A DNA stretch of 64,000 nucleotides. It comes from Nitrospinales bacterium (GTDB lineage: Bacteria; Nitrospinota; Nitrospinia; Nitrospinales; VA-1). Below the pieces are notes generated by a model. The model had not been told where the DNA came from and ran no database searches. It worked only from the letters and a program-made list of their open reading frames with translations. Shown here piece after piece: positions 1-64,000 of this stretch. Positions within the stretch are counted from its first letter, which is position 1. Each line of letters begins with the position of its first letter. The translations under genes were made by a program, and so were the position numbers. Where the stretch lies: NCBI GenBank assembly GCA_965262115.1, contig OZ253496.1, forward strand, positions 2,144,001 through 2,208,000, given 5' to 3'.

Positions 1-543
1 ATAGGAATGGGGGAAAAGCTCGATGCGTTGGAGCCGTTTCATCCTGATCGGATTGTTTCCCGCATTCTTGGCATGGGCGATGTCATGTCCCTGGTCGAAA
101 AGGCGGAAGAAAATTTCGAGCAGGAAGAGCAGGAAGAGCAGGAAAAGTTACAGAAAAAAATCAGGGCTAACGCTTTTACTCTGGAAGATTTTCGCGGCCA
201 GTTGAAACAGGTTCAGAAAATGGGGTCGATGGAGCAGTTGCTGAGCATGATCCCCGGTGCAGGAAAACTGGCGAAGGGTTTGAAAATCGATGACCGCGCT
301 TTTGTGCAGGTGGAGGCGATCATCAGTTCGATGACGCAGAGAGAACGCGAGAAGCACAACATCATCAATGCCAGCAGAAAGCGCAGGATCGCTCAGGGCA
401 GTGGTACCCGGGTGAACGATGTTAATAAATTGTTAAAGCAGTTTGCGCAAATGCAAAAGATGATGAAAAAGGCTGCCCGTGGCGGCGGCATGAACTTCGG
501 CAGTCTGATGGGCGGACGGGGTATGCCGGGCCGGTTCTTTTAA
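1..543 (+). CDS. ffh: Signal recognition particle protein Ffh, C-terminal part (5' truncated by window edge)
   Basis: GEKLDALEPFHPDRIVSRILGMGDV, an M-domain (FTLEDF...RRIAQGSG) and a Met/Gly-rich tail; lies upstream of rpsP. Confidence 0.96.
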   Translation: MGMGEKLDALEPFHPDRIVSRILGMGDVMSLVEKAEENFEQEEQEEQEKLQKKIRANAFTLEDFRGQLKQVQKMGSMEQLLSMIPGAGKLAKGLKIDDRAFVQVEAIISSMTQREREKHNIINASRKRRIAQGSGTRVNDVNKLLKQFAQMQKMMKKAARGGGMNFGSLMGGRGMPGRFF

Positions 544-616
544 ACGAGTTTTTATTGGATGCATTAATGCGGTTTATTGAGCCGCAAACATTTCGGGCCA
601 GACCCGAACAGTACCC

Positions 617-943
617 CTTGTATGTTGTTCATAAGGGGAATTTGTAGTAGTTGTACCTGTGAGCCCTGTGGGAAGCCGGTTTTGTGTTTTCCACAAGCTC
701 CCAGGATTTGATTCAGGGCACAATAGATCGTTTACCCCTTAGGCTTTTAAGCCCGTCCCGAAGCGCAGATCGTTGTGTCCTTGTATGTTGTTCATAAGGG
801 GAATTTGTAGTAGTTGTACCTGTGAGCCCTGTGGGAAGCCGGTTTTGTGTTTTCCACAAGGCTCACAGGGTTTGATTCAGGGCACAATAGATCGTTTACC
901 CCTTGGGCTTTTAAGCCCGTCCCGAAGCGCAGATCGTTGTGTC
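617..943 (+). repeat. Tandem duplication of the IS110 left end (617-779 and 780-943)
   Basis: Direct alignment of the 163- and 164-bp copies shows one indel and three substitutions. Confidence 0.95.
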
Positions 944-1012
944 CTATTTTGATTAACCCGAACAGTTGCCTGGGCCACTGAGCCCGCATCGGCAAGGCTG
1001 GGAGACCAAATT
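780..1012 (+). ncRNA. Bridge RNA, intact copy: 5' hairpin, target-binding loop (~879-945) and donor-binding loop (~946-1011)
   Basis: Stem AGGGCACAAT/GTTGTGTCCT encloses TTTACCCCT (895-903) and GTCCCGAAG (919-927), which match the target. A second loop holds ACAGTTGC (962-969) and GCAAG (992-996), which match the donor junction. Exact RNA ends are not known. Confidence 0.85.
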
Positions 1013-1963
1013 ATGAATCAGAAACCCCATTTTATTGGCATCGATATTTCTAAACTCCATCTGGATGTTGCTGACAGCATGACTCAAGAAACCTGGCAAA
1101 CCGCTAACAATGAGGAAGGGATTGCTGGTTTGGTCGAGAGTTTATCCGCCTTAAATCCTCCATTGATCGTTTTGGAAGCCACAGGCGGCTTAGAGATCCC
1201 GTTGGCTTCGGCCCTGGTTGCGGGTCGACTGCCAGTAGCCGTGGTCAACCCGCGACAAGTTCGTGATTTTGCCAAAGCCACCGGGAAACTGGCAAAAACC
1301 GATGTCATTGATTCTCTTGTGCTGGCCCATTTTGCCAAGGCCGTACGTCCTGAGGTCAGGAAAATCAAAGACGAAGAATCTCTTGAACTCTCAGCTCTGG
1401 TGACACGCCGTCGCCAGTTGATCGAGATGCTGACCAAAGAAAAAACCCGTCTAAAACAAGCTCCAAAATGGATATGTAAAGACATTAAGGAGCATATCGA
1501 ATCTCTTAAAAAACGCTTGCGAAAAATCGATGGCGACCTTTCCAGAACCATCAAAAACAGTTCTGCCTGGCGTGAGCACGACCAGATTATACAAAGTGTT
1601 CCCGGTGCCGGTCCCGTTCTGGCTGTCAACCTCTTGGCCGGGGTTCCGGAACTTGGAGTTCTTAATCAGAAGCAAATCGCCGCCCTCATCGGTCTCGCTC
1701 CCCTCAATCGGGACAGCGGAAAGTTCCGGGGCCGCCGGTGTATCTGGGGCGGCCGCGCCAATGTGCGTGCCGCTTTATACATGGCCGCCGTCACTGCCAT
1801 GCAGCATAATCCCGTGATTCGTACCTTTTACACACGCCTCATCGAAAAGGGCAAACCCTTTAAAGTTGCCATTACCGCATGCATGAGAAAGTTATTAACG
1901 ATCATCAATACCATGATCAAAACAAAAACACTCTGGAATGAAAATCTCATTACCAGCACTTGA
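1013..1963 (+). CDS. IS110-family recombinase/transposase
   Basis: RuvC-like DEDD residues in GIDISK, LEATGG and KTDVIDS; C-terminal NRDSGK serine motif and GGRANVRAALYM. Confidence 0.96.
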   Translation: MNQKPHFIGIDISKLHLDVADSMTQETWQTANNEEGIAGLVESLSALNPPLIVLEATGGLEIPLASALVAGRLPVAVVNPRQVRDFAKATGKLAKTDVIDSLVLAHFAKAVRPEVRKIKDEESLELSALVTRRRQLIEMLTKEKTRLKQAPKWICKDIKEHIESLKKRLRKIDGDLSRTIKNSSAWREHDQIIQSVPGAGPVLAVNLLAGVPELGVLNQKQIAALIGLAPLNRDSGKFRGRRCIWGGRANVRAALYMAAVTAMQHNPVIRTFYTRLIEKGKPFKVAITACMRKLLTIINTMIKTKTLWNENLITST

Positions 1964-1980
1964 CATTTAACACAGTTGCT
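1960..1980 (+). promoter_or_regulatory. -35 half (TTGACA, 1960-1965) of the circle-junction promoter; the -10 TATGTT lies at 621-626 (also 784-789)
   Basis: Joining the right end to the left end at CT gives TTGACA-17 nt-TATGTT. Confidence 0.85.
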
Positions 1981-2116
1981 TCGGGGCATGAAGACAAATG
2001 AAGGGATGTTACACGTGACGCTGGACTATAAGTAATAGTTTTGCTTGCGCATTATTTATTGGCGGGTGTTAACGCCATATATACCGGGATAAGCCCGTAA
2101 CCTAGGAGAAAGTACA

Positions 2117-2362
2117 TTGGCAGTTGTAATTCGATTAACTCGGCGAGGAGCAAAAAAGAAACCCTTTTACCGGATTGTGGCGGCGGATTCCAGGATGCCA
2201 AGAGATGGTAGATTTCTTGAAATTCTGGGAACCTACGATCCTCTGAATGATAAAGAGGGTTGTAAGGTTGACGCGGATAAAGCCATGGCTTGGATCAAGA
2301 AAGGCGCCAAGCCCAGCAAAACCGTGGGGTCCCTCTTCAAAAAAGCCGGGGTTGGTGTTTAA
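2117..2362 (+). CDS. rpsP: 30S ribosomal protein S16
   Basis: [36 protein letters not shown] start with AGGAG RBS. Confidence 0.97.
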
Positions 2363-2467
2363 ACCCATTCATTTCGCAAAACCGCGATTCTTACAATTGA
2401 GCGAACTGGAATCATAAGTTGCTCTTCCTCATATGGGGGTTCGTTTCCTGTGGACTAGGAGGGAATT

Positions 2468-2698
2468 ATGAGAGATCTCATACTGATGATTGCGAAGTCG
2501 CTAGTGGACAAGCCTGATGAAGTGGAATTACTGGAAGTGGAAGGCGAAAAAACAACGGTGCTGGAATTGAGAGTTGCGAAAGAAGATTTGGGAAAGGTCA
2601 TTGGCAAGCAGGGAAAAACCGCCAGGGCCATGCGAACCATTCTGAACGCAACGGCAACCAAATTAAAAAAACGGGCTGTGCTGGAAATTATCGAGTGA
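2468..2698 (+). CDS. khpA: KH-domain RNA-binding protein KhpA
   Basis: [19 protein letters not shown] motif; conserved position between rpsP and rimM. Confidence 0.92.
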
Positions 2699-2699
2699 T

Positions 2700-3203
2700 A
2701 TGGATTGGATTTCGATTGGCAAGCTTGCCCGGACCCACGGCCTGAAAGGGGAGTTGAAGTTTTATCCGCATGACCCGGAAGGGATCGAGTTTTTGAGCGG
2801 ACAGACCGTGCGGCTGGAAAAAACAGAATTAAAGGTTCAATCAATTCGCGGGGCCAACGTTCCCTTCATCATCAAGCTGGAGGGAATTGACGGCATTGAT
2901 GCGGCAAAACTCTTCACGGGAAAAGAACTGCTAGCCAACCGTGAGGATTTTAAGCCTCTGCCGGAAGGCGAATATTACCGCTTTGAGATTGAAGGACTTG
3001 AAATCTTCGATGAAGAAGGTCGACCTCATGGGGTCATCGAAGACATTATCCCGACAGGCAGTAACGATGTCTATGTGGTGCGAAACGGGGACCGGGAATG
3101 GATGCTCCCCATGATTGATTCGGTGGTCAAGTCCATCGACCTGAAACAAGGGAAACTGATTTTTCATCGTATTGAGGGTTTGTTTGAGGACACTCCGGTT
3201 TGA
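2700..3203 (+). CDS. rimM: Ribosome maturation factor RimM
   Basis: IGKLARTHGLKGELK, LPEGEYY, TGSNDVYVV. Confidence 0.95.
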   Translation: MDWISIGKLARTHGLKGELKFYPHDPEGIEFLSGQTVRLEKTELKVQSIRGANVPFIIKLEGIDGIDAAKLFTGKELLANREDFKPLPEGEYYRFEIEGLEIFDEEGRPHGVIEDIIPTGSNDVYVVRNGDREWMLPMIDSVVKSIDLKQGKLIFHRIEGLFEDTPV

Positions 3204-3882
3204 CATTGTCAGCATTTTTCCGGGGATGTTTGAGTCTCCTTTTGGGGACAGTATTATTCAGCGGGCCCGCGAAGAAGGATTGCTGGATATTCGCGTTCAT
3301 GATTTGCGCGACTACAGTCTGAATAAACACAATAAGGTGGATGACACTCCCTTCGGAGGCGGAGTGGGCATGGTCATGAATGTCGAGCCCATTGCCCGCG
3401 CCATTGCAGCAGTTAAAAAGGAAGTTCCCGAAACCCGGACGATATTATTATCACCGGGTGGGCGGCCCTTTGATCAGGAAAAAGCCCGGGAGCTTTCCGG
3501 CTTATCAAGCCTGACGCTGATCTGCGGTCGTTATGAAGGCATCGACGAACGGGTGGGACTGCATTATGTCGATGAGGAAATTTCCATCGGCGATTATGTT
3601 TTGACCGGCGGAGAACTTCCCGCCATGGTTCTCGTTGAGGCTATATCAAGGTTGGTGCCGGGGGTGCTGGGCGATCCGGAATCGGTGGTGGAAGAATCTT
3701 TCTCCAACGATTTGTTGGAATACCCGCAATACACCCGACCTCGAGATTATGAAGGATTCAAGGTTCCGGAGATTCTGGTCTCCGGCGACGCGAAAAAAAT
3801 ACGCGACTGGCAAAAAGCGGAAGCGTCAAAAAAAACCGCGCAGGTTCGGCCCGACCTGCTCGAAAAAAATAATCGGGCCTGA
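3184..3882 (+). CDS. trmD: tRNA (guanine-N1)-methyltransferase
   Basis: VDDTPFGGGVGMVM, CGRYEGIDER, SIGDYVLTGGELPAM; start codon approximate. Confidence 0.97.
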   Translation: MRTLRFDIVSIFPGMFESPFGDSIIQRAREEGLLDIRVHDLRDYSLNKHNKVDDTPFGGGVGMVMNVEPIARAIAAVKKEVPETRTILLSPGGRPFDQEKARELSGLSSLTLICGRYEGIDERVGLHYVDEEISIGDYVLTGGELPAMVLVEAISRLVPGVLGDPESVVEESFSNDLLEYPQYTRPRDYEGFKVPEILVSGDAKKIRDWQKAEASKKTAQVRPDLLEKNNRA

Positions 3883-3894
3883 TGCAGGTCGGCT

Positions 3895-4458
3895 TTGGAT
3901 AAGGCAAATATTCATCTGGCGCTGGTCCATTTTCCCGTCTATAACAAAGTCGGGGAAGTGGTGGTATCATCCATCACCACCTTGGACGTGCATGATATTT
4001 CGCGCGTCTGCCGGACGTTTGGGATCGGTACTTTTTATGTGGTCACGCCCTTGAAGACTCAGCAGGAGCTGGTCGAGAGGTTGGTCGGTCACTGGCTGAC
4101 AGGGCATGGGGCGGAATACAACCCGACCCGAAAGGAAGCGCTGCTCAAAACCCGGGTCATAAAAAGCCTGGATGATGCGATTGCCGAGCTGGCCGAACAG
4201 AGCGGGGAAAAACCCTGTGTGGTGGCCACCGGGGCCAAGCAGGTGCCGAACAGCATCGGGTTTGAAACGTTAAGGGAACAGTTAAATGAAGATGGGCCCG
4301 TGCTTCTGGTTTTTGGTACCGGCTGGGGGCTGGAAAAAAACCTGATCGGTAATGCCGACCATGTGCTCGAACCCATAGAAGGCAATAACGGGTTCAATCA
4401 CCTGCCGGTACGAGGAGCGATAGCAATTATATTAGACCGCCTGTTAGGCAGGTTTTGA
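3895..4458 (+). CDS. SPOUT-class RNA methyltransferase (TrmD-associated family)
   Basis: LALVHFPVYNK...DVHDISR, LLVFGTGWGL, FNHLPVRGAIAIILDRL. Confidence 0.85.
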   Translation: MDKANIHLALVHFPVYNKVGEVVVSSITTLDVHDISRVCRTFGIGTFYVVTPLKTQQELVERLVGHWLTGHGAEYNPTRKEALLKTRVIKSLDDAIAELAEQSGEKPCVVATGAKQVPNSIGFETLREQLNEDGPVLLVFGTGWGLEKNLIGNADHVLEPIEGNNGFNHLPVRGAIAIILDRLLGRF

Positions 4459-4529
4459 TAAAGAATTTTTTAACCGAAATTGAAAATCATTAATTAGTTA
4501 ATTATATATACACCCAAGGAGAGAGGTTC

Positions 4530-4955
4530 ATGAATTTAGTAGACCAGATTGAAGCAAAAGAAATGAAGAAAGATGTTACCGATGTTCATATCGGCGACAC
4601 CGTCAAGGTGCATATGCGCATTGTTGAAGGAGAGAAAGAGCGTATTAAGGTCATCGAAGGAGTGGTCATCAAAATGCGTGGCAGTGGGGTTCGCAAGACC
4701 CTGACGGTCCGTAAAATCTCCTTTGGTATCGGAGTGGAGCGTATATTCCCGTTTCATTCCCCCCGAGTCGAAAAAATTGAGATCATTCGACGGGCCAAGG
4801 TGCGCCAGGCCAAGCTGTATTATCTGCGCGAGCTGCGTGGCAAAGCTGCTCGCCTGAAAGAGCTCAAGGCACCGCGACCCACGACCAAGGCAAAAAAGAC
4901 CAAGACCCGGGGCAAAAAAGCCAAAGCTGCAAAGGCCGCCGCTAAAAGTTCCTGA
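4530..4955 (+). CDS. rplS: 50S ribosomal protein L19 with Lys/Ala-rich tail
   Basis: [48 protein letters not shown]. Confidence 0.97.
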
Positions 4956-4975
4956 CTCTCTTCCGAGAGAGGGAA

Positions 4976-5056
4976 ATTAGCAAAAGCTCATCAAGCCGGG
5001 ATAACTCTTTGCTTGCCAAATAAAGAGATGGCACGCTGGCCCCACGCCGAGTGGTT
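4976..5056. repeat. Dispersed 65-bp mosaic repeat copy
   Basis: AAGCCGGGATAACTCTTTGCTTGCCAAA matches 20431-20458. Confidence 0.8.
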
Positions 5057-5921
5057 AGTTGAAAGTTTCGACGGAAACGCCGGGGACGGGTTTCGGTTTT
5101 TCCGGTTCGTCATTCTCCGGCGGTAAGTTGAATGTTTCGCCCAGTCCGTGTTTCAGTTTGATATCCTGATATTTATATTTAGCGCGGGAGAGGTAGGTCT
5201 TCAATCCTTGAACGCGGGTCTTGTCGGCAGGGTGGGTGGAAGCCCACTCGGGAGGATCTTTATCCCCTTTGGCCTGACTGAACCGCTGCCAGAACCGGAT
5301 CGCTTCCTCAGGATCGTATCCCGCTTTAGCCATATAGACCAGCCCGATCTGGTCGGCCTCCCCTTCATCGCCCCGGCTGAAAGGCAGGGTGATGCCATAC
5401 AAAACCCCCAGTCCCAAAGCACTCATGATAATGTCCCGTTGGGTATTGTTTCTAAGGCTAATGTTGGCACCTATCATGGCTGCAGTCAGAAGCATTTGCT
5501 GTGACATTCTCTGGGCCCCATGCCGGGCAATGACATGGGCAATTTCGTGACTCAACACAGTGGCCAGTCCGGCTTCGTTTTGACAGATGCGTAGCATGCC
5601 GGTATAGACCGCGACCTTGCCGCCCGGTAGGGCGAAAGCGTTTTCATCTTTTGACTCGATCAACCGGAACTCCCAGTTGAGCTTGGGCATGTCGCTCACC
5701 TCGGCGATACGCCGACCGACACGCCGAAGCACCCGGTTCAAATGTGCGTTGTCCGAATCTTTCTGGTCTTTAAGAGCCTGCTTGTAAGCCTGCTTGCCGA
5801 ACTGGATTTCCTGTGCCTGGGAAATGAGAATCAGGGCCTGCCGGTTGGAAACCGGTGTGGTGGCACAGGCGGCAAAAACAAATACGATCGCCACAAGAAT
5901 AGCTTTCAATGGGTTAGGCAT
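5055..5921 (-). CDS. M48-family zinc metallopeptidase, lipoprotein
   Basis: Lipobox FAAC, NAFALPGGK, HEIAH, EGEADQIG, STHP. Confidence 0.92.
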   Translation of the reverse strand: MPNPLKAILVAIVFVFAACATTPVSNRQALILISQAQEIQFGKQAYKQALKDQKDSDNAHLNRVLRRVGRRIAEVSDMPKLNWEFRLIESKDENAFALPGGKVAVYTGMLRICQNEAGLATVLSHEIAHVIARHGAQRMSQQMLLTAAMIGANISLRNNTQRDIIMSALGLGVLYGITLPFSRGDEGEADQIGLVYMAKAGYDPEEAIRFWQRFSQAKGDKDPPEWASTHPADKTRVQGLKTYLSRAKYKYQDIKLKHGLGETFNLPPENDEPEKPKPVPGVSVETFN

Positions 5922-5991
5922 AGACCAATTATAGAAGGCTCTGGCATGGTTTTCAATAGCGCTCTGGTTGGGAATGTCTTATGCTTTGCCC

Positions 5992-6597
5992 ATGGAGCAG
6001 GATTTGTGGGACTATGAAATCAAGGCGCGTGACAAGGGCTACCGGTTTGTGGTCGGAGTGGATGAGGCCGGACGCGGTCCGTTAGCGGGGCCGGTGGTTG
6101 CCGCCGCTGTGATCTTGTCCCTCGATGCGGTTCTTGAGGGACTAGATGATTCCAAAAAACTTTCGCCAGCAAAACGTGAGGAGTTGTTTCCAAAAATACA
6201 GGAGATGGCTCATGGCGTGGCCGTGGTCAACCCGGAAGTGATTGATGAAATCAATATTCTTCAGGCGGCACGGTTGGCGATGAAACAGGCGGTGGAGAAA
6301 TTGCCGTCGGACCCTGACCTTCTGCTTATTGATGGCAACCAGAAAATAGATTCATCCATAGATCAGTGGGCGATTGTGAAGGGGGATGCTAAAAGTTTTT
6401 CCATAGCTGCCGCTTCGATTCTGGCCAAAGTGACCCGCGATCGCATCATGGAAGACTATCACCACCTGTATCCACAATATGAATTTACCCGGCACAAAGG
6501 GTATGGCACCCAACTGCATCGGGACTTGATTGCCGAGCACGGTCCTTGCCCGATCCATCGCCGAACTTTCAAGGGAGTGGCGGAATATCTCCGCTAG
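5992..6597 (+). CDS. rnhB: Ribonuclease HII
   Basis: GVDEAGRGPLAGPVVAAAV, DSKKL, SIAAASILAKVTRD, HKGYGT. Confidence 0.97.
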   Translation: MEQDLWDYEIKARDKGYRFVVGVDEAGRGPLAGPVVAAAVILSLDAVLEGLDDSKKLSPAKREELFPKIQEMAHGVAVVNPEVIDEINILQAARLAMKQAVEKLPSDPDLLLIDGNQKIDSSIDQWAIVKGDAKSFSIAAASILAKVTRDRIMEDYHHLYPQYEFTRHKGYGTQLHRDLIAEHGPCPIHRRTFKGVAEYLR

Positions 6598-6617
6598 TGA
6601 CTGGCAATGGCTTTTTT

Positions 6618-6790
6618 TACCCCTGCGGGGCACGAAGTACCCGTGCCGGGCATGAAGTTTAAGGAAGAGGACATCACAGCTACGGAAGAATATTACGACA
6701 GCTAGCAAAGATATTTTCGACTCAACGAGTTATTGCCCTTTGGCAGCATGTTATGATCCCTCATCAGTCTTCATGCCCCGAAAGAGGTAC
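6618..6790. repeat. Cluster of REP-like palindromes TACCCCTNCGGGGCAYGAAG (6618-6637, 6638-6657, reverse 6767-6790)
   Basis: Same motif as the reconstructed IS110 target. Confidence 0.8.
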
Positions 6791-6822
6791 GCCGAGTGGC
6801 GGAATACCTCAATCGTTAAGTT

Positions 6823-8565
6823 ATGCTTTCTTTATCAAATAAAAAGTGGTGTCTGGCCGAACCATCTGCAGAAACGGTGTCTCTTTTGGAACGTGGGCTT
6901 CAACTTCCCACGGCGGTTGCCGTGCTTCTTGTCAACCGCGGGGTGACGTCGGAAGAGTCTGCTAAGGATTTGATGGAAGCGGATTTCACCCGCCTGCACG
7001 ATCCGTTTTTGATGACCGGCATGCAACAAGCCGTTGAAAGGGTGATTCGGGCCTTGCAGCAAAAAGAGGCCATCACCGTTTTTTGCGATTACGATGTTGA
7101 TGGGGTGACCTCCGCCGCGTTTCTCACACATTTTTTTCGCGACCTGAATTGTTCGGTCGAGGCTTATTTGCCCGAACGGCAGTCGGAGGGCTATGGGCTT
7201 AATTGCGACGCGGTTCGTAAAATACGCGAGGGCGGCGCGGGACTGATGATCACCGCCGATTGCGGCATCACCGGTGTGAAAGAGGTGGCGCTGGCGAATG
7301 AAATCGGATTGGATGTTATTGTCACCGACCACCATCAGGTGGGGGAGGAAGGCTTGCCTCCGGCTATCGCGGTGCTCAATCCGCATCGTGCTGACTGCGA
7401 TTATCCTTACCGCTTTTTAAGTGGTGTGGGTTTGGCCTTCAAACTGGCCATTGCGGTGAGAAACGGATTGTATTCGGTGGGCTGGTCCAAGGAAAGCCTA
7501 CCCAATTTAAAACGACATTTGGATCTATTTGCTTTGGGCACCATTGCCGATGTTGCGCCGTTGACCGGAGAGAACCATATTCTTACCTTGCATGGACTCG
7601 AAATGTTGTCCACCACTGCAAAGCCAGGGCTGGTCGCCTTAAAAGAAACCGCAGGCATTGTGGGGAATGTCGATGCGCGTTCGGTCGGGTTCGGTCTTGG
7701 TCCGCGGCTCAACGCCGCCGGTCGACTGGGCCGGGCTGATAGGGGCCTGCACTTGCTGACATCCACAGATCTAAAAGAAGCCAAAGTTCTGGCGCGGGAA
7801 CTGGAACGTACCAACACAGAGCGGAAAGAAATTCAGGAAGAAACCGTAGCAGAAGCAGAATCGCTTTTCCGTAGCGAAATCGATATTCAAAAGGATCGGG
7901 TGATTGTGCTGGCATCAGAAATTTTTCATCCGGGGGTGATCGGCATTGTTGCTTCCCGCCTGGTCGACAAATATCACCGGCCCACGGTTCTCATTGCTTT
8001 GGAAGCTGGGCAGGGAAAAGGGTCCGGACGCAGTATCCCCCGCTTTAACCTGTTCAAGGCTTTTACCGATTGCACCGAGCACCTTGTTCAATTTGGTGGT
8101 CATGCCTACGCCGCCGGACTCACCATTCAAGAGGAACAAATCGAAGCGTTCCGCAATGCCATTAATGAGGTGGGGCAGCAATATTTAAGCGAAGAAGACC
8201 TGATTCCTGAAGTGCGGGTGGATGCGGTGCTGGACTTGGAAGAAATCAACCACTCGCTTTACAGTCGGATGGCTTTGCTCGAACCGTTCGGCGCTGAAAA
8301 CCCGGTTCCCTGTTTTTTGTCACGGGCCGTGAAACTTCAGGAAGTGAAATTGATCGGTAAGGAAAAAAATCATGTCCGGTTTCGCGCCAGTCAAGGCAGA
8401 GGTCGGATAGAAGGCGTGGGTTTCGGGTTTGCCGAGGTGTTTGAATCGGTCGATGTCGCCACGGAACTTTTTGATATTGTCTACGAACTCAATCTCAACA
8501 CCTGGAACGGCAGGGAAAAACTGGAGATAAAACTGGTCGACATTCGATTATCCGCCGATTTGTGA
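6823..8565 (+). CDS. recJ: ssDNA-specific exonuclease RecJ
   Basis: DYDVDG, TADCG, TDHH, GTIADV, PRLNAAGRL, GGHAYAAG. Confidence 0.96.
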   Translation: MLSLSNKKWCLAEPSAETVSLLERGLQLPTAVAVLLVNRGVTSEESAKDLMEADFTRLHDPFLMTGMQQAVERVIRALQQKEAITVFCDYDVDGVTSAAFLTHFFRDLNCSVEAYLPERQSEGYGLNCDAVRKIREGGAGLMITADCGITGVKEVALANEIGLDVIVTDHHQVGEEGLPPAIAVLNPHRADCDYPYRFLSGVGLAFKLAIAVRNGLYSVGWSKESLPNLKRHLDLFALGTIADVAPLTGENHILTLHGLEMLSTTAKPGLVALKETAGIVGNVDARSVGFGLGPRLNAAGRLGRADRGLHLLTSTDLKEAKVLARELERTNTERKEIQEETVAEAESLFRSEIDIQKDRVIVLASEIFHPGVIGIVASRLVDKYHRPTVLIALEAGQGKGSGRSIPRFNLFKAFTDCTEHLVQFGGHAYAAGLTIQEEQIEAFRNAINEVGQQYLSEEDLIPEVRVDAVLDLEEINHSLYSRMALLEPFGAENPVPCFLSRAVKLQEVKLIGKEKNHVRFRASQGRGRIEGVGFGFAEVFESVDVATELFDIVYELNLNTWNGREKLEIKLVDIRLSADL

Positions 8566-8640
8566 TATTTAAGCTTTGGAGGAATATTATAGCCCCACGT
8601 CTTTGGCGGTCGCGAGTGCGTGTTATGTTCCTACCCCAGA

Positions 8641-8660
8641 CTTCATGCCCCGCAGGGGTA
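8641..8660 (-). repeat. REP-like palindrome (IS110 target motif)
   Basis: Reverse complement reads TACCCCTGCGGGGCATGAAG. Confidence 0.8.
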
Positions 8661-8752
8661 TCACCGCCCCATTTCCATCGGCGGTTCGCCGGGCGCTGGC
8701 CCCGCGCCTAGCGGTTGATCTGGACATGGGTTTCAGGTATGTTGCCAGGTCT

Positions 8753-9349
8753 ATGACCAGGAACAAACTTATTCTGGCGTCGCAATCTCCCCGCCGGTTG
8801 GAACTGTTAAAGCAGATTACCGACCAATTTGAAGTCGTCCCCAGTTCGATAGAGGAGAAACTCGATTATGGGCTGCGTCCGGAAGAGAACGCTCGAATAC
8901 TGGCCCGTGCCAAGGCCGAAAGTGTCGCTAAAAATTATCCCGACTGCTGGGTGATCGGCGCCGACACCCTCGTAACGCTACATCAGGAAATTTTGGGGAA
9001 GCCTGTAGATGTCCCCGACGCCGAAAGAATGCTCCGCCGGTTGAGCGGCAAGGAACATCGCGTTGCCACCGGTATCTGTGTTGTCAGTCCGGGGAAAACC
9101 CTCGGTAAAGCCATAACCTCAAAGGTGCGCTTTAAACCTCTAACCGATGAAGAAATATCAAACTATATCCAAACCGGCGAACCGATGGATAAAGCCGGAG
9201 CCTATGCCATTCAGGGTAAGGGCAGTTTTATGATCCGCGAATTTTCCGGCTCAGAAACCAATATCATCGGGCTCCCCATCGACGAACTGAAAACCCTCCT
9301 TGAAAAAACCGGATTCCTTCCACAACCCCGGCAGGCGAAAGAACCTTGA
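8753..9349 (+). CDS. maf: Maf-family nucleoside triphosphate pyrophosphatase
   Basis: LILASQSPRR, IGADT, GEPMDKAGAYAIQG; start moved to ATG 8753. Confidence 0.94.
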   Translation: MTRNKLILASQSPRRLELLKQITDQFEVVPSSIEEKLDYGLRPEENARILARAKAESVAKNYPDCWVIGADTLVTLHQEILGKPVDVPDAERMLRRLSGKEHRVATGICVVSPGKTLGKAITSKVRFKPLTDEEISNYIQTGEPMDKAGAYAIQGKGSFMIREFSGSETNIIGLPIDELKTLLEKTGFLPQPRQAKEP

Positions 9350-9467
9350 CATTTCAACCAGGTTGAGCGTTTTAAACTGAATGGTTTTTTAGAAATTGCT
9401 TGCGAACCAAGGCATTTGTAATTTAATTTAGAGGTATAGTCTGCTTATCAATGACTGGGAAAGAGGA

Positions 9468-9698
9468 ATGTTTAAATCAAAAAATAATCTGGAGATCCAC
9501 GGTCACTGCCAAAAATGTCAAGGGCCAATTTTTCTGAACAGTACTGTGGACTGGTATGGCAATACCGTGCTGAGCCTCAATTGCTGGAATGGCCATTACC
9601 AGTGGATCAATATAGAAAATATTGAGGAGGCCAAAAACCTCGCACCAGAAACCAAGCGGTCCCTCGTCACCCATATCAGCTTTTTTGATTTGTCATGA
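9468..9698 (+). CDS. Small hypothetical protein, possible zinc ribbon
   Basis: RBS GAGG; CQKC...CWNGH; ATGA overlap with the next gene. Confidence 0.7.
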   Translation: MFKSKNNLEIHGHCQKCQGPIFLNSTVDWYGNTVLSLNCWNGHYQWINIENIEEAKNLAPETKRSLVTHISFFDLS

Positions 9699-10486
9699 CC
9701 TCCAGGCGCCCCCGTCCTTATCGCCTAATTTCATTCCTTTTATTTTATTCGGTCATTTTTCTTTATTCTCCCGCCAAGGCCCAGCCTGAACCGCCTCTCG
9801 GAATGATCTATATCCCCCAGGGATATTTTCAAATGGGCACCACTTCAGGTAAGGAGGATGAAACGCCCGTGCATTTCGTTTTCACTCCCGGATATTTCAT
9901 CGACAAGTATGAAGTGAGCAACAAGGACTACTCAGCCTTCATGCAAGCCACCGGACACCCTGCCCCGAAGCTCTGGAAAGATTCCCGGTTCAACGAACCC
10001 GATCAGCCCGTAGTCGGTGTGAACTGGCACGATGCCATGGCGTACGCCAAGTGGAAAGGACGAAGACTGCCTACGGAAGCAGAATGGGAAAAGGCCGCAC
10101 GGGGAAATGATGGCCGACTGTGGCCATGGGGAAGAAAATTCGACAAGGGTTTCAACTTTTTCTTCCTCAATATTTTTGGGGAAAACGACAACTACCCTTT
10201 CACCGCGCCGGTCAACTATTACCACTCCGGCGTCAGCCCTTTCGGGTTATACAATACGGCGGGAAACGTCTGGGAGTGGTGTCTGGATTGGTATGACGAA
10301 AACTATTATCGCATCAGCCCCGAAATCAATCCGGAAGGCCCACAGGGTCCGCTGAAAATGAAAGTGCTCAGAGGGGGTTCCTGGGTCAACAACATTGACG
10401 GGGTAAAAGTTGTCAACCGCGCCCGCAACCTTCCCCATATTAAAAACGAAACTTACGGATTCCGCACCGCGCAATCCCTCCAGTGA
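9695..10486 (+). CDS. Formylglycine-generating enzyme (SUMF1) domain protein, secreted
   Basis: Signal peptide, RLPTEAEWEKAARG, GNVWEW, RGGSW, GFR. Confidence 0.9.
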   Translation: MTSRRPRPYRLISFLLFYSVIFLYSPAKAQPEPPLGMIYIPQGYFQMGTTSGKEDETPVHFVFTPGYFIDKYEVSNKDYSAFMQATGHPAPKLWKDSRFNEPDQPVVGVNWHDAMAYAKWKGRRLPTEAEWEKAARGNDGRLWPWGRKFDKGFNFFFLNIFGENDNYPFTAPVNYYHSGVSPFGLYNTAGNVWEWCLDWYDENYYRISPEINPEGPQGPLKMKVLRGGSWVNNIDGVKVVNRARNLPHIKNETYGFRTAQSLQ

Positions 10487-11703
10487 ACCAGATATCTAAC
10501 AGACTAGCCATCTTCTCCTGGTCTCTCTACGATTTTGCCAACACCATTTTTTCCATGAACGTGATCTCTCTGTATTTCGCGTTGTGGGTTACGGTGGATC
10601 ATGACGGTCAGGACATTTTATACAGCACTGCCCTTTCACTTTCCATGCTGGCGGTGGCCTTGAGCGTCCCTGTTTTTGGAGCGCTTTCAGACACGACCGG
10701 CAAGCGCAGGACCCCGCTGATCGCACTCACCCTGCTTTGCGTTTTCTGCACCGGACTGATCGGCACCACCGACCATCTTTGGACCGGCCTGATTTTGTTC
10801 ATGGTGGCCAATTACGGTTACCAATCGGCGTTGGTTTTTTATAATGGCATGCTCCCCTCCATTTCACGAGGCAGCCATGTCGGCCTCGTTTCCGGGTACG
10901 GAGTGTCCCTCGGTTATCTCGGTTCCATCCTTGGCATGTTAATGGTGCAACGCTTTGTGGAATCTGACGGGCGTTCTGCGGCCTTTCTTCCCACTGCCGG
11001 ATTGCTGTTACTTTTCTCTCTACCCTGTTTTCTGTTTGTTAAAGATCCCGAAACCGGGCGATCCGCCCCGCCTGTCCGCATTAAAGAAGCCTTCAACACA
11101 CTCAAACAAACTTTTCTTCGCGTCAGACAATACCGTTCCCTGTTCCGGTTTATCCTGATTCATTTTCTGGTTCTCGATGCGGTGAACACCATTATTGCGT
11201 TCATGGCGGTTTATGCCAGCAAAGTGATCGGATTCAGCGGTGGTCAGATCACAAAATTTTTAATCTCCTCAACAGTCTGCGCGATGATCGGATCATGGGT
11301 CATCGGCATTCTCGTCAAACATAAAGGCATCATCTGGTCTTACTGGCTGGTTTTGGCGCTCTGGATCGCCTCCCTCTCACTGGCCGCTACAAGCCAGAGC
11401 GAGGCCTTGTTCTGGTTGGTGGGTCCTTTAGCCGGGGTGGGCATGGGCGGGGTTTGGGTGGTCAGCCGGGCTTTCATAACCGAACTTTCCCCTCCTGAAA
11501 AAGTCGGGGAATTTTTCGGATTGTACGGGATGGCGGGCAAGGCGGCATCCATCATAGGCCCACTGCTATGGGGAGGAGTGGTCTGGACTCTGGACACGAC
11601 TGGGACGCTCAAATATCGAGTCGCGGTAACAGTACTGCTGGCCACCGTAGTTGTAGCGGCTTTTCTTTTCCGTGGCCTGGCCCGACAATTACGACATCAA
11701 TAA
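10483..11703 (+). CDS. MFS transporter (UMF1/Atg22-like)
   Basis: WSLYDFANT, about 12 hydrophobic segments, EFFGLY. Confidence 0.88.
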   Translation: MNQISNRLAIFSWSLYDFANTIFSMNVISLYFALWVTVDHDGQDILYSTALSLSMLAVALSVPVFGALSDTTGKRRTPLIALTLLCVFCTGLIGTTDHLWTGLILFMVANYGYQSALVFYNGMLPSISRGSHVGLVSGYGVSLGYLGSILGMLMVQRFVESDGRSAAFLPTAGLLLLFSLPCFLFVKDPETGRSAPPVRIKEAFNTLKQTFLRVRQYRSLFRFILIHFLVLDAVNTIIAFMAVYASKVIGFSGGQITKFLISSTVCAMIGSWVIGILVKHKGIIWSYWLVLALWIASLSLAATSQSEALFWLVGPLAGVGMGGVWVVSRAFITELSPPEKVGEFFGLYGMAGKAASIIGPLLWGGVVWTLDTTGTLKYRVAVTVLLATVVVAAFLFRGLARQLRHQ

Positions 11704-11797
11704 ATCGGTTGACATTGATAGGTCGAATGATTAGTTTTAGTACATCTGTCAAATTTTAAACCGCCTGCATATTTTCTGAAAGCATCGTAGAGAAAGG

Positions 11798-12811
11798 GTG
11801 ACCCCGATGGCACGATTCGTTTCCTTGAGTTTATATTTTATCCTGTTTGGCGCAGGACTCTTAATTTTCGCCCACCCTACAAAAGCCTGGGCTCATTCCG
11901 GCCATAAACACGATGAACTAAAAATAAAACTTCCAAAAGTGGTGGCTCAGGTTAACGGACACGATATCAGCGGCGATGCTATTTCCCGCGAATTGAAAAA
12001 AGCCACACAGAAATATAAAAAACGCGGCATGCCCCTCAATGCCGATCAGGAAAAATCTGCCGCCAAAAAATTGATCAACGACGAAATCGGACGCACCCTG
12101 CTCGTCTTGAAGGCGAAAGAATCGGGAATCAATATTACAAAAGAAATGATGGAAGAACGGATTAATAAAGTGAAAGCCGGATTCCGTTCAGATGCCATTT
12201 TCGAACATAAACTTGCCAACCGAGGCATGACCCTGGACCAATATAAAGCAGAACTTGAAACCGATTTATATATGGACCAGATCATAAAAAAAGAAATCGA
12301 ACCTAAAATTCAGGTTCCTGAAAACGAAATCCGTGATTACTACGAAAAAAATAAGTTCACCAGCCAGGAAAAAGTCCGGGCCAGTATCATCATTTTGAAA
12401 TTTAATCCCTCAGCAGGAAAAGCTGGAGAACAGAAAGTCCTTAAGAAATTCGAGTCCATCCTCGACCAGCTCCGTAATGGAGCCGATTTTGCCGCGATGG
12501 CCAGGAAGTTTTCTCAGGACAGTTTGGCTTCTAAAGGAGGCGATTTGGGATTCTTCACCCGAAAACAAATGCTTCCGGCTTTCAGCAACAGAGCTTATAA
12601 AATGAAGGCTGGCGAAGTCAGCGATATTTTCCGCACCGGACATGGATTCCACGTGCTGAAAGTCACCGACAAAAAACCGGCGGGGACCAGTCCTTTTGAG
12701 GCAGAAAAAGAAAAAATCAAAACCTTTCTCAGCCAGAAGAAAAGCTCAAAAGCCACTCAAGACTATATCGAAGCCCTTAAAAAACAGGCAAAAATAAAAA
12801 CCTACTTCTAA
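11798..12811 (+). CDS. SurA/PrsA-like parvulin peptidyl-prolyl isomerase
   Basis: Signal peptide, SurA-type N domain, FAAMARKFSQD..SKGGDLGFF, GFHVLKV. Confidence 0.88.
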   Translation: MTPMARFVSLSLYFILFGAGLLIFAHPTKAWAHSGHKHDELKIKLPKVVAQVNGHDISGDAISRELKKATQKYKKRGMPLNADQEKSAAKKLINDEIGRTLLVLKAKESGINITKEMMEERINKVKAGFRSDAIFEHKLANRGMTLDQYKAELETDLYMDQIIKKEIEPKIQVPENEIRDYYEKNKFTSQEKVRASIIILKFNPSAGKAGEQKVLKKFESILDQLRNGADFAAMARKFSQDSLASKGGDLGFFTRKQMLPAFSNRAYKMKAGEVSDIFRTGHGFHVLKVTDKKPAGTSPFEAEKEKIKTFLSQKKSSKATQDYIEALKKQAKIKTYF

Positions 12812-12868
12812 GAACATCTAATTTTGAAAATGCGTTTTAAGGCAAAAAATCAACTTGCGGATATAAAT

Positions 12869-13217
12869 ATGAAAAAGATTCTGGTTCTTGGGTGCTTTTT
12901 TATTACAGGTGTCTTCATGGTAGCAGTTTTATCCGGTTGTGACTTCCGCAGCACAAAAAGCATGGGAAAGCCGTAGTACCGAGGACCAGGTTACCGACTC
13001 AAAAATTCATACTGGAATTCTGAACAAATTAAAGAATAAAGGCAAAGGTCTGCTTCTGGATGTGAGTGTTGATGTCTGGGAACAAAGGGTGCTTCTTACA
13101 GGAACCCTGGATGATTCGGGGTTGCGCTCTGAAATAGAAAGCCTCGCCAAACAGGACTCGCGTATTAAAATTCTTCACAACTATATTCAGGCAGTGACAA
13201 CGACTTTATTCCGTTAA
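12869..13217 (+). pseudogene. BON-domain lipoprotein, frameshifted just after the lipobox
   Basis: ATG 12869 encodes MKKILVLG...LSGC then stops at TAG; the BON domain (VDVWEQRVLLTG) continues in the +1 frame from 12939. Confidence 0.7.
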
Positions 13218-13248
13218 AACACCTCTACCAATCAACTGACAATAGAAC

Positions 13249-13320
13249 GTCATCGCGAGCCACAAAGTGGCGTGGCGATCCAGCTTCTGGATTGGATTGC
13301 TTCGCTCTGCTCGCAATGAC
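13249..13320. repeat. Palindromic interspersed element GTCATCGCGAG...CTCGCAATGAC between convergent genes (possible terminator)
   Basis: Nested inverted repeats visible in the sequence. Confidence 0.7.
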
Positions 13321-13340
13321 AAAACCCCGAGTGAGGGAAA

Positions 13341-13514
13341 TTACTTTTTTTTGGATTTGCTACCATCGATCTGGCTGAGTTTGCGCTTAACGGTTTTTTG
13401 TTTGTCCTTGTCGAAATCGACTTTCAGATAAACCGTTTTATCAAATAGTTTTTGAACCGTACCTTCTTTTTTCTTACCGGCAAAATCGAATTTGATCTTG
13501 TCTCCCACTTTCAT
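13341..13514 (-). CDS. 57-aa basic hypothetical protein (KOW/SH3-like pattern), not in the ORF track
   Basis: Manual translation MKVGDKIKFDFAGKKKEGTVQKLFDKTVYLKVDFDKDKQKTVKRKLSQIDGSKSKKK; GGGAGAG upstream. Confidence 0.75.
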   Translation of the reverse strand: MKVGDKIKFDFAGKKKEGTVQKLFDKTVYLKVDFDKDKQKTVKRKLSQIDGSKSKKK

Positions 13515-13692
13515 AGCTTCATCTCTCCCTGAAAATCAAAAATCTGCCCACGACAATATTTGAGCAATTATAACAACCACTGCGCTTTGAAAAAATTGAG
13601 ATTAGAGCAAAACAGGCAATGAGTCAAGAACTCGTTACCCTCCACGCCCACTGGGTGGTACAATCATAGAAATTTTTAAGACCCTGCCCGAA

Positions 13693-15984
13693 ATGAATAC
13701 CCAGACTCAGATAGAAATTAAATCTTTTGAAGCGAACCCCTCCCCTGCGCAGTTTGCCGAAGTGGTGTTCAACCTTCCTCTTAAGGAGGCGTTCACCTAC
13801 ACCATTCCGCCTGAATTACTCGGCAAGGTTCGAATCGGCATGCGGGTTCTGGTACCTTTTGGTAGAAGAAAGATTACCGGCTATGTCGTCCACTTTGCGA
13901 ATAAATGGGACAAGCCCATCGCCCTTAAATCCATCTCCGACCTGCCCGACACCGGACCTGTGGTGAACGAAGAGGTATTGGCTCTCACCAAGTGGTTGGC
14001 GGGTTACTACCAGTCTTCCTGGGGCGAAGCCATCCGCTGCGCCCTGCCAGCCGGACTCGACAACAAAAGCCGGGATATCGGCTACCAGCTCATCAAGTCG
14101 GTACGCCTCGCCAGCCCTTTACCCGACGAGAAAGAAATAGAACGCCTGCTCAAACGCAGTCCCAAACAAAAACTGGTGTTCGACCTAATCAGGCAAAAAG
14201 AAATCAACCTGCCGGAACTGCAAACCCGAATCCCAAAAAGCCAGGCCGCATTACGCAGACTTAAAGAAAAACGACTGGTAGAAGTTTTTACCAAGAAAAA
14301 AGTGCGCGAGGCTTTCGTTCCCGAAGATGCAATGACCCGGCCTTTCGGCGAATCTTTGACATTCACTCCAGAGCAACAAAAAATATTCAAACAACTCAAT
14401 CTCGCTATTGAAGCCGGTAAATACGAATCGTTTTTATTGCACGGCGTAACAGGAAGCGGCAAGACTGAAATCTACATCCGTTGTATTCAGCGCGTTCTTG
14501 AAATGGGCAAAACCGCCATCATGATGGTTCCCGAAATCTCCCTCACCCCGCAGACTGTAGAACGGTTTCGTCAAAGGTTCGGAGACCGGGTGGCTATTCT
14601 GCATAGCGGCCTATCGCAAACCGAACGTTATCTGGAATGGAAAAAGATCCATGATGGAAAAGTTTCGATCGCGGTCGGAGCCCGCTCGGCCGTTTTCGCA
14701 CCCTTCAAGAAGCTGGGCATTGTGGTGATTGATGAAGAACACGATGGCTCTTATAAACAGGATTCCAATCCCCGCTACCACGCCCGCGATACTGCCGTCA
14801 TGCGGGCTCGGTCGTTGAATGCCATCGTCATTATGGGCTCGGCGACCCCTTCCCTGGAATCGACACAAAACACGCGGCTGGGAAAATATCAATACCTGTC
14901 CCTGGAAAGCCGGGTCGGCGAACGCATGCTGCCGCTCGTCAGCCTCGTGGATATGAAAAAGGAGCGCAAGAAATTTAAAAATTTTGCCATGCTTTCCGGA
15001 ACCCTGCGCAGCGCGATTAGCGACAGGCTTTCCCGCAAGGAACAAGTTTTTCTGTTTCTCAATCGCCGCGGAACAGCCCGATTTGTTTTTTGCCCTGACT
15101 GTGGATACGTATTAGAATGTGCCCATTGCAGTGTCACCCTCACCTTTCACGGCAAGGATGACCGCCTGCTCTGTCATTATTGCAATTTCAGGGCACGCAT
15201 GCCCGGCCACTGCGTCGAATGCCACGGAGAAGTGATTCGCTTCAGCGGATTCGGCACTCAGAAACTGGAAGAAGAAGTTAAAAAACTTTTCCCGGATGCC
15301 CGTGTAACCCGGCTGGATCGGGACACCACCCGTGGCCGCGACTCTTTCGCCACCATGCACCGGAATATGAACGCCGGGAACATCGACATCCTCATCGGCA
15401 CACAAATGATCACTAAAGGACATGATTTCCCCAACGTCACGCTGGTCGGGGTGGTGCATGCTGATCTGTCCCTGAGTATACCGGATTTCAGATCGTGCGA
15501 GCGGTCGTTCCAGTTGTTGACCCAGGTTGCGGGCCGGGCAGGACGAGGGCAGGTACCCGGAAAGGTGATCATTCAGACTAACAATCCCGACCATTATATG
15601 TTTGCGTTTGTCCGGGAACACGATGTGAACGCTTTCCACGAGAAGGAATTGAAGCTGCGACAGCAACTCAACTATCCTCCATTCACCCGGCTTGTTGCCA
15701 TCGAAGTTATCAGCGAGAATGAATCTTTAGGGCAGAGCACCGCCCAAAAACTGGGGCGGGCTCTCAACCAGCAGGCAATCTCAGGAGTAGAAATATTAGG
15801 TCCGTCCAAAGCAGCCCTGTATCAGATTCAAAATAAATTCCGTTGGCATTTAATATTGCGCAGTCAGAACATGCAGGCCCTGCAAGGCCTTCTGGTAAGT
15901 TGCCGTGAACTCAATGACCTTAAATCTGCCTCCGGCGGAAAAATAAAAATTGCCATCGATGTAGACCCCTTCAACCTGCTATAA
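13693..15984 (+). CDS. priA: Primosomal protein N'
   Basis: GVTGSGKTE, DEEH, four CxxC zinc motifs, QVAGRAGR. Confidence 0.97.
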   Translation: MNTQTQIEIKSFEANPSPAQFAEVVFNLPLKEAFTYTIPPELLGKVRIGMRVLVPFGRRKITGYVVHFANKWDKPIALKSISDLPDTGPVVNEEVLALTKWLAGYYQSSWGEAIRCALPAGLDNKSRDIGYQLIKSVRLASPLPDEKEIERLLKRSPKQKLVFDLIRQKEINLPELQTRIPKSQAALRRLKEKRLVEVFTKKKVREAFVPEDAMTRPFGESLTFTPEQQKIFKQLNLAIEAGKYESFLLHGVTGSGKTEIYIRCIQRVLEMGKTAIMMVPEISLTPQTVERFRQRFGDRVAILHSGLSQTERYLEWKKIHDGKVSIAVGARSAVFAPFKKLGIVVIDEEHDGSYKQDSNPRYHARDTAVMRARSLNAIVIMGSATPSLESTQNTRLGKYQYLSLESRVGERMLPLVSLVDMKKERKKFKNFAMLSGTLRSAISDRLSRKEQVFLFLNRRGTARFVFCPDCGYVLECAHCSVTLTFHGKDDRLLCHYCNFRARMPGHCVECHGEVIRFSGFGTQKLEEEVKKLFPDARVTRLDRDTTRGRDSFATMHRNMNAGNIDILIGTQMITKGHDFPNVTLVGVVHADLSLSIPDFRSCERSFQLLTQVAGRAGRGQVPGKVIIQTNNPDHYMFAFVREHDVNAFHEKELKLRQQLNYPPFTRLVAIEVISENESLGQSTAQKLGRALNQQAISGVEILGPSKAALYQIQNKFRWHLILRSQNMQALQGLLVSCRELNDLKSASGGKIKIAIDVDPFNLL

Positions 15985-16030
15985 ACCTGATTAGACAAAC
16001 CACCATCAACCCTAATTTGAAATCTCATTC

Positions 16031-16618
16031 ATGAAATTTATTCGCTCCATGTACGATTGGGTCCTACATTGGGCCGCCACCCCTTACGCGCTTCCGGCGT
16101 TATTTTTTATTTCGTTCGTCGAATCATCATTTTTCCCGATCCCGCCGGATATTTTATTGATCGCTATGACGGTCGCGGTACCAGCATTGTGGATCCGATT
16201 TTCCCTCTTCTGCTCTGTGGCATCTGTTCTGGGAGGAATGTTTGGTTATTTCATCGGCTACCAGTTCATGGACCTGATCGGCAATGGTATCGTGGAGTTC
16301 TATCATTTGCAGGCCAAATTTGAGAAAATAGGTGCTCTCTATGACGAGCATCAGGCGTGGGCTGTTGCTGCAGTGGGCTTCACCCCTTTGCCTTATAAAA
16401 TTTTCACTTTGGCGGCAGGGGCATTTAAAATTAATTTCCCAACTTTTGTTCTGGCATCGGCCATCAGTCGTTCAGCCCGGTTCTTTCTGGTCGCATTTAT
16501 AATTCATAAATTCGGACCACCCATTAAGATGTGGATCGAAAAATATTTCAACCTTTTCAGCATCGTGTTTTTAATTCTGCTTTTTTTAGGTTTTTATCTA
16601 TTAAAATTTGCGCTTTGA
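16031..16618 (+). CDS. DedA/YqaA-family membrane protein
   Basis: ESSFFPIPPD, GFTPLPYK. Confidence 0.88.
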   Translation: MKFIRSMYDWVLHWAATPYALPALFFISFVESSFFPIPPDILLIAMTVAVPALWIRFSLFCSVASVLGGMFGYFIGYQFMDLIGNGIVEFYHLQAKFEKIGALYDEHQAWAVAAVGFTPLPYKIFTLAAGAFKINFPTFVLASAISRSARFFLVAFIIHKFGPPIKMWIEKYFNLFSIVFLILLFLGFYLLKFAL

Positions 16619-16630
16619 CGGAGTCTTGCC

Positions 16631-16957
16631 ATGAGTGAACATTGCGTACTATTCATCACCGCTGGGTCCAAAGAGGAAGCGGACAAAATAAGCCAAGGAC
16701 TGGTCAACGACAAACTGGCATTCTGCGTCAGCGTCATTCCAAAAATTCAGTCGACCTATTACTGGGAAGACAAAATCCATGTGGACGAAGAGTTTCTCTT
16801 AATCGTCAAAACCCGGAAAGACCGTTATGACGCCCTGGAAACATGGGTCAAAATAAACCACAGCTATGAGGTTCCGGAGATCATCGCCCTGCCTATCGAG
16901 CAGGGTCTTCCCGCATACCTGTCGGGAATTGATGACTGGGTCATAAAAAAAGACTGA
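16631..16957 (+). CDS. cutA: Divalent-cation tolerance protein CutA
   Basis: STYYWE, LIVKT, HSYEVPEII. Confidence 0.92.
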   Translation: MSEHCVLFITAGSKEEADKISQGLVNDKLAFCVSVIPKIQSTYYWEDKIHVDEEFLLIVKTRKDRYDALETWVKINHSYEVPEIIALPIEQGLPAYLSGIDDWVIKKD

Positions 16958-16963
16958 CAAACC

Positions 16964-17932
16964 ATGCCCCATATCCACATAAAAAAGGAATGGGAAATTT
17001 CAGACAATTTGGCCACGCCGGAGTCAACCTACCTTCGCCGGCGGGAATTTCTCAAAGGCACGGCTCTGACCACTGCCGCCACTATTGGAGTGCTTTATGG
17101 TTGTGGTCCTTCTTCTCCACCCAATGTTCTTCCTGAAGTGAAATGGAATGAACTAGAAAAATCCATTTATCCCGCTAAAAGAAATCCGAAGTACGAGTTG
17201 GACCGTCCCATAACTGTGGAAAAAATCGCCGCCACCTACAATAATTTTTATGAGTTCGGAAGCGGAAAAATCGACCCGGTGCATTACGCACAAAAACTCA
17301 ACATCCGCCCCTGGACTATTCAGGTTGGCGGACTGGTCAACAAGCCCACGACGTTCAACATAAATGACTTGTTAAAAACCATGCCCATTGAAGAACGTGT
17401 ATTGCGACTGCGATGCGTCGAAGCTTGGGCCATGGCCGTGCCCTGGACCGGATTCCCGTTTTCGCAACTTCTTAAAAAGATCGAACCCAAAGCGAAAGCC
17501 ACTCATGTGAGGCTGGAAACTTTTTACCAGCCGTTCACCGCCCAGGGCCAGCTGGCATTCTGGGAGCCGTGGCCCTATGTCGAAGGATTGACGATTAAAG
17601 AAGCAATGAACGAACTGGCGTTTTTAGCCACCGGCATTTATGGACACCCGCTTCCCAAACAACATGGCGCACCAATCCGTCTGGTTGTGCCCTGGAAATA
17701 CGGGTTCAAGAGTATTAAGTCCATCGTCAAGATTGAGCTGGTCGACTACCGTCCCGCCACTTTCTGGAACACCCTGCAAGGACTGGAATACGATTTCACC
17801 GCCAATGTCGATCCGAGAATCCCGCACCCGCGCTGGCCACAGACGCGTGAAAAAATGATCGATACCGGAGACATCCGCCCCACTCTTCCCTATAATGGTT
17901 ATGGAGATTTTGTCGCCAAAATGTACACATAG
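16964..17932 (+). CDS. msrP: Periplasmic methionine sulfoxide reductase catalytic subunit
   Basis: Tat signal RREFLK, YNNFYEFG, RCVEAW, GAPIRLVVPWKYGFKSIK. Confidence 0.93.
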   Translation: MPHIHIKKEWEISDNLATPESTYLRRREFLKGTALTTAATIGVLYGCGPSSPPNVLPEVKWNELEKSIYPAKRNPKYELDRPITVEKIAATYNNFYEFGSGKIDPVHYAQKLNIRPWTIQVGGLVNKPTTFNINDLLKTMPIEERVLRLRCVEAWAMAVPWTGFPFSQLLKKIEPKAKATHVRLETFYQPFTAQGQLAFWEPWPYVEGLTIKEAMNELAFLATGIYGHPLPKQHGAPIRLVVPWKYGFKSIKSIVKIELVDYRPATFWNTLQGLEYDFTANVDPRIPHPRWPQTREKMIDTGDIRPTLPYNGYGDFVAKMYT

Positions 17933-18026
17933 AGCATTATTTAAAAATCAAACGCCTATCTGATTCATAGAGCCTTCGTTTACAGTGATTTGTTTATAAA
18001 CCTAGCATCTAAGTCTTAAAGCACTA

Positions 18027-18055
18027 TTGACACCATTAAACTTTTAATGAAGAAT
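18027..18055 (+). promoter_or_regulatory. Putative sigma70 promoter of the methylase with a palindromic spacer
   Basis: TTGACA-17-AAGAAT; the spacer contains the inverted repeat CATTAAA-CT-TTTAATG. Confidence 0.45.
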
Positions 18056-18102
18056 GCCTCAAAGTTAGACGCGAAAGGAACAGTGCAAATACAATTGGAA
18101 TT

Positions 18103-19149
18103 ATGAATAATTTTAATAAACAAGCTCCCCTTTTTAATAAACAGGAAACTGAAATCAACCCTTTTTTCCAAACTAAGTTGGGGAAAATTTATTTGGCCGA
18201 TTCGTTAAACTTAATGCGGTCTTTCAAAAAAAAGTCTATCAATCTTGTCTTGACTTCCCCTCCTTTTGGATTAGTTCGGAAAAAAGATTACGGAAATGTA
18301 GATGCGGATAAATACTTAGACTGGTTTCGGCCTTTCGCTAAAGAGTTTCATCGAATATTAAAGGACAATGGCTCATTTGTAATTGATATTGGTGGTTCAT
18401 GGATTCCCGGCCAACCCACTCGCTCCCTCTACCACTATGAATTATTGCTAATGTTTTGCAAAGAATTCGGTTTTCACTTGGCTCAAGAATTTTTTTGGTG
18501 GAACCCTTCTAAATTGCCAACACCTGCCGAGTGGGTAAATATTCGTCGAATTAGAGTCAAAGATGCCGTCAATTGTATTTGGTGGCTCTCCCCTACACCA
18601 TGGCCTAAAGCCTCAAACAAGAGAGTTTTGGTTCCTTATAGCAATTCCATGCAAGGCCTACTAAAAAATGGGTATAAAGCTAAGCTACGGCCTAGCGGGC
18701 ATGATATAAGTGAAAAGTTTTCAATTGATAATGGTGCTGCTATCCCTCCTAATTTAATAGCCATTGCGAACACTGAAAGCAACTCCAGTTACTTACGCCA
18801 ATGCAAACAAAATAACGTTAAGCCTCACCCGGCACGCTTTCCTGCAGAATTGCCTGAATATTTTATTCGAATGCTGACTGACAAAGGAAATCGGGTTTTT
18901 GATCCTTTTGCGGGTTCCTGTGTGACAGGCGAGGTAGCAGAGAGACTTGGAAGAAAGTGGATTTGCTCAGAAGTTAAAGAACAATATCTGGATGGGGCTT
19001 TATACCGCTTTCCAATTCAACCGCAGAATCTTCAAAAAAAATTTCCATCTTACAGCCTGTCCCATCCCGCAGCACTTTGGAATGGAACTTCCCAAGGCAC
19101 CCTATCAAAAGAAGGGGGACAAAACAGACCAAAAAAGAATAAGCGATAA
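18103..19149 (+). CDS. Beta-class DNA methyltransferase (probably N4-cytosine, M.PvuII-like)
   Basis: Catalytic TSPPF precedes the SAM-binding DPFAGS; HPARFP; AT-rich DNA. Confidence 0.92.
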   Translation: MNNFNKQAPLFNKQETEINPFFQTKLGKIYLADSLNLMRSFKKKSINLVLTSPPFGLVRKKDYGNVDADKYLDWFRPFAKEFHRILKDNGSFVIDIGGSWIPGQPTRSLYHYELLLMFCKEFGFHLAQEFFWWNPSKLPTPAEWVNIRRIRVKDAVNCIWWLSPTPWPKASNKRVLVPYSNSMQGLLKNGYKAKLRPSGHDISEKFSIDNGAAIPPNLIAIANTESNSSYLRQCKQNNVKPHPARFPAELPEYFIRMLTDKGNRVFDPFAGSCVTGEVAERLGRKWICSEVKEQYLDGALYRFPIQPQNLQKKFPSYSLSHPAALWNGTSQGTLSKEGGQNRPKKNKR

Positions 19150-19155
19150 CCTATA

Positions 19156-20319
19156 ATGCCTGCCCTTTCTCCATCTGTTCTCGTGAATTCAATTTTTGAT
19201 GCTATACAGCAATCAGGAGGTTCCTGCATTTACACCTCCACCTCAATCAGAACCCATCCTCGTCAATTTTTTGTTACCCAACTGGATAGATCATTTTCCC
19301 TATGGGTTTATATATGGACTGTTACTCATGGAGGGCGAAAAACATTACCAAACGAATATCGCATCCAAATGACCTCTGTCAGTTCCCCACTGCCCATCAA
19401 TCCAGATGGCCCTACTGTTCTTCTTGGGTATTATCAAGATTTAGGAGTTTTCGCAGGTTTTGATCTTAAGCAACACAAAAACTTCACGGTAGGCTCTCCT
19501 TCAGTACAAATCAGCATTGACACAATCAACGATGCCTTACAACAAGGGCTTGCTTTCTCTGTTAAGGAGAATAATGAAATTGCTGTTGGTATTAGGCCAG
19601 ACCAATTACTTAATTACGTACATAGCTCAGAACAAGTTCATCAATATGGAATTAACAAGCCAACATTAAAACTACTCATTAAAGCTTCTCAAAATAAGCC
19701 GGTTTCGACAACTGAGATCCACGCCCTCTCCAAAAACAGAAGAAAAATTATTTCAACAGTAAGCCGATACTCCAGAGATGGAAACTTTCGCCAACAGGTT
19801 TTGAGTGCTTATAATTGCCGTTGTGCCGTTACCAGGGCTCAATTGCAACTGGTGGATGCTGCTCATATCCTTCCTGTTGAAGTTAAAAAAAGTATTGACC
19901 ACGTGTCCAACGGCATTTCTTTGTCTCCTACAATTCACAGGGCCTTTGACAACCGTTTGATATATTTAGATGAAAGGTGTTATATGAGACCAAACCATGA
20001 AAAAATAGCCGCCTTTCTTTTTTGCCTTCTGCTCCTTTGCTCCCTCAACACCTGGGCCAATGACAATCCAACAAAAACCTCGACTGAAAGGCATATCTAT
20101 ACTGTCATTGAATTCGAATCCGCTTTCATGAACCGGAAAAAAGAAAAGGTGATAAAAATTCTCGGCGAACCGGACTTTCGGTGGGAACATAGAGGGAAAG
20201 AGGTGTGGACATACCATAAGATCATTAAAGATCAGGAAAAGCTTTGGAACCAGAACATCATGTTCGATTTCGGCCGCGTCAACTATATGTGGGGCTCGGA
20301 CAGCGTCCAAGGGCAATGA
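19156..20319 (+). CDS. HNH endonuclease partner of the methylase, apparently fused in frame (~19997) to an unrelated secreted protein
   Basis: FRQQVLSAYNCRCAVT..VDAAHI..NGISLSPTIHRAFD followed by the signal-peptide-like KIAAFLFCLLLLCSLNTWA. Confidence 0.75.
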   Translation: MPALSPSVLVNSIFDAIQQSGGSCIYTSTSIRTHPRQFFVTQLDRSFSLWVYIWTVTHGGRKTLPNEYRIQMTSVSSPLPINPDGPTVLLGYYQDLGVFAGFDLKQHKNFTVGSPSVQISIDTINDALQQGLAFSVKENNEIAVGIRPDQLLNYVHSSEQVHQYGINKPTLKLLIKASQNKPVSTTEIHALSKNRRKIISTVSRYSRDGNFRQQVLSAYNCRCAVTRAQLQLVDAAHILPVEVKKSIDHVSNGISLSPTIHRAFDNRLIYLDERCYMRPNHEKIAAFLFCLLLLCSLNTWANDNPTKTSTERHIYTVIEFESAFMNRKKEKVIKILGEPDFRWEHRGKEVWTYHKIIKDQEKLWNQNIMFDFGRVNYMWGSDSVQGQ

Positions 20320-20573
20320 GCAATAGCCATTTCTTGCGGATAAAATTTATCTCGGCTTTATGGGCTATTACTCTTTGAGTCCAGCGTCACGCTGGCCACT
20401 AACCGTGGGGGCAATGGGCAAAACCTCTTCAAGCCGAGACAACTCTTTGCTTGCCAAAAAAAGCTATTGCTCATTGGGTCCAGCGTCACGCTGGCCACTA
20501 CGTGGAGGCAACGAGCAAGGGCTCTATTGAGCCGAGAGCACGGTTGCTAGCAGTGATAAGCCATTGCCCATTA
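20314..20573. repeat. Array of three ~65-bp units (first inverted) separated by conserved hairpin linkers
   Basis: Units at 20314-20377, 20412-20476 and 20509-20573; linker GTCCAGCGTCACGCTGGCCACTA identical at 20379 and 20478. Confidence 0.88.
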
Positions 20574-20611
20574 CCAGCGAAAGTTTTTCGCCCTTACCTG
20601 GAGGATCCATC

Positions 20612-21397
20612 ATGAACCGCGTTACCGCCCATCCCTTATCCCTGACAAGATTATTCAGTGCCATTCAGGGCAACCTCGAACAACGTGCCTACAGTCCGCA
20701 AACCATCAAGGCCTACCTTGGGCAGTTGCGGCATTTTGTGCGGGACAAAGACTTGACCAATCCGCAAAATGTTTCGGGAGACGATATCAGGAGTTATCTG
20801 GAAGGTCTCGTTATTGATGGGAAGTCAAGATCAACGGTGGACCAGGCTTATAACGCTCTCAGTTATTTTTACAAGGCAGTCTATAATCATGGCCTCATTC
20901 TGGATGGGTTCAAGCGGCCGCGAAAGAAAAAACTAAAACCCGTAATGCTGACAGTCAGTGAAGTGCGAAAAATAGCGATCTCGGCAGAGAACCTGAAACA
21001 CAGGTTGATGATAGAGCTAGCCTATACGGCAGGCTTGCGAGTTTCTGAACTGGTAGTGGTCAAGGTTCAGCATGTGAACCTCGATAAATTAATGCTGTTT
21101 GTGCCGGGAATCGGCAAGTTGGGCGCGCGCACGACTATATTTTCCGTCAGCCTTAAAGATGCCCTGCAAAGACAGATCGGTAATAAAAATCCGGGCGACT
21201 ATTTATTCCCCAGCGAACAGGGAGGGAATCTGACCACTCGCAGTGTCACCAAATTTTTTAAAGCCGCGTTGACCAGCTCTGGAGTGGAAAAGCAGGTCAC
21301 ACCGCATTCACTTCGCCAGTCGTTCACAGCGTTCATGCTCGCCAAAGGAACCGACCGCTTTGCAGTACAAACCCTACTGGGCCGCAGAGCCCTCTAA
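20612..21397 (+). CDS. Tyrosine recombinase (IntI/XerD-like) lacking the C-terminal catalytic His/Tyr segment; may be a pseudogene
   Basis: SAM-like N domain YSPQTIKAY, AGLRVSEL, HSLR; ends LLGRRAL*. Confidence 0.85.
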   Translation: MNRVTAHPLSLTRLFSAIQGNLEQRAYSPQTIKAYLGQLRHFVRDKDLTNPQNVSGDDIRSYLEGLVIDGKSRSTVDQAYNALSYFYKAVYNHGLILDGFKRPRKKKLKPVMLTVSEVRKIAISAENLKHRLMIELAYTAGLRVSELVVVKVQHVNLDKLMLFVPGIGKLGARTTIFSVSLKDALQRQIGNKNPGDYLFPSEQGGNLTTRSVTKFFKAALTSSGVEKQVTPHSLRQSFTAFMLAKGTDRFAVQTLLGRRAL

Positions 21398-21398
21398 C

Positions 21399-21498
21399 CC
21401 CAGTGTGCCGCTGGACCCAACGAGCCATCCTAATTCTGGCGAGCAAATGTTATGGACAGCTCAATCTAGCTCTTGCTAATTCCCTCCCCTGCCAAGGG
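21399..21498. repeat. Mosaic repeat copy between the recombinase and mqnC
   Basis: CCAGTGTGCCGCTGGACC hairpin plus CTGGCGAGCAAA unit. Confidence 0.7.
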
Positions 21499-22566
21499 GG
21501 GCAGATAATCGTATCTCATATTGCGGCGCTGGGGGATGAAACCGCTGTCGCTGATCAAGCGCTTGATTTCCTCTTCGTCCATACAGTAGACGGTTCCTGC
21601 TGCGGCGACCACGTTTTCTTCCATCATGGTACTTCCCATATCGTTGGCTCCGTAGTAAAGCGACACTTGTCCGATTTTCGGACCCTGGGTCACCCATGAC
21701 GATTGCAGGTTATTGAAGTTGTCGAGGAATATGCGGCTGATGGCAAGGGTTTTTAAGTATTCGAATCCGGTCACGGCGGTTTTTATTCCGCTGTCCCCTT
21801 GCAGTTGGGTGTTTCCCGGCTGAAAGCCCCAGGCGATGAATGCGGTGAAGCCTTGGGTTTTGTCCTGCAATTTTCTCAGCCGTTCAAGATGCTCGATACG
21901 TTCTGCAAGCGTTTCGACATGGCCGAACATCATGGTCGCGGTGGTGGGGATTCCCATGTCATGGGCGTGTTCCATGACCTCCAGCCATTCATCTGCCGTG
22001 CATTTTTTTGGACTGATGATTTGGCGTACGCGGTCAACGAGAATCTCCGCGCCGCCGCCGGGTATGGAATCCAATCCCGCCTGTTTGAGCCGGGTGAGAG
22101 TTTCATCCAGTGAGAGTTTCGATATCCGACTGGTATGAATGATTTCCGATGGAGACAGAGCATGGAGATGGATGCCAAACTGTTGTTTGATTTTTTGAAA
22201 CAGGTCTTCAAAATAATCGATCTTTAAATTCTGGTGATGTCCGCCTTGCAGGAGAATCTGGTTGCCACCGGCCGCTACGGTTTCCTCAATTTTTTGCGCG
22301 ATAGTTTCAAAGGGCAGGACATAGGAGTCCGTGTCCGACTCCTTACGGTAAAACGCGCAGAAGGAACAATCGGTAACACAGACATTGGTGTAGTTGATAT
22401 TTCGGTCGACGATGTAGGTGATGGTTTTGTCTGTCCGTTTTTTTCGTGCCAATCTGGAGGCGACGTTTCCCAGAAGCAGGATATCTGTTGTAGAACACAG
22501 TTCCAGTGCCTCATCAGGTTGGATTCGTTGGTCGGCAAGGGCTTTTTCGAGGATGGGTTCAATCAT
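21466..22566 (-). CDS. mqnC: Cyclic dehypoxanthine futalosine synthase (radical SAM)
   Basis: DRNINYTNVCVTDCSFCAF, PGGGAEIL, SSWVTQG, MEENVV. Confidence 0.9.
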   Translation of the reverse strand: MIEPILEKALADQRIQPDEALELCSTTDILLLGNVASRLARKKRTDKTITYIVDRNINYTNVCVTDCSFCAFYRKESDTDSYVLPFETIAQKIEETVAAGGNQILLQGGHHQNLKIDYFEDLFQKIKQQFGIHLHALSPSEIIHTSRISKLSLDETLTRLKQAGLDSIPGGGAEILVDRVRQIISPKKCTADEWLEVMEHAHDMGIPTTATMMFGHVETLAERIEHLERLRKLQDKTQGFTAFIAWGFQPGNTQLQGDSGIKTAVTGFEYLKTLAISRIFLDNFNNLQSSWVTQGPKIGQVSLYYGANDMGSTMMEENVVAAAGTVYCMDEEEIKRLISDSGFIPQRRNMRYDYLPPLAGEGISKS

Positions 22567-22961
22567 GATGAACTGGGATTATCGCAATGAATTTCAAGAT
22601 GGTTGTCATCGGGATCGTTAAAATAAAGAGACTTGCCATCTCCACGTTTTACGGGACCGCTATCGATTTTCACGTTTTTTGTTTGGAGTTCTTTTACGAT
22701 ATTATCAAAGTCAGCGGCACTGGCTTCAAAGGCAAGATGCAAGTACCCGTCTTCACTGAGAAGGTTCATCGCTTCTTTGACTTCCAGATCCGGGGCCTCA
22801 AAAAGGGCGATGGCGGCGTTGCCTGTTTCCAGCATGATATGCCTCAAACCTTTGGAAAACCGGTGGCTGACGTTGAATCCGAGCACTTCCGTATAAAAAC
22901 GTTCGGCGCGATCCAGGTCGCTGACATTGAGGGCAATGTGGTGGATGCCTTTGAGTTGCAT
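22563..22961 (-). CDS. VOC/glyoxalase family protein
   Basis: IHHIALNVSDL, HLAF, YFNDPDDNHLE. Confidence 0.9.
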   Translation of the reverse strand: MQLKGIHHIALNVSDLDRAERFYTEVLGFNVSHRFSKGLRHIMLETGNAAIALFEAPDLEVKEAMNLLSEDGYLHLAFEASAADFDNIVKELQTKNVKIDSGPVKRGDGKSLYFNDPDDNHLEIHCDNPSSS

Positions 22962-22970
22962 GTTGGAAAG

Positions 22971-23345
22971 TTAAAGGGTGCCGGGGCCCGAGGCCATCGA
23001 TGATTCCAGGCCGTCAATACCCAGGTCTTTCATTTCCTCTTCTTTGGTTATGAGAAAAATATGGTAACCAAACTTGCTTTTGATCGGGCCTTGCACTTCG
23101 CCGACCGGAGCCGCCATAGCAGCATTTTCCAATTCGGGAGCCGCGGTATTATGCTCGAGAAACCCGAGATCCCCGCCCTTATTGCGGGTTCCGCAGGCGC
23201 TGTATTTTTTAGCCATTTTGGCAAACATTTTAAACAGTATCTCGCGGTCTTTATACTCATCCTCCTTGAGGTGGTCAAGAAGCACGTTGGCAAGCTCTTC
23301 GGTACTTAAAACAATGTGGCTGACTTGAATAGATCGTATCGGCAT
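22971..23345 (-). CDS. Parvulin-type peptidyl-prolyl isomerase (PpiC-like)
   Basis: SHIVL, AKKYSAC..GGDLG, SKFGYHI. Confidence 0.85.
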   Translation of the reverse strand: MPIRSIQVSHIVLSTEELANVLLDHLKEDEYKDREILFKMFAKMAKKYSACGTRNKGGDLGFLEHNTAAPELENAAMAAPVGEVQGPIKSKFGYHIFLITKEEEMKDLGIDGLESSMASGPGTL

Positions 23346-23484
23346 ATCGGCATCCCTGTCCGTAATGGACGTTGGTAAATGGGTTTATGTAATATGGGGC
23401 TATTATACTCGCCACCAGCCGCAGAGGCAACCGCCACTAGGCGTGGGGCCAGTGAGCAAAGAGTTTTCTGGGTTGAAAAAGCTA

Positions 23485-25026
23485 TTATTCACTGCCCCCG
23501 GGCGTGGCCCGGAATGCTTCGATGGCGTCAAGGAGAGCGGGTACGGTGTATTGTTCCGGCACGATTTCCACGTTTAATCCCGCATCTTTTGCGGTTTTTG
23601 CGGTGACCGGGCCGATACAGGCGATCTTTGTTTTTTTGATTGCGGGGAGGAGTTTTTCACCGGTCAGTGCTAAAAAGTTTTTGACGGTGGAGGAGGAGGT
23701 GAAGGTAATGACATCAATGCTCCCTGCTTCGAGTCTCTTTGCCAATGCTTCCACTGGTGTGTCAGGCAGAATGGTCTGGTAAGCCGGGGCAATATCGACA
23801 ATGGCCCCCATTTCCCGCAGTTGTTCGGGCAGGGTTTCGCGGGCGACGGTGGCGCGGGGTAAAAGAAACCGTTTGCCTTCTATGTTTTCCTTACCGATGC
23901 TTTCAATCAGGGATTCGGCGACAAAATTTTCAGGCACCACGTCCACGCGGATTCCCAAGTCGCGAACGGCATCGGCGGTTTTGGGTCCGATGGTGAAGAC
24001 CCGCAGCCCTTTCAATTCACGGATGTCTTGATCGACAGCCTTGAGTCGTTCCACAAAAAATCGCACGCCATTGACGCTGGTGAATATCAGTCCCTGATAT
24101 TGAGAGAGGTTGTTCAGCGCATTATCCAGGGGGGACCAGTCATCCGGGGCGGTGGTCTCGATCACCGGGAAAAAGAAAGGCTCAGCACCCAGCTCCTGCA
24201 GTCGGTCGATCATGGCTTCGGCCTGGTCGCCTTTTCGCGTGACGACAACGGTTTTGCCGAACAGCGGCAGGTGCTCATACCATTCGATGACGGGTTTCAG
24301 GTTCACCACTTCTCCGATGATGGTCAGAGCCGGGGGCAAGATTTTATCCTTCGCCGAAATTTCCACGATGGTGCCAAGAGTGCCGGTCCAGGTTTTCTGC
24401 CGGGCTGTCGTGCCCCATTGCACAACGGCGATAGGGGTATCCGGACTTTTCCCGAAACTCATGAGTTTTTCGACAATCAAAGGCAGTTTGCGTGCGCCCA
24501 TGAGAAAAACTAAAGTCCCGGACCGGGCAGCTATCTTTTCCCAATCGATATGAATGTCCCCCTGCTTTTTTTCGTTGCTCCCGGTAATGATAGAAAGGGT
24601 GGAAGAAAGATTGCGGTGCGTGAGCGGGATACCGGCATAGGCCGCAACGCCGGTTACCGAGGTCACGCCGGGAACAATGATGAATGCAATGCCTGCTGTC
24701 CGGACGGCCTGAATCTCTTCTCCTCCGCGCCCAAAGATAAAAGGGTCCCCGCCTTTTAAGCGGATAACGGTTTTTCCTTCACGGGCTTTGCTGACGAACA
24801 GTTGATTGATCTCTTCCTGTTCCATGGAGGCAATGCCCTCTTTTTTTCCGACATAAATTATTTCCGCTGATTTTTGCGTGAAGCGAATCATATCTGGATT
24901 GACCAGGTGGTCATATAAGATGACATCGGCTTTTTGGAGCCACTTTTTTCCGTTCAAGGTCAACAGGCCGATATCGCCTGGCCCGGCGCCTACTAGCACC
25001 ACTTTTCCTTTATTTGAGTTGGTCAT
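23485..25026 (-). CDS. cobA/hemD: Uroporphyrinogen-III C-methyltransferase / uroporphyrinogen-III synthase fusion
   Basis: VGAGPGD, RLKGGDPFIFGRGGEE, then HemD motifs FTSVNGV, FTSSSTV, IGPVTA. Confidence 0.93.
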   Translation of the reverse strand: MTNSNKGKVVLVGAGPGDIGLLTLNGKKWLQKADVILYDHLVNPDMIRFTQKSAEIIYVGKKEGIASMEQEEINQLFVSKAREGKTVIRLKGGDPFIFGRGGEEIQAVRTAGIAFIIVPGVTSVTGVAAYAGIPLTHRNLSSTLSIITGSNEKKQGDIHIDWEKIAARSGTLVFLMGARKLPLIVEKLMSFGKSPDTPIAVVQWGTTARQKTWTGTLGTIVEISAKDKILPPALTIIGEVVNLKPVIEWYEHLPLFGKTVVVTRKGDQAEAMIDRLQELGAEPFFFPVIETTAPDDWSPLDNALNNLSQYQGLIFTSVNGVRFFVERLKAVDQDIRELKGLRVFTIGPKTADAVRDLGIRVDVVPENFVAESLIESIGKENIEGKRFLLPRATVARETLPEQLREMGAIVDIAPAYQTILPDTPVEALAKRLEAGSIDVITFTSSSTVKNFLALTGEKLLPAIKKTKIACIGPVTAKTAKDAGLNVEIVPEQYTVPALLDAIEAFRATPGGSE

Positions 25027-25082
25027 AATTTGATAGTTTGTGGTTTTTGGGGCCGGTAAATTCCGGATGGTGGCTCACCTTT

Positions 25083-25871
25083 TCAGGCGGCGGTGAGAGC
25101 ATGAACATGGTTGGAAATATCTGCGAAATCTTCGAGCGAGAGGGTTTCGCCTCTCCGGTTAAGATCAATACCGGCCAATCGGACTTGCCCGTTTTCCTGG
25201 TTAAAAAGATGTTCCCAGTCTTTTAAATTATTTTTCAGCATTTTCCGTTTATGAAAAAATGCGGAGTTCACCAGTTTAAAAAACAGTTTTGGGTTTTCAA
25301 CCTGCACATTGGGTTGGGACCGGGGCGTTAGACCGATGAGCGAAGAATCAATTTTTGGTTTCGGCGAAAACGCAGTGTTGGGAATTTCAAGCAATCGTTG
25401 AACCTCGCAATGATACTGCACAAAGACGGTGAGCGAGCCGTATTCCCGCTGACCAGGTTTGGCCGTTAATCGGTCTACCACTTCTTTTTGTAACATCAAT
25501 GTCATGGAGCAGATTTGATTCCGGTAATGGATCAATTTTTTCATAATATGGGTGGCGGCGTAATAAGGAAGATTGGAAACGACTTTAAGTCCTTTTCCCA
25601 GAGAAGCGTAATCGAACTTTGCGGCATCGCCTTCAATCAGTTTAAAAGACGGGATATCGCCAAAACGGTTTCGCAGGTCATTTGAAAGCCGGGGATCCAG
25701 TTCAATAGCGGTCAGCGAATCGGTCTGGTGGATCAGTAGTTGGGTGAGGACACCCTTTCCGGGTCCGATTTCAACCACCGGTTCGCCGGGCTGGACATGG
25801 GCCAATTGGATGATGTTCTGAGCGATGTTGAGGTCGATCAGGAAATTTTGTCCGAGTGGCCTCTTCTTCAT
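25083..25871 (-). CDS. rsmA: 16S rRNA adenine dimethyltransferase
   Basis: LGQNFL, EIGPGKG, NLPY, LQKEV. Confidence 0.95.
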   Translation of the reverse strand: MKKRPLGQNFLIDLNIAQNIIQLAHVQPGEPVVEIGPGKGVLTQLLIHQTDSLTAIELDPRLSNDLRNRFGDIPSFKLIEGDAAKFDYASLGKGLKVVSNLPYYAATHIMKKLIHYRNQICSMTLMLQKEVVDRLTAKPGQREYGSLTVFVQYHCEVQRLLEIPNTAFSPKPKIDSSLIGLTPRSQPNVQVENPKLFFKLVNSAFFHKRKMLKNNLKDWEHLFNQENGQVRLAGIDLNRRGETLSLEDFADISNHVHALTAA

Positions 25872-26872
25872 TTCATGAAGAGTGTGGATTGCGACAACCG
25901 GCTCGCCGTCCTCAAAGCCATTTTAAGATTTTCGGGGCAGGCTCTGTCTCTTCCCGCAATGTCGAATGCGGTGCCATGATCTACGGAGGTTCTCAATATG
26001 GGCAGGCCCAAGGTGATGTTCACTCCCTGTCCGGAGGAGTCCATCTTCACCGGGATCATTCCTTGATCGTGATACATGCAGACCACCGCGTCATACTTCT
26101 CGGAACCCGGCCTGCCGAACAGGGCATCGGCGGAGAAGGGGCCGCTGGCCTGGATGCCTTCCGTCTGCACGGTTTTCAATGCGGGTAAAATGAAATCGGT
26201 TTCTTCCTGCCCGAAAATTCCTCCATCGCCACAATGCGGGTTGAGTCCTGTTACGGCAATATTGGGAACATCGGTCACATGCCGGGTTAGCCATTCATGA
26301 GTCAGACGAATGGTTTTGAGTACCCTTTCTTCGGTAATGAGAGGCTGGACCTGGCCCAAGGGAACATGAGTGGTGACAAGTACAACCCTTAGGTTCTTGC
26401 CTGCCATCATAAGCGCGGCTTGTTTGGAATTTGTGAGATGGGCCAGCAGTTCGGTATGTCCGGGAAACGGATAGCCCGCAAGATGCAGGCTTTTTTTATT
26501 AATGGGTGCCGTTGTGATGGCTGAGACTTCGTCGCAGAGTGCCAGATCTACAGCGGCTTTGATGGCCTCATAACTGGCCCGGCCTGCTTCGGCGCTGGAT
26601 TTGCCTACAGGAATACTTTCGGGCACGTTCTTGAGATCGATGACATCAATGGTGCAGGTCTGGTACCAGCCCTCTTCGGGTCGGTCAATAGGGTGCACCA
26701 GAATTTCCGGGGCATACTTTTTTGCGGTTTCCTGGAGCAGGCGCGCATCACCTATGACCACCGCTCGGGACTGCAGCGGTAAGGTGTCATCCTGAAAAGC
26801 TTTGACAATAACTTCGGGCCCGATCCCTGCCGGGTCTCCCATTGTTAAGGCGATGATAGGTGTTGAATCCAT
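25868..26872 (-). CDS. pdxA: 4-hydroxythreonine-4-phosphate dehydrogenase
   Basis: TMGDPAGIGPE, GHTE, GLNPH, MYHDQG, RTSVDHGTAFDIAG. Confidence 0.95.
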   Translation of the reverse strand: MDSTPIIALTMGDPAGIGPEVIVKAFQDDTLPLQSRAVVIGDARLLQETAKKYAPEILVHPIDRPEEGWYQTCTIDVIDLKNVPESIPVGKSSAEAGRASYEAIKAAVDLALCDEVSAITTAPINKKSLHLAGYPFPGHTELLAHLTNSKQAALMMAGKNLRVVLVTTHVPLGQVQPLITEERVLKTIRLTHEWLTRHVTDVPNIAVTGLNPHCGDGGIFGQEETDFILPALKTVQTEGIQASGPFSADALFGRPGSEKYDAVVCMYHDQGMIPVKMDSSGQGVNITLGLPILRTSVDHGTAFDIAGRDRACPENLKMALRTASRLSQSTLFMK

Positions 26873-26920
26873 ATTTATGTCCCTATTTCAGGAACGAAAA
26901 TACCACGGATTGAAGGAAAA

Positions 26921-28576
26921 TCACTTCCTCAATTTATGGATTTTCCCCTTGGGTTTTTTTGACGACCCGGACGGCCTTGGACTGGCATCCAGGATTTTTT
27001 TATCCACGTTGTCTTCGTATTCTTTGAAATTTTCTATAAATTGGTTTGCAAGTTCCTGGGCTTTTTCGTCGTAGGCTTCCGGATTTTTCCAGGTGTTTCT
27101 AGGCTGAAGGATTTCATCCGGGACCGATTTAACCTTAAGCGGGATATGCAGGCCGAAAACCGGATCTTCCTGAGTTTTCACCTTATCCAACTGGCCTTCG
27201 AGAATAGCCTTGATCATGGCCCGGGTATATTTGATTTCTACCCGGTGTCCGACCCCATAAGGCCCACCCGTCCATCCGGTATTCACCAACCAACAGGACA
27301 CGCCATGTTTGGCAATCCTTTCACCCAGCATATCTGCATAAACGGAAGGGTGCAGGGACATGAATGGAGCGCCAAAACAGGTGCTGAAAATTGCTGTAGG
27401 TTCACGGCTCATGCCTTTTTCGGTGCCTGCCACTTTTGCGGTATAGCCTGAGATAAAATGATACATGGCCTGTTCCGGGGTGAGCTTGGAAACCGGAGGC
27501 ATGACCCCATAAGCGTCGCAGGTCAGCATGATCACGTTATTAGGGTGATCGCCCATACCACTGAGCACGGCATTATTAATATGGGTGATGGGGTAACTGG
27601 CGCGAGTATTTTCGGTGAGACTGGCATCATCAAGATTGAGTCGGCGCGTATCATGATCCAAAACCACATTTTCAAGCAGGGTGCCAAACCGGCGCGTGCA
27701 GTCATAAATTTCGGGTTCAGATTTCCTGGATAGGCGAATCACCTTGGCGTAACAGCCGCCCTCAAAATTAAAAACGCCCCGGTCACTCCAGCCATGTTCG
27801 TCATCTCCGATTAGCTTGCGCAAAGGATCGGCAGATAAGGTGGTTTTCCCGGTTCCTGAAAGCCCGAAAAATATGGCGGAATCGCCACTTTTGCTGATAT
27901 TTGCAGAACAATGCATGGATAACACGGACTGTTTTTGCGGCAGCAGGTAATTTAAAATAGAGAAAACGGATTTTTTAATTTCCCCGGCATAACTCGTTCC
28001 ACCGATCAAAACCAATTGTTTGCCAAAATCAACAATAACAAAAACTTCTGAATGGGTGCCATCAATGGCGGGCACAGCTTTAAAACCGGGAACCTGAATG
28101 ACGGTGAACGCCGGCTCATGAGTTTCCAGTTTGGCCATATCCCGGATCTGGATAAACATGTTTCTCGCAAACAGGCTGTGCCATGCTTGTTCGGTGATGA
28201 CGCGAATATGGGTCTGGTGCTTGGGATCGGAACCAGCGCAACAATCCTGCACATAAACTTCTTTTCCCTGAAGATAAGCCAGTACTCTGGAGTACAGGGC
28301 TTCAAACTGTTCCACCGTGAAAGGCCGGTTGACTTTCCCCCACCAGATGTTCTCCTGGCTGGAAGGCTCCTGAACAATAAACTTATCTTTGGGAGCACGC
28401 CCGGTATGTTCCCCTGTGCTTACGCACACAGGCCCTAAATGGGAAAGATGTCCTTCTCCGTTATTGATGATGTGCTCGTAGAGCTGAGGAGTGGATAAAT
28501 TCCAGTGAATTTTTTCCAGATTTTTTAAGCCATGCGTTTCCAACCCAACTTTATGTTTTAAAACTTTTTGCGGCAT
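26921..28576 (-). CDS. pckA: Phosphoenolpyruvate carboxykinase (ATP)
   Basis: YAGEIKK, GLSGTGKTTLS, IGDDEHGW, NFEGGCYAK. Confidence 0.97.
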   Translation of the reverse strand: MPQKVLKHKVGLETHGLKNLEKIHWNLSTPQLYEHIINNGEGHLSHLGPVCVSTGEHTGRAPKDKFIVQEPSSQENIWWGKVNRPFTVEQFEALYSRVLAYLQGKEVYVQDCCAGSDPKHQTHIRVITEQAWHSLFARNMFIQIRDMAKLETHEPAFTVIQVPGFKAVPAIDGTHSEVFVIVDFGKQLVLIGGTSYAGEIKKSVFSILNYLLPQKQSVLSMHCSANISKSGDSAIFFGLSGTGKTTLSADPLRKLIGDDEHGWSDRGVFNFEGGCYAKVIRLSRKSEPEIYDCTRRFGTLLENVVLDHDTRRLNLDDASLTENTRASYPITHINNAVLSGMGDHPNNVIMLTCDAYGVMPPVSKLTPEQAMYHFISGYTAKVAGTEKGMSREPTAIFSTCFGAPFMSLHPSVYADMLGERIAKHGVSCWLVNTGWTGGPYGVGHRVEIKYTRAMIKAILEGQLDKVKTQEDPVFGLHIPLKVKSVPDEILQPRNTWKNPEAYDEKAQELANQFIENFKEYEDNVDKKILDASPRPSGSSKKPKGKIHKLRK

Positions 28577-28769
28577 GGACGATATTCCTTTATGATATGA
28601 GGGACATGGTTATAACCCTTTGAAAGGGTATGGGTTCCCTTGGTTATTAGCCTGGATGCGTTGAATAACTCGCTAATGATATATAAAAGTTTATCATATT
28701 CACGAAAAATGAAAACCGCTTTTTGCTGTAGATCTTGGTCTTTAAGGATAAATTTTTTAGAATTTTAGA

Positions 28770-29687
28770 ATGTTTCGATTATTTGGCGAAAAAAAGGAAG
28801 AACCTCAGGTGAAGGTTCTGGCGCGAGAAAAAACTCGATATAACGATATTTATGTCATCCAGAATGGGGAGCACCGCGAGCTTTGGTTTAAGGGCTAGGG
28901 TGAATATTTCCTGCAAAGCCGGGTGGACACCCAGGGGCAAAATCCTCTTGCTCTGGTGTACTCGCGCATGATGATGGTTTCCCTGTTATTTTCACCGTAG
29001 CCCGAAAGAATGCTCATGGTGGGTTTAGGCGGGGCTGCAGTCAGCAATTGTCTTGCCCAATGGTTCCCTAAATTAAAAATAGATATTGTGGAGGTGGATG
29101 GGAAGGTTATTGATGTGTCCAAAAAATATTTTTCCCTGCATGAGTCGAGCTGCTGCCGTGTGTTTGAAGAAGACGGGAGGGTGTTCATCCAGAAGCGAAG
29201 GGGCCAGGAACCTTATGACTGGATCATTCTGGACGCGTTTAAAAGCGGGTCGATCCCCTATCATTTGAAGACTTGCGAGTTTTATAAAGAAATTAGCGCG
29301 GTGTTGAAGCCCGGCGGGGTGGTGGGCTCAAATCTTTATGGCAAGGGCAACAGCCTGAAACCCAGGGATATTCAAACTTTTCTTTCGGTATTTCCTCAGA
29401 TCTATTGCTTTGAAGATGATGACCAGATCGCGACGGTACTCATCGCGACGGATGGCGAACGCTGGAGCGAAGAAAAAATCCTGGACCGGGCCTTAACACA
29501 CCGAAAACTGCCGCAACCTTTTTCCATGGAAGATATTGCGAAAGCATACCGGCCCGGGAAATTCCTGGAAGATTCGGTCTCAACATTCAAAGACCATTTC
29601 TCAGGAAACGGATTCCTGCACGATGTGGAGCGGGAAAATCTGCAAAGTTCCAAAGACCGCCGCTATCCCATCATTAACGTTTATTAA
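28770..29687 (+). pseudogene. Spermidine-synthase-like SAM-binding protein interrupted by two in-frame TAG codons (28896, 28998)
   Basis: Single frame from ATG 28770; LMVGLGGA, DIVEVD, EDGR, ILDAF. Confidence 0.75.
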
Positions 29688-29692
29688 AAGCG

Positions 29693-30910
29693 GGTGGATT
29701 CAACTAGTAAGTGCAACAGTTAGTAAAGTTTGTTTTTTGAAGAATAGTTCACAGGGTGTTTTAAAGTCGAGTGTTTTTCTGGGTCGATGATTGAGTTGAT
29801 CCATGATGGTGCCCAGTTTCTTGTGGGTGATGTTATTCAGGGGCGGTGATTTTGGTAAATATTGTCGAATGAGTCCATGGGTGTTTTCGTTCAGGCCCCG
29901 TTCCCAAGGAGACCTTTGCATAACCCGAGATTCTTCGTCACCTTGTTTCTCAGAATGACAAAATGGCCCAGTATTGTCATGCTGAGCTTGTCGAAGCATC
30001 TAGATTCTTCGATTTTTCGACTTATGCAAAGGTCTCGTTCCCAAGAAGCATAAGGATGGGCAAAGTAGATATTAGCCGACAGGGATTGCGCCATTTTCTG
30101 GTGTTCGGCAAACTCCAGCCCGTTGTCACAGGTGATTGTGTGAACCCTGTTTCTATGAGGCCTAAGTCCTTGTTCGAGGGTTTGGCGTACCGACCGGGCT
30201 TGTTGGGTGTTCGATTTGGCCAGAACCGTATATTTGGTTTTGCGTTCTACAAGGGTGGCGATGACCCCCCGGTGTCCGTTGCCAATGATGAGATCGCCTT
30301 CCCAGTCACCGATCCTGGACTTGTTGTTAACGATAGCCGGGCGTTTATCAATGCTGATGCGGTTGGGAATGCGTCCCCGGCGATCTTGTTTACCATAACG
30401 TTTGCGGCGTTTTTTCTGGCAACGCAGGTGATTATGAAGATCACCGCCTTGTTGTTTGTTCTGGTAAATATAGAGGTAAATGCGTTCGTGACTGATCGAA
30501 ATGCCTTGTTCTTTGAACAAACGGCCTGAGATCTGTTCCGGGCTCCAGTCTTGTTTGATCAGGGAGTCCACCATGGTCCAGGTAGAAAAACCGATGCGCG
30601 GTACGGATTTGATTAAACGGCGCATCACAGCCCTCTCCTGGGCTTGTTTTGGCCGGTAACCACGGCGACCTCGATTACGTCTGATCTCACGGCTGATCGT
30701 TGATTTATGGACGGTAAGTACTTTGGCTATCATTGTTTGGTTATGACCCGTTTTTAAGAGTGCTTCAATCTGGTATCGTTGTCCTTGGGTAAGTTGGGCA
30801 TAAACTCTCATCCGCGCTCCTTTGATTTGGCGATTTGAGAAACGCTGTGGAGTTTATCCCAGCTTGCCTCTTAATCAACCATAAAAGTTGTACTTACAAC
30901 TTGAACTCAA
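29693..30910 (-). mobile_element. IS30-family element; transposase 30811-29700 disrupted by a MITE
   Basis: HKSTISREIRRN, GDWEGDLIIG, ITCDNGLEF, WERGLNEN..LIRQYLPK; imperfect terminal IRs GGATTCAACTAGTAAGTGCAAC / GTTGTACTTACAACTTGAACTC; ends approximate. Confidence 0.9.
29909..30036. mobile_element. 128-bp MITE with 15-bp perfect TIRs and a 9-bp target site duplication
   Basis: GAGACCTTTGCATAA...TTATGCAAAGGTCTC flanked by GTTCCCAAG at 29900-29908 and 30037-30045. Confidence 0.92.
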
Positions 30911-30939
30911 GACCATTTAAATCACGAAAAATATTTTTT

Positions 30940-31959
30940 ATGAATTACGATCTGGTAGGGATAGGAAACGCGTTGGTTGATATTGAAGTTCAGGTTGATG
31001 ATGCTTTTATAGAAGAAATATCGGTGACCAAAGGGGGTATGACCCTTTCTTCTGCGAGCGATCAGGAAAAAGTTTTAAATGCCCTACAGTCAAAGCCACG
31101 CAAACTTTCTTCCGGAGGGTCCGCCGCCAACACCATTCATGGCGCCAGTGTTCTGGGGGCCAAATCCTATTACCTGGGCCGTGTGGCCAACGATGATAAT
31201 GGGAAACATTACACAGAAGACATGCGCTCCTGCGAGGTTGGGTTCAGCGGGCCCGGATCCGATGATGAAGGTACCGGCACCTGCGTGATCCTCATCACTC
31301 CTGATGCCGAGCGCACGATGCTGACGAACCTCGGTGTCTCTTCAATGCTTCATCCCGACAACGTCGATGAAACCATCATCCGGGATGCCAAGGCGGTTTA
31401 TGTGGAAGGCTATTTGTGGACCGGGGACGAAACCCGCGAAGCCGGACTCCATATGGCAAAGCTCGCTAAACAACAGAACATTCCGGTCGCCTTCACTTTG
31501 AGTGATGCGTTTGTGGTCAATACTTTCAAAGACAGTCTGCGGGACTTCATCCAATGGAACGTTGATATTCTATTTTGTAATGAGGTGGAAGCTCAGGCCA
31601 TGACGGGTGAAACCGATTCGAGAAGGGCGTTCGACAAACTACTGGCATGGGTGGACACCCTGTTTTTGACCTTGGGCTCCAAGGGATCGCTGGCCGGGAA
31701 AAGTGGTCATGAGCCGGTGCAGGTCGGCACCTTTCCCGTCGAAGCGGTGGATACCACCGGGGCCGGAGATCTTTTTGCCGCCGGAGCACTTTATGGTTTG
31801 ATCAATGATCGGTCATTGAAGGACTCGGCCATCCTCGGCTCCTATTGTGCGGCGCAGGTAGTTTCCCATATGGGAGGACGGTTGCCGACCCATTCCTACA
31901 CGCGGATAGAAAGTATTCTCACTGAATACCGCAAACATCATCCTTACAGTCCTGCCTGA
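30940..31959 (+). CDS. PfkB-family kinase (adenosine kinase-like)
   Basis: GIGNALVD, GGSAANT, VDTTGAGDLFAAG. Confidence 0.9.
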   Translation: MNYDLVGIGNALVDIEVQVDDAFIEEISVTKGGMTLSSASDQEKVLNALQSKPRKLSSGGSAANTIHGASVLGAKSYYLGRVANDDNGKHYTEDMRSCEVGFSGPGSDDEGTGTCVILITPDAERTMLTNLGVSSMLHPDNVDETIIRDAKAVYVEGYLWTGDETREAGLHMAKLAKQQNIPVAFTLSDAFVVNTFKDSLRDFIQWNVDILFCNEVEAQAMTGETDSRRAFDKLLAWVDTLFLTLGSKGSLAGKSGHEPVQVGTFPVEAVDTTGAGDLFAAGALYGLINDRSLKDSAILGSYCAAQVVSHMGGRLPTHSYTRIESILTEYRKHHPYSPA

Positions 31960-32080
31960 TGCTGTGTCCTGATCTGCGTTTTGGTTTTCTCGGCAGTTAT
32001 CAAAATTATACTTTCGACTGAAGGTTTGTTACACTCTCCTTAACCAAATTTAAGATTTAATCCAAACAAAGGAGGAACCC

Positions 32081-32380
32081 ATGAAACTGACGCGCTTTCT
32101 CCTCCTGGCCCTTTGTACGCTTGTGGTTGGTTGTGGTACGGTCGGGAAAGATTTTGATGGCTCCAAGGTTAAAAAAATTCAAAATAATGTAACGACCCAG
32201 ATTGAAATTCTCGACTGGTTTGGCGTGCCCTACAAAGAAGGCACCGAAAACAAACACACCATGTGGACTTATCAACTCGATACCTGGCAGGCTATCGGTG
32301 AAGGGCAGTCAAAGGGGTTGGTCATCTTGTTTAACGACAAAAACATCGTCAAAGCCTATCGTTACGAATCAAACTATTAG
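32081..32380 (+). CDS. Small lipoprotein (SmpA/OmlA-like)
   Basis: Lipobox VVGC, GGAGG RBS, FGVP...WTY. Confidence 0.75.
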   Translation: MKLTRFLLLALCTLVVGCGTVGKDFDGSKVKKIQNNVTTQIEILDWFGVPYKEGTENKHTMWTYQLDTWQAIGEGQSKGLVILFNDKNIVKAYRYESNY

Positions 32381-32460
32381 CCGCTAGGCCAGTGTGCAAA
32401 ACTTTATTTGGCTAGCAAAAGGTATAGGCGGCTTTAAATGCTCTTGCCCAGTTCTCATCA

Positions 32461-32623
32461 AGAGCTTCGCATAATCCTGGATTCTTCGTCACTTTGTTCC
32501 CCAGAATGACAAGCAGACTAGGAGCCGACGATGGCCGAGTCCACCAATGACCGATCATTGATCAAATCATAAAGGGCTCCAGCGGCAAATTGTCATGTCA
32601 TTCTGAAGGGAGTGAAGAATCTC
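32461..32623. repeat. Degenerate MITE-related palindromic element
   Basis: GCATAATCCTGGATTCTTCGTCACTTTGTTCCCCAGAATGACAA resembles 29918-29961; inverted half GTCATTCTGAAG...GAAGAATCTC. Confidence 0.65.
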
Positions 32624-32651
32624 GTTCCTACCGGGCGTGGCCCGGCGGCCA

Positions 32652-33299
32652 GTGAAACGAAAAATCTCTCTCATTGTCTACGATTTTGACGGCACTCTGG
32701 TCGATACCCTTTTCGACATTGCCGATGCTGTCAACCTTGCCTTGAATGAACTCGGGTTGAGAACCCTGGGCCGTGAAACGATTCGCAAATATGTTGGCAG
32801 GGGAGTCGAAAAGTTGATGGCCCAGTCGACAAACGGAACGGGGTATACCGACCTTCCTCCGGCTGTGGAGCTGTTCCGCAAGCATTACTCGGATAATTTG
32901 ATGAACCATACCCGGTTTTATCCTTCCGGGCGCGAAATACTCGATCATTTCCGCGACAAAAAGCAGGCCATCTGTTCCAACAAACCGGAAGAGCTTGTAC
33001 GGCGCATACTGCAATCCCTGGAAAGCCTGGATTCCTTCGATGCCATTCTTGGCGGTGACAGCTTGAAATCCAAAAAACCCGACCCGGAGGGACTGCTCTA
33101 CTTGCTCGACCGGTTTCAATGTTCTCCGGAACAGGCGGTGCTGATCGGCGATAGCCCGGTGGATATTGAAACCGGTAAACGCGCCGGGGTTCACACCTGT
33201 GTGGTCAACTTTGGATTTGGGGACCCGAAAGAGATTGCCTTGGTCGAACCCGATTGTTCCATCGACCACCTTTCAGAACTCAAGGACCTATTTCATTAA
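32652..33299 (+). CDS. HAD hydrolase (phosphoglycolate phosphatase-like)
   Basis: DFDGTLVD, SNK, KKPDP, IGDSPVD. Confidence 0.88.
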   Translation: MKRKISLIVYDFDGTLVDTLFDIADAVNLALNELGLRTLGRETIRKYVGRGVEKLMAQSTNGTGYTDLPPAVELFRKHYSDNLMNHTRFYPSGREILDHFRDKKQAICSNKPEELVRRILQSLESLDSFDAILGGDSLKSKKPDPEGLLYLLDRFQCSPEQAVLIGDSPVDIETGKRAGVHTCVVNFGFGDPKEIALVEPDCSIDHLSELKDLFH

Positions 33300-33385
33300 C
33301 CAGCGAAGAATCGAAGCGGTTCCGGCAGGCCCACATCCCATCCTGTTGACTTTGTCGAGGGGTGTATCTACAATGCCTCATTTCT

Positions 33386-34780
33386 ATGGAAGATATTAAA
33401 AACATTTATCTTATAGCGATCTGTGGCACCGGCATGGCGGCGTTGGCGGGATTGTTGAAAGGTGCCGGTTATCGTGTGTCTGGGTCCGATGCCAATGTCT
33501 ATCCGCCGATGAGCACGCTTCTTAAAAATGCCGGAATTCCGGTTCTGCCCGGATACCGAAAAGAAAATATCACAGGCGATATCGATCTGGTCATTGTCGG
33601 CAATGCGGTTTCCAAAACCAACGAAGAAGTGCAGGCTGTTCTGGAAGCCGGGTTGGATTACACATCTTTTCCTGAGGCCATTGCGCGTTTTTTTCTGGGC
33701 GGTCGAAAATCCCTTGTGGTGACCGGGACGCATGGCAAAACCACCACCACAGCACTTTTAAGTTGGGTGCTCCAGGCATCTGGAAGAAAACCCGGTTTCA
33801 TGGTGGGCGGCTGGTTGAAAAATTTCGACAACAACCATCAGGTTCCTGATGGAGATTATTTTGTAACGGAAGGTGATGAGTACGACAGCGCTTTCTTCGA
33901 TAAGGGACCCAAGTTCCTGCATTATCGTCCTGACGCTTCGATTCTGACGGGCGTTGAGTTTGACCACGCCGACATTTTTAACGATCTGGAGCAGATTAAA
34001 GACGCTTTCCGCAAGTATGTGAGCCTGATTCGGCCCGATGGGGTTATACTGGTCAACCACGCCGACGCAAATATTGAGGATGTATTGGGAGAGGCCGTTT
34101 GCAAGGTCGAGACCTACGGCTATTTGGATGGAGCGGATTGGCGGATCAAAGATTACCGGTTTGAGGCTGGGTGCGGTCATTTTTCCCTGTCTTATCGGGA
34201 TGAAAAAAAAACAGAGTTTCAGTTGGCCATGATTGGCCGGCATAATGTGGAAAATGCGGCGGCGGTGGCGGCCCTTTGTCTGCGGTTGGGCCTGACGGCT
34301 GATGAAATAAACTCTGCCTTTAAAACTTTTCAAGGTATCAAACGGCGGCAAGAGGTGGTCGGGGTTAAAAACGGTATAACGGTGCTGGACGATTTCGCCC
34401 ATCACCCGACGGCCATTCGCTTAACGTTAGAAGCGGTGAAAGAGGCCTATCCGGGGCAAAGGTTGTGGGCTGTGTTTGAACCCCGGTCGGCCACTTCAAG
34501 GCGAAAGGTGTTTGAACAGGATTTTCCAGATAGTTTCCTCGCTGCCGACCGGGTTATTATTGCCGGTTTGTTTGCGCCTGAAAAAATCAGCGAGGAAGAA
34601 AGGCTGGACCCGGAACAGGTCGTGACCTGTTTACGGCAAAAAGGAACGGATGCCCATTTCATTGAGGAAGTGGATGACATTGTCGCCTTTATGGCTGAAA
34701 ATGCTGAAAGCGGCGATGTAGTGCTGGTCATGTCATCAGGCGGGTTCGGTGGCATCCACCAGAAGATTCTGGATCGATAA
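33386..34780 (+). CDS. mpl: Murein peptide ligase (UDP-MurNAc:tripeptide ligase)
   Basis: ICGTGM, GSDANVYPPMS, GTHGKTTT, EGDEYDSAFFDK, DDFAHHPTAI. Confidence 0.92.
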   Translation: MEDIKNIYLIAICGTGMAALAGLLKGAGYRVSGSDANVYPPMSTLLKNAGIPVLPGYRKENITGDIDLVIVGNAVSKTNEEVQAVLEAGLDYTSFPEAIARFFLGGRKSLVVTGTHGKTTTTALLSWVLQASGRKPGFMVGGWLKNFDNNHQVPDGDYFVTEGDEYDSAFFDKGPKFLHYRPDASILTGVEFDHADIFNDLEQIKDAFRKYVSLIRPDGVILVNHADANIEDVLGEAVCKVETYGYLDGADWRIKDYRFEAGCGHFSLSYRDEKKTEFQLAMIGRHNVENAAAVAALCLRLGLTADEINSAFKTFQGIKRRQEVVGVKNGITVLDDFAHHPTAIRLTLEAVKEAYPGQRLWAVFEPRSATSRRKVFEQDFPDSFLAADRVIIAGLFAPEKISEEERLDPEQVVTCLRQKGTDAHFIEEVDDIVAFMAENAESGDVVLVMSSGGFGGIHQKILDR

Positions 34781-35913
34781 TGGCTATGGATAAAATTTAT
34801 CACGGACAAATAAAACTTGGATTGATCCAGAGAGGGCTTACGGTTCCGAGTATTTTGCAGGGACTTTCTGAGGTCGCGGGTGGACTCTGTTCCGGTGAGC
34901 CGGGCGAGGAGATCACTCTGGCTCTGGCGGAAGACTTCATCGTCAAGGCCAACCTGAATGCACCGGGAAAGGACGGGCCAAAACTGGTCTGCCACGAAGA
35001 CCGCTTGCGGCTCCATATGAGTGAAGGGGAGATTGATGTCGGCATCATCACGATTCCGGAATTTCTCAAACAGCAGTTGAAGCAGCGCACCCCGGTTTCT
35101 GAAAATATTTGTCTCGATGGCTATTGTCTGAACATTTTTCTCCGCGCCATCGGTCGGGGCAAAAAACTGAGCATGCCGGTCGAAGCCATTCTTTCTGTCA
35201 TCCAGTCGGCTTTCGAAGAAGGGGCCGCAGATCTGGTACAACTGAATATGGACTTCTGCGAAGAGGCCGACCGGGGATTCAACCGGCTGGCACCGTTGGT
35301 GGAGGCGATCAAAAAACGTTTTAACACTTTTGTTGCGTTGAAAGGTTTCCCGCCTTCGAATTCGAGCACCATTAACCTCATGTATGCGTCTGGTTTTGAT
35401 ATCATTGATTTTCCATTGGGTGGTTTTTCCGGAACGGTCAAGTCGAAAAAAAAGATGACGGCAAAACAGGTTCATTCTGCCTTGGAATATGCCGCAGGAG
35501 TTTTCCCATCTGGCACAGTTTGGACAGATCTGGTTCTGGGGCCGGAACCCCTTTCGCGATTTAAGGAAGGTGTTGATAGGCTGGCCGACTCGGGGATCAT
35601 TCCTTTAATCTATCTGCAACGTGGCAGTAGCGAAAAGCCGGATAAATATCGTGATCTGGTAGAACTGGCGGAACATATGGACAAGGCGATTCAACGCAAC
35701 CGCCTGCCATTAAAATGGTTGTATCCGACATGCCGTTTTCTGAGTCCGCTCGACACCCGGTTTTTTACTGGAGACCCGCTTCAGGCAAAACTTGCAGTGA
35801 CACCGGTTTATCGATCGGGACTGGAAAGAAAAACTTCGGCAGGGTTCGCCGCGCTCAGGCGCAAACTGCGCATCCGCAGCGTCAGCGACTCTTTCGAGTC
35901 TGCGGGGCTTTAA
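34780..35913 (+). CDS. Hypothetical protein, possibly a degenerate radical-SAM-like barrel
   Basis: 377-aa ORF coupled to mpl (TAATG overlap); no CxxxCxxC. Confidence 0.6.
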   Translation: MAMDKIYHGQIKLGLIQRGLTVPSILQGLSEVAGGLCSGEPGEEITLALAEDFIVKANLNAPGKDGPKLVCHEDRLRLHMSEGEIDVGIITIPEFLKQQLKQRTPVSENICLDGYCLNIFLRAIGRGKKLSMPVEAILSVIQSAFEEGAADLVQLNMDFCEEADRGFNRLAPLVEAIKKRFNTFVALKGFPPSNSSTINLMYASGFDIIDFPLGGFSGTVKSKKKMTAKQVHSALEYAAGVFPSGTVWTDLVLGPEPLSRFKEGVDRLADSGIIPLIYLQRGSSEKPDKYRDLVELAEHMDKAIQRNRLPLKWLYPTCRFLSPLDTRFFTGDPLQAKLAVTPVYRSGLERKTSAGFAALRRKLRIRSVSDSFESAGL

Positions 35914-36016
35914 CCACTAGCCGTGGGGGCAGTGGGTAAATAGTTTGTGAGGCCGAGAAAACGTTTGTGTGTAGACAACGATATTGCAATTTGCCAGCGG
36001 CGGCTCGCCGCATGAC

Positions 36017-36913
36017 ATGGACACTCAAGTAAAAAAAACTGATAAGAGAATTATTCCGGAAGTGCCTTTGAAAAACCTGGAGACATTATGGTTGCAGGTT
36101 GGAGGCACGCTCTGCAATCTTGAATGCACTCATTGTTTTATCAGTTGCGGACCGAAGAACGACACCATCGCCATGATGACTCTGGCCCAGGTTAAAGAAA
36201 GACTGGAAGAATCCAAAACCCTGGGGGTGAAAGACTATTACATCACCGGCGGTGAAGTATTTATCAATCCGGAGATTTTTGAAATTCTTGCTTTGATTCT
36301 CGACTATGGGCCTCTCGACGTTCTAACCAATGGAACACAGATCACCGCGGAGGAGGCTCAGCGGTTGAGAGGGATTCAGGACGCTTCCCATCATCCCTTG
36401 CGTTTCAGGGTGAGTATGGAAAATTTTGAGGAAGCGGCCAACGATGCCATACGTGGAAAAGGAGCTTACCGAAAAGCGGTGACTGGAATCAAGCACCTCG
36501 TCGAGGCCGGGTTTTCGCCGATACTCACCATCACGCGATCCTGGGAAGAGGAGCAGGACGCGGAAATGGAATTGCAGTTTATTGAATTTATCCGCTCTAA
36601 CCGGGTTTCCCAGCCGAAAATCAAGATATTGCCGGGTTTTATGCTGGGGCAGTTGGCTAAGAATGAACGCGGCTATAATGATGAAGAACGGGTGACGCAA
36701 GCATGTTTCGAAAATTTTGATATCACCCAGCTCCAGTGCGCAACGTCGCGCATGGCGACTGGCGAAGGCGTTTACGTCTGTCCGATTCTCGTTGATAACC
36801 CGAAGGCCCGCATGGGAAACAATATTGAGGAGACCCTGCGCCCCTTTCCCTTGTCACACTCTGCCTGTTATACCTGCCGCGTTACGGGAATGACCTGCAA
36901 GTCGTCCACTTGA
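36017..36913 (+). CDS. Radical SAM protein
   Basis: CNLECTHC, ITGGE, LTNG; extra C-terminal cysteines. Confidence 0.9.
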   Translation: MDTQVKKTDKRIIPEVPLKNLETLWLQVGGTLCNLECTHCFISCGPKNDTIAMMTLAQVKERLEESKTLGVKDYYITGGEVFINPEIFEILALILDYGPLDVLTNGTQITAEEAQRLRGIQDASHHPLRFRVSMENFEEAANDAIRGKGAYRKAVTGIKHLVEAGFSPILTITRSWEEEQDAEMELQFIEFIRSNRVSQPKIKILPGFMLGQLAKNERGYNDEERVTQACFENFDITQLQCATSRMATGEGVYVCPILVDNPKARMGNNIEETLRPFPLSHSACYTCRVTGMTCKSST

Positions 36914-37002
36914 AAAACTTTATATTGAGCCGGTCCCGAAAGGCTGGTAGCATACCCCATCAATCCTTTTTAAAAGACGCTCATTGTCTTCAATAATTCA
37001 CA

Positions 37003-37557
37003 ATGGCTTTAATGCATTCCATCATGGTTCCTTTGGGAACCCCGGCTGCCGGTTTCCAGCTTCCCGGAGTTGATGAGAAGGAATATTCTCTGGAAAGTTT
37101 TTCGGATAAAAATATTCTGGTGGTCATTTTCATGTGCAACCATTGTCCTTATGTCAAGGCAGTGCTTAAGCGGTTGATTGATTTGCAGGCCGAGACAGGG
37201 CATCAGGGAGTCCAGTTAGTTGGCATCAATTCCAATGATGCTGAACGCTACCTCGATGACTCTTTGGAAAACATGAAGAAGGCCACCAAGGAGAAGGGCA
37301 TAAATTTCCCCTATTTGTTCGATGCTTCGCAGGAGACGGCCAGGGCTTATGATGCGGTGTGCACACCTGATATTTATGTTTATGGTCCGGAACGAAAACT
37401 TTTATACCGGGGCAGAATTGATGACAGCTGGGAGCATGAAGAAAAAGTGACCCAGAGAAATTTAAAAGAGGCTCTGGATTGTATTGTTGCCGGGAAAGAA
37501 GTTCCGACCGAGCAGATATCCTCAATGGGTTGTTCCATAAAATGGAAGGAAAATTAA
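37003..37557 (+). CDS. Thioredoxin-fold (AhpC/TSA-like) protein
   Basis: CNHCPYV, AVCTPD, YRGRIDD, GCSIKW. Confidence 0.9.
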   Translation: MALMHSIMVPLGTPAAGFQLPGVDEKEYSLESFSDKNILVVIFMCNHCPYVKAVLKRLIDLQAETGHQGVQLVGINSNDAERYLDDSLENMKKATKEKGINFPYLFDASQETARAYDAVCTPDIYVYGPERKLLYRGRIDDSWEHEEKVTQRNLKEALDCIVAGKEVPTEQISSMGCSIKWKEN

Positions 37558-37566
37558 GGGTAAACG

Positions 37567-40314
37567 ATGGAAACAATTAAAAAGTGGTTGTTCATTCTGG
37601 TGGCAGTGGTTTTTGCCGGTTCGCTCTTTGCCGATAAAATCCTTTCTTTTTATATTGATTGGTTGTGGTTCGAAAGTCATGGCATCACCTCGGTCTTGTG
37701 GACGGTGGTGATATCGCAGTTCGGGTTTGGGTTGCTGACGGGTGTTGTGTTTTTCCTGCTGACATTCGGATTTTTAAATCATGTGTACAAGAAAACTTCT
37801 CACCTGCCGATTCTTTTGTCAGATCAGGTCCGGCGGGAAGTTCCTTTGCTGGATGTCATGGCCAGCAATTTAAAATTGTTGATTCTGATAATCCCTTTGG
37901 TTTTGGCAGTCATGACCGGACTGGTGATGGCCCAGCAATGGGAAACCCTTTTGCAATACTTGAATGCTTCCCCGTATGGAGAGATTGATCCTATCTATGG
38001 CAAAGACATCTCCTTTTACTTTTTTACCCTGCCCCTCTGGTTGCTGATGAAGTCTTTATTGTGGGAAACCATGATCGTGCTTTCCATTGGCATGGGGCTG
38101 ATCTATTTTTTCAAGCGTTTTATTTATGTCGGGCCGACCGGAGTGGTTCTTCTTCCTGACGCCAGGCGCACTCTTTCGGGGCTTGCTGGTTTGTTTTTTC
38201 TTTTGTTTGCCAGCGAATTTTATCTTCAGCGTTATGAATTGTTGACGGAGGGAAGCAGTTTGATCGCTGGGATCGGATTCTCCGATGACAATGGGAAAAT
38301 CCCTGTCCTCTATATTTTGGTCATTACTTCGTTGATTTCTGCTTTGATTTCATTTATGGGGCTGGTTCGACCTGGTATGAAAAAGGTCATGCTTTCAGGT
38401 GTAGGATTGGCGCTGGTGTTTTTTGTTGCCAACTTGTATCCAAAGATTTTACAGAAATTTGTGGTGGTTCCTAATGAATTGGTCAAGGAAGCCCCTTATA
38501 TCGAGCACACCATTGCCGGCGCGTTGACAGCATATGGGCTTAGTCAGACCGAGACGCATGAGCTTTCCGGTTCTTCGTCTTTGACAGCCGAAAGCATACG
38601 GAAAAACGCGATAACGATCGAAAATATTCGGCTCTGGGATCAGGAACCGCTTCTCGATACCCTGGGTCAGATCCAGGAGATCAGGACTTATTACCAGTTC
38701 CAGTCTGTTGACAATGACCGGTACCACATTAACGGGAATTACCGCCAGACCTTGTTGTCGCCAAGGGAACTGCTTTCCTCCAACCTGCCCAACCGCACAT
38801 GGATCAACGAGCACCTGACCTTCACACATGGGTACGGAGTTGCGCTGAGCCCTGTAAACCAGGTCACTCCGGAAGGGTTGCCGGTGTTGCTCATTAAAGA
38901 TATTCCACCGCAATCGAATATAGATCTGGTGGTGACTCGGCCTGAAATCTATTTTGGAGAACTGGCCAACGATCATGTTTTTGTCAACACCGAAACCAAG
39001 GAGTTTGATTACCCGAAAGGTGAGAAAAATGTATACAAGAATTATGAAGGCAAAGGGGGTTTTGAAGTCGGTTCCTTTTTCCGCAAGCTTGTTCTGGCGG
39101 TCCGGTTCAAAGCTCTTAAAATTATTTTTTCTAATGATATTAATAGTGAAAGTCGGGTTCTGATGTACCGGAATATCACTGACCGGGCGCAGAAAGTGGT
39201 GCCATTTCTTAGGCTGGACGACGACCCTTACCTGGTGATTTCAGAAGGCCGTCTGATCTGGCTTTATGACGCGTATACGGTGAGTGACCATTTTCCTTAT
39301 TCTCCGAAAATTCCCCGGTTTGGTAATTATGTGCGCAACTCTGTAAAAATTTCCATTGATGCTTATGACGGTTCGATGAATTTTTATATCGCCGATCAGG
39401 CGGACCCGGTCATCCGGACGTACCGCAATATTTTTCCCGATCTGTTTAAAGATTTGAGCGAGATGCCGGAAGATTTGCGCAGTCATATTCGTTACCCCTC
39501 CGACCTGTTTATGATTCAGACACATATTTATGCCACTTATCATATGAAGCGGTCGCAGGTTTTCTATAACAAGGAAGACCAATGGGAAATACCGGAAATT
39601 GATGGGCGCATCATGAAGCCTTATTACACCATCATGAAACTGCCGGGCGAGGATCACGAGGAATACATTCTCATGCTTCCATACACGCCCAGAGGAAAGA
39701 GCAATCTGTCAGCCTGGATGGTGGCGCGAAGTGATGGAGAACAGTATGGTAAGCTGGATGTGTATACCTTTCCCAAGCATAAGCTGGTGTTTGGACCCAG
39801 CCAAATGGTGGCCCGGATCAATCAGGATGCGGAGATTTCCCGGCAGATATCATTGTGGGATCAACGAGGATCAAGCGTTATACAAGGAACCCTTCTGGTC
39901 ATTCCCATTGAAGAGTCGCTGGTTTATGTGCGGCCTTTATACCTGAAAGCCGATGCTGGTAAGATCCCCGAGCTCAAGCGCGTCATTGTAGGTTATGAAG
40001 ACAGTATCGCCATGGAACGGACTCTTGATGAAGCGCTGGAGAAAATATTCACTGGCTTTGCCAGTGAGCCTCGCGAAGATTTGGGCCTACGTGTTGCCGA
40101 AGCCGACCCTTCCACTTCGTCGAAACCTGCAAAAGATCAGAAACTGATTTTGAGCAAGAGCGACTATGACAAGATCCGCAGCACTTATCGCCGCATTCTG
40201 GAATCACAGGGAAAACTGGATCAATCACTGGCGCAATATCGCAAAGACCTCAAAGGACTGGGGAAACTTCTGGAAAATAATCGGGCATCGCCACAGGTTA
40301 AAGCCGCTCCTTAA
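37567..40314 (+). CDS. UPF0182-family membrane protein
   Basis: DWLWF, NIRLWD, HLTFTHGYG, NYVRNSVK, DAYDG. Confidence 0.92.
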   Translation: METIKKWLFILVAVVFAGSLFADKILSFYIDWLWFESHGITSVLWTVVISQFGFGLLTGVVFFLLTFGFLNHVYKKTSHLPILLSDQVRREVPLLDVMASNLKLLILIIPLVLAVMTGLVMAQQWETLLQYLNASPYGEIDPIYGKDISFYFFTLPLWLLMKSLLWETMIVLSIGMGLIYFFKRFIYVGPTGVVLLPDARRTLSGLAGLFFLLFASEFYLQRYELLTEGSSLIAGIGFSDDNGKIPVLYILVITSLISALISFMGLVRPGMKKVMLSGVGLALVFFVANLYPKILQKFVVVPNELVKEAPYIEHTIAGALTAYGLSQTETHELSGSSSLTAESIRKNAITIENIRLWDQEPLLDTLGQIQEIRTYYQFQSVDNDRYHINGNYRQTLLSPRELLSSNLPNRTWINEHLTFTHGYGVALSPVNQVTPEGLPVLLIKDIPPQSNIDLVVTRPEIYFGELANDHVFVNTETKEFDYPKGEKNVYKNYEGKGGFEVGSFFRKLVLAVRFKALKIIFSNDINSESRVLMYRNITDRAQKVVPFLRLDDDPYLVISEGRLIWLYDAYTVSDHFPYSPKIPRFGNYVRNSVKISIDAYDGSMNFYIADQADPVIRTYRNIFPDLFKDLSEMPEDLRSHIRYPSDLFMIQTHIYATYHMKRSQVFYNKEDQWEIPEIDGRIMKPYYTIMKLPGEDHEEYILMLPYTPRGKSNLSAWMVARSDGEQYGKLDVYTFPKHKLVFGPSQMVARINQDAEISRQISLWDQRGSSVIQGTLLVIPIEESLVYVRPLYLKADAGKIPELKRVIVGYEDSIAMERTLDEALEKIFTGFASEPREDLGLRVAEADPSTSSKPAKDQKLILSKSDYDKIRSTYRRILESQGKLDQSLAQYRKDLKGLGKLLENNRASPQVKAAP

Positions 40315-40329
40315 ACCCTGACTGATTTA

Positions 40330-41742
40330 TTAGGAATTCTCGTTAGCGAATAAACCCAGCTGATGGGTGACCGGTTTTTTGTCGGGGATCGGGACGGGGT
40401 AATTGCCGTCGAAACAGGCGGAGCAGAATTTTTTCTTGCCATTTTGCAGCACTCCCAGCATTTTTTCCAGGCTGAGGTAGGCCAAAGAATCTGCTGCCAG
40501 ATACTTGCACGTTTCTTCCAGATTGTATTTGTGGGCGATCAACTCTTCCTGGGTGGGCGTGTCAATGCCGTAAAAACAGGAATGCAGGATCGGCGGAGCT
40601 GAAATGCGAAGGTGGACTTCTTTGGCTCCTGCATCCCGGAGCATTTTTACGATCTTACGGCTGGTGGTACCGCGGACGATGGAATCGTCAATGATAGCGA
40701 TGCGTTTGCCAGCGATCATTGATTTTACCGGATTCAGTTTAAGCTTAACGCCAAAATGCCGGATCTGTGATTGCGGTTCAATGAAAGTCCTGCCGATATA
40801 ATGGTTTCGGATGAGACCCATTTCAAAGGGAATGCCGCTTTCTTCGGCGAAACCCATTGCTGACACAACTCCCGAGTCAGGCACGGGAACAACGAGGTCG
40901 ACATCGGCGGGGCTTTCCTGAGCCATAGCCCGGCCCATGTCTTTACGCACGGTGTAGACATGCTCCCCAAAGAGAAAGCTGTCTGGGCGCGCGAAATAAA
41001 TATGTTCAAACACACAATGTTTGGGGTCGACTTTTTTAAACGGAAAAAAGGATTGTAACCCTAGATCGTTGATCAGGATGACTTCGCCTGGCTCAATCTC
41101 GCGGATGAACTCCGCTTCGATAAGATCCATCACACAGGTTTCGGAGGCTACGATGTAAGCGCCATCGAGTTTGCCCAGGCAAAGAGGACGAAATCCGTGT
41201 GGGTCGCGGGCGGCCACCAATTCTGTCTCCGTCATCAGGACCAATGAATAGGCACCGTTGACTTGCCTCAAAGCTTCGGCGGCCCGATCCACGAAAGAAT
41301 CGGCTTTCGATTGTGCCATTAAATGCACGATGACTTCGCTGTCGTTGGTGGATTGGAATATCGCTCCTTGGGCACCCAGTTCTTCACGTATGGTCTCGGC
41401 GTTAACAAGGTTGCCGTTATGAGCCAGGGACAGAGACCCGGCTGAATAGTTGATCATGCAGGGTTGGGCGTTGACCAGTTCGCTTTTCCCTGCTGTGGAA
41501 TAACGGTTATGGCCAATAGCTATAGGGCCCGGTAGTTTCAGGATTCGGGTCGGATCAAAGATGTCAGCGACCAGTCCCATGCCGACTTCAAGACGCATTT
41601 TGGAATGCGTGCTGGCGGCAATGCCGGCGCTCTCCTGGCCCCGGTGTTGCAGTGCGTAGAGTCCGAGATAAACCAGATTGGAGGCTTCAGGATGGCCATA
41701 GACCCCTACAACTCCGCATTCTTCATGTAGCTTATCCAGCAT
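40330..41742 (-). CDS. purF: Amidophosphoribosyltransferase
   Basis: [24 protein letters not shown]. Confidence 0.97.
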
Positions 41743-43978
41743 AATTCCCCAGTGAAATTTTCCAGATTTCTTTCAAAACCTCAATGTCCTGTTTAACAAC
41801 TTCTTTTCCGTTGACCGTCACCGTGAAATGAGAACCCCCCACTTTGCCAATCAGGGAAAAGTCGACCTGAAATGCCATCGCCAGATCTTCGATCTCGTTA
41901 ATTCGTTCTTCGGGAAAAGAAATAACAATGCGCGACTGGGTTTCCCCGAATAACAAGGTGTCGTTTCTTAATGTAGATTCCAGTGTGAGCGTGGCTCCCA
42001 ACGTCTGGCATCCCGGCGAGAAACAAGATTCAGCCACCGCGACCGTCAGCCCTCCTTCAGAGCAATCATGAGCCGAAGAAATGAGGCCCTTTTGAATCAG
42101 CTCCCGGCAGAAATCCTGTACCTGTTTTTCGTGTTTTCGATCGAGAACGGGGGGCTTCCCCTCACTGCGATCAAACATGACTTTCAGGTATTCGGTTCCT
42201 CCCAATTCCTCCATGGTAAAACCGATGAGAGCGATTTGATCCCCGGATTTTTTAAACCCCTGGGTCATGATCTGTTGCTGATTCTCGATCAGGCCAACAA
42301 CGGCAACGGTCGGGGTTGGGTAAATCGCGTCTCCTTTGGTTTCATTATAGAGGCTGACGTTACCACTGACTACCGGAATATCAAAAAACCTGCAGGCATC
42401 GCCCATGCCTTCCACCGCTTGTTGGAATTGCCACATGATTTCGGGTTTTTCCGGATTGCCAAAATTGAGGCAATTGGTCAGGCCTATTGGTTCGGCGCCG
42501 GAGCACACCACATTACGACAAGCTTCGGCCACGGCGATGGCGGCACCCTCATAGGGGTCGAGATAGCAGTAGCGGCTGTTGCAATCCACCGAAATGGCCA
42601 CCGCTTTATTTGTATCCTTGATGCGCAGGACGGCCGCATCCGAGCCGGGCAAAACCAGCGTATTCAGGCGCACCATGTGGTCGTATTGTTCGTAGACCCA
42701 TTCCTTGCTGGCGATATTGGGGCAGGCCAGAAGTTTTTTCAAAGCCCTGTCTCCGTGTGAAAAGTCGGGAAACTCGGTCAGGCTTATATGCACCACCTCA
42801 TCAAGATATTGAGGACGTCTTGTTTCCCGCTTCAGATCCAGAGCGCCATCCACAACCGGAAAGATCGGCAGGTTCACCACTTCATGGCCTTCAAACTGGA
42901 TGCGCACACTGGATTCCTCGATCACTTCGCCGATGATGGCTGCGTCCAGTCCCCATTTGTCGAGAATGGCAAGAGCCTCTTTTTCATGGCCGGGTTTGAT
43001 CACGAATAGCATACGTTCCTGCGACTCGGAAAGCAGAATCTCGTAGGGGATCATGCCTTCTTCTCTTAAGGGAACTTTTGACAGATCCATAGACACCCCG
43101 GTTTCGGCCCGGTGCGCCATTTCAAACGAAGACGAAGTGAGCCCCGCGGCCCCCATATCCTGCACACCCACCACCCAATCGCACTCAAACAATTCCAGGC
43201 AGGCTTCGATCAGCAGTTTTTCGGTAAACGGGTCCCCCACCTGCACGGTTGGGCGCTTGTCTTCCGTCGTTTCATCAAACTCGGAAGAAGCCAGGAGGCT
43301 CGCGCCATGAATTCCGTCGCGTCCGGTTTTTGAACCGACATAAAGAATCTGGTTGCCCACTCCGCCAGCTCCAGCCAGGAAGATTCGATCTGATTTAACC
43401 AATCCCAGACAGAACGCGTTGACCAGAATGTTGCCGTTGTAACAGGCATCAAAATAAATTTCCCCGCCGACAGTGGGAACGCCGGTACAGTTTCCATAAC
43501 TGGAGATGCCATCGACCACACCATTGAGCAGGAACCGGGTGCGCGGTTCTTCCAGTTCGCCGAACCGCAATGAATTCATCAAGGCAATCGGCCGTGCCCC
43601 CATAGTGAAAATATCCCGCATTATGCCACCGACACCGGTTGCCGCGCCCTGATGGGGTTCGATAAAGGAGGGGTGGTTGTGACTTTCAATTTTGAATGCA
43701 ACCGCCAGACCGTCGCCAATATCTATGACTCCCGCATTTTCCCCCGGGCCTTGCAGCACCCTGGGGCTTTCGACCGGTAGTTTCCTCAAATAAGGCCGGG
43801 AACTTTTATAACTGCAATGCTCGCTCCACATGACGGAAAAAATACCCAACTCCGTCAGGTTCGGAGTGCGGCCGATCAGGTCGAGGATGCGTCGGAACTC
43901 TTCCACAGTCAAACCGTGTTCCTTAACAATCTCGGGGGTGATCTCGGGGCCTGGGCGGATTTTTTTTGGTTTGTCCAC
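41732..43978 (-). CDS. purL: Phosphoribosylformylglycinamidine synthase subunit PurL
   Basis: [27 protein letters not shown]; start (GTG 43978) approximate. Confidence 0.97.
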
Positions 43979-43982
43979 AGCG

Positions 43983-44672
43983 TTAGGAATTTGAAATAAG
44001 GGATTGAAAAATGATCTGGCCATCTGTTCCCGCTAACTCAGGATCAGCACAACGTTCCGGATGTGGCATCAGTCCCATCACGTTTTTTTGCTCATTGGCC
44101 ACACCCGCCACAGAACCTACAGAGCCGTTGGGGTTGGACTCAGCGGAAACATTTCCCGACGTGTCGCAATAGCGGAAAAGGATTTGCCCGTTTTCTTCCA
44201 GGTGATTCAAGGAAAAAGGATCGATATAGTAGCTGCCCTGATGGTGGGCGATGGGAATTTCCAGTACCTGGTTTTTCCCACATTGCTGGGTGAAGGGGGT
44301 GTCCGTATTTTCAATACGGACGGACACATTTTTGCAAATGAATTTCCGCGACTGGTTCTGGATCAACGTCCCAGGCAGCAGGTTGCATTCCAAAAGAATC
44401 TGGAATCCGTTGCAGATACCCAGTACCTTGCCTCCGCTTTCGGCAAAACGGATGATGGAATTCATGATCGGAGAAAAACGGGCAATGGCTCCGGCCCGAA
44501 GGTAATCCCCATACGAGAAGCCGCCCGGTAGAACCACCAAATCGAAAGACTCCAGATTGGCTTCCTCTTTATGCCACAGCCAGTGGGTCTCCTGATTCAG
44601 GATATGTTTGAGGATATGGTAACAATCGTGGTCACAATTGGACCCCGGGAATACGACAATGCCACACTTCAT
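43983..44672 (-). CDS. purQ: FGAM synthase glutaminase subunit
   Basis: [30 protein letters not shown]. Confidence 0.97.
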
Positions 44673-44702
44673 TTTAGGCCGGTTTCGATTCGTTTTGGAG
44701 TG

Positions 44703-44951
44703 TTATTCAGTGGGAACAAGGGTGAAACGGAAGGATTCAATCACCGTATTGGCCAGGAGCTGTTCGCACATTTCCCGGACCCGTATCTCGGCTTCCTCCT
44801 CCGATGCAGAATCAAGTTTGATTTCCAGATATTTGCCGATATTGACATCCAGCACTTCGTCATAACCCAAATCGTTCAACGCGTGGTGGACGGTTTTTCC
44901 CTGTGGATCAAGAACACCTTCCTTGAATGTCACGTGTATTTGAGCAAGCAT
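44703..44951 (-). CDS. purS: FGAM synthase subunit PurS
   Basis: VLDPQG, LLANTVIE. Confidence 0.95.
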   Translation of the reverse strand: MLAQIHVTFKEGVLDPQGKTVHHALNDLGYDEVLDVNIGKYLEIKLDSASEEEAEIRVREMCEQLLANTVIESFRFTLVPTE

Positions 44952-45186
44952 TTTTTCAACCTTAGCACAGAAGTTTATTCAATTCAGCAGGCTTTGTAAC
45001 AGGAAAACGCCGAAAGCCAAAGACCAATTTTTGACCGACCTGAAATATTATGTTAAACAAGGAGTTAGGAAGTTCGGCCCGAAGGGTTTTCTTGCCAAAG
45101 TTTCTATTCCGCAATGACGTAGCCCAAAACCTGCTTGTACCGGGATACCGGTGACCCTTAATGCAAAACATTTTTTCGGAAGAACT

Positions 45187-47247
45187 ATGGAAAATAAATG
45201 GAACGATTCAGAGGCCAAGGCGGCTATTGAAAAATATAAGGATGTCTCAGAAGATGTTGCGCTTCGTGTTTACACTTCGCGATTGATAGGCGCAGATCCC
45301 TCGCTAGTTCTCCACGGTGGAGGCAACACCTCGGTCAAGTCGTGCACCCGGAACAAGGTGAACGAAGAGGTGGATGTGCTTTATGTGAAAGGCAGTGGAT
45401 GGGATCTCGATACACTGGAGCCCCCGGGCCTTCCAGGAGTCCTGCTCGATCATCTGCAGAAACTGAGAGGCCTCGACCAGTTGAGCGATGAGGATATGGT
45501 CAATGAACAGAGAACACACCTGTTGGACGCGTCCTCTCCCAACCCCTCGGTGGAAACGCTTTTGCACGCATTCTTACAGCATAAGTTCATTGACCATTCG
45601 CATGCGGATGCCAGTTTGATCATTGCCAACCAGCCGGACGCAGAGAAAATCTGCAAGGAGATCTATGGAGACAGGATCGCTATCGTCTCATACATCATGC
45701 CTGGTTTTGCGCTAGCTAAAGCTTCTGCCGAAGTGTATGAAAAAAATCCGCAGGTGGAAGGACTCCTGCTGATCAATCACGGGCTGTTCACCTTCGGGGA
45801 TACGGCGAAAGAAAGTTACGACCGCCATATTCATGCGGTGACTCTTCTGGAAGAATATATCGGGAAGAGTACGCTAAAATCCCTCACTCCTCTCAAAGGT
45901 CCTGCCCTGAAAGCTGGGGAGGAAACCTTAATGAATGCGCTGGCGCCTGTGCTTCGTGGGCTCTATAAAGAGCAGTCCAGTAAGGACTGGGTTCTCCATC
46001 ACCGTGCCGATGCCGGGGCAAAAGCGTTTGCTTCCAGTAAAGAGTGTCAGGTCTGGTCCCAGATCGGCACCGCCACTCCGGATCATGTGATCCGCACCAA
46101 ACAAAAACCCCTGCTTCTGAATCTGCAACAATGGCAGGATCCGGACAGGTTACGGGAGGAAGTCCTCCAGACCCTGAACGCTTATTGTGAAAGTTATCAC
46201 CAATATTTTGAAACCAACAAGTCTGCCAAGAAGGTGGATAAAACTGAACTGGACCGATTGCCCCGAGTTTTTCTGGTGGCCGGATTGGGGTTGGTGACGA
46301 TTGGTAAAAGGGTCAAAGAGACCATGATCTCAGCCGATATTTATCAGCACACTATTGATATCGTCCACAAATCTTTTTCGGTGGGCAAGTATGAACCGCT
46401 CGATTCCAGCGACTTGTTTGATATGGAGTACTGGTCTTTAGAGCAAGCCAAGCTAGGCAAAAGCAAAGCTCCGATCCTGCAGGGCAAAGTGGCCTACATC
46501 ACCGGTGCCGCTTCCGGCATCGGTCTGGCTACTGCCAAACTGTTTGCCGAGCAGGGAGCCAATCTTTTTCTTGTCGATGTGACGGAAGACAAATTGAACG
46601 AGTCGGCGGAGGCAATACGCAAAAAGTCCAAGGTCGGCGTTACCAGCTGGGTTTTGGATGTGACCGATGAGTCGGCCGTGTGCCAGTCGTTTGAACAACT
46701 CCTGCAGACCTTTGGCGGTATTGATATCCTGATCTCCAATGCTGGCAATGCTTTGCAGGGTGCGATTGGTGAGATGGATATGAAAGATTTGCGTGCCAGT
46801 TTCGAATTGAACTTTTTTGCTCACCAGGCACTGGCCTCTGAAGCTTTGCGGTTGTTTCTGATTCAAAAAACCGGAGGTGTTTTGTTGTTCAACGCATCCA
46901 AGGCGGCGTTCAATCCGGGAAAACATTTTGGTCCTTATGCGCTTCCCAAGGCGGCGGTGGTGGCGCTCACCAAACAGTATGCGCTGGACTACGGGTCTTA
47001 CGGCATCCGCTCCAACGCCATCAATGCTGACCGCATTCGCACGGCCCTGTTTTCTGAAGACGTGCTGAAAGAAAGGGCTGCAGCGCGCGGACTTTCGCCC
47101 GACGACTATTTCAAAAACAACCTTCTGCAACAGGAAGTCTATGACACCGATGTGGCGCAGGGATTCCTAAACCTGACGTTGGCAGAAAAAACAACGGCAA
47201 GCATCCTCACTATCGATGGCGGCAACATCGCCGCCAGTCCCCGCTAA
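45187..47247 (+). CDS. Bifunctional class II aldolase / short-chain dehydrogenase
   Basis: GGGNTSVK, PSVETLLH, HSHAD, TPDH; SDR motifs TGAASGIG, NAG, YALPK. Confidence 0.9.
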   Translation: MENKWNDSEAKAAIEKYKDVSEDVALRVYTSRLIGADPSLVLHGGGNTSVKSCTRNKVNEEVDVLYVKGSGWDLDTLEPPGLPGVLLDHLQKLRGLDQLSDEDMVNEQRTHLLDASSPNPSVETLLHAFLQHKFIDHSHADASLIIANQPDAEKICKEIYGDRIAIVSYIMPGFALAKASAEVYEKNPQVEGLLLINHGLFTFGDTAKESYDRHIHAVTLLEEYIGKSTLKSLTPLKGPALKAGEETLMNALAPVLRGLYKEQSSKDWVLHHRADAGAKAFASSKECQVWSQIGTATPDHVIRTKQKPLLLNLQQWQDPDRLREEVLQTLNAYCESYHQYFETNKSAKKVDKTELDRLPRVFLVAGLGLVTIGKRVKETMISADIYQHTIDIVHKSFSVGKYEPLDSSDLFDMEYWSLEQAKLGKSKAPILQGKVAYITGAASGIGLATAKLFAEQGANLFLVDVTEDKLNESAEAIRKKSKVGVTSWVLDVTDESAVCQSFEQLLQTFGGIDILISNAGNALQGAIGEMDMKDLRASFELNFFAHQALASEALRLFLIQKTGGVLLFNASKAAFNPGKHFGPYALPKAAVVALTKQYALDYGSYGIRSNAINADRIRTALFSEDVLKERAAARGLSPDDYFKNNLLQQEVYDTDVAQGFLNLTLAEKTTASILTIDGGNIAASPR

Positions 47248-47332
47248 CCCCTTAGCAGGGGAAGCAGAGGGCAATAACTTTTGCTGGCCGACAAAGAGTT
47301 GTCTCGGCTTGATGAGGTTTTTTCACCCTCTT
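47248..47332. repeat. Mosaic repeat copy
   Basis: CAAAGAGTTGTCTCGGCTTGATGAGGTTTT is nearly the reverse complement of 20420-20449. Confidence 0.8.
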
Positions 47333-47400
47333 CCTCAAAGAGAGTGGAGGTGATTCACCTTCAGGTGTTAGTTAGAGCACGCTGACCCTATGCCTGGTGG

Positions 47401-48132
47401 TTAGTAGTCGGTGATTTCTCCACCGGGAATTCTTCGGGGTTGTTTTCCATACTCAAGAGGATGATCTGTTCCGGGCAGGATGGTGCCGTCCGGTGAGTAA
47501 GGTCCGATTTTGCTCCAGGTTCCCGCCTGTTGCTCGGCAACATATTCCATTTCCAGAATCGCCTTGGGGTTTTTGTAGCCATATTTGGAGGGAGCGATCA
47601 ACCGCAGAGGGAACCCGTGCGCATCGGAAAGGGGTTTGCCGTTCATGGTGTGCACCAGCAGAACCCGATCCCGATTTAACGCCTCAAGCGACAGGTATTC
47701 CTTGTATTCGCCACCGCAATGGAACAGCACTCCTCGGGCCGACGCATGGGGCTGAACGATTCGTTTGAGTTCTTTTATCGAGAACCCGCTCCATTGGGCA
47801 CGGGCCGACCAGCACTCCACACATTTGAGCCGGGAAGATTGCGACCTGGTGGGTAGGTTCCACAATTCGTTGAACGTAAAGGTTTTTGGAACTTCGCACA
47901 AACCGCTTATCTTCAACCTCCAGGTTTCGGCGTTGATGCGACGCATCGGTTTCCAGAAATTGATATAGAAAGAGCGGTGTTTGCCTGCCCGGGTTTTGCC
48001 AACAAAATCGGTACCCGAGAATGAATCGGCGGCTTTTGCGGGATGGCGAAACCCGTCCCACAAAAGCAGAGCCGCTGTCCAGAGTCCACTTTGCAGAAAA
48101 AGCCGACGTGTTAATTTTGCGATTTGGCGCAT
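47401..48132 (-). CDS. Tat-exported molybdopterin oxidoreductase (sulfite oxidase/MsrP-like)
   Basis: TRRLFL, KCVECW, HGFPLRLIAP.KYGYK. Confidence 0.88.
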   Translation of the reverse strand: MRQIAKLTRRLFLQSGLWTAALLLWDGFRHPAKAADSFSGTDFVGKTRAGKHRSFYINFWKPMRRINAETWRLKISGLCEVPKTFTFNELWNLPTRSQSSRLKCVECWSARAQWSGFSIKELKRIVQPHASARGVLFHCGGEYKEYLSLEALNRDRVLLVHTMNGKPLSDAHGFPLRLIAPSKYGYKNPKAILEMEYVAEQQAGTWSKIGPYSPDGTILPGTDHPLEYGKQPRRIPGGEITDY

Positions 48133-48761
48133 CGGAATCCTAGAAAAATCAATCGCTCGGAAGGCGCGATCAGATTGCGGTCAAAAGTTTTGCCGTATTC
48201 GTAATCCAGATGATGGTTCCATAGTCCGCCACGGGCAACTTTTTTTCCATTTTCAGAACTGGCAGTCCATTCCCAGACCGAACCTGCCATGTCGCGGACT
48301 CCGTATGGGGAGTTATCCTTTTTATTGAGTCCGACCCGGCGTTTGATGATTCCCAAATAAAACGGATGCGGTTTTTTTCGCAGCGGTTTGTTCCCCCAAG
48401 GATAGAGACGGGCATCGGCGCCCCGGGCTGACTTTTCCCATTCTTCTTCCGTGGGCAGGCGTTTGCCCGCTTGTTCACAATAGGCTTTAGCCTGATGCCA
48501 GGTTATGCTGGTGACGGGGTGGGCCCCCGCGCCTTTCCAGAAAAAAATTTCCGGAAACAACCGGGCAAACTCTTCGTTGGTCACCTCAAATTGGTCAATA
48601 GAAAACGCCTCAAGCAGTATGGTCCTTTGAGGAAGGGCATAGCCGTCCGTATTGTCTCCCATGACAAATTTCCCAGATGGGATTTCCATCATTTCAGAAG
48701 AAAAAGAGTATTCTGCCTCTGGCGCAAGTATCAGGAATGCTAATAGGGCGGACGTTTTCAT
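48111..48761 (-). CDS. FGE/SUMF1-domain protein
   Basis: RLPTEEEWEKSARG, MAGSVWEW, GFRCA. Confidence 0.87.
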   Translation of the reverse strand: MKTSALLAFLILAPEAEYSFSSEMMEIPSGKFVMGDNTDGYALPQRTILLEAFSIDQFEVTNEEFARLFPEIFFWKGAGAHPVTSITWHQAKAYCEQAGKRLPTEEEWEKSARGADARLYPWGNKPLRKKPHPFYLGIIKRRVGLNKKDNSPYGVRDMAGSVWEWTASSENGKKVARGGLWNHHLDYEYGKTFDRNLIAPSERLIFLGFRCAKSQN

Positions 48762-48786
48762 AAAGCTATTATAAATCGAATGATAA

Positions 48787-49250
48787 GGGTCTGGGGAACA
48801 TCAGATAGGATTATTTCTTAATTTTTTGAAAAAAATAGCATATAAATCATCATCACGGTGGCTAAACCTGTATTGGCATTTCTTGAGGTGCAGGTAGAAA
48901 GTTATCTCGGCAATCCCGTTGAATTGGGCCAACCGTCTTTTGGCAAATGACCAAAAGCTTTCGATGCCATTGACGTGACATTTTCCCTGCGCAAATTCAT
49001 TTTTAGAGTGGAAGACCCTGTAGTGATCGTATCCATTTAAAATAAGGCTGTCATAAGCTTTCCATTGATGATACTGCCTTCGAGGATTTTCCCTTTATGA
49101 CAGGCATTAAGCTCTCTTTCGGGCAGTTTTTCACAATCTCAACATAAACCTTTCCGTCTCTTTTCAGGAGCCCAAAGACAGGTGTTTTTCCTGCGGTGCC
49201 CCGGGGCCGCGCCTACCTCGTACACGACGAGGTCCAAAGATAACCATATC
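48787..49250 (-). mobile_element. IS1595-family (ISXO2-like) transposase remnant, frameshifted
   Basis: Minus-strand fragments FGPRRVRGRRG and HVNGIESFWSFAKRRLAQFNG..FYLHLK; ends approximate. Confidence 0.8.
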
Positions 49251-49263
49251 CAGTGTTGCCCGG

Positions 49264-50820
49264 TCATTCCCACTCGATGGTGCCGGGGGGTTTGGAACTG
49301 ATGTCATAGACCACCCGGTTGACCCCATGTACTTCGTTGATGATGCGGTTAGAGAGTTTTCCCAACAGTTCATAAGGGAGGTGGGCCCAGTCGGCCGTCA
49401 TGCCGTCGGTGCTGGTAACGGCGCGAATGGCTACTACATTTTCGTAGGTGCGGGCATCGCCCATGACCCCTACTGTTTTTACCGGAAGCAGGACCGCGAA
49501 CGATTGCCATAAATCGTTGTACAAGCCTTCGGCTTTCACTTCCTCCAGAATGATCTTGTCGGCAGCGCAAAGGATGTCGAGGCGCTCGCGGGTCACCTCT
49601 CCCAGAATGCGGATGGCCAGGCCCGGACCGGGGAATGGCTGGCGGTTGATGATTTCATCCGGCATGCCCATCTCGCGTCCCAGCACACGAACTTCATCCT
49701 TGAACAATTCGCGAAACGGTTCGAGAAGCTTCAACTGCATTTTTTCCGGCAGGCCGCCAACGTTGTGATGCGACTTGATAACTGCTGACGGGCCGCCTTT
49801 GAAGGAGACCGACTCGATGACATCCGGATACAATGTGCCTTGAGCGAGAAAAGTGAAGTCCCCCAGTCGTTTGGCTTCCTCCTCAAAAACTTTGATGAAG
49901 GTATTGCCGATGGATTTTCTTTTTTGTTCCGGGTCGGTGATGTCTTTAAGTTTATTAAGAAATTTGTCGGCGGCATCGATGACATCAAGGTTGATGTTGA
50001 AGTTGTCGCGAAACGTGCTTTCCACTTTTTCTTTTTCGCCGGACCGCAAAAGTCCGTTGTCGATGAATAGGCAGTACAGGTTGTCGCTGATGGCTTTATG
50101 AATCAGCACTGCCGCGACCGAAGAATCCACCCCGCCGCTCAACCCGCAAACCACTTTTAAGTTCCCCACACGGCTGCGGATATCGTTGATCATGTGATCG
50201 ACCAGTGAATCCATTTTCCAGTTCTTCGCGCATTGGCAGATTTTAAACAGGAAGTTCTTGAGGACCTTAACGCCCTCCACCGTGTGGACCACCTCTGGAT
50301 GAAATTGCAGGCCATAAATATGTGCTAATGGATTTTCAATGGCCGCCAGAGGCGAATTATCTGTGAAGGCAATGCCTTTGAATCCGTTCGGCAGTTTTGA
50401 GATGCGGTCGCCATGGCTCATCCACACGATGGAATTATTTTTCACCCCTTCGAACAGATGTGAAAATTCTTTCAGCACCAACTCGGCCCTGCCGAATTCG
50501 CGATGCGGGGAAGGGTCGACCTTGCCACCCAGCGCATGGGTGATGAGTTGCATGCCATAGCAAATACCGAGAATAGGGATATCCAGTTCAAACAGTCTTC
50601 GGTCGCAAGCCGGTGAGTCTTTTTCCAGAACGCTCGCGGGTCCGCCGGAGAAAATAATGCCTTTTGCATTGAAAGCTTCGACTTTGTCAAACGGCAGGGT
50701 GCAGGGATGGATCTCGCAATAGACCTGGCATTCCCGCACTTTGCGGGCAATGTTCTGGGTGTATTGCGACCCAAAATCAAGAATGAGAATTTTCTGTTCG
50801 TGCAGAGCGTCTGTGGTCAT
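49264..50820 (-). CDS. guaA: GMP synthase (glutamine-hydrolysing)
   Basis: [30 protein letters not shown]. Confidence 0.98.
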
Positions 50821-50868
50821 GGCAATAGCGGGATTTTCTCTGGCTTGTCCGGAAAAATTCCGGCGGGA

Positions 50869-52335
50869 TCAGTCGATATTATAATTTGGAGCTTCTTTGG
50901 TCACGATCACATCGTGAACATGGCTTTCGCGAAGCCCGGCCGGGGTGACCTTGATGAACGAAGCGTTCTTTCTCAACTCGTTAATGGTAGCGGCTCCGCA
51001 ATATCCCATCCCCGCACGCAGTCCCCCTAACAGTTGGTGGACGGTGAATGACAATGCGCCGCGGAAGGGAATACGTGCTTCAACCCCCTCCGGAACCAGT
51101 TTGCTTTCAGAGAGCGCCCATTCCTGGAAGTACCGGTCACTGGAACCTTGTGACATGGCACCGATGGAACCCATGCCCCGGTATTCCTTGTAGCTTCTGC
51201 TCTGGAAAAGAATTTTTTCTCCCGGGCTTTCTTCTGTTCCGGCAAACAGGGAGCCGATCATCACCGTGCTGGCCCCGGCGGCAATGGCTTTGGTGATGTC
51301 GCCGGAAAGCTTGATACCACCATCGGAAATAACCGGGATATTTTTTTTCTCTGCCACCTTCACGCATTCCGCGATGGCGGATATCTGCGGCACGCCGACT
51401 CCCGACACTACACGAGTGGTGCAGATGGAACCGGGGCCAATGCCAACCTTGACGGCATCGACTCCGGCTTTGATCAGGTCGGCGGCTCCTTGGGCGGTAG
51501 CCACGTTGCCGCCTATCAGTTCAAGTTTTGGAAAAGTCTTTTTAATTTCCCGGATGGTCGCTAGAACTTTCTCCGAATGCCCGTGGGCGCTGTCGATCAC
51601 CAGAACGTCAAGCCCGACGCGGATTAAATCTTCAATATGTTCTATGGGATTCTGGGTCACACCCAAGGCAGCTCCGACCAGAAGTCGGCCTTTGGAGTCT
51701 TTGGCGGCGTTGGGGAATTGCCCGGCTTTTTCAATGTCCTTGATGGTGATCAGCCCCTTGAGATACCCTTTTTTGTCGACCACCAGCAGTTTTTCGATAC
51801 GGTTATCATGCAGAAGTTGTTTGGACTTTTCCAGCGGCGTGCCTTCCGGAATGGTGACCAGATCGTCTTTGGTCATCAGGGAACTGATTTTCTTGTTGAG
51901 TTTTTTCTCAAACCTGAGATCCCGGTTGGTTAAAATCCCCACCAGTTTTTTCTTTTGCGTGATAGGGATGCCCTTGATGTTGTATTTCCGCATGACTTCA
52001 AAGGCTTCGCTGATTTTCTGGTCGGGGCCCATGGTGATCGGGTCGGGGATCATGGCGCTCACCGAGCGTTTGACTTTGTCGACCATCTTGCGTTGTTTTT
52101 CCGGTGGAAGGTTGCGATGGATGATACCGATTCCGCCTTCCTGGGCCAGAGCAATGGCCAGATTGGTTTCGGTCACGGTGTCCATCGGGGCGCTGATCAA
52201 CGGACTGTTCAGTTTGATCTTTCGGGTCAAACGGGTCGAGAGTTTTACGTCTACAGGCAAAACTTTCGAATGGGCAGGCAGGAGCAATACATCGTCGAAA
52301 GTAAGATAGGTTGGGACATTCTTGGGTTCAATCAT
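50869..52335 (-). CDS. guaB: IMP dehydrogenase
   Basis: [11 protein letters not shown] pair, [17 protein letters not shown]. Confidence 0.98.
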
Positions 52336-52794
52336 GAGATATTATAACAGAAATTTATTAAAAACGTAAAACGGCAATATTAGCATGCCTGCCTGACGGG
52401 CGGAATTTTTTGGAGCATCAAAACTTGGCTTACAGAGAAATCTTTCATATTTTTCTATAAACAGGCGCTTCTATTGTCGCTGGATACGGTTGTCTGACAC
52501 CCTAGACAAAAGTCAACTTTTAATCTATACTCTGTCCACCTCAGAGTATCACCCCTACATATCTTTCTCTAAGGTTTTCCGGCTTCTTTAGGCTTGAACG
52601 CGCTGTTGTATGTCTTGGAATCCTTCTGGACCCCTTTACGTAAAGTAAGGGATTGGCTTTCTCCGTCTTCTGGAAAAGAGCTGGCGGGGTTTGTGCGGGT
52701 TTTTGTGGATACTTTTTGTGGATACTTATAGAAGGCCTCAGGATTAGTTGCCTATTTGCAAAGTACTGATACTAAACTATTTAACGAGGTAGTG

Positions 52795-53567
52795 ATGACC
52801 AACAATCATATTCAGGAAAGTCGTGTGACCACAGCGTTGTTGTTAGCTGCTGGCACTGGAAATCGTTTACAGCCCTTCACAGATGCTATTCCCAAATGCC
52901 TCGTAGAAATCAATGGGATCCCTATCCTTGAGAGATTGATCGATAATCTCTGTGATAATGATTTTAAGCGGCTGGTTATAGTGGTCGGCTATATGGACCA
53001 CTGCATCCGAAGGTTCGTGAACGAATATGCTGGGGATCTGACCATAGAAATAATTTTCAACCCGGTATTTCAAACGACCAACAATATTTATTCCTTATGG
53101 CTGGCTCGAAACCAAATCCGGGAATCCTTTCTTTTGGTTGAAAGTGATCTCGTGTTCGAGCCCACCCAACTGGAAGGCCTTCTCTATCCAAATAAAACAG
53201 CTCTTTCCCCCCTGCAACCCTGGATGAATGGAACCACAAAACGATAGACTCTCTGAACAGGGTCCAATCTTTTAATATGGGTGGTAACGGATATAGAGAA
53301 GGTGCTCACTATAAGACGGTCAATATATACAGCCTTTCTGATTCAACGTGGCGAAATGTCATTGAACGGTTAGAGCTTTATATTTCCTCTGGCAAGGTGA
53401 ACGAATATTACGAGGTGGTTTTCAAAGAGATGATCGCGGATGGCAGTCTTTCCATGGATGCCGTTTTCTTTGATCCTGACCGCTGGTATGAAATTGACAC
53501 CCCAGCCGATCTTGTAAATGCGGAACGTATCCTGGAAGAAACCGATACGTATCCTGAGGCCTGCTAA
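52795..53567 (+). pseudogene. Phosphocholine cytidylyltransferase (LicC)-like NTP transferase split by a frameshift near 53238
   Basis: LLAAGTGNRL..PKCL, TNNIYSLW, LVESDL; the C-terminal WYEIDT lies in another frame. Confidence 0.78.
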
Positions 53568-53624
53568 GCCAGTTGTTTTTGCTCCAGCCTTTTTTTCTGG
53601 AGCCGCACCCCCTAGAAAACAAGA

Positions 53625-54515
53625 GTGAACATCCTGATGAATGGTGAAACGGAACCTGCCGCTAATACACTGGATTATTCAGTTATTAACAGCTATTGGA
53701 AGAAGGCAGATCCCTCTATCATGGGACCCTATATGATGGAAGGTTTTGGTTTTCCTGCCAGTGCCGGGCGTTTTCGTTTTCGCGCCGAGTCCATTATTGT
53801 CCAACAACTCATCCACAATGCCAAGGTCGATACTACTGGGGCCGTTCTTGATTTGGGAGGTGGTGTCGGATTTTGGGCGGAATTTTTTGCGCAGAAATTC
53901 AAGAAGGTCTTTGCTGTTGAAGCAAGTGCGCCACTATATGAGAGCATGGTGCAACGTTGTTCTTCCTACGACAACTTCACTCCCATCCATGACGATGTAT
54001 TATCTTTTGAACCAGAAAGTCGATGTTCCCTTATCTTCCTCGGTGGACTATTGATGTACCTCAATGAAAAAGATGTTGTCGCACTGCTACGGAAATTGAA
54101 GTCCTTTCTTACTCCGGGAGGTATCATCCTGTGCCGGGAAAGTACGATGCGGAATGGAACGGTCACACGAAATGGAGAATACCAAGCTGTCTACCGATCC
54201 GTCCCGACCTATCTCAGCCTGTTTAACAGCTGCGGTCTGAGAGTGACCCAAACCTGTTTAAACGTACCGTATGTTCTCCTGCAAATGGGTTGTGAATTGA
54301 TTAAGAAGTGGAAGGATAATGTGCCAGGAAATCTTCAAATGATACCTGCCGTGGGGCATCTGGCATACTGGGGTTTGCGTTTGGGCAATCCTTGGATAGC
54401 ACGTGTTCCTTCGGCAATGGGGATTGATTTCCCTGAACTGACAAACCATTTTTTTCTGATTCGCTCCGGTTCCCAACCGCACTCCAGCGGCAAGACGAGT
54501 CCCGTCAGTCTGTGA
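53625..54515 (+). CDS. Class I SAM methyltransferase resembling phosphoethanolamine N-methyltransferase
   Basis: VLDLGGGVG; LLMYLNEKDV...PGGIILCRES. Confidence 0.8.
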   Translation: MNILMNGETEPAANTLDYSVINSYWKKADPSIMGPYMMEGFGFPASAGRFRFRAESIIVQQLIHNAKVDTTGAVLDLGGGVGFWAEFFAQKFKKVFAVEASAPLYESMVQRCSSYDNFTPIHDDVLSFEPESRCSLIFLGGLLMYLNEKDVVALLRKLKSFLTPGGIILCRESTMRNGTVTRNGEYQAVYRSVPTYLSLFNSCGLRVTQTCLNVPYVLLQMGCELIKKWKDNVPGNLQMIPAVGHLAYWGLRLGNPWIARVPSAMGIDFPELTNHFFLIRSGSQPHSSGKTSPVSL

Positions 54516-54613
54516 AGAGTTTCGTCACCCAGATGTTTGAACAGTTGCTGATTCTGATTATAAAGCAGTTGCCTTCAGGATGACCTGCGAGTTGCCTTAG
54601 AAGGACCCATTAA

Positions 54614-54642
54614 TTGACAGAGTGATGTAAAAAGGGGATAAT
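54614..54642 (+). promoter_or_regulatory. Putative sigma70 promoter for the ino1 operon
   Basis: TTGACA-17-GATAAT. Confidence 0.55.
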
Positions 54643-54805
54643 GCTTGGTCGATCCTAAAATTTTGATCTCAAAAGATAAAAGGCAACTCGTTTAATCGAG
54701 ATTGATCTTCAAGAGCATTACCGATTGAAATAAGAAATCCCTGTTGAAAATCTAAAAAATGGATTCCTTTGTGTTTGGTTTTGTTCAAGGACACCTACGC
54801 TCGTT

Positions 54806-54851
54806 TCGACTTTATTAGTTATTTCTGGTCGACTTTATTAGTTATTTCTGG
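54806..54851 (+). repeat. Perfect 23-bp tandem duplication abutting the ino1 RBS
   Basis: TCGACTTTATTAGTTATTTCTGG twice. Confidence 0.92.
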
Positions 54852-54865
54852 AGGGTATTTTGCTG

Positions 54866-56050
54866 ATGGAAAAAATAAAAGTTGCTTTGATTGGTGTTGG
54901 TAACTGTGCCAGCTCTCTTATTCAGGGAATCTATTATTATAAAGATAAAGATCCTCAAGATATTATCGGCCTGATGCATCATGAAATTGGGGGGTACAAA
55001 CCAGAGGATATTCAGGTTGTGGCAGCCTTTGATATAGACAAGCGAAAGGTGGGAAGTGATGTCCATCAAGCCATTTTTGCCAAGCCGAATTGCGCTGTTG
55101 TTTTTTGTTCCGATATTCCGTTATCCGGGGTCAATGTGCAGATGGGTAAAATTTTGGACGGTTTCGCGGATCATATGAGCGATTATGATGCGGACAGCTC
55201 TTTTGTTTTGGCTGATAACCCTGAACCCACTAAGGAAGAGGTTGTACGGATTCTCAAGGAGTCAGGTGCGGAAATTCTCCTCAATTACCTTCCGGTAGGC
55301 TCCGAAGAAGCGACCCGGTTTTATGCGGACTGTGCGTTGGAGGCTAATGTTGCCTTTATCAACAATATACCGGTATTCATCGCAAGCGACCCTGTATGGG
55401 CCAAGCGTTTTGAGGAAAAAAATATTCCCATTGTCGGTGATGACATCAAATCACAGGTTGGGGCGACCATCACTCACCGGGTTCTGACCGACTTGTTCAA
55501 GAAGCGCGGTGTCAAGTTGGAACGAACCTACCAGCTCAATACCGGCGGCAACACCGATTTTCTCAACATGCTCAACCGCCATCGCCTGGCCTCGAAGAAA
55601 AAATCCAAAACGGAAGCGGTTCAATCCGTTACCGCCCATCGCTTGGCCGACAAAAACATCCATGTTGGTCCCAGCGATTATGTGCCTTGGCAAAAGGACA
55701 ACAAAATCTGCTTCATTCGAATGGAAGGCAAACTCTTCGGCGATGTGCCCATGAATATTGAGCTTAGGCTTTCCGTGGAGGACTCGCCTAATTCCGCTGG
55801 AGTTGTCATCGACTCTATCCGATGCACGAAATTGGCATTGAGCCGTGGTCAGGGTGGAGTTCTTTTTGCCCCATCAGCTTATTTCTGCAAGCATCCTCTC
55901 CACCAGTTCACTGATGATGAAGCCTTTCAAATGATTGAGAGGTTTATCGATGGCACCCAGCTTGTCCAGGATAATAACATCCTGCGCATAGAAGAGCCAA
56001 GGCTGGAGACATCTCTAGATTTGGTTGCAGAAAATCTAAACAAAAATTAA
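54866..56050 (+). CDS. ino1: Myo-inositol-1(3)-phosphate synthase
   Basis: GVGNCASSL, YLPVGSE, GDDIKSQVGAT, GGNTDFLNM, EDSPNSAG. Confidence 0.95.
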   Translation: MEKIKVALIGVGNCASSLIQGIYYYKDKDPQDIIGLMHHEIGGYKPEDIQVVAAFDIDKRKVGSDVHQAIFAKPNCAVVFCSDIPLSGVNVQMGKILDGFADHMSDYDADSSFVLADNPEPTKEEVVRILKESGAEILLNYLPVGSEEATRFYADCALEANVAFINNIPVFIASDPVWAKRFEEKNIPIVGDDIKSQVGATITHRVLTDLFKKRGVKLERTYQLNTGGNTDFLNMLNRHRLASKKKSKTEAVQSVTAHRLADKNIHVGPSDYVPWQKDNKICFIRMEGKLFGDVPMNIELRLSVEDSPNSAGVVIDSIRCTKLALSRGQGGVLFAPSAYFCKHPLHQFTDDEAFQMIERFIDGTQLVQDNNILRIEEPRLETSLDLVAENLNKN

Positions 56051-56056
56051 AGCCTA

Positions 56057-57379
56057 GTGAAGTGTCTAATTATTGCGGCAGGTAAAGGCCACCGCTTGTG
56101 GAGTAAGGGCGATAGCAAGCCCCTTGTCCCACTTTTTGGTATCCCTTTAATCGAGCGGGTTGTTCGTTGCGCCTATGAGGCTGGAGTGGACGACTTTTTT
56201 GTGGTCACTGGTTACCAGGGGGAGAGTGTTCGCTCTTTTCTTGGTATATTGGCCGACCGTCTTGATATTCGTATCACCTCAATCGTTAATGAGGATTGGG
56301 AAAAAGAAAATGGCCTTTCAGTGCTCAAGGCACGGGATTTCCTGAGCGAACCCTTTTTGTTGCTGATGGCGGATCACCTCTTTGATCCATCTATTGTCCG
56401 TAATTTGTTTGAGCAACCCTTAGCCAGAGGTGGAATGGTCTTAGGCGTGGATACAAACATGACCAATCCGCTGATTGATTTAGAGGATGTTACTCGAGTT
56501 AGGACCGAAGGCGGAAAGATCCGGAATATCGGCAAAAACCTGAAGGATTACAATGGATTTGATACGGGTTTATTCGTATGCGATCCCACAATTTTCGATG
56601 CATTAGAACGGTGTGCAGAAACCACTGGCGATACTTCATTATCTGGGGCGGTCCAGGAACTTGCCGACAATGGCTTGGCGAACGCAATTGACATAAACGG
56701 TCAGTTTTGGGTCGATGTAGATGATCCCAATGCTTTCCAGTGGGCGGAAAACGCGCTCTTGTTCAATATGCGAGGAAAGGTCAGCGATGGTCCCGTGGCT
56801 CGTTTTTTGAATCGGCCTTTATCGATTTGGGTTTCCCGTCGGCTGGTGAATTATTCGATTACCCCGAATCAGATTTCCCTTGTCTCGTTCTTGTTTTCAA
56901 TGCTGGCCGCAGGTCTGCTCGCCCTTGGCGATTATTTTTCCCTTTTCATGGGCGGTGTTCTCGCGCAATTCGCCTCGGTGATCGATGGTTGTGATGGTGA
57001 AGTGGCACGGCTTAAATTCCAAGCCAGTGAATATGGGAAATGGCTGGATGCCGTGTTGGACCGCTATGCCGATGCATTCCTTCTTTTTGGCCTCACCTGG
57101 CACGCTTATGGGGATAGGACGGAAGGACTTGTCCTGTTTGTCGGATTCATGGCGATCATTGGGTCATTTTTGTTGAGTTACACGGCAGACAAATACGACC
57201 ATCTTATGAGTCGCCAGATTCGCCAAGGCAAAGGGCTCCGAATGGGCCGGGATATTCGTGTCTTTATCCTATTTCTCGGCGCTGTATTCCATATACCTTT
57301 TTGGTCGCTGCTGCTGATCGCCGTGATGATGAACCTTGAAACCATACGCAGAATCATCGTTTGCCGAAATTATGAATAG
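56057..57379 (+). CDS. Bifunctional inositol-1-phosphate cytidylyltransferase / CDP-alcohol phosphotransferase (IPCT/DIPPS-like)
   Basis: N-terminal AAGKG..KPL NTP-transferase; C-terminal TPNQIS and DGCDGEVAR..G..LD..LD; adjacent to ino1. Confidence 0.87.
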   Translation: MKCLIIAAGKGHRLWSKGDSKPLVPLFGIPLIERVVRCAYEAGVDDFFVVTGYQGESVRSFLGILADRLDIRITSIVNEDWEKENGLSVLKARDFLSEPFLLLMADHLFDPSIVRNLFEQPLARGGMVLGVDTNMTNPLIDLEDVTRVRTEGGKIRNIGKNLKDYNGFDTGLFVCDPTIFDALERCAETTGDTSLSGAVQELADNGLANAIDINGQFWVDVDDPNAFQWAENALLFNMRGKVSDGPVARFLNRPLSIWVSRRLVNYSITPNQISLVSFLFSMLAAGLLALGDYFSLFMGGVLAQFASVIDGCDGEVARLKFQASEYGKWLDAVLDRYADAFLLFGLTWHAYGDRTEGLVLFVGFMAIIGSFLLSYTADKYDHLMSRQIRQGKGLRMGRDIRVFILFLGAVFHIPFWSLLLIAVMMNLETIRRIIVCRNYE

Positions 57380-57959
57380 CATCGAATATGCAAAAGGGAG
57401 AATCAAGGAAGTCATCGCCGTCTCCAAAGTTCCGGAAGATCCCGGCCATGCCGATAACACGCTTGCATGGCTTTTTAAATTGGACCCCAAAACCGATCCA
57501 GCCATGCAGATTGCCGCGCTCGCCCATGATATTGACAGGGCGGTGGAGGCGCAAAAAGTCCGCCGTTCCGATTTTGACGATTATGATGTCTTCAAAGCTG
57601 CGCATGCCCAAAACGGGGCGAAGATTCTGCGGGAAATTCTGCATGATTGCCAAGTTACAAAAGACATTACCGATGAAGCTTGCCGTCTTGTAAAGCTTCA
57701 TGAAGTAGGTGGAGATTCCCGTTCTGACCTTTTAAAGGATGTCGATAGTATTTCCTATTTTGATGTGAATATGCCTTTATACTTTCAACGCGAGGGTTGG
57801 GATGAAACGAAACGCCGATGTGTTTGGGGCTATCGGCGCCTTTCTTCACAGGGAAAAGAGATAGTCAAAGGCATCACTTATGAAAAACAGGCTCTGACGA
57901 GATTGTTAAATGAGGCCATTGGGCAGGCTGAAGAAAAACATGTTTTAGATATAATCTGA
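57372..57959 (+). CDS. HD-domain protein
   Basis: H...AALAHDIDR...HA..GA...D. Confidence 0.75.
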   Translation: MNSIEYAKGRIKEVIAVSKVPEDPGHADNTLAWLFKLDPKTDPAMQIAALAHDIDRAVEAQKVRRSDFDDYDVFKAAHAQNGAKILREILHDCQVTKDITDEACRLVKLHEVGGDSRSDLLKDVDSISYFDVNMPLYFQREGWDETKRRCVWGYRRLSSQGKEIVKGITYEKQALTRLLNEAIGQAEEKHVLDII

Positions 57960-57969
57960 ATTGCAGATT

Positions 57970-58614
57970 ATGATATACAAAAATCTACCCAATATTGTTT
58001 CCCTACTCGGAGTTCTTCCACTCTCAATCCTCTTTTTTAAAGACGGGTTTCAATATTTGATTCCCTTGATTATCTACAACAACATCATGGATGATCTCGA
58101 TGGTATACTTGCCATCAAGCTGAATCTCAAGAGTGATTTTGGCGCAGCGTTGGACAATGTTTGCGATGCTGTTGCTCATATAATTATTGTCATGGCACTT
58201 GGCATTCACTACGGGTTTGCCTTTAGCATAGTCAGCCTTGTGGCGGTGACCGCAATCTTACTGCGTGTTACCTCTCGATTAACGTCTGCTGAAACGATCA
58301 GCGCGGGATCGCCCACCAACGAATTGATGCGGCACCTGCTCTTGGTACTCCTGACAGCAAAGTATTTTGAAATTGCCCCAGAACCATTCTTGATTGCAGT
58401 AATGCTTTTGAACTCCATTTCTATGCTTTCGCCCTTTCCCATGCCCTACTTGATAAGGACTTTGACTAAATCAGCCGCAGCGATTGGGTTTGTCAATGTC
58501 GCGTTGTTGGTGGCGTGGCTCATTCCCATTGCCGCACCGGTCATTGCTTTCGGTTTCTTCGCCACCCATCTGTATTCTCTCGTCCGGCCAAACGACCGGT
58601 GGCTATTGCAATAG
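57970..58614 (+). CDS. CDP-alcohol phosphatidyltransferase family protein
   Basis: LPNIVS, DDLDGILA...FGAALDNVCD. Confidence 0.82.
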   Translation: MIYKNLPNIVSLLGVLPLSILFFKDGFQYLIPLIIYNNIMDDLDGILAIKLNLKSDFGAALDNVCDAVAHIIIVMALGIHYGFAFSIVSLVAVTAILLRVTSRLTSAETISAGSPTNELMRHLLLVLLTAKYFEIAPEPFLIAVMLLNSISMLSPFPMPYLIRTLTKSAAAIGFVNVALLVAWLIPIAAPVIAFGFFATHLYSLVRPNDRWLLQ

Positions 58615-58730
58615 CTTATTCTGGCGAGCAAAAAGTTGTCCCGGCTTGAGGAGCCCTTACCCTTTGGGTCCGGCGTCACGCTGGTCAGCTGAAAATACTA
58701 TTGTTTATTGAGTCTGGTGTCACGCTGGTG
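58600..58730. repeat. Mosaic repeat copy with two GTCACGCTGG linkers
   Basis: GCAATAGC..CTGGCGAGCAAAAAGTTGTCCCGGCTTGA..GGTCCGGCGTCACGCTGG. Confidence 0.8.
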
Positions 58731-58738
58731 GTAATCTG

Positions 58739-60208
58739 ATGAGCATGAAATTATTAGCGCAATTTGTTTTTGTCTTGTGGGTGTTTTGTGGGTCGGTTTA
58801 TGCCCAGCCCTTATTCCAAGGCACCGGTGAGCGGGAAGACTGGATGGGAACCTATTTTCAAGGCAAGAAGATGGGGTTTACCCGAGTGCAAATCCGCTGG
58901 ACTCCCAAATCTATTGAGGTGGACTCCAGGGTTTTTTTTCAGATTCGTTCCAAGTCCATCGACCAATCCACCACCATCAATCAAACGACACGGCTCAGTC
59001 CGGATTTCAAACTTCTGGGTTTTTCCCTCCTGCAGGAGATCACCGGGCACCGGCAACAAGTCGAAGGCAGGATGGAAGGCAATCGACTGACCTACCGGGT
59101 GAAGTCGCGAGGGTTCGACAAGGAGGAGTCCATCGATCTCCCGCCCGGGGCGCTTCCTTCATCGACCTTTCTTTTAAACTTGATGGTGAACGGATTTAAA
59201 GTGGGACAAAAAGGAACCCTGCCTTTGTTTCTGGAGCCGTTCCAAATGATGGTGGATCTAGAGTATGAAGTTCTGCGCCGGGAAACTCTAGAGTACGAGG
59301 GCAAGCCCGTCAAAACTTTTGCGATCAAACAAAAATTCAGCGGCATCGAAACCATCTTGTGGGTGGCCGACGATGGTTCGGTGATTAAAGAAACCACCAA
59401 CCAGGGTTTTGAATCGTTCAGAGAATCTGCCGAAGTTGCGCAGCAACTCGATGAACCGTTGACGGTCAGTAGCCTGATCACCATGAGTCTGGTCAAGCCC
59501 GGTAAGCCGATCGACCGGTCAGACCGGGTGAGGGAAATCATCTTTCACCTTAAGCCGCTCCGTTCGCCCGACCTTGTCCCGCAAGATCATCGGCAAAAAA
59601 TTCTCGAAACAGAACTCCTGCCGAATGGATTTTATCGTGCTACGCTGGAAGTTAAAACTGAACCGGAAACAATCGCCAACCACTCAAGCTGGCCGAAAGA
59701 GTTGTCACAGGATAAAAAGTATCTAGAAGACTCGGCCGAGGTGCAGTCCCGTCACCCCATGATCCGGGCCCTGGCCAGGGAACTTGCCGCAGACACACAA
59801 AATGACTGGCAGGTGGCGCAAGACATCAACCGTTGGGTGCACAACAATTTGGAAAAAGAATTGGTGGACACGGTAACGGCATTGGATGCTTTGTATGAAA
59901 GGCGAGGTGAGTGCCAGTCGCACACTTACCTGTTCACGGCAGTGGCCCGTGCGGTGGGCATCCCCACCCGCATCGTGAACGGACTGGTGTATTCGAAAGA
60001 GTATGAGGGATTTCTTTATCATGCCTGGCCCGAAGTTTATGTGGGCGAGTGGCGGGCTCTCGACCCGACTTTTGGCCAGGACGTGGTGGACGCCACCCAC
60101 ATCAAACTGACTGAAGGAACCAGGGAAGGCTCGTTCCGCCTGATAGAGTTTGTCGGCAAGGTGGAAATCGATTGGTCTCCGGCCAGCGGTCGGCGGCTAC
60201 TGCAATAG
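58739..60208 (+). CDS. Secreted transglutaminase-like domain protein
   Basis: Signal peptide; GECQSH, RAVGIPTR, YHAWPEV, LDPT triad. Confidence 0.88.
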   Translation: MSMKLLAQFVFVLWVFCGSVYAQPLFQGTGEREDWMGTYFQGKKMGFTRVQIRWTPKSIEVDSRVFFQIRSKSIDQSTTINQTTRLSPDFKLLGFSLLQEITGHRQQVEGRMEGNRLTYRVKSRGFDKEESIDLPPGALPSSTFLLNLMVNGFKVGQKGTLPLFLEPFQMMVDLEYEVLRRETLEYEGKPVKTFAIKQKFSGIETILWVADDGSVIKETTNQGFESFRESAEVAQQLDEPLTVSSLITMSLVKPGKPIDRSDRVREIIFHLKPLRSPDLVPQDHRQKILETELLPNGFYRATLEVKTEPETIANHSSWPKELSQDKKYLEDSAEVQSRHPMIRALARELAADTQNDWQVAQDINRWVHNNLEKELVDTVTALDALYERRGECQSHTYLFTAVARAVGIPTRIVNGLVYSKEYEGFLYHAWPEVYVGEWRALDPTFGQDVVDATHIKLTEGTREGSFRLIEFVGKVEIDWSPASGRRLLQ

Positions 60209-60260
60209 TTCTATCTGGCGAGCAAAGAGTTGTTGCGGCTTAAAAAGGTTTTGCTCCCCC
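60195..60260. repeat. Mosaic repeat copy
   Basis: GCAATAG..CTGGCGAGCAAAGAGTTGTTGCGGCTT. Confidence 0.78.
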
Positions 60261-60266
60261 TTAACA

Positions 60267-60432
60267 GGGACCTTTGCATAACCCCGAGATTCTTCGAGAT
60301 ACCCCTACGGGGCAAGAATTCAAAGGTCAAATATCACTAGCTCAGCATGACAATCTTGGTATTTTTGTGATGTCATCCTGAGTTCATCGAAGGATTTTGC
60401 TTTTCTGTTTTATTGACTTACGCAAAGATCTC
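60267..60432. mobile_element. Second, diverged MITE copy carrying an IS110-target-like palindrome (60300-60318)
   Basis: GGGACCTTTGCATAA...TTACGCAAAGATCTC; interior homologous to 29909-30036. Confidence 0.8.
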
Positions 60433-60655
60433 TTTAAAAAAGAGGGGTCCATTGCAGTTCCCCCGCGTTATATCTTCCGTTAGTTCGCAGAAAATTCCCA
60501 GCCTCTTAAAAGTCAGTAGTAAAAATTAATTTTTTTATTTATTGCGGCATTTATTTTTTGCTTTTTATTCGTCTATAGTTGGGGTAGGGAAGGGGCACGA
60601 AACCGTTATGTTTTGTGGCCTTGAAAGAAAGTTTTTCAGGCACTCTAGAATTTCG

Positions 60656-60715
60656 TTGACATACTACATCTTGTATAATATTTTGCTGAACAACACAAAA
60701 TATGGATATTTTGTG
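60656..60715 (+). promoter_or_regulatory. nrdJ promoter with tandem NrdR-like boxes (60661-60676, 60693-60708)
   Basis: TTGACA at 60656; ATACTACATCTTGTAT and ACACAAAATATGGATA lie 32 bp apart upstream of a ribonucleotide reductase. Confidence 0.7.
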
Positions 60716-60840
60716 GTTTGAGGCACCCAAGAATTTTAAGGAAAAAGGGCAGTTAAGAGTTGTTGTTGTCCTTCGAACCTTTGACCCATAACTGATTCAA
60801 TTTGTTGGGGTTACATTTTTTTAGCGAAGTGGAGCGTTAT

Positions 60841-63800
60841 ATGCGAATCGATCGGGTATTTACCAAGGATCATCAGGACCCCTACGAAGGAATTGGCTTT
60901 ATAGAGCGAGTTTCTAAAATCATCAATGCCGATGGTTCTTTAGTTTCTGAAATCAAGAACGTTTTGGTGCCTGACACCTGGTCACAGGTGGCGGTGGATA
61001 TCATGGCGCAGAAATACTTCCGCAAGGCGGGAGTTCCGGCCCGGTTGAAAAAGAAGTTCGAACCCGGGCTGCCCGAATGGCTTTGCCCATCGGTACCGGA
61101 TGAAGAGGCGCTGAACCAGCTTCCTCAATCGGCGCAGTTCACCCACGAAACCACATCGCAGGAAGTTTTTCATCGACTGGCCGGATGCTGGACATATTGG
61201 GGCTGGAAAAATAATTGTTTCAGCAGTGAGAAAGACGCACGCAATTATTATGATGAGATGCGTTATATGTTGGCGCGGCAGTTGGCAGCACCCAATTCTC
61301 CGCAATGGTTCAACACTGGCATGAACTGGGCCTATGGCCTCGAAGGACCGGCGCAAGGACATTATTATTTCGACGAGGAAGCAGGCGGACTGCAAAAATC
61401 CAAAAACGCATATGAACGACCGCAACCACATGCCTGCTTCATTCTTTCTGTTAGTGATGATCTGGTGGGTGATGGCGGGATCATGGATCTGTGGCGGCAG
61501 GAAGCTCGGCTGTTCAAGTTCGGGTCTGGAACCGGGAGCAACTTCTCCAATCTTCGTGGAGATGGCGAGTCCCTTTCCGGTGGTGGAAAATCTTCCGGGC
61601 TGATGAGTTTCTTAAAGATCGGCGACCGGGCGGCGGGAGCGATCAAATCTGGTGGAACCACCCGACGCGCGGCCAAGATGGTCACTCTTGACATGGACCA
61701 TCCTGACATTGAAGAGTTTGTTGAATGGAAGGTCCGAGAAGAGCGCAAGGTTGCTGCTCTGGCGGCGGGAAGCAAGATGACCCGTCGGTGCTTGAAAGAG
61801 ATCATCCGTGCTTGCTGGTCAAAGGATGAAGGGGAAGAAACCCGGTTTGATGTGCAGAAAAATAAAGCTTTGAAAAAAGCCGTCCGCAATGGATTGGATT
61901 GCTTCATCCCTGAAAACTATATTTATCGCGTTATCCAACTGGCCCGGCAAGGGGTCAAGGATATTGAGTTTGAAGAGTATGACACCAATTGGACTTCAGA
62001 AGGTTACCTGACTGTTTCAGGCCAGAACTCCAACAACTCGGTCCGACTCACCAATGAGTTTCTGCGCGCAGTGGAATGCGACGGAGACTGGAACCTGATC
62101 CGCAGAACCGATGCAGGGATTGCCAGAATCCTACCTGCTAAAGATCTGTGGGAAAAGATCAACTACTCTGCCTGGTCCAGCGCTGATCCGGGACTGCAGT
62201 TTCACACGACGATCAACGAGTGGCATACCTGTCCGGAAGATGGGCCGATCCGTGCTTCCAATCCCTGCTCCGAATACATGTTCCTCGATGACACCGCCTG
62301 CAACCTCGCGTCCATCAACCTGATGCGTTTTTACGATGAGGAAAAGGGAGTGTTCGCCATAGAAAACTATCGGCATGCTTGCCGCATGTGGACTCTCACG
62401 CTGGAAATTTCGGTGATGATGGCGCAGTTCCCCAATCAGGCTATCGCCAAAAAGAGTTTTGAGTTCCGCACCATGGGTCTCGGTTATGCCAATTTTGGAG
62501 CCATGCTCATGGTAATGGGTATTCCTTATGACTCGGAAAGCGGTCGGGCCATCGCCGGCGCAATTTCCGCCATGACCACCGGAGCTTCTTATGCCATGTC
62601 GGCAGAAATGGCTGGAGAGTTGGGTCCCTTTGTGGGCTTTGAGAAGAACCGGGACGCCATGCTCCGGGTTCTGAAAAATCACCAGCGTGCCGCGCATAAT
62701 GCGGAAGTTCGTGAGTATGAGGGACTCACCGCATACCCGCAGGGTATTCAGGCGGAACATTGTCCAACCTATCTCCTCGACGCGGCCCAAAAAGAATGGG
62801 CGGATGCGCTGGACCTGGGCGGGAAGAACGGATTCCGCAATGCCCAGACCACTTGTATCGCGCCGACGGGTACGACCGGATTGCTGATGGATTGCGATAC
62901 CACAGGCATTGAGCCGGACTACGCTCTGATTAAATACAAGAAGCTGGCAGGCGGCGGTTATTTCAAGATCATCAATCAGTCGGTTCCTGGCGCGCTTCGC
63001 AGGCTGGGTTACAATCCCGATGAGATCAAGGACATTGTTGAATATTGCGTGGGTTCGGGGAGTCTGGAAACCGCTCCTTACATCAATCGGAATTCCCTGC
63101 GCAAAAAAGGGTTCACCGATGGAGTGCTCGATAATGTTCAGCTTGAATTACCAAAGGCTTTCGATATCAGTTTCGCGTTCAATAAATTTGTTCTGGGGGA
63201 ATCGTTCTGTAAGGAAGTGTTGAAGTTGACCGATGAGCAGTTGGACTCTATAACCTTAAATCTGCTGGAGCATCTGGGTTTTACCGATGAAGAAATCCAG
63301 TCGGCCAATGACAGCATTTGCGGAAGAATGACGGTTGAAGACGCTCCGCATCTGAAAGAGCGCCATTACTCTGTTTTCGATTGTGCCAACCAGTGCGGAA
63401 AATATGGTAAACGTTTTATTCGCCCCGAGGCACACATTCGCATTATGGCGGCGGCCCAGCCTTTTCTTTCCGGCGCAATATCCAAAACTATCAATATGCC
63501 CAACGATGCTACCATTGTCGATGTCGAACGGGCGCATATGCTGAGTTGGAAGCTGATGTTGAAGGGAACCGCTATCTATCGCGATGGCTCCAAACTCAGC
63601 CAGCCGCTAAACAGTGTGGCGACAGACAGCTTTAACCAACTGAAAATGGAAGAGGCTGCCCCGGCAATGCAGGCGGCCAAACAGATCATTGAAGTGGTGC
63701 GTGAACACAGGCGCAAAGTTCTGCCGCACCGCAGAAAAGGTTATACCCAGAAAGCCTCCATTGGCGGTCATAAGGTTTATCTCAGAACCGGTGAATACGA

Positions 63801-64000
63801 TGATGGAACTCTCGGCGAAATTTTCATCGACATGCATAAAGAAGGCGCCGCCTACCGCAGTTTGATGAACTGCTTTGCCATCGCGATTTCGCTGGGACTG
63901 CAACACGGTGTTCCGCTGGAAGAATTTACCGATGCGTTTGTGTTCACCCGGTTTGAACCGAACGGGATTGTTACCGGCAACCAGGCAATCACCATGTCCA
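60841..64000 (+). CDS. nrdJ: Adenosylcobalamin-dependent (class II) ribonucleotide reductase, 3' truncated by window edge; not in the ORF track
   Basis: Manual translation MRIDRVFTK..., [53 protein letters not shown]. Confidence 0.95.

Follow-up and report, generated by a model that had tools for sequence, protein, structure and literature searches.

A multicopy IS621-type IS110 element with a predicted bridge RNA and a dispersed repeat as its likely target in a Nitrospinales genome

Features of the locus

The window, a 64,000-nt stretch of contig OZ253496.1 from a Nitrospinales bacterium (GCA_965262115.1), encodes a recombinase of the IS110 family between the host genes ffh and rpsP (Table 1). 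The host genome is a single contig of 2.68 Mb.

Table 1. Coordinates within the window of the host genes, the IS110 unit, the predicted bridge RNA and the target and donor sites.
Feature	Position	Strand	Remarks
ffh (SRP54) 3' end, upstream host gene	1..543	+	Pfam SRP_SPB, E 2.5e-36
Left target arm AGTACCC	610..616	+	Mini-repeat starts with TACCC (612-616); host DNA at 610-611
Extra partial left end, 163 bp, tandem copy	617..779	+	Contains the outer CT core, the right-donor arm, the 5' stem-loop and a target-binding loop
IS110 unit of 1201 bp, counting the CT cores at 780-781 and 1979-1980	780..1980	+	Termini common to full-length copies
Right donor arm TGTAT	782..786	+	Shares bases with the -10 box (TATGTT, 784-789) of the predicted junction promoter
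5' stem-loop of the predicted bridge RNA	819..869	+	19-nt arms, 89% complementary; folds
Target-binding loop module	880..944	+	Outer stem 880-893/932-944, inner stem 905-908/915-918
Left target guide TTTACCCCT	895..903	+	897-903 against TACCC-CT, 7/7; 895-896 mismatched at the studied site
Right target guide CCCGAAG	921..927	+	Complementary to CT-TCGGG, 7/7; variable repeat base read by A925
Target-loop handshake bases CG	928..929	+	C928 would pair with donor G1978 after strand exchange
Donor-binding loop module	957..1002	+	Outer stem 957-959/1000-1002, inner stem 972-975/982-985
Left donor guide ACAGTTGC	962..969	+	8/8 to ACAGTTG-C
Right donor guide ATCGGCAAG, discontinuous, IS621-like	988..996	+	992-996 with CTTGT; 988-989 with AT
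Donor-loop handshake bases GC	997..998	+	G997 would pair with target C616
IS110 recombinase, 316 aa	1013..1963	+	D11, E55, D97, D100, S235; wedge residues Y256, M257, V260
-35 box TTGACA of the predicted junction promoter	1960..1965	+	Overlaps the stop codon
Left donor arm ACAGTTG and right CT core	1972..1980	+	ACAGTTG 1972-1978, CT 1979-1980
Right target arm TCGGG (1981-1985) and remainder of the ~40-bp mini-repeat	1981..2013	+	Relatives lack these bases
rpsP (ribosomal protein S16), downstream host gene	2117..2362	+	Pfam Ribosomal_S16

The recombinase matches PF01548 (DEDD RuvC-like, 87.4 bits; cut-off 29), PF02371 (Tnp, 73.4 bits; cut-off 21.3) and the NCBIfam model for IS110 RNA-guided transposases (NF033542, 225 bits; cut-off 140). 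Its only matches among solved structures are IS621 (E 4e-30) and ISCro4 (E 6.8e-33, the best PDB match). D11, E55, D97, D100 and S235 align with the catalytic residues of IS621 and are invariant across 11 aligned sequences. With all five present, the DEDD-plus-serine active site appears intact, as the initial annotation had proposed.

The left end (782-1012, 231 bp) is much longer than the right end (1964-1978, 15 bp), a trait of the IS110 group, unlike IS1111; a much longer left end that holds the bridge RNA is the criterion given for the IS110 group (PMC11208160). No terminal inverted repeats of at least 10 bp linking the two ends of the element were identified. In all features of the group and of its bridge RNA that are open to sequence comparison, the element is an IS621-type member of the IS110 family. 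The architecture suggested at the outset is thereby supported.

The unit and its copies

The genome encodes 24 recombinase loci. The 316-aa gene is intact in 15, carries a common 10-bp deletion in seven and is broken in two; the broken pair is 87% identical to the element. There are 23 full-length copies, 21 of them with 98-100% identity (the studied copy included) and two with 87%. CT is present at both ends in 22 of the 23, and the remaining one has TT on the left.

In the initial annotation the element was bounded by CT at 617-618 and 1979-1980. Both dinucleotides are present, but the left boundary of the unit is 780: the full-length copies end at the same termini, so the unit is 780-1980, and 617 as its true left end is ruled out by the termini of the other copies. 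Comparison with other copies had been suggested as a check on the ends. All 23 full-length copies have the same ends, and their sites are the guide-encoded target. Flanking sequences differ among the copies, with 17 distinct on the left and 15 on the right. Four uninterrupted sites with the flanks of occupied ones were found, so the empty target can be reconstructed.

Several unusual forms were also identified. Two truncated left ends form an inverted (fold-back) pair at G000:C1:2519310-2519438, with a separate right-end fragment ~900 bp away, beyond an IS3 half. In a 5'-truncated copy at G000:C1:2034326 the 5' arm of the target loop is replaced by foreign sequence ending in TTTACCC, which looks like a fusion to a repeat flank. 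In run X6, from another population, the ffh-rpsP site is occupied by a related element that differs by ~3% and has a left end that starts differently (regions compared, 300-626 and 1964-2400 of the window). This occupancy may reflect either common ancestry with later conversion or an independent insertion.

The predicted bridge RNA

All motifs named in the initial annotation lie where it had placed them. These are the target and donor sequences (AGTACCC 610-616, CT 617-618, ACAGTTG 1972-1978, CT 1979-1980, TCGGGGC 1981-1987) and, within the left end, TTTACCCCT (895-903), GTCCCGAAG (919-927), ACAGTTGC (962-969) and GCAAG (992-996). To estimate chance, 782-1012 was shuffled 20,000 times with dinucleotides approximately preserved. 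The left target was matched at 7/9 or better in 33% of shuffles, the right target at 8/9 or better in 4.7% and the left donor at 8/8 in 0.65%; GCAAG was present in 28%. None of the 20,000 had the four matches together in order. Thus, single matches are weak evidence, and the ordered set is not explained by chance.

The right donor guide had been given as GCAAG. This segment does pair with CTTGT, but the guide extends over 988-996, which had been missed. G992 forms a wobble, and 990-991 are looped out; position 992 is A, which would restore Watson-Crick pairing, in relatives G013 and G045 and in run X6. The handshake bases and the junction promoter had likewise been overlooked; the handshake positions in Table 1 follow the definition in PMC11208158.

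Joining of the two ends creates TTGACA-17-TATGTT, a putative promoter that matches the consensus at 10 of 12 positions. No -35 box at that spacing was found at either integrated left end. The circle joint (1980 to 782) is absent from the contigs of four runs, and such contigs lose rare forms. A hit to Rfam sX15 on the minus strand was rejected as sub-threshold (35.4 bits versus 55).

The predicted RNA folds with a z-score of -3.1. Folding of the RNA by itself pairs the left donor guide with the right one, so the protein would have to hold the donor loop open; opening all guides costs ~10.6 kcal/mol.

The target repeat and its setting

The target is a ~40-bp repeat, TACCCCT-N-CGGGGCAYGAA...ATCAC, represented at this locus by 612-618 and 1981-2013. 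The genome holds 147 uninterrupted copies (N is A in 46, G in 38, C in 34 and T in 29), and the motif was not found in two shuffled genomes. Across the genus the count ranges from 0 to 352 copies. Further copies occur in the window at 6620 (+), 8658 (-) and 60302 (+). The repeat is often arranged in tandem with 41-bp spacing, or lies inside other hairpin repeats.

We examined the ffh-rpsP loci of 11 relatives, seven of which gave a readable intergenic stretch; the IS110 element was found in none of the seven. A search for empty sites in related genomes had been proposed initially, and G013, G007 and G001 provide them, with neither element nor repeat. In all three, exactly the 40 repeat bases are missing, as for a repeat inserted without duplication. 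We therefore infer that the repeat arrived first and that the IS110 element entered it afterwards. The recombinase itself is unlikely to have moved the repeat, since G007, with 92 repeats, gave no match to it at E 1e-60. No match to PF01797 (Y1/RAYT) was identified in the studied genome, which is 94% complete. An 11-bp match, ACCCGAACAGT, between the host flank (602-612) and the donor loop (956-966) is probably due to chance, because the host part exists in relatives that lack the element.

An IS3 element of ~1290 bp (G000:C1:695240-696529; L107:384-1283) carries the repeat near its orfA/orfB junction. Seven IS3 copies are free of IS110. Ten IS110 left ends abut IS3, so IS110 probably also spreads as a passenger. 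All seven copies with the 10-bp deletion adjoin IS3 on at least one side. Five copies (G000:C1, 1296052, 1418001, 1811279, 1896475 and 2013360) adjoin IS3 at one end only and unrelated sequence at the other, which we take as signs of chromosome rearrangement between IS110 copies.

These associations bear on whether the copies are relics, spread mainly via IS3 and by recombination between copies, with the present RNA or protein dead. Such a history would account for the single IS3 flank common to 10 of 26 left ends, for the deletion common to seven copies and for the several copies with IS3 on one side only. We consider it very unlikely, however, given the intact gene in 15 copies, the 17 left and 15 right flanks that are distinct and the 98-100% identity between copies. 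The recombinase element has apparently been active recently.

Guides and insertion sites within the genome

Among the 26 right ends in the genome, 23 are followed by TCGGGGC and two by GCGGGGC, and one lacks the variable base. The 23 T-type ends represent 13 distinct flanks, and T accounts for ~30% of repeats (52/172), giving a chance probability of ~2e-7. The two copies at G sites are the only ones in which A925 is changed to C. They represent one event (four differences in 1180 bp, with 227 bp of identical right flank), and both are broken. Over the 17 distinct left flanks, the left guide fits at positions -5 to -1 (T in 14, A in 14, and C in all 17 at each of three positions). It fits poorly at -7 and -6, where T occurs in seven and eight of 17; these positions lie outside the repeat. 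These observations suggest that the guide likely selects one of the four single-letter variants of the repeat.

Exceptions were identified. L137, with a protein 74% identical, occupies a T site although its discriminating guide base is U, and G013 has G at this position and sits in T. G016 also has G, and its five right ends are T, T, T, C and G (in a collapsed assembly); four of the five fit, provided that a G-T wobble is allowed.

An alternative is that the bridge system works, but that the choice of variant is partly set by a hairpin in the target (CCCC-TTCG-GGG), as in the dual-match logic described for ISPpu10. The core is located at the hairpin loop, and each of the 28 uninterrupted TACCCCTTCGGG sites in the genome continues with GCA and thus lies inside the repeat, so that sequence and structure are inseparable here. 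The T site of L137, used against its guide, fits a structural contribution, and a target stem-loop is reported to raise the efficiency of ISPpu10 (10.64898/2026.03.19.712850). On the other hand, copies with a C guide occupy G sites, G016 copies lie at TCGGGTA, CCGGGCT and TTGGGCT, sequences unlike the repeat beyond +5, and the same ISPpu10 paper describes base pairing as still required. We therefore regard a role for the hairpin in variant choice as unlikely, and favor selection by the guide.

Covariation in orthologues

Both ends and flanks were recovered for 46 of 80 loci in a genome orthologue set (22 families) and for 52 of 80 loci in a metagenome set (34 families). Guides score higher against their own targets than against permuted ones, with 8.4 of 14 versus 4.0 ± 0.3 (maximum 4.9) for genome families and 7.1 of 14 versus 3.2 ± 0.2 (maximum 3.8) for metagenome families (300 permutations each). 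The guide rule gave no guide in 3/22 genome and 10/34 metagenome families. One group with left target AAGTAGC (L008, L017, L141 and L179) has a left target guide ending in CC and a CT core; it escaped the rule because the guide ends in CC, not CT. Covariation was seen for the target, and the donor is nearly invariant across the set.

On the right side of the target, only +1 to +5 covary among well-matched families. The right guide is therefore 921-927 and the site 14 bases, as also reported for IS621 and IS622 (10.1101/2025.05.14.653916). The initial annotation had extended this guide over 919-927 with a G-U wobble. Its inner part stands, whereas the GT at 919-920 belongs to the conserved scaffold: matches at +6 and +7 occur in 2 and 2 of 14 and in 3 and 4 of 21 well-matched families, in contrast to 13-14 of 14 and 20-21 of 21 at +1 to +5. 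Since 919-920 does not covary with orthologue targets, the wobble was probably coincidental.

The covariation alignment covered the target and donor loop modules, outside the 5' stem-loop. In 20 orthologues, 96.6% of cells in the loop stems are paired and 14 of 24 pairs show two-sided changes, counts that are inflated by relatedness; the stem controls gave 0/500 for shuffles and 36-49% for slid positions. Compensatory changes occur in 9 of 13 outer and 3 of 4 inner pairs of the target loop (20 orthologues). In the donor loop, 100% of outer and 95% of inner cells are paired among orthologues. In 23 of 26 orthologues, with L041 counted as a miss, the donor-loop handshake base is the Watson-Crick partner of the base that precedes the core in the target. 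The initial proposal of an RNA-guided recombinase orthologue with its own target is supported, in that the copies sit at the site the guides appear to encode and the loops of orthologues track other targets.

The extra partial left end

The tandem left end at 617-779 lacks a donor loop and ends exactly at a CT. Its allele is one found in six other copies, and the full unit that follows begins with the other allele. The internal junction (617-779/780) is unique in the genome. The segment is most likely either a secondary tandem gain or an assembly error, and we think it somewhat probable that it is genuine. If real, it may have been produced by integration of a small left-end circle, or by a nested insertion and subsequent recombination. 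The matches to target and donor at 773-786 (left 3/7 and 1/7; right 0/7 and 2/5) give no support to a guided insertion there.

If the segment is an assembly artefact, for which the case is appreciable though somewhat weaker, the locus is one plain 1201-bp element. The contigs of runs X1, X3, X4 and X5 neither bridge the junction, among the contig pieces listed (four pieces are not shown), nor carry the private base A741. Contigs from X1 and X3 do carry a left end at the ffh-rpsP site. However, contigs lose rare forms, and the runs are possibly from other strains. The junction also lies exactly on a CT core, and the two left ends are two alleles of other copies, an outcome expected from one crossover with a small circle of the left end. 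Tandem non-coding units next to IS110 genes have, moreover, been published (n = 468; 10.64898/2026.08.14.744561).

A genuine segment would resemble these expanded IS110 loci (10.64898/2026.08.14.744561; 10.64898/2026.08.31.748434), which also have an extra non-coding unit beside the gene. The junction would be of the half-match kind: one donor arm, CT-TGTAT, is retained, and the opposite arm matches neither the left target guide (3/7) nor the left donor (1/7). The unit boundaries of the published loci are described as preferentially keeping the left-donor match, whereas the putative unit at 617-779 keeps the right-donor arm.

Proposed mechanism and significance

We conclude with high confidence that this IS110 element is of the IS621 type and present in multiple copies, and that a predicted two-loop bridge RNA from its left end likely guides the intact recombinase to NNTACCC-CT-TCGGG (14 bp) within the repeat. 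What was observed are the termini, the agreement of the guides with target and donor, the genomic copies and where they lie, the catalytic residues and the covarying stems; the steps below are modeled on IS621 (PMC11208160, PMC11208158, PMC13626964). The element would be excised, or copied, to a circle, in which the joined ends would build the TTGACA-17-TATGTT promoter and drive the bridge RNA from ~795. Pairing by four guides would then open the donor ACAGTTG-CT-TGTAT in one loop and the target in the other. Strands would be exchanged at the CT cores by the DEDD-plus-serine sites, assisted by the handshake pairs C928:G and G997:C. At this locus the element would have entered a T-type repeat in the ffh-rpsP interval, in the orientation of the operon. 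Because the element is oriented on the strand of ffh and rpsP and no terminator-like site was found in 500-2150, read-through transcription from the operon is possible and could supply RNA for excision, as reported for an integrated copy of IS621.

The repeat varies exactly at the base of its loop that is read by one guide base, which raises the question of a chase between guide and target in two selfish elements. Among uninterrupted repeats, the T variant makes up 29/147 in the studied genome, 37/131 in G045, 86/92 in G007 and 229/352 in G013, and the lineages carrying IS110 are the poorest in it. When occupied sites are counted too, the T share of the studied genome rises to 30%. Element remnants occur in G045, G013 and G007 alike. 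These counts come from relatives that are mostly fragmented assemblies, which lose IS copies, and that are not independent kin. Among element variants, all four bases (A, C, G and U) are represented at the discriminating position of the guide. We consider a chase improbable on present counts. If repeat variants do spread by escaping insertion, and single-base guide changes answer, this would be natural re-targeting of an RNA guide in progress. In the library searched we found no literature on coevolution or escape of bridge RNAs, judging by titles and the beginnings of abstracts.

Because four target variants coexist and the guide predicts the one used, the system provides a natural test of single-base specificity. 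It also offers, for orthologue screens, a distant (~30% identity) predicted bridge recombinase whose target, donor and guides are all fully defined. The nesting is of note, with IS110 within a 40-bp mobile repeat that is itself often within an IS3 element. Thousands of such orthologues are already published, and this one does not extend what is known of the mechanism. The set of Durrant et al. comprised 5,511 target-RNA pairs (PMC11208160), and a later study screened 72 orthologues (10.1101/2025.05.14.653916). Within the library searched for IS110 in Nitrospina, we did not find this element described; it may be among the orthologues in the supplement of Durrant 2024 or in the 72-orthologue screen.

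Comparison with known systems

The closest model is IS621 of E. coli (Durrant 2024, PMC11208160; Hiraizumi 2024, PMC11208158; PDB 8wt6). Both elements have a left-end RNA composed of a 5' stem-loop, a target loop and a donor loop, with guides in the order left target, right target, left donor, right donor. Also shared are the CT core, the right donor TGTAT, an 8-nt left donor guide, a discontinuous right donor guide with a G wobble, the handshake positions, the junction promoter (predicted here), DEDD plus serine, and a dispersed palindromic repeat as target. The proteins are ~30% identical (95 identities by eye in ~310 columns). The target is NNTACCC-CT-TCGGG rather than ATCAGGCCTAC, donor positions 6-7 are TG rather than AT, and the natural right target guide pairs over seven bases, versus four in IS621. 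A further difference from IS621 is that the target repeat is polymorphic between relatives.

ISCro4/IS622 (10.1101/2025.05.14.653916; PDB 9t56) is likewise reported to have 14-base target and donor recognition and handshake guides. ISCro4 is 88% identical to IS621 and has been tested in human cells, whereas the element described here is distant and known from sequence alone. ISPpu10 of Pseudomonas putida (10.64898/2026.03.19.712850) is similar as an IS110 element that enters many copies of one intergenic hairpin repeat, with a left guide that is tolerant distally and a strict right guide. The stem-loops differ: that of ISPpu10 is described as a 5' extension pairing with the left target, whereas in the Nitrospinales element it is a hairpin around the core.

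Follow-up and report, generated by a model that had tools for sequence, protein, structure and literature searches.

The closest described relatives of the element analysed here are IS621 and ISCro4 (IS622), in which a recombinase with DEDD and Tnp domains is combined with a CT core, a long left end that encodes a 5′ hairpin, a target loop, and a donor loop, a predicted promoter at the circle junction, and a palindromic, intergenic target (PMC11208160, PMC11208158, PMC13626964). These features, the promoter as a match in sequence, are shared by an IS110 element located in a 64,000-nucleotide stretch of a Nitrospinales genome (GCA_965262115.1, contig OZ253496.1, positions 2,144,001 to 2,208,000), which is referred to here as the window and to which coordinates refer unless noted otherwise. 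However, the element in the window has two copies of its left end as far as the base of the target loop, its guides are different, and its protein is a distant relative.

Partial duplication of IS110 elements with a one-sided boundary is already known. Hu et al. (2026; 10.64898/2026.08.14.744561) described 468 cases of tandem noncoding repeats, and the locus in the window resembles those expanded loci in having a tandem noncoding unit beside the recombinase, one boundary of which coincides with a terminus while the other matches no guide. The repeat units in that study retain almost only LD matches, and the RD-only unit found here is therefore the less usual form; it is more like the RD-only partial circles reported in the same work, in which the other side is also without a guide match and partial fragments reintegrate. 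The available text of that study names multiple donor loops at one locus and no doubled target loop. In CazIS110-1, one-sided top-strand transfer of an RD junction yields the same type of joint (new left arm, CT, RD), and tandem by-products that revert were recovered in 3/96 excision clones (10.1101/2025.10.25.684509). In that system a cognate target receives the transfer and the cargo is repeated as a whole, whereas the recipient here would be a noncognate internal CT.

Two other systems have tandem modules. ISPpu9/ssr9 (PMC12288879) has tandem copies of a small-RNA module and nested alternative ends, so that circles of different sizes are conceivable, as they are here. However, its modules have two cognate ends, are present at many loci, and were shown to form circles, whereas the present case is a single, one-sided locus known from sequence. 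TIGR arrays (PMC12045711) are tandem guide modules related to bridge RNA loops, but with many units, different spacers, and a Tas protein, compared to two units with identical guides inside an IS110 element. Doubled target loops or guide arrays in IS110 elements were not found in the literature searched, which took in few subscription papers, and none is described in the available text of PMC12045711, 10.64898/2026.10.21.760802, or 10.64898/2026.03.19.712850.

Anatomy of the element and its doubled left end

The recombinase has both Pfam domains of the IS110 group, the DEDD residues, and the catalytic serine (Table 1), and its closest relatives of solved structure are ISCro4 and IS621 (E values of about 1e-30 to 1e-33). 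Judged by its sequence, the element is an IS621-like, ordinary member of the IS110 group. In a related genome (G019) the target is empty, with a single CT between the same neighbours, which indicates that the insertion truly begins at position 617; the inserted element has the CT core at both ends (617 and 1979). The flank consensus TACCC is present at 22/26 left ends of the genome.

Table 1. Coordinates of features in and around the element (positions in the window)
Feature	Positions	Strand	Remarks
3′ part of upstream gene	1..543	+	ORF; same neighbour in 5/5 relatives
Left target half-site AGTACCC	610..616	+	empty site in G019; 5/7 identical to left target guide
Outer CT core	617..618	+	true left end of insertion
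Outer unit	617..779	+	core, right-donor half-site, −10 box, 5′ hairpin, target-binding loop; haplotype B plus private A741
Predicted −10 box TATGTT	621..626	+	circle-junction promoter; repeated at 784-789
Outer target guides	731..763	+	left 731-739, right 757-763; A741 breaks first G-C pair of inner stem-loop
Inner CT	780..781	+	new joint: foot of target-loop stem (TTGTGTC) to right-donor end (TGTAT)
Inner unit	780..943	+	canonical left end, haplotype A
Inner target guides	895..929	+	left 895-903, right 921-927, predicted handshake bases 928-929
Internal CT between target loop and donor loop	944..945	+	putative noncognate recombination site
Single donor-binding loop	955..1005	+	left donor guide 962-970, right donor guide 991-996
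IS110 recombinase, 316 aa, intact	1013..1963	+	PF01548 + PF02371; D11, E55, D97, D100, S235
Right end	1960..1980	+	−35 box 1960-1965, left-donor half-site ACAGTTG 1972-1978, CT core 1979-1980
Right target half-site TCGGG	1981..1985	+	in 23/26 right ends; empty site in G019

The assignment of the target loop is backed by folding and by covariation, with a compensatory change in 6/19 pairs among 12 sequences. Across relatives the left target guide shifts with the flank: the four core-adjacent bases match in six of the seven guide versions, and three of the four match the flank in the seventh. The right target guide pairs at 7/7 positions with the core and the right target. The donor loop, which is absent from the single-sequence fold, fits the joined ends, because its left guide is the same as ACAGTTG of the right end and its right guide pairs with CTTG plus a wobble; in several relatives the right donor guide is the exact complement of CTTGTA.

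Joining of the ends would place TTGACA (1960-1965) 17 nt upstream of TATGTT, a match in sequence to a promoter that is predicted on that basis. In the chromosome there is no −35 box upstream of either TATGTT, and the plus strand was empty in a promoter and terminator scan of positions 300 to 2200. Read-through transcription is enough for excision of IS621 (PMC13626964). The IS110 copy has the same orientation as the gene upstream of it, and this gene is a possible source of read-through transcription into the element. We take the upstream gene, by its sequence, to be ffh-like (SRP54). Eleven nucleotides of the host flank (602-612) are identical to the start of the donor loop (956-966); this identity is probably due to chance, because it is shared with relatives that lack the insertion.

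In the assembly the outer unit (163 nt) and the inner unit (164 nt) are direct repeats, and their alignment has exactly four differences: a 1-nt gap near 697, C701, A706, and A741. Both units begin with CT-TGTAT and another CT follows the second. The left and right target guides have the same sequence in the two units, and both target stems are present in the predicted fold of the long RNA (627-1012). Scores with a target-loop covariance model were 86.2 and 80.1 bits for the two units, the inner unit itself being in the model together with 11 relatives. An earlier note on this DNA had described the repeats, their CT boundaries, and their identical guides, and had read the locus as two target loops with one donor loop and a second CT-TGTAT end; the repeats and guides were confirmed in these respects, and the anatomical reading is supported.

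Head haplotypes among the copies in the genome

The genome contains 23 full-length copies of the element (the window's copy, 20 close copies, and 2 copies at 87% identity), plus one 5′-truncated copy and fragments. All full copies start with CT-TGTAT (TT in one of them) and end with ACAGTTG-CT. The repeat is far beyond chance, and the doubled head is present in one of the 23 full-length copies, that of the window, and in 0/22 others.

The differences between the two units are mostly shared with other copies. Haplotype B (the gap, C701, and A706) is carried by the outer unit, 6/20 other close copies, and both diverged copies, and haplotype A (G/A/G) is carried by the inner unit and the other 14/20. 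Thus, the earlier claim that copy 1 has four changes holds for the number of differences but not for four mutations, since three of them are a shared haplotype. The same three match six intact sister copies, and the gap and A706 are also found in relatives, so that decay of copy 1, the "decaying scar" of the earlier note, is ruled out as the origin of the differences, and a simple in-place duplication does not account for them either. Only A741 is private. The G that it replaces forms a G-C pair in 12/12 aligned loops, and A741 weakens the module, the energy of which is −21.5 kcal/mol in the outer unit versus −26.4 kcal/mol in the inner unit. At the genome-wide rate, ∼0.03 private changes would be expected in 163 nt. 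The change is therefore somewhat unexpected; as a single base, it could be a sequence error.

The body of the window's element (element positions 166-1201) is distinguished by a single site from that of the B-headed copy at genome position 2114483, at a distance of 30 kb, and differs from the body of each of the other 22 copies at no fewer than 6 sites. Given this near identity, the outer head and the body seem to derive from a single original element, into which the inner head was apparently imported. The linkage between head and body is weak evidence, because the copies are mosaic (the four-gamete test fails for 55/120 informative site pairs) and gene conversion at a later time would yield the same alleles.

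Several other copies have features of their own. Six (e.g., at 2013360 and 1896475) share a 10-nt deletion that frameshifts the recombinase gene, and these copies at six loci may have moved in trans or been converted. In the diverged copies at 1834459 and 1931070, one base of the right target guide is changed and the right flank is altered to match (GCGGG versus TCGGG); to judge from guide and flank, this is natural retargeting within one genome. Ten left ends (e.g., at 657568, 1775110, and 1811279) have the same upstream flank, presumably a fragment of another, IS3-like insertion sequence, but differ in the flank downstream, a pattern that points to composite amplification or to recombination among copies. 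Read as DNA, the left target guide (window 895-907) is itself a near-perfect target, with 7/7 positions of the left arm, the core, and 3/5 positions of the right arm. The truncated copy at 2034326 has lost its head at this guide site, with flank and guide fused, which could reflect self-targeting or a deletion between short direct repeats. At 2519310-2519440, two left-end fragments are joined head to head through the 5′ hairpin as an inverted repeat, and this joint is not at a CT.

The joint at 780 and its possible origins

The sequence at the joint is TTGTGTC-CT-TGTAT. Identity to the outer junction extends over 3 nt (CCT) and identity to a circle junction over 2 nt, with no shared nucleotide after the CT. 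At 25/26 left ends in the genome the core is preceded by CCC, and the joint at 780 is the sole exception; consequently, it is not at the boundary of a genomic repeat. CT accounts for 65/1200 dinucleotides in the element, and there are 18 CCT sites. By simple arithmetic, an arbitrary break would fall into the terminal-core window in about 3 cases in 1200. The position of the joint agrees with the top-strand cut just after CT in IS621 (PMC11208158). The placement of the joint within the 3-nt core window, without the usual CCC, argues for the earlier suggestion that the recombinase itself acted at CT cores.

The internal CT (944-945) matches the guide arms at 3/7, 1/7, 0/5, and 2/5 positions, and the means for internal CTs are 2.0, 1.6, 1.1, and 1.4. 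A half-match target of the kind described by Xie et al. (2026; 10.64898/2026.08.31.748434) is excluded at this CT because no guide arm matches; in that study, 27/168 insertion sites were without a match. The left target guide of an element in a relative (L014 in genome G050), TTTTGTC, agrees at 6/7 positions with the left arm of this internal CT site, and no L014-like element with this guide was found in the genome of the window.

We give a probability of about one-half to the explanation that an off-target CT at the base of the resident copy's target loop received a donor end through the action of the recombinase and that the head of a second copy was then brought in by homologous recombination. 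The right-donor end, which could have come from a circle, from a copy in the genome, or from a partial circle of 164 nt, would have been transferred onto the internal CT by a one-sided reaction of the top strand, and the product would have been resolved by homologous recombination in the shared downstream sequence. In a variant of this path, an RD-only partial circle from an A copy would have entered a B copy. The sequence shows that the two heads are the two haplotypes of the genome, that the joint is at a CT core, that the guides are the same, and that the doubled form is seen once. The doubled state would be short-lived, since a 163-nt repeat can collapse again. Either CT might serve as the left end, because both carry the donor half-site, and alternative ends are used in this manner by ISPpu9 (PMC12288879); use of the inner CT is predicted to give a normal element and use of the outer CT a 1,364-nt element, the RNA of which would have two target loops and one address.

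The same joint would be formed if the recombinase had transferred the element's own right-donor end, or that of the sister chromatid, onto the internal CT in place, with gene conversion of one head afterwards. The geometry expected is identical, tandem products do arise in CazIS110-1 (the 3/96 excision clones of 10.1101/2025.10.25.684509), and 9 other sites are incompatible with the head patch, which implies that heads are shuffled among bodies often. However, two events would be required within the short life of an unstable repeat, and conversion from the adjacent unit would tend to equalise the heads. We consider this sequence of events unlikely, although it deserves real weight. Slippage or template switching independent of the recombinase, at the 3-nt CCT microhomology, promoted by hairpins at both sites and accompanied by gene conversion, is quite improbable. 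CCT is common to both sites, and the hairpin-type inversion at another left end and the copy that lost its head between longer direct repeats indicate that nonenzymatic rearrangements of left ends may occur, but CCT is found at 18 sites in the element and a hit on the terminal core is expected in only about 3 in 1200 cases for an arbitrary break.

The junction at 779/780 is known from the assembly, and it is unlikely, at a level of risk that should be kept in mind, that a chimeric read or a mis-resolved repeat joined two copies of the insertion sequence. Contigs from four sequencing runs contain the element, those of two runs with both head types, and among the pieces listed none bridges 779/780 and A741 is not seen in any of the four runs. 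The difference in haplotype between the two heads also speaks for an artefact. In addition, the region from 10 to 100 kb of the contig is anomalous, with a GC content of 0.37 to 0.43, long-ORF cover of 0 to 0.21 (versus 0.68 to 0.91 elsewhere), and many satellite-like repeats; the first 100 kb appear to contain foreign sequence, possibly of eukaryotic origin, that was fused to the bacterial contig, and a misjoin at another place in the assembly is thereby suggested. On the other hand, run contigs drop rare variants and those runs may represent other populations, the flanks of the element are syntenic with the empty site in G019, and the joint lies in a 3-nt window at the enzyme core. An assembler that broke at a repeat boundary would be expected to retain the CCC of 25/26 left ends. 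Of the near-tandem segments beyond 100 kb, which number 14, only the two here come from a family with >20 copies, and no other high-copy element there has such a repeat. Thus, the doubled left end is probably a real, recent, and unspread recombination scar.

Recurrence and significance

Searches of other genomes found the target loop in single copy. With the target-loop model (up to 42 candidates scored per genome, with many genomes fragmented), 15 loops were detected in 10/119 other genomes of the phylum, all of them single, so that comparable duplications, proposed as something to look for in relatives, did not turn up among them. The double-left-end pattern was present in 1/120 genomes, the window's own. 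In 9/64 parts of a collection of genome contigs the same pattern gave 121 loci (80 with long flanks), with an IS110 gene at none of them by tblastn, and in metagenome contigs a degenerate pattern of the loop-foot/donor junction gave 26 loci, one of which was beside an IS110 gene, with no target loop found in it. No relative was found in viral contigs, the 5 hits inspected among 2908 IS110-like hits in plasmids had one target loop each, and a distant DNA search returned 6 hits to the donor loop only. A 17-nt repeat with 160-nt spacing in another element (L187) is unrelated and lies downstream of the gene. The left end of one relative (L009 in G041) is ∼50 nt shorter than those of sister elements, with part of the 5′ hairpin region missing.

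It has been proposed that the duplicate could be a route to new or multiple specificities, as a minimal guide array. As a present function, selected for a larger dose of target loop or for diversification to a second address, this is very improbable. The predicted fold does contain both target stems, target and donor loops are functional in vitro when separate (PMC11208158), and an RNA with only the target loop supports the first strand transfer (10.1101/2025.10.25.684509). However, the units do not carry different guides, their sole private change breaks an invariant pair, and the layout is neither conserved nor spreading, with 0/22 doubled among the other full copies and 0/15 among the target loops of relatives.

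As it appears in the assembly, the locus represents one unspread event with identical guides, within the described class of partial IS110 duplications. To judge from the sequence, such an event is a possible route to two-target guides. It is conceivable, although improbable, that the locus is a snapshot of the birth of a two-target bridge RNA: the hinge CT would repeatedly receive the element's own donor end off target, so that a complete extra target module from another IS copy is stacked in front of the guide, after which the outer end could excise the element in its doubled form and the second loop could acquire a new address. If this were true, an incoming head with another guide would yield a two-address RNA in a single step. 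A further warning from the locus is that the guide gene of a bridge editor may itself become a recombination site for the editor. As regards the natural gain or change of target addresses by bridge RNAs, the joint names a concrete reaction, the joining of a donor end to the CT between the loops.
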